Of a stretch of 10,175 bases of DNA, positions 1-10,175 are shown piece after piece. The stretch spans positions 1-10,175 of the forward strand of contig JBFRWD010000007.1 of NCBI GenBank assembly GCA_051439425.1, read 5' to 3'. Position numbers and translations under genes: made by a program. The stretch is from Synechococcus sp. GTDB lineage: Bacteria; Cyanobacteriota; Cyanobacteriia; Thermostichales; PCC-7336. The notes under the pieces were generated by a model, which saw only the letters and a list, made by a program, of their open reading frames with translations, had not been told where the DNA came from and ran no database searches. Numbering within the stretch: the first letter of the stretch is position 1; each line of letters begins with the position of its first letter.

Positions 1-91
1 GCTTTTCGCCATGCTACATCGTGTGTTTGGCTGTGCAGAATTAAATCATTAAGTATTCGAATCTACTCATCCGCGATGCCGGATTGAGGTG

Positions 92-643
92 TCAGATTGA
101 ATCCATCTGCGCAGTGTTTAGAGCAAAGCAACCTGTTGGTGAATTTTGGGTGAGATAGTGCACGATGTCGCTGACTATGTCTGCTTGCGCCCGACTGATA
201 TCGATCGTGAGTGCGTGTTCGTTTCCCTCCCTCGGTTCTTCTAAGTCTGCGAATTGGCTATCCAGAAGATCGACAGTTGCAAAATGATGCTGGCGACGCT
301 TCAGGCGCTCGCGAATCAATTCAGGCGTGCCCTGTAAGTAGACGAGCTGGGCTTTCGGACATTTACCAATCAAGTGGTGTCGGTATCTGCGCTTCAGTGC
401 CGAGCAGGCGAGAATCATCGATCTTTCATCAGTGACATAACTGTTCACGAGCTGGCGTAATGACTCTAGCCAAGGGATGCGATCGCTATCTGTCAGTGGC
501 TCATTGCCTGAGATTTTGGCGATATTGATGGGTGAATGGTAGTCATCGGCATCGTAGAAATCCCACTGCAGCTTTCTTGCTATTGCGCGGCCAACGGTTG
601 TCTTGCCGCTGCCTGATACCCCCATCAAAATTACGATTGGCAT
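92..643 (-). CDS. gntK: Gluconokinase (GntK/IdnK type)
   Basis: 183 aa. N-terminal P-loop MGVSGSGKTT, DADDYH motif, PLTDSDRIPWL, ILACSALKRRYR and LLDSQFADLEEP are all typical of thermoresistant gluconokinases. Confidence 0.92.
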   Translation of the reverse strand: MPIVILMGVSGSGKTTVGRAIARKLQWDFYDADDYHSPINIAKISGNEPLTDSDRIPWLESLRQLVNSYVTDERSMILACSALKRRYRHHLIGKCPKAQLVYLQGTPELIRERLKRRQHHFATVDLLDSQFADLEEPREGNEHALTIDISRAQADIVSDIVHYLTQNSPTGCFALNTAQMDSI

Positions 644-714
644 ATGGTCGGATTAGCAACTGCTTGAGAAGAGATCGGGTTGGGAAGCGTGCCATTGGGG
701 CAGGGAGCTGAGAC

Positions 715-1173
715 CTACTGAAGTGACAGCCGAAAGTGAACGAATTGCTCGTCACGGACATATCCGAGCGAGTGGTAGAGGGACTGAGCGGGTTCATTGG
801 TGACCTCTGTGGCCAGAACCAAAGCTGCGACTCCAGACGAACGTCCCAAGCGACTCGCCGCGTCCATAAGTGCACGTGCTACCCCTTGACGCCGATAGTC
901 GGGATAAACGAACAAATCGTTCAAAATCCAGATGGGCTGCATTCCCACGGATGAAAATGACGGATATAGCTGCGTGAACCCCATGCAGACATTGTCTGAG
1001 TTACGGGCAACCATGATTCGAGAGGTGTTCTGTGCGAGGCGATCGCGAATAAATGCTAGAGCTCCATCGAGATCGGCTGGCTGACGGTAAAACTGGCGAT
1101 ACGCATCAAACGCGCCACTCACATCGGATACATCAGCGACCGTCGCGATTGAAATTTGGCAGTCAGGTGTCAT
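715..1173 (-). CDS. GNAT family N-acetyltransferase
   Basis: Motifs FDAYRQFY, GFTQLYPSFSSV, WILNDLFV..YRRQGVARALM (acetyl-CoA motif A) and N..AQSLY..LGY. Start moved from the ORF-track 1347 to the ATG at 1173 (MTPDCQ..., 152 aa), which is preceded by a GGGGAG RBS-like sequence. Confidence 0.88.
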   Translation of the reverse strand: MTPDCQISIATVADVSDVSGAFDAYRQFYRQPADLDGALAFIRDRLAQNTSRIMVARNSDNVCMGFTQLYPSFSSVGMQPIWILNDLFVYPDYRRQGVARALMDAASRLGRSSGVAALVLATEVTNEPAQSLYHSLGYVRDEQFVHFRLSLQ

Positions 1174-1523
1174 GCAGAGACTCCCCCATAGGATGCGGAC
1201 GAACCATCGGGATGAGAGATGTGTCTCGGCGATCGTAAACGCTAATACCGAAAGTGTTCGACTGAAAAGCCTATCGTTTTGCGGATAAATGTTACGCGAT
1301 CGGAGAAACTGTCGCATTGTCTCCAATTGATACGCTAAATGCCCCAAAGGATAGATTGCTGCGAGGTCGGTATTGGATGAGACGACTTGTGATCGATCCT
1401 AGATTGAAGAGATCTCGTAAGGAATTCTTGCAATAAGTGGTGGAGACCCTCAAGGAATTCGTGGTGTCCAGCACAATGGTTACCAATTAGCCTGCAAGGC
1501 AAAAGAGTGTAGAGGAGTGGTGA

Positions 1524-2417
1524 ATGGCTCGTCGGTATAGAGCCGTGCGGCGTGCAATTGTCATGGGGGTGGGGGTGCTCTTAGCCGTGGCAACCTATGC
1601 GATCGCTTTAGAACCTAACTGGCTGGACATTAGGACGCTAGATTTGGCGCTTCCCCATTTAGAATCTGAGTTTCAAGGATATCGGATTGTCCAAATTAGC
1701 GATATACACCTGGCTGATGGTGGACTGGATGGAATGTCGGTTAAACGGCTGCATCGATTTGTCACAGCTGTGAATCGCCTTTCTCCAGATCTCATAGCCA
1801 TTACAGGGGATTTTTTCACGGTTACCCCCTCTCCATATGCGGATGAGCTTGCAGGTGAACTAGGGCGATTACAAGCGCGAGATCGGGTCGTCGCTGTGTT
1901 GGGGAATCACGATCACTGGATCGATCCGCAGAATGTTCGCGATGCTCTCAGTGCCGCTGGAGTACTAGAACTGAGCAACGAAGTCTATACCTTGGACCGC
2001 TACGGGCAACAGTTAACCATTGCTGGTGTTGATGATGTTTGGCAGCAGGCAGCTGATTTACAGCACGTTTTAACGTTGTTGCCAGCTACCGGAGCAAATA
2101 TCTTGCTGGCCCACGAACCTGATTTTGCCGACGTCAGCGCCCAAACGAATCGATTCGATTTGCAACTCTCCGGCCACTCTCATGGCGGGCAAATTCGCGT
2201 ACCGTTTATCCCTCCATTGAAGTTACCGTATTTGGCGGTGAAGTACCCTCAGGGACTGTATCGGGTGGGCGATATGCTGGAGTACACCAATGTTGGAATT
2301 GGCACCATTGGATTGCCTGCCAGGTTATTTTGCCGCCCTGAAGTGACAGTATTTACCCTGAAAACAGATATTGAAATCAGTGCTGCCTGGCCATCACAAC
2401 TCTCGGGAGAATGCTGA
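1524..2417 (+). CDS. Metallophosphoesterase (calcineurin-like, YkuE/YaeI type) with N-terminal hydrophobic anchor
   Basis: All five MPP motifs present: QISDIH, ITGDF, GNHDH, LAHEP, SGHSHGGQ. C-terminal PARLFCRPEV. GAGGAG RBS at 1512-1517. Confidence 0.92.
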   Translation: MARRYRAVRRAIVMGVGVLLAVATYAIALEPNWLDIRTLDLALPHLESEFQGYRIVQISDIHLADGGLDGMSVKRLHRFVTAVNRLSPDLIAITGDFFTVTPSPYADELAGELGRLQARDRVVAVLGNHDHWIDPQNVRDALSAAGVLELSNEVYTLDRYGQQLTIAGVDDVWQQAADLQHVLTLLPATGANILLAHEPDFADVSAQTNRFDLQLSGHSHGGQIRVPFIPPLKLPYLAVKYPQGLYRVGDMLEYTNVGIGTIGLPARLFCRPEVTVFTLKTDIEISAAWPSQLSGEC

Positions 2418-2590
2418 GGAATACAGTATTTATTCCTATGAGATTTGTATTTTCGTAGTAAAAATCAGCTATAGATTTTGTCAGATTCAGTTGATAAATT
2501 GCCACTGAATAAAACAGGCAAATGCTATATATCGTGAGCCCCAGCTATTTTGTCTCTCCTTTAATTAAAGTATTAATTCTTTATTACGGA

Positions 2591-2619
2591 TTGCCAGGAC
2601 TAGATTTGGCGGATATAAG
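2591..2619 (+). promoter_or_regulatory. Candidate sigma70-type promoter for the HU gene
   Basis: TTGCCA (2591-2596), 17-bp spacer, TATAAG (2614-2619), in an AT-rich intergenic region about 36 nt before the likely start. Confidence 0.45.
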
Positions 2620-2655
2620 CATAAACAAGTCTAGTCATAAATGGAGACTGGTGTG

Positions 2656-2940
2656 ATGAACAAAGGTCAATTAGTCGATATGGTTGCGAAAGAACACAAC
2701 CTAACGAAAAAAGAAACTGACGCTATCCTAAGCGCCACGCTAGACATCATCAAAGATACGGTGGCGGGTGGCGATCGCGTAACTTTAGTTGGGTTTGGGT
2801 CCTTTGAATTACGCCAGCGGCAGGAGCGCATGGGGCGTAACCCAAAAACTGGAGAGAAGCTGGTTATACCTGCGACACAAGTTCCGGCGTTCTCTGCAGG
2901 CAAGAGCTTTAAGTCCAAGGTGGCGGAGCGAGTTCACTAG
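2656..2940 (+). CDS. hup: HU family histone-like DNA-binding protein
   Basis: MNKGQLVD..., VTLVGFGSFE, R.GRNPKTGE and VPAFSAGK signature. Start placed at ATG 2656 because GGAGA (2643-2647) is well spaced as an RBS. 94 aa. Confidence 0.95.
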   Translation: MNKGQLVDMVAKEHNLTKKETDAILSATLDIIKDTVAGGDRVTLVGFGSFELRQRQERMGRNPKTGEKLVIPATQVPAFSAGKSFKSKVAERVH

Positions 2941-3062
2941 TTACTTGGGAGAATCTTACCGGTGTAGGGAGCTGCAAGCGGTCTGGTTATTGCCGGTTTT
3001 GCGACATGATTGGGCATGCCATACCATTACGGCTCCTTACCTTTATTGCAGCACTCAGAATT

Positions 3063-3101
3063 AAAACCGCAGCGAAAGTCAGGGGCTTCCGCTGCGGTTT
3101 T
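3063..3101. terminator. Bidirectional intrinsic terminator between convergent genes
   Basis: Perfect 12-bp inverted repeat AAAACCGCAGCG (3063-3074) / CGCTGCGGTTTT (3090-3101), with further imperfect internal pairing and A/T tracts on both sides. It lies between hup (+) and the 3124-3522 gene (-). Confidence 0.85.
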
Positions 3102-3123
3102 GAAAGTAAAGAGAACTTAATGC

Positions 3124-3522
3124 TTAGCGAATTCCACTCTCTGAGCTGGTGCTGCGGAGACCTTCTAGGCGCTCGGTGATTTTTTCACGGCGCATGCTAT
3201 TGAGTTCCTCAAGCTCCGCTTCAATCATCGCCATCATCTCGGCGGACATCTCGGCAATTGCCGGATCGTCCGACATCATGCCAACCATAGCAGTTTCGGC
3301 CATTGACATCAGCTCAGAGATCATGGTGTCAATGACTGCGATATCGAAATCAGCAGGATTGATACCATTCTCGGACGATGAACCTGCTGCCTCAAGCATA
3401 TTGAGGCGATCGATAATTCCCTCGGCTTCAGCGGATTGGATGCCGGCCAAACCCGTTACAGCCGCGGCTGTAACGGCTAACGCTCCAAAACCCATGCGGC
3501 GAACAAACATTTTGATGCTCAT
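3124..3522 (-). CDS. Small exported Met-rich protein resembling a single divergent DUF305/CopM-like repeat
   Basis: ATG at 3522 is 5 nt after a GAGGAG RBS. 132 aa, with a basic N-terminus, hydrophobic Ala-rich core and AEA|E signal-peptidase-like site. The mature part is acidic and helical, with 12 Met and no His or Cys. The DUF305 resemblance is by eye only. Confidence 0.7.
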   Translation of the reverse strand: MSIKMFVRRMGFGALAVTAAAVTGLAGIQSAEAEGIIDRLNMLEAAGSSSENGINPADFDIAVIDTMISELMSMAETAMVGMMSDDPAIAEMSAEMMAMIEAELEELNSMRREKITERLEGLRSTSSESGIR

Positions 3523-3619
3523 ATACACTCCTCAAGATATCGATGTGTCACTCTTGTGACTATTCAGATAGTACTAAACTAATACATATTATGATATACA
3601 AATCTCTCAATGCAAAGAA

Positions 3620-3634
3620 ATAACCTCAATCATA
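3620..3634. promoter_or_regulatory. Candidate Crp/Fnr-type operator (copy 3) upstream of the Met-rich gene
   Basis: ATAAC-CTCA-ATCAT-A, one mismatch to ATGAY-N4-RTCAT. A minus-strand -10-like TATCAT at 3596-3591 puts the site centre at about -42.5. Confidence 0.5.
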
Positions 3635-3703
3635 TCTTTTGATTGTGCTGTGAATATTAAAAAAATAAGTTGTTTTGTGTGCTTGGAGGCAGCCAAGCTC
3701 TTG

Positions 3704-4510
3704 TCAATGTGATGGATGAACTTGATTGTTTGCATGAGAAGTCTCCTCTCTCATAACGTATCCGATGTTGCGAACCGTGTGAATGAGAGGTTGGGCAGAA
3801 GCCCGTTTCAGCTTTCGCCGTAAACAGCTAATGTAAACCTCAATCAGGTTTGACTCTCCAATGAAGTCATATCCCCAGACATTTCTAATAATCTGATCGC
3901 GGGTCATGACTTGCTGTTTGTGTGACATTAAGCACTTCAGTAAATTGAATTCCTTCGCTGTTAGTTGCACCTCGCGATCGCTGCAGTAGACTTGCCGAGT
4001 TTTGCTGTTGAGGACAACATTTCCACACCTAAAAACGGGCTCATGTGAGTGAGGGCGATGTTTGATGTGAACCCGCACTCTTGCCAGTACTTCTTCCCAT
4101 CGATAGGGTTTTGCTACACAGCTGAGTGCTCCTGCATTGAGTCCCGTGATTCGTTGATATACACAGTCTTGATCGGTTAGCAATACGATTGGTAAGTCAG
4201 GTTTAGTTGCCGATATCTCGTGACATAGATCGACTCCACAGCTTTGTTCGGTTGTCCAATCAACAATGGCTAAGCTAGGGTGGAGTGAAAACAGTAATTT
4301 TATATCAACTAAACCACTAGAAATATACATCAACTGGTAGCCTGAAATTTGTAGTTTTTGGGCTAGTGATGGTTGTTGTCCAATCACAAGAATTAAATGC
4401 TCTTTATTTGAGCTTTCTTGATAGTGAAATCTATATATTGGATGATGCTTGGAAATCGTATATTGAGGTGTGATTATAGGGCTTTTGATTTTGAAATTGG
4501 ACTGCTGCAT
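3704..4510 (-). CDS. OmpR/PhoB-family response regulator with atypical receiver domain
   Basis: Clear winged-helix domain (LTAKEFNLL..LM....QVMTRDQI..NVWGYDFIGESNLIEVYI..LRRKL....LIHTVRNIGY). The receiver keeps IVDW, LLT and KPY but lacks the acidic pocket. The start codon is uncertain (about 38-aa N-terminal extension). Confidence 0.88.
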   Translation of the reverse strand: MQQSNFKIKSPIITPQYTISKHHPIYRFHYQESSNKEHLILVIGQQPSLAQKLQISGYQLMYISSGLVDIKLLFSLHPSLAIVDWTTEQSCGVDLCHEISATKPDLPIVLLTDQDCVYQRITGLNAGALSCVAKPYRWEEVLARVRVHIKHRPHSHEPVFRCGNVVLNSKTRQVYCSDREVQLTAKEFNLLKCLMSHKQQVMTRDQIIRNVWGYDFIGESNLIEVYISCLRRKLKRASAQPLIHTVRNIGYVMREETSHANNQVHPSH

Positions 4511-4760
4511 GAGATTCCGAGCATGACATTATAGTGCTTGAAGATCGAACAATTATTCATGGTGTGAAAAATAATGCTTCTTACGCAAGACTTTTTTTGG
4601 AAATAGATAATCTAGGCATGAGTTAATTGGAATGAATTGGCTAGCACTGATTTCCTGCGAAGGTAGTTAGTGCTTAAGTTATGGTATAGAGGGAATGAAG
4701 CCTCGGGTCTACTCTCGTCCGTGAATACCGAACAATATGCAGTTGATATTTTTAAATGGC

Positions 4761-4775
4761 TATGATTTCGGTCAT
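4761..4775. promoter_or_regulatory. Candidate Crp/Fnr-type operator (copy 2) overlapping the Crp/Fnr gene stop codon
   Basis: T-ATGAT-TTCG-GTCAT, 14/15 identical to 5475-5489. A minus-strand -10-like TATTGT at 4737-4732 faces the response regulator gene. Confidence 0.6.
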
Positions 4776-5389
4776 GTTTCCGTCTTCAGTAGTTGGATCG
4801 ATCGCTTGTCACGATTGATTTGTCCCTCTTTTTCGAGTTGGGATAATGTACGGTACAAAACTTCTGGCGCTAACCCCAATTCGTTGGCGATATCTTTTAG
4901 CGGGCGATCGATCTGAATGATTCGGCTTGTTGGATTGCTGACTAAGTGGAGATACCGCATAATTCGGCTACTCGCAGAGCGCGTCCCTCTGAGCTCTAAA
5001 TTATCTTTCAACCCAAAAACCAACTCGCTTAATCGTCGTGCAAATAGCATTAGAAGTCGCGGGTTATCTTGCACAATCGTGAGTAATCGCTCTTTGGGGT
5101 AAACCGTGACAGTTGTTCTCGTTTCTGCAATTCCTGTACAGCTGTAGCGTTCGATAAATACTGCTTCTGTGGCAACGCTTTCGCCTTCTCTTGAGACTTG
5201 CATCGTTACATCCGAGCCGTCAGTGGTGTAGCGAACCGCTTTGACTCGACCAGACTCAACGATATAGAAAGCGGCTGCACGCTCGCCTTGCCTAAACAAG
5301 ACTTCGTTAGATTCAAAGGTTTTGGTTGATGTGGATTCGCGCAACGTAGCTGGTAAGGAGTCTTGTGAGAAGTAGGTAGATAGATTCAT
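4772..5389 (-). CDS. Crp/Fnr family transcriptional regulator
   Basis: 205 aa. N-terminal cNMP-type beta-roll (LFRQGE....FYIVESGRVK...DG), dimerisation helix, and C-terminal HTH (LKDIANELGLAPEVLYRTLSQLEKEGQI). Confidence 0.92.
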   Translation of the reverse strand: MNLSTYFSQDSLPATLRESTSTKTFESNEVLFRQGERAAAFYIVESGRVKAVRYTTDGSDVTMQVSREGESVATEAVFIERYSCTGIAETRTTVTVYPKERLLTIVQDNPRLLMLFARRLSELVFGLKDNLELRGTRSASSRIMRYLHLVSNPTSRIIQIDRPLKDIANELGLAPEVLYRTLSQLEKEGQINRDKRSIQLLKTET

Positions 5390-5474
5390 TGCTGTAGCAG
5401 CGTCCTGGGATCGCGTTAAGCGATCGCCCTGATGTGTTGCTGCCAGTACACCAGGCTCACCTGAACCCTCTCTA

Positions 5475-5489
5475 TATGATTTCAGTCAT
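5475..5489. promoter_or_regulatory. Candidate Crp/Fnr-type operator (copy 1) upstream of the Crp/Fnr gene
   Basis: T-ATGAT-TTCA-GTCAT palindrome, overlapping a minus-strand -10-like TAGAAT (5493-5488). Confidence 0.6.
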
Positions 5490-5554
5490 TCTAATAAACA
5501 AACTTTGAGTGATACTTCAGGCACCTCTCAATGGATTCTCAGAGTTTGTGCGTA

Positions 5555-6958
5555 TCAACTCCCTTGAATACTGTCTGATGCGTGAGCTGGACGCGCCTGA
5601 GGGGAGTCGGTAGGTGGGATTAACTGAGTGGAGATTAATGCCACACTGAACCACCACAGCATTTGTACTTGCGGGCGGTACCAAACCGTATCGACTAGCC
5701 CGTGTACCATCATGCCTGCGCATGCCGATACTCCTGCGGCAATCCATAACGCTTGAGATTGCCTTGGCACGAGCATTTGGACCCAACGACGCAGTCCGTG
5801 GAGTGCCATGACTATGACAAACCACGCATAGCTGAAGGCCCCAATGATTCCGGTTTCAACGGCCAATTCTAGGGGCACTGAGTAAGCACCCAGGGCACTG
5901 TAGTTGGGATGCTGATACAGGGGATACACCCGATTAAAGGCATCGTTCCCCGGGCCAATACCCAAGATTGGGAAATCGTGAATCATGTCTAGACCAGCTG
6001 TCCAGACATTAATGCGGAAGTTGTTGCTGCTATCCTCGCGACCGGCAAAAATACTCAGAACCCTGATTTGTACGGGCTCCACAAATAGAACTGCTAATGC
6101 AAGGGCAGTTACACCAGCCCCCAACACCATGGGCAAGGCCCATTTCTGAAACTTCACCGGCAGAATTGTTTGATTCCACTGCACCAGCAGGAGTCCCAAC
6201 ATAACTAGTGCTCCCAATAGTCCCAGCCAGCCCCCTCTGCTGAGGGTATTAATCAAACACAGCATGTTGAGTCCGGTGGCAATTACGGCGAATACCTTGC
6301 TGCCCCATCCCGACCACACCCAAGCGGCGATCGCCCCAATCGGAATGATGGGAATTAGATATCCAGCCAATAAATTAGGGTTACGTAAATAGCTATAGAC
6401 TCGTGTGGCGTCTGCTAATGGTGAATTGGGGTCGGTCCACGTAGCCAGTTCCTCCGCGCCGTAAAATGCTTGGCGCATGCCGTAAATCGATACCCATACT
6501 GCCGTTAGTAATAGTGCGGCTACCAACCAATTGCGGTAGCGCGGATTGAGCATGATGCGGTGCAGCAGCAGAAATCCTAATAGATAGAGGGTCAGCTTCA
6601 TCCACCCTTCGATTGCAAGTGTGCCAACTGGTGACAGTGCTGTGGCCAGTGTGGCGATTCCCCAATAGATGCCTAATGGCAGATGAATCGGGGATGGGAC
6701 GGGCGGACAGAGAAGCCACTGCACTAGGGTCAATGCCCCCATGACAAGCAACACAAGTCCCAATGGGCCGGTGGCTGCCTGCGAAGATAGGACGATGTAG
6801 AGAGTAGTCATCCCTACACTGATGGGAAGCAAACACCGCCCGATCCAGCTGGCTTCTCCCCATTGCTGCAAGCGCCCTGATAGTCGACCAATACTGCTAC
6901 CTTGCCACCACTGCAGTGCCGGATAGCGCCACAGGAATAAGGGATTGAGAAAGGACAT
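5555..6958 (-). CDS. ictB: IctB family membrane protein (O-antigen ligase/Wzy_C-like, historically 'putative bicarbonate transporter')
   Basis: Polytopic membrane protein with IctB hallmarks LATWTDP, RVYSYL.NPNLLAGYL, SRGGWLG, SIFAGREDSSNNFRINVW, LGIGPGN.AFN..YPLYQ and HGLVDTVWYRPQV. Start placed at ATG 6958 (MSFLNP...). Confidence 0.93.
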   Translation of the reverse strand: MSFLNPLFLWRYPALQWWQGSSIGRLSGRLQQWGEASWIGRCLLPISVGMTTLYIVLSSQAATGPLGLVLLVMGALTLVQWLLCPPVPSPIHLPLGIYWGIATLATALSPVGTLAIEGWMKLTLYLLGFLLLHRIMLNPRYRNWLVAALLLTAVWVSIYGMRQAFYGAEELATWTDPNSPLADATRVYSYLRNPNLLAGYLIPIIPIGAIAAWVWSGWGSKVFAVIATGLNMLCLINTLSRGGWLGLLGALVMLGLLLVQWNQTILPVKFQKWALPMVLGAGVTALALAVLFVEPVQIRVLSIFAGREDSSNNFRINVWTAGLDMIHDFPILGIGPGNDAFNRVYPLYQHPNYSALGAYSVPLELAVETGIIGAFSYAWFVIVMALHGLRRWVQMLVPRQSQALWIAAGVSACAGMMVHGLVDTVWYRPQVQMLWWFSVALISTQLIPPTDSPQARPAHASDSIQGS

Positions 6959-7042
6959 TCGCTCACCATAACCCACCCCCAAAGCCTATCTCGGCTGGGA
7001 TAGAAACTCCACTGGTTTTCCGCAGGCTTACAGGCACCTGAG

Positions 7043-8308
7043 TCACTTGCTCTCTGTTTGCGCGATGTCAATCGGTAGAGCGTACGGATCGCGCCCCCGA
7101 CCTGTGGCAAATTTGATCGATGCCGTTAGGGAGGATGCCGAGCAGGTGATGAAGATGGTTGCTGCGGCACCGACCATGCCAGCTGCCAGCGTAAAGAGTC
7201 GCGAGTAACCCAGAGTGGCGGATAGAGATGCAAACAGAAAACCAGCACTCGCGATCCCCACATCGAACCCCGTCAAGCACAGCCCAAACAGTCGAGCCCG
7301 CTCGTTGGGTTGAGAGCGATCGGCTAAGAGGGCCGATATTGTCGGAATTAAGACCCCGAAACCGGCTCCATGTAGCCCTCCAGCCAGCAAGATTTCTCTA
7401 CCGCTGTGGGCATTTGCTAAGACGAGTAGGGCTACAGCCATACCGACGAGTGCTGCAGTTACAAACAAACCGCGCCCCCAGCGATCGCTCGCCCTGCCGA
7501 CAACGACCCGCATCACAAAGGTCACGGCAGATGATGCTAAGTAAAACAGGCCGGGATTGATTCCAAAGTCTCCACTTCGGACGAATATCGGCATGAATGT
7601 TGTCAGGACACCAAATGCTAACCCAACAAAGAGCATAGTGACGGATGGTGCGATGATACGAGGCTGGGTTAGCAAGCCCCAGAAGCGGCTGTCAGATGCT
7701 CGAGCTAAAGATGATAACGAGGGTGGCTCTGGAACCCTACTGGCTAAGAGCCAACCAATTCCCCCGAGTCCCGCTGACAGTAAAAACAGCGCGCGATATC
7801 CTCCCCATTCCAATGCGTAGCCACCAATGGCTGGCCCTACCATCAATCCGATCGGGTTCACCAGGCTCATGTACCCAATCACAGTGCCGCGAAAGTCTGG
7901 AGGGGCAACGTCAGTGACTAGGGCAACATAAGCCGTTGCAAATGCTGCAATACTGATGCCGTGACCGGCTCGAATCAGAACGATCGCCGGTATCGAGTTC
8001 ACAAATAGATAGCCAATTGGAGCAAGGGTTGCTGCGACAAGGCCGATTTGCAGCACTAGCTTGCGACCACGGCGATCGGCCAGCGGCCCCAGCCAAGGGC
8101 GAGAGGCGACTAGCCCAACGGCGAATGCTCCCATTGCGATTCCCACTTGCCAGTCACTACCTCCCACATCCGATATATAGAGGGGTAGTGTCGGTAAGAG
8201 GGTAGTCATGCTGGCCCAGAAGAGTAGCCCTGCTATGAAGAGCTGGCCAAGCGCTTGTTGATGCTCGGTGGATAGCTGAAGTTTTTGAGCGGACACCTTC
8301 ACTGTCAC
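7043..8308 (-). CDS. Major facilitator superfamily transporter
   Basis: 421 aa, about 12 hydrophobic segments, MFS motif A twice (GPLADRRGRK, GRASDRWGRG), and G..VGPAIGG motif. GTG start overlaps the upstream stop. Confidence 0.92.
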   Translation of the reverse strand: MTVKVSAQKLQLSTEHQQALGQLFIAGLLFWASMTTLLPTLPLYISDVGGSDWQVGIAMGAFAVGLVASRPWLGPLADRRGRKLVLQIGLVAATLAPIGYLFVNSIPAIVLIRAGHGISIAAFATAYVALVTDVAPPDFRGTVIGYMSLVNPIGLMVGPAIGGYALEWGGYRALFLLSAGLGGIGWLLASRVPEPPSLSSLARASDSRFWGLLTQPRIIAPSVTMLFVGLAFGVLTTFMPIFVRSGDFGINPGLFYLASSAVTFVMRVVVGRASDRWGRGLFVTAALVGMAVALLVLANAHSGREILLAGGLHGAGFGVLIPTISALLADRSQPNERARLFGLCLTGFDVGIASAGFLFASLSATLGYSRLFTLAAGMVGAAATIFITCSASSLTASIKFATGRGRDPYALPIDIAQTESK

Positions 8309-9840
8309 AATGCGTTCTGCTGCTGAAGGGTATATAGTTCCCGCACCAACTGATTGGTTTGGCGGCTGGGGACTAAGGAATTGGCGCAGAGAATTCCAGA
8401 GGCTGCTACCGCCGGTACGCCAATTCCCGGCATCGTACTGTCGCCGACGCGATATAGGTTCTCAATGCTGGTCTTGCATCCTGGAAACATCCCCCGGTCG
8501 GGAGGTATCGCAGGTCCATAGGTTCCTTTGTATCGGCGCAGAAAGCGAGCGTGAGTGATCGGAGTGCCGATCAACTCTAAAGTGACGCGATCGCGAATGT
8601 CGGGAATGACGCGTTCCAGAGCCCGATACAAGACTTGAGCTTGTGCCACTTTCCGGTGCTCGTACCCGCTACCGTACTCCCACCCTGCATAGGGCTCCAG
8701 AGTGTAGGCGTGGACGGCGTGATGGCCTGCCGGTGCCATACTGCTATCCCACACGGTGGGGATGGAAATCATGCAGGTATTGCCTGGGTCTGAAATATCG
8801 CGCTCGCGATCGTGAACCACTACATGATGACCGGTCAGCTCTTTTAGTCCATCTGCCCGTATGCCTAAATGCAAATGCATAAAGCTGGGGACGGCGTCTG
8901 TCGTCTCCGCTAATGTCCGCTCCCGTGCTGGTAAATGCTGGGGATCTATGAGGTGCTGAGCGGTGTCCCATAGTGTGGCATTTGAAATTACAACATCAGC
9001 AATTACCCGTTCGCCACCAGTGAGTTCGACTCCCATTGCCTGTCCGTTATCTATCAAAATCTTGCTAACGTGCGATCTCAGTCGCACCATCCCTCCATAT
9101 TTCTCCAGACCTCGCACTAAGGCCGCCACGATCGACCCGCTTCCTCCCACTGGATAATCAATCACCGAGCGATCCCGCTCTCCATACATAAAGGCCATTT
9201 CAGGCGTTACGGTTCCGTCTGCCTTTAATCCTGACAGTAGGAAGCACTCCAGATCGATGAGGCGGCGCACCCAGCGATCGGATACCGTCCGATTCATGAC
9301 ATCTCCAACCGATCCCTGCACGGCGGCCAACTGAGGGAGCAGTTGTGCCATTGCCGGTAGGTAACAGCTGAAGAGTGTGGGAAATACTCGCCAATCTCCA
9401 CGCAAATGCAGCGTCGGGACATGACTCAAGGCCTCATACAGCTTCAGCATTTCTTGCTCAAACTGTTGTAGTTCTTTTGCGCCCTGTGGTGTAACCAGTG
9501 CAACAGCAGCCCTATATTGTTCAAGATTGCTGTAGACCGGAAACGTTACTTCGGGGAAGTGGTAATGACCAAGCGGGTCGTAGGCAATCGCCTCAACCGA
9601 CTCTCCTAGAACATCCAGCACCTGGCGCAGTGGATTGAGACTGCTGTGATCGCCTAAACCACAGAAAAAAGAAGGGCCAGAATCAAATTGGTAACCATCC
9701 CGTTTAAATGTGTGCGCTGCCCCACCTGCAATTGAATGGCTTTCGAATATTGTGACCTTCCATCCATATCGAGCCAGCAAAGCTCCAGCCACCAATCCAC
9801 CAATACCGCTTCCCACGATTGCTGCGCTCTGCTGTTCCAC
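8305..9840 (-). CDS. FAD-dependent oxidoreductase of the phytoene desaturase / carotenoid isomerase (CrtI/CrtISO-like) family
   Basis: 511 aa. Rossmann IVGSGIGGL..GALLA, then FESH...GGAAH.F.RDGY.FDSGPS, PSFMHLHLGI, GTPITHARFL and GDSTMPGIGVPAVAASG. GTG start with a GGGAGA RBS upstream. Confidence 0.88.
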   Translation of the reverse strand: MEQQSAAIVGSGIGGLVAGALLARYGWKVTIFESHSIAGGAAHTFKRDGYQFDSGPSFFCGLGDHSSLNPLRQVLDVLGESVEAIAYDPLGHYHFPEVTFPVYSNLEQYRAAVALVTPQGAKELQQFEQEMLKLYEALSHVPTLHLRGDWRVFPTLFSCYLPAMAQLLPQLAAVQGSVGDVMNRTVSDRWVRRLIDLECFLLSGLKADGTVTPEMAFMYGERDRSVIDYPVGGSGSIVAALVRGLEKYGGMVRLRSHVSKILIDNGQAMGVELTGGERVIADVVISNATLWDTAQHLIDPQHLPARERTLAETTDAVPSFMHLHLGIRADGLKELTGHHVVVHDRERDISDPGNTCMISIPTVWDSSMAPAGHHAVHAYTLEPYAGWEYGSGYEHRKVAQAQVLYRALERVIPDIRDRVTLELIGTPITHARFLRRYKGTYGPAIPPDRGMFPGCKTSIENLYRVGDSTMPGIGVPAVAASGILCANSLVPSRQTNQLVRELYTLQQQNAL

Positions 9841-10050
9841 AGGGCTTCTCTCCCAATTAAGAATGCGGTCTTACCAGTCTCTGTTGCAGAGAGTATCATT
9901 GCCGCCGATACCAGACTTGCATCGCGGGTACACAAAATTGATTGCCCTTTTTCTTGGGGCATGTACGTACAAACCGTAGCAGCAACCCGAGAAAGTGGTG
10001 GCTCTTAGGAGCCTAATCTAAAAGGCCTAAGTTGAATTTCAGAGTTCCAG

Positions 10051-10101
10051 AAATTTTTTTTGAGAAAGGGTATTGACATGTTGAATTGAAGTCGTTATGT
10101 T
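10051..10101 (+). promoter_or_regulatory. Strong sigma70-type promoter, probably of an rRNA (stable RNA) operon
   Basis: Perfect TTGACA (10073-10078), 17-bp spacer, TATGTT (10096-10101), preceded by an A/T tract (10051-10061) in the UP-element position. Confidence 0.75.
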
Positions 10102-10104
10102 GGT

Positions 10105-10175
10105 TAAGCGCTCAAGGGAGCGGGGGCTGAAATCCCCAGCGAGCAAGGGCGTCCGAACCATGACAGAGAAATAGT
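10105..10175 (+). other. Probable rRNA operon 5' leader (partial)
   Basis: Hairpins CGCTC-AAGG-GAGCG (10109-10122) and GGGG-CTGAAAT-CCCC, followed by CCGAACCATGACAGAGAAATAGT, which resembles the boxA-containing segment of cyanobacterial rrn leaders. The 16S gene itself is not in the window. Confidence 0.55.

Follow-up and report, generated by a model that had tools for sequence, protein, structure and literature searches.

A putative operator of a Crp/Fnr branch linked to exported Met/His-rich proteins, viewed from a cyanobacterial locus

Our comparison of a Crp/Fnr-family regulator gene from a 10,175-nt stretch of Synechococcus sp. DNA (hereafter the window) with its relatives supports the palindrome ATGAY-N4-RTCAT as the putative box of a branch of this superfamily, which recurs beside relatives across many bacteria. 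The conserved unit, as judged by comparison, is the crp gene, this operator and an exported Met/His-rich protein, and the predicted layout is that of a single-input fan-out, not a chain. Direct binding and activation by the Crp protein at the predicted sites is, in our opinion, highly probable.

The locus, its putative operators and its candidate promoters

Open reading frames on the minus strand confirmed the three co-oriented genes of the initial annotation, namely those for a Crp/Fnr-family regulator of 205 aa (4772..5389, assigned from domain profiles and the recognition helix), an OmpR-type pseudo-receiver regulator of 268 aa (3704..4510, from profile searches and receiver residues) and a small Met-rich protein of 132 aa with a signal-peptide-like N-terminus (3124..3522). 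The open reading frame of the last spans 3124-3528, and its start is more likely the ATG at 3522, which has a GAGGAG ribosome site in front. An operator had been claimed upstream of each gene; site A (5476..5489, 86 nt before the crp ATG) and site B (4762..4775, overlapping the crp stop codon and 251 nt before the ATG of the response regulator) are exact, while the supposed copy at site C (3620..3633, read as ATGATTGAGGTTAT along the gene strand and lying 97 nt upstream of the probable Met-gene ATG) is imperfect because of one mismatch. The terminator reported at 3063..3101 was recovered as a hairpin of 16 bp (94% complementary) that has A and T tracts. It lies where the HU and Met genes converge and is likely a bidirectional intrinsic terminator; it is absent from the output of the terminator scanner. 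The AT-richness attributed to the locus applies to the response regulator (GC 0.42) and partly to crp (0.47), and fails for the Met gene (0.52), the GC of seven neighbour genes being 0.50-0.56. No kinase was found among the 10 window proteins scanned, as had been stated, and no metal-resistance gene near the crp locus among the window proteins.

Taken alone, the window holds a number of motif matches within the reach of chance, with 18 of 200 shuffles giving four or more at one mismatch or fewer; the fourth match of the window, with one mismatch, lies at 3224, inside the Met gene. Genome-wide, ATGAY-N4-RTCAT is not enriched either, as its 21 exact matches compare with 6-22 for other spacers of 0-10. 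Sites A and B are, in fact, the sole pair of exact sites less than 3 kb apart in the genome, the 15-mer TATGATTTCRGTCAT is found nowhere else in it, and an operator matrix trained on eight sites from other genera ranks them among the top 6 and 8 of 4.8 million positions. When the three sites are compared with the L014 copy, the arms are identical at 10/10, 10/10 and 9/10 positions, and the flanks at 124/151, 142/251 and 102/161. Site A is present in two further genomes of the genus, G003 and G001, and lost from a third, G002. In our search for a wider regulon, none of nine other high-scoring intergenic matches checked in the window's genome (G000) carried TAnnnT at offset 36-37. A further weak operator-like site, on C2, precedes a YHS gene by about 550 nt, and another stands before the canonical OmpR gene on C50.

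Class II activators of the CRP/FNR type act from a spacing of -41.5. In 56 of 63 loci a TA stands at offset 36 from the operator (centre -41.5), and any other offset is found in at most five; in the window, a candidate -10 element lies at class II spacing from site B (CATATT, preceded by TG; 4734..4739, minus strand) and from site C (TATCAT; 3591..3596, minus strand). At the site-B offset, CAnnnT is also present in G003 and G002, and all four orthologous regions of the genus have TAnnnT at offset 36 or 37 from site C. A class II -10 was looked for downstream of site A and none was found. The candidate crp promoter (5491..5520, minus strand), made of CTGAAG (5515-5520), 18 nt and TATTAG (5491-5496), ends one base before site A in an alignment read by eye, and its CTGA and TA are kept in the four genomes, including G002, which has no site A. 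If this is the crp promoter, as we infer, site A likely overlaps the predicted transcription start of crp, which suggests self-repression; that Crp represses its own gene at this site we judge slightly better than an even chance.

A Crp/Fnr branch and its putative box

Membership of the Crp/Fnr superfamily is indicated by PF00027 (67 bits, cut-off 27.5) and PF13545 (34 bits, cut-off 27), and the best solved relative of the protein is DNR of Pseudomonas aeruginosa (PDB 3dkw, E 8e-17). The recognition helix reads P175-E-V-L-Y179-R180, with Tyr where FNR has Ser212, and Cys84 stands at the place of the cAMP-binding Arg82 of CRP. This cysteine is retained in 78 of 79 metagenomic relatives and in 48 of 58 cyanobacterial ones. 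His83 and Asp85, found in 56 and 71 of the 79 metagenomic relatives, are replaced by Ser and Thr in the window's protein, so that its lineage may sense something else.

Several known identities were tried and rejected. The protein is not CRP, given Thr74, Cys84 and Pro175 at the places of Glu72, Arg82 and the Arg180-Glu181-Arg185 helix, and a score of 35 bits with model NF008732 (cut-off 266); nor is it FNR, defined by an N-terminal cysteine cluster for 4Fe-4S and an E-x-x-S-R helix, as it has no N-terminal extension, a single Cys, and Tyr179 for Ser212. DNR was set aside by helix and box, the helix being of the Tyr type and the TTGAT-N4-ATCAA box occurring in 0/80 relatives, and NtcA by TIGR03697 (30 bits vs 245). 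With the DNR/FNR/FixK group the regulator nevertheless shares the Crp/Fnr fold, the P-E-x-x-x-R helix, the TGA-N6-TCA core and class II spacing, and like DNR it lacks the FNR cysteine cluster; the branch differs from the DNR/FNR group in its Tyr for Ser212, its ATGAT instead of TTGAT arms, its pocket Cys, a constant place for the operator, at the 3' end of the regulator gene, and targets that are exported Met/His-rich proteins and not denitrification genes. FLP regulators of lactic acid bacteria are also FNR-like, with thiol-based sensing, an FNR-box variant of their own and links to metal-handling genes, and they are likened to the window's regulator by description; phylum, box and cysteine arrangement differ. 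The cyanobacterial HcpR (slr0449 / Avar17201; PMC1274295) is likewise related to DNR and recognises a 5-4-5 palindrome, its regulon being local and very small; its box (TTGAC-N4-GTCAA) and targets (norB or hcp) set it apart, a separation drawn from box and targets and not from sequence comparison, and both hcp and norB are absent from the window.

Comparison supports reading the palindrome as the operator that belongs to this branch. Among 80 held-out metagenomic loci with an E-x-x-Y-R helix, exact ATGAY-N4-RTCAT was found within 350 nt of crp in 65, the FNR box in none over the same scan, and other spacers of the ATGAY palindrome in 0-2; once the E..YR loci are collapsed at 70% identity, 19 of 28 carry the exact operator. 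Relatives with an E-x-x-S-R helix showed TTGAY-N4-RTCAA in 19 of 38, a hybrid box in eight, and the ATGAY box in 0/38. In cyanobacterial E..YR loci the exact site lies beside crp in just 6 of 20. Throughout the family the operator is nearly always at the 3' end of crp, as is site B. This pairing of residue and base, with Tyr for FNR Ser212 and ATGAT for TTGAT, points to a further specificity position of the recognition helix, the third after the two described in PMC1274295; since the Ser/Tyr switch needs 1-2 events on the tree, the match does not amount to many independent cases. The branch is found from cyanobacteria to soil alpha-proteobacteria, and it could be one of the uncharacterised alpha-proteobacterial Crp/Fnr groups A, B, C and G (PMC2908626, after Korner et al.) or a minor group. 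The literature searches run gave no description of the branch, and none of the titles and abstract openings listed described its box, a motif that Korner 2003, Matsui 2013, RegPrecise or PMC2908626 may already list.

The pseudo-receiver and the exported protein

The OmpR-type regulator is atypical, as the initial annotation had it. Its receiver has lost the acidic pair (IGQQ; DD to GQ) and kept Asp, Thr and Lys, which makes it a pseudo-receiver, or atypical response regulator, in the sense of a protein without at least one of DD, D, T and K (PMC12632262), and fits kinase-independent action. NblR of Synechococcus elongatus (PMC12632262) is also an OmpR-type protein with a defective receiver and provides the best NCBIfam model for ours, which by sequence is related to NblR yet distinct: NF045914 gives 193.5 bits (cut-off 300), the tree places it on a separate branch, and one genome (G045) holds a true NblR (391 bits) plus a crp-linked copy (252 bits). 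CopR was rejected too (TIGR01387, 130 bits vs 279). Seven crp-linked response regulators from three families, with the site upstream, form a single clade (99/93) with long branches, and synonymous codon differences outnumber replacement ones between the window's gene and the G003 copy. That a second regulator of this kind extends the response independently of phosphorylation is, we believe, reasonably probable.

The Met-rich protein, probably exported to judge from its N-terminal hydrophobicity, has 12% Met, no His or Cys in its mature part, and an RLxxLxSTSxESG-like repeat at its N- and C-terminal ends. It belongs to no Pfam or NCBIfam family, with PF03713 (DUF305) absent even at E 0.1, and DUF305 was not found in any of the five genomes of the family holding this protein. 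The remote likeness to CopM/DUF305 that had been suggested was reproduced by hhalign for one CopM/DUF305 half (probability 93.6%, E 2.1e-7, 62 columns), in a comparison whose CopM rows had themselves been recruited with profile A1; the MxxHH copper motif is absent, with MxxEL at the aligned place. The predicted structure, a helical hairpin (pLDDT >90 for about residues 61-120), matches generic hairpins; besides these, the fold searches listed, weakly and without significance (E about 1), a dimeric periplasmic protein with bound Cu(I) (7vw0/7vw1); CopM was not among the matches listed, which is uninformative. The protein seems to be, remotely, a half-DUF305/CopM-like hairpin. In the wider family Met content varies (2-7% in P0042-P0045 and P0062-P0064). 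Records P0007 and P0041 indicate that crp and the Met gene occur together in a cultured Synechococcus strain. A protein atlas gave one unnamed match to the Met-rich protein at 0.76, a lead at most. The window resembles copMRS/CopM of Synechocystis (PMC4335983) in having an exported Met-rich DUF305-like protein beside an OmpR-type regulator, and differs in its single DUF305-like half, the lack of MxxHH, the pseudo-receiver, and control that is likely by Crp rather than CopR; with no sensor kinase in the window, no HH motif and no CopR, it is not a copMRS operon.

Circuit layout, signal and significance

Of the 68 loci whose sequence extends far enough beyond crp, 50 have a gene for an exported Met/His-rich protein next in line, and the family in question has no Pfam or PDB match; other cyanobacterial crp copies precede a GAF kinase, a pirin, a short-chain dehydrogenase or a luciferase-like protein. 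The control of crp and both downstream genes by Crp that had been proposed is likely from sequence comparison. The conserved three-gene system and the linear cascade found no support in the comparison of gene neighbourhoods, as the block is intact in just two of the four genomes of the genus (G000 and G003). Because the response regulator is missing between crp and the Met gene in G001, and the Met gene of G002 stands about 165 kb away from its crp, with the site before the Met gene retained in both, the Met gene would be a direct Crp target, and nothing indicates action of the response regulator on it. The arrangement in G001 makes it improbable that Crp switches on a pseudo-receiver itself required for expression of the Met-rich gene, a cascade or feed-forward reading that would suit the order and shared orientation of the genes in G000 and G003, together with the response-regulator remnant after crp in G002, which suggests that the crp/response-regulator pair is ancestral in the genus; site C, however, has its own class II -10 in all four genomes, and families f11 and f18 link the response regulator to crp with no Met gene within the 7-13 kb examined. 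We consider it very improbable that sites A and B are real and site C an accident beside an unrelated Met gene. Site C is weak by itself, with its one mismatch and 461 genome positions scoring equally well in the matrix scan, and phosphoesterase and HU, neighbours of the Met gene in the window, flank it in G002 as well, far from crp; against this, a site scoring 9-14 lies 82-110 nt upstream of the Met-gene orthologue in four of four genomes, each with TAnnnT at 36-37.

In the explanation we favour, a Crp/Fnr dimer would likely bind all three palindromes, repressing crp from site A and activating the pseudo-receiver and Met-rich genes from sites B and C, and would likely be triggered by a Cu(I)- or Ag(I)-type thiol-reactive metal reacting with the conserved pocket cysteine. 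As a whole, with switch, three operators and metal trigger, this explanation is tentative, at somewhat under an even chance, and the idea that metal is the signal and that the Met-rich hairpin serves as an envelope sink in the manner of CopM is more tentative still; a thiol-reactive metal is our best guess for the signal, and Met-oxidising stress comes next. Two of three plasmid crp copies lie among metal-resistance genes, one of them in a copper island whose genes include those for DUF305, a P-type ATPase and a multicopper oxidase, and the third in a neighbourhood unrelated to metals; multicopper oxidases flank L097 and L191, and the majority of metagenomic crp neighbourhoods have no tie to metals. 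CopM binds Cu(I), probably via Met (PMC4335983). With the same wiring, an HOCl/HOBr-type signal could act through a Cys oxidation switch, the Met-rich protein being a sacrificial scavenger like MrpX of Azospira suillum, and this we hold to be rather unlikely. In family f16 (G065, G122, G043) a first site lies after an E..YR crp and before the gene for an exported Met-rich protein of 91 aa; a second, exact site comes next, then an MXKDX-type Met repeat protein and an MsrPQ-like pair made up of a cytochrome b561 and a molybdopterin oxidoreductase, a layout that matches MrpX/YedY (PMC4436054); L133 carries a 122-aa half-DUF305-like protein beside an MsrPQ-like pair, and Ser-type relatives adjoin GST, glyoxalase, thioredoxin and thioredoxin-reductase-like genes. 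The f16 loci, however, are close kin, and their ECF sigma/anti-sigma pair could be the true regulator, while the commonest target of the branch is rich in His as well as Met, which suits metal binding. The SigF/NrsF-MrpX-YedYZ system itself (PMC4436054) resembles ours in its small regulon and exported Met-rich protein and has an ECF sigma factor as regulator; membership was rejected with 12% Met here vs about 20% in MrpX and no MsrP-like (PF00174) oxidoreductase found in G000 (96% complete), one being present in three of three sister genomes. With the wiring unchanged, a haem sensor of the DNR/HcpR kind that responds to NO or low oxygen appears improbable, even though DNR is the closest solved structure, three of 38 homologues are named dissimilatory nitrate respiration regulator in their source, and the operator departs from the DNR box at the outer base alone (PMC1274295): nor, nir, hcp and globin genes were not identified among the annotated part of the neighbours, and the targets are exported Met/His-rich proteins.

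It is possible, if doubtful, that this apparently undescribed, widespread branch is a direct Arg-to-Cys stress sensor (Cu(I)/Ag(I)-type or thiol-oxidising) with its own box, insulated from FNR-type circuits of the same cell by the single Ser-to-Tyr change, and that it has drawn in unrelated exported Met-rich proteins more than once, as well as, in cyanobacteria, a kinase-free OmpR copy tapping an existing regulon. As a local arrangement, the exact block of three genes carries less weight than the branch-wide unit. The pseudo-receiver is probably controlled via its own transcription and not by phosphorylation, and would offer a case for a question left open in PMC12632262. More broadly, a putative operator, promoter class and target type can now be assigned to the E..YR branch, the unannotated exported Met/His-rich family gains a lead to its function, and metal sensing by the pocket cysteine, if real, would add an input new to the Crp/Fnr superfamily.

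The three-gene block and its conservation

The window comprises all of contig C7 in G000, the 4.8-Mb genome of a cyanobacterium. The three co-oriented genes of the initial annotation were all found on its minus strand, flanked by ictB and a convergent HU gene: ORF and family searches delimit the Crp/Fnr gene, crp, at 4772-5389 and the OmpR-type regulator gene at 3704-4510, and an ORF at 3124-3522 (the Met gene) encodes a small Met-rich protein with a hydrophobic N-terminus. The hairpin at 3063-3101 does bound this block, in keeping with the terminator proposed there. That each gene is preceded by one shared operator held in part: by pattern search ATGAY-N4-RTCAT is exact at 5476 (site A, upstream of crp) and at 4762 (site B, upstream of the response regulator gene), but site C, at 3620 before the Met gene, is off by one mismatch. 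The pattern alone is not striking, as four matches at one mismatch occur in 18 of 200 shuffles of the window, and G000 holds 21 exact copies genome-wide vs 6-22 with other spacer lengths. Sites A and B are the sole exact-motif pair less than 3 kb apart in G000, and share a 15-mer unique in that genome to these two sites. A near-consensus promoter, TTGACA-17-TATGTT, lies at the contig end (10073-10175); the stretch after it resembles, and may be, an rRNA operon leader.

The Met gene orthologues carry an upstream site in all four genomes of the genus, as anticipated, and linkage of the three genes is intact in two of these four only, because one relative (G001) lacks the response regulator gene and another (G002) has a distant Met gene. 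In the third relative, G003, gene order is that of the window with sites A, B and C all present, the arms being identical at 10/10, 10/10 and 9/10 positions and the flanks at 82%, 57% and 63%, respectively; its response regulator copy (L014) differs at 81 synonymous and 63 replacement codons. The G001 locus comprises a YHS gene, crp and the Met gene; sites A and C are kept there, and both the response regulator and site B are absent; the YHS-domain (seleno)protein immediately 5' of crp (L015:3903-4538) contains repeated NPCAA units, and its nearest G000 match is on contig C2. In G002, site B is kept and site A lost, crp precedes an N-terminal half-copy of the response regulator gene, and the Met gene lies about 165 kb from crp with a site of its own; the half-copy continues in frame into a glycosyltransferase gene of family 2, and this fusion (L041:6699-8270) apparently arose by rearrangement. 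Relatives of crp occur in 48 of 401 genomes of the class, and a Met gene homologue in none of 58 fetched crp neighbourhoods outside the genus.

A putative box for the Tyr-helix branch

We aligned 58 cyanobacterial Crp proteins, the window's included, and split them by recognition helix. Near the 38 E-x-x-S-R (Ser-type) loci there is an exact TTGAY-N4-RTCAA box, of FNR type, in 19, a hybrid in 8 and an ATGAY box in none, while the 20 E-x-x-Y-R (Tyr-type) loci have the ATGAY box in 6 and TTGAY in 1. De novo motif finding, in which the script's pattern limit missed some loci, returned ATGA-N6-TCAT in 8/16 Tyr loci and TTGA-N6-TCAA in 18/36 Ser loci, with a GCGATCGC-type repeat also ranking high. 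The held-out test, a metagenome scan (best 80 of 558 Tyr-helix loci), gave stronger support than the cyanobacterial comparison: an exact ATGAY box lies within 350 nt in 65/80 (19/28 after collapse at 70% identity), the FNR box in 0/80 and other spacers in 0-2, and in 63 loci the box sits at the crp stop codon, like site B. A matrix built from eight sites of other genera and run over 4.8 million G000 positions placed sites A and B inside the top 6 and 8; site C is weak, with 461 positions scoring equally well. Taken together, the palindrome probably belongs, as operator, to the Crp family with the Tyr helix.

Tyr179 of the window Crp aligns with FNR Ser212, which is implicated in FNR binding in the available text of PMC2908626; two other helix positions are linked to bases in that of PMC1274295. 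On a tree of 80 rows, only two changes account for the Ser/Tyr label (of 79 metagenomic rows, from the best 80 of 558 loci, 24 were sampled), and a single origin is possible, so that a tyrosine setting box preference is offered here as a hypothesis.

Among the 63 metagenomic loci (from the best 80 of 558), TA starts 36 nt past the first base of the site in 56 and TAnnnT in 31, with at most 5 and 2 at other offsets, which would center the site at -41.5, the class II position of CRP/FNR activators. Ser-type sites show like geometry (offset 36 in 15/26, 37 in 4/26). All four genomes of the genus carry TAnnnT 36-37 nt into site C, site B has TG-CAnnnT at offset 36 in 3/3, and site A has neither. 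Since site A lies one base past a candidate -10 that, in an alignment read by eye, persists in the genome lacking that site, the arrangement suggests that Crp may repress its own gene from there.

Candidate targets and partners

With at least 300 nt downstream available in 68 of the best 80 of 558 metagenomic loci, the next gene encodes a predicted exported Met/His-rich protein in 50. This family (GQDAFG...HLIDM...HHQxHH; L179:2081-2800, L186:2288-3061, and the cyanobacterial L097:2639-3214 and L249:825-1412) is unrelated to the window small protein, matches nothing in Pfam at E 1e-12 or in the PDB, and would be the commonest target of Tyr-type regulators. All three plasmid copies of Tyr-type crp have an exact site; one copy lies in a copper island, one beside metal efflux and sensing genes, and one beside aromatic catabolism genes. 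Elsewhere the gene after crp encodes a GAF kinase, pirin or a dehydrogenase. In family f16 (L065:5796-8893; L070 and L073 alike), Crp, a site, a 91-aa exported Met-rich protein and an exact site are followed by an MXKDX-type repeat protein, cytochrome b561 and a molybdopterin oxidoreductase. Likely targets here are both Met-rich proteins, each of them exported, and the last two genes, which make up an MsrPQ-like pair; a divergent ECF sigma/anti-sigma pair is also present. The module is MrpX/MsrPQ-like and resembles MrpX-YedY as described in part of PMC4436054. PF00174 (molybdopterin oxidoreductase) has no match in the whole G000 genome and two or three above cut-off in each of three sister genomes, its absence being due to loss or an assembly gap. 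By a fixed rule, exported Met-rich proteins lie within 3 kb in 6/20 Tyr loci, these six being two sets of close kin, and 1/38 Ser loci. In Ser-type relatives an FNR-type box commonly lies 3' of the stop codon, and behind it comes a gene whose ~415-aa product belongs to a single cluster (L047, L049, L051-L053, L057, L060, L062, L066, L067, L074 and others), a GAF-histidine kinase in 3/3 scanned; a Crp-to-kinase unit appears to be recurring among them. G000 itself encodes a second Crp with Ser helix PESLSR (C41:14237-14812; L094:6029-6652), with a YHS gene upstream and, 3' of its stop, TTGACGACCGTCAA followed by hydrolase, glyoxalase and PNPOx-like genes; two Crp circuits with different boxes would thus operate in one cell.

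The window response regulator lacks the acidic pair and retains Asp, Thr and Lys, and is therefore, by alignment and the definition in the accessible part of PMC12632262, a pseudo-receiver; identity with NblR was rejected. Families f11 and f18 include five genomes where a relative of it lies tail-to-tail with Tyr-type crp, its upstream site exact in 3 and with one mismatch in 2, and these five with two genus copies form one clade (support 99/93 among 35 OmpR proteins), which neighbors a canonical cyanobacterial regulator on long branches.

The small protein matched no family in profile databases and has few relatives (13 at E 0.001, 18 in a second search). Its profile aligns to a CopM half (profile-profile probability 93.6%), but where CopM/DUF305 has MxxHH it has MxxEL; in the portions available of PMC4335983 and PMC11836926, DUF305 is defined by HH, and MxxHH binds copper. 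The predicted structure folds as a helical hairpin, to which structure searches found no specific counterpart, and a DUF305 gene is found in 0/5 genomes of the window's taxonomic family. Met content is 12%, vs 2-7% in distant members, and an RLxxLRSTSPESG-like motif at both mature-protein ends (family of 3124-3522) is conserved better than the Met residues. Other exported half-DUF305-like proteins of 118-122 aa (L133:460-6799, L129:1461-6819, L131:6557-6916) have about 10% Met and one His or none; that of L133 is divergent from a regulator-kinase pair, near an MsrPQ-like pair, a redoxin, a DsbD-like gene and a Met-repeat lipoprotein.

Signal and place of the regulator

The window Crp has lost the cAMP residues and has Cys in place of Arg82, a cysteine kept in 78/79 metagenomic relatives (from the best 80 of 558) and often inside His-Cys-Asp, but not so in the window's genus. 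A thiol-reactive metal ranks first as the candidate signal, at slightly under an even chance; Met or thiol oxidants, ranked second, are rather unlikely, and NO, ranked third, quite improbable.

The component parts are all of known kinds. The literature searched gave no description of the Tyr-type branch, the ATGAY box or its targets, and Crp goes without mention in the available sections of a 2025 review on how cyanobacteria handle copper (PMC12292863) and of PMC13707694. The locus is judged to be a real regulatory module, and the Tyr-type branch may correspond to one of the Crp/Fnr groups listed as uncharacterised in PMC2908626.
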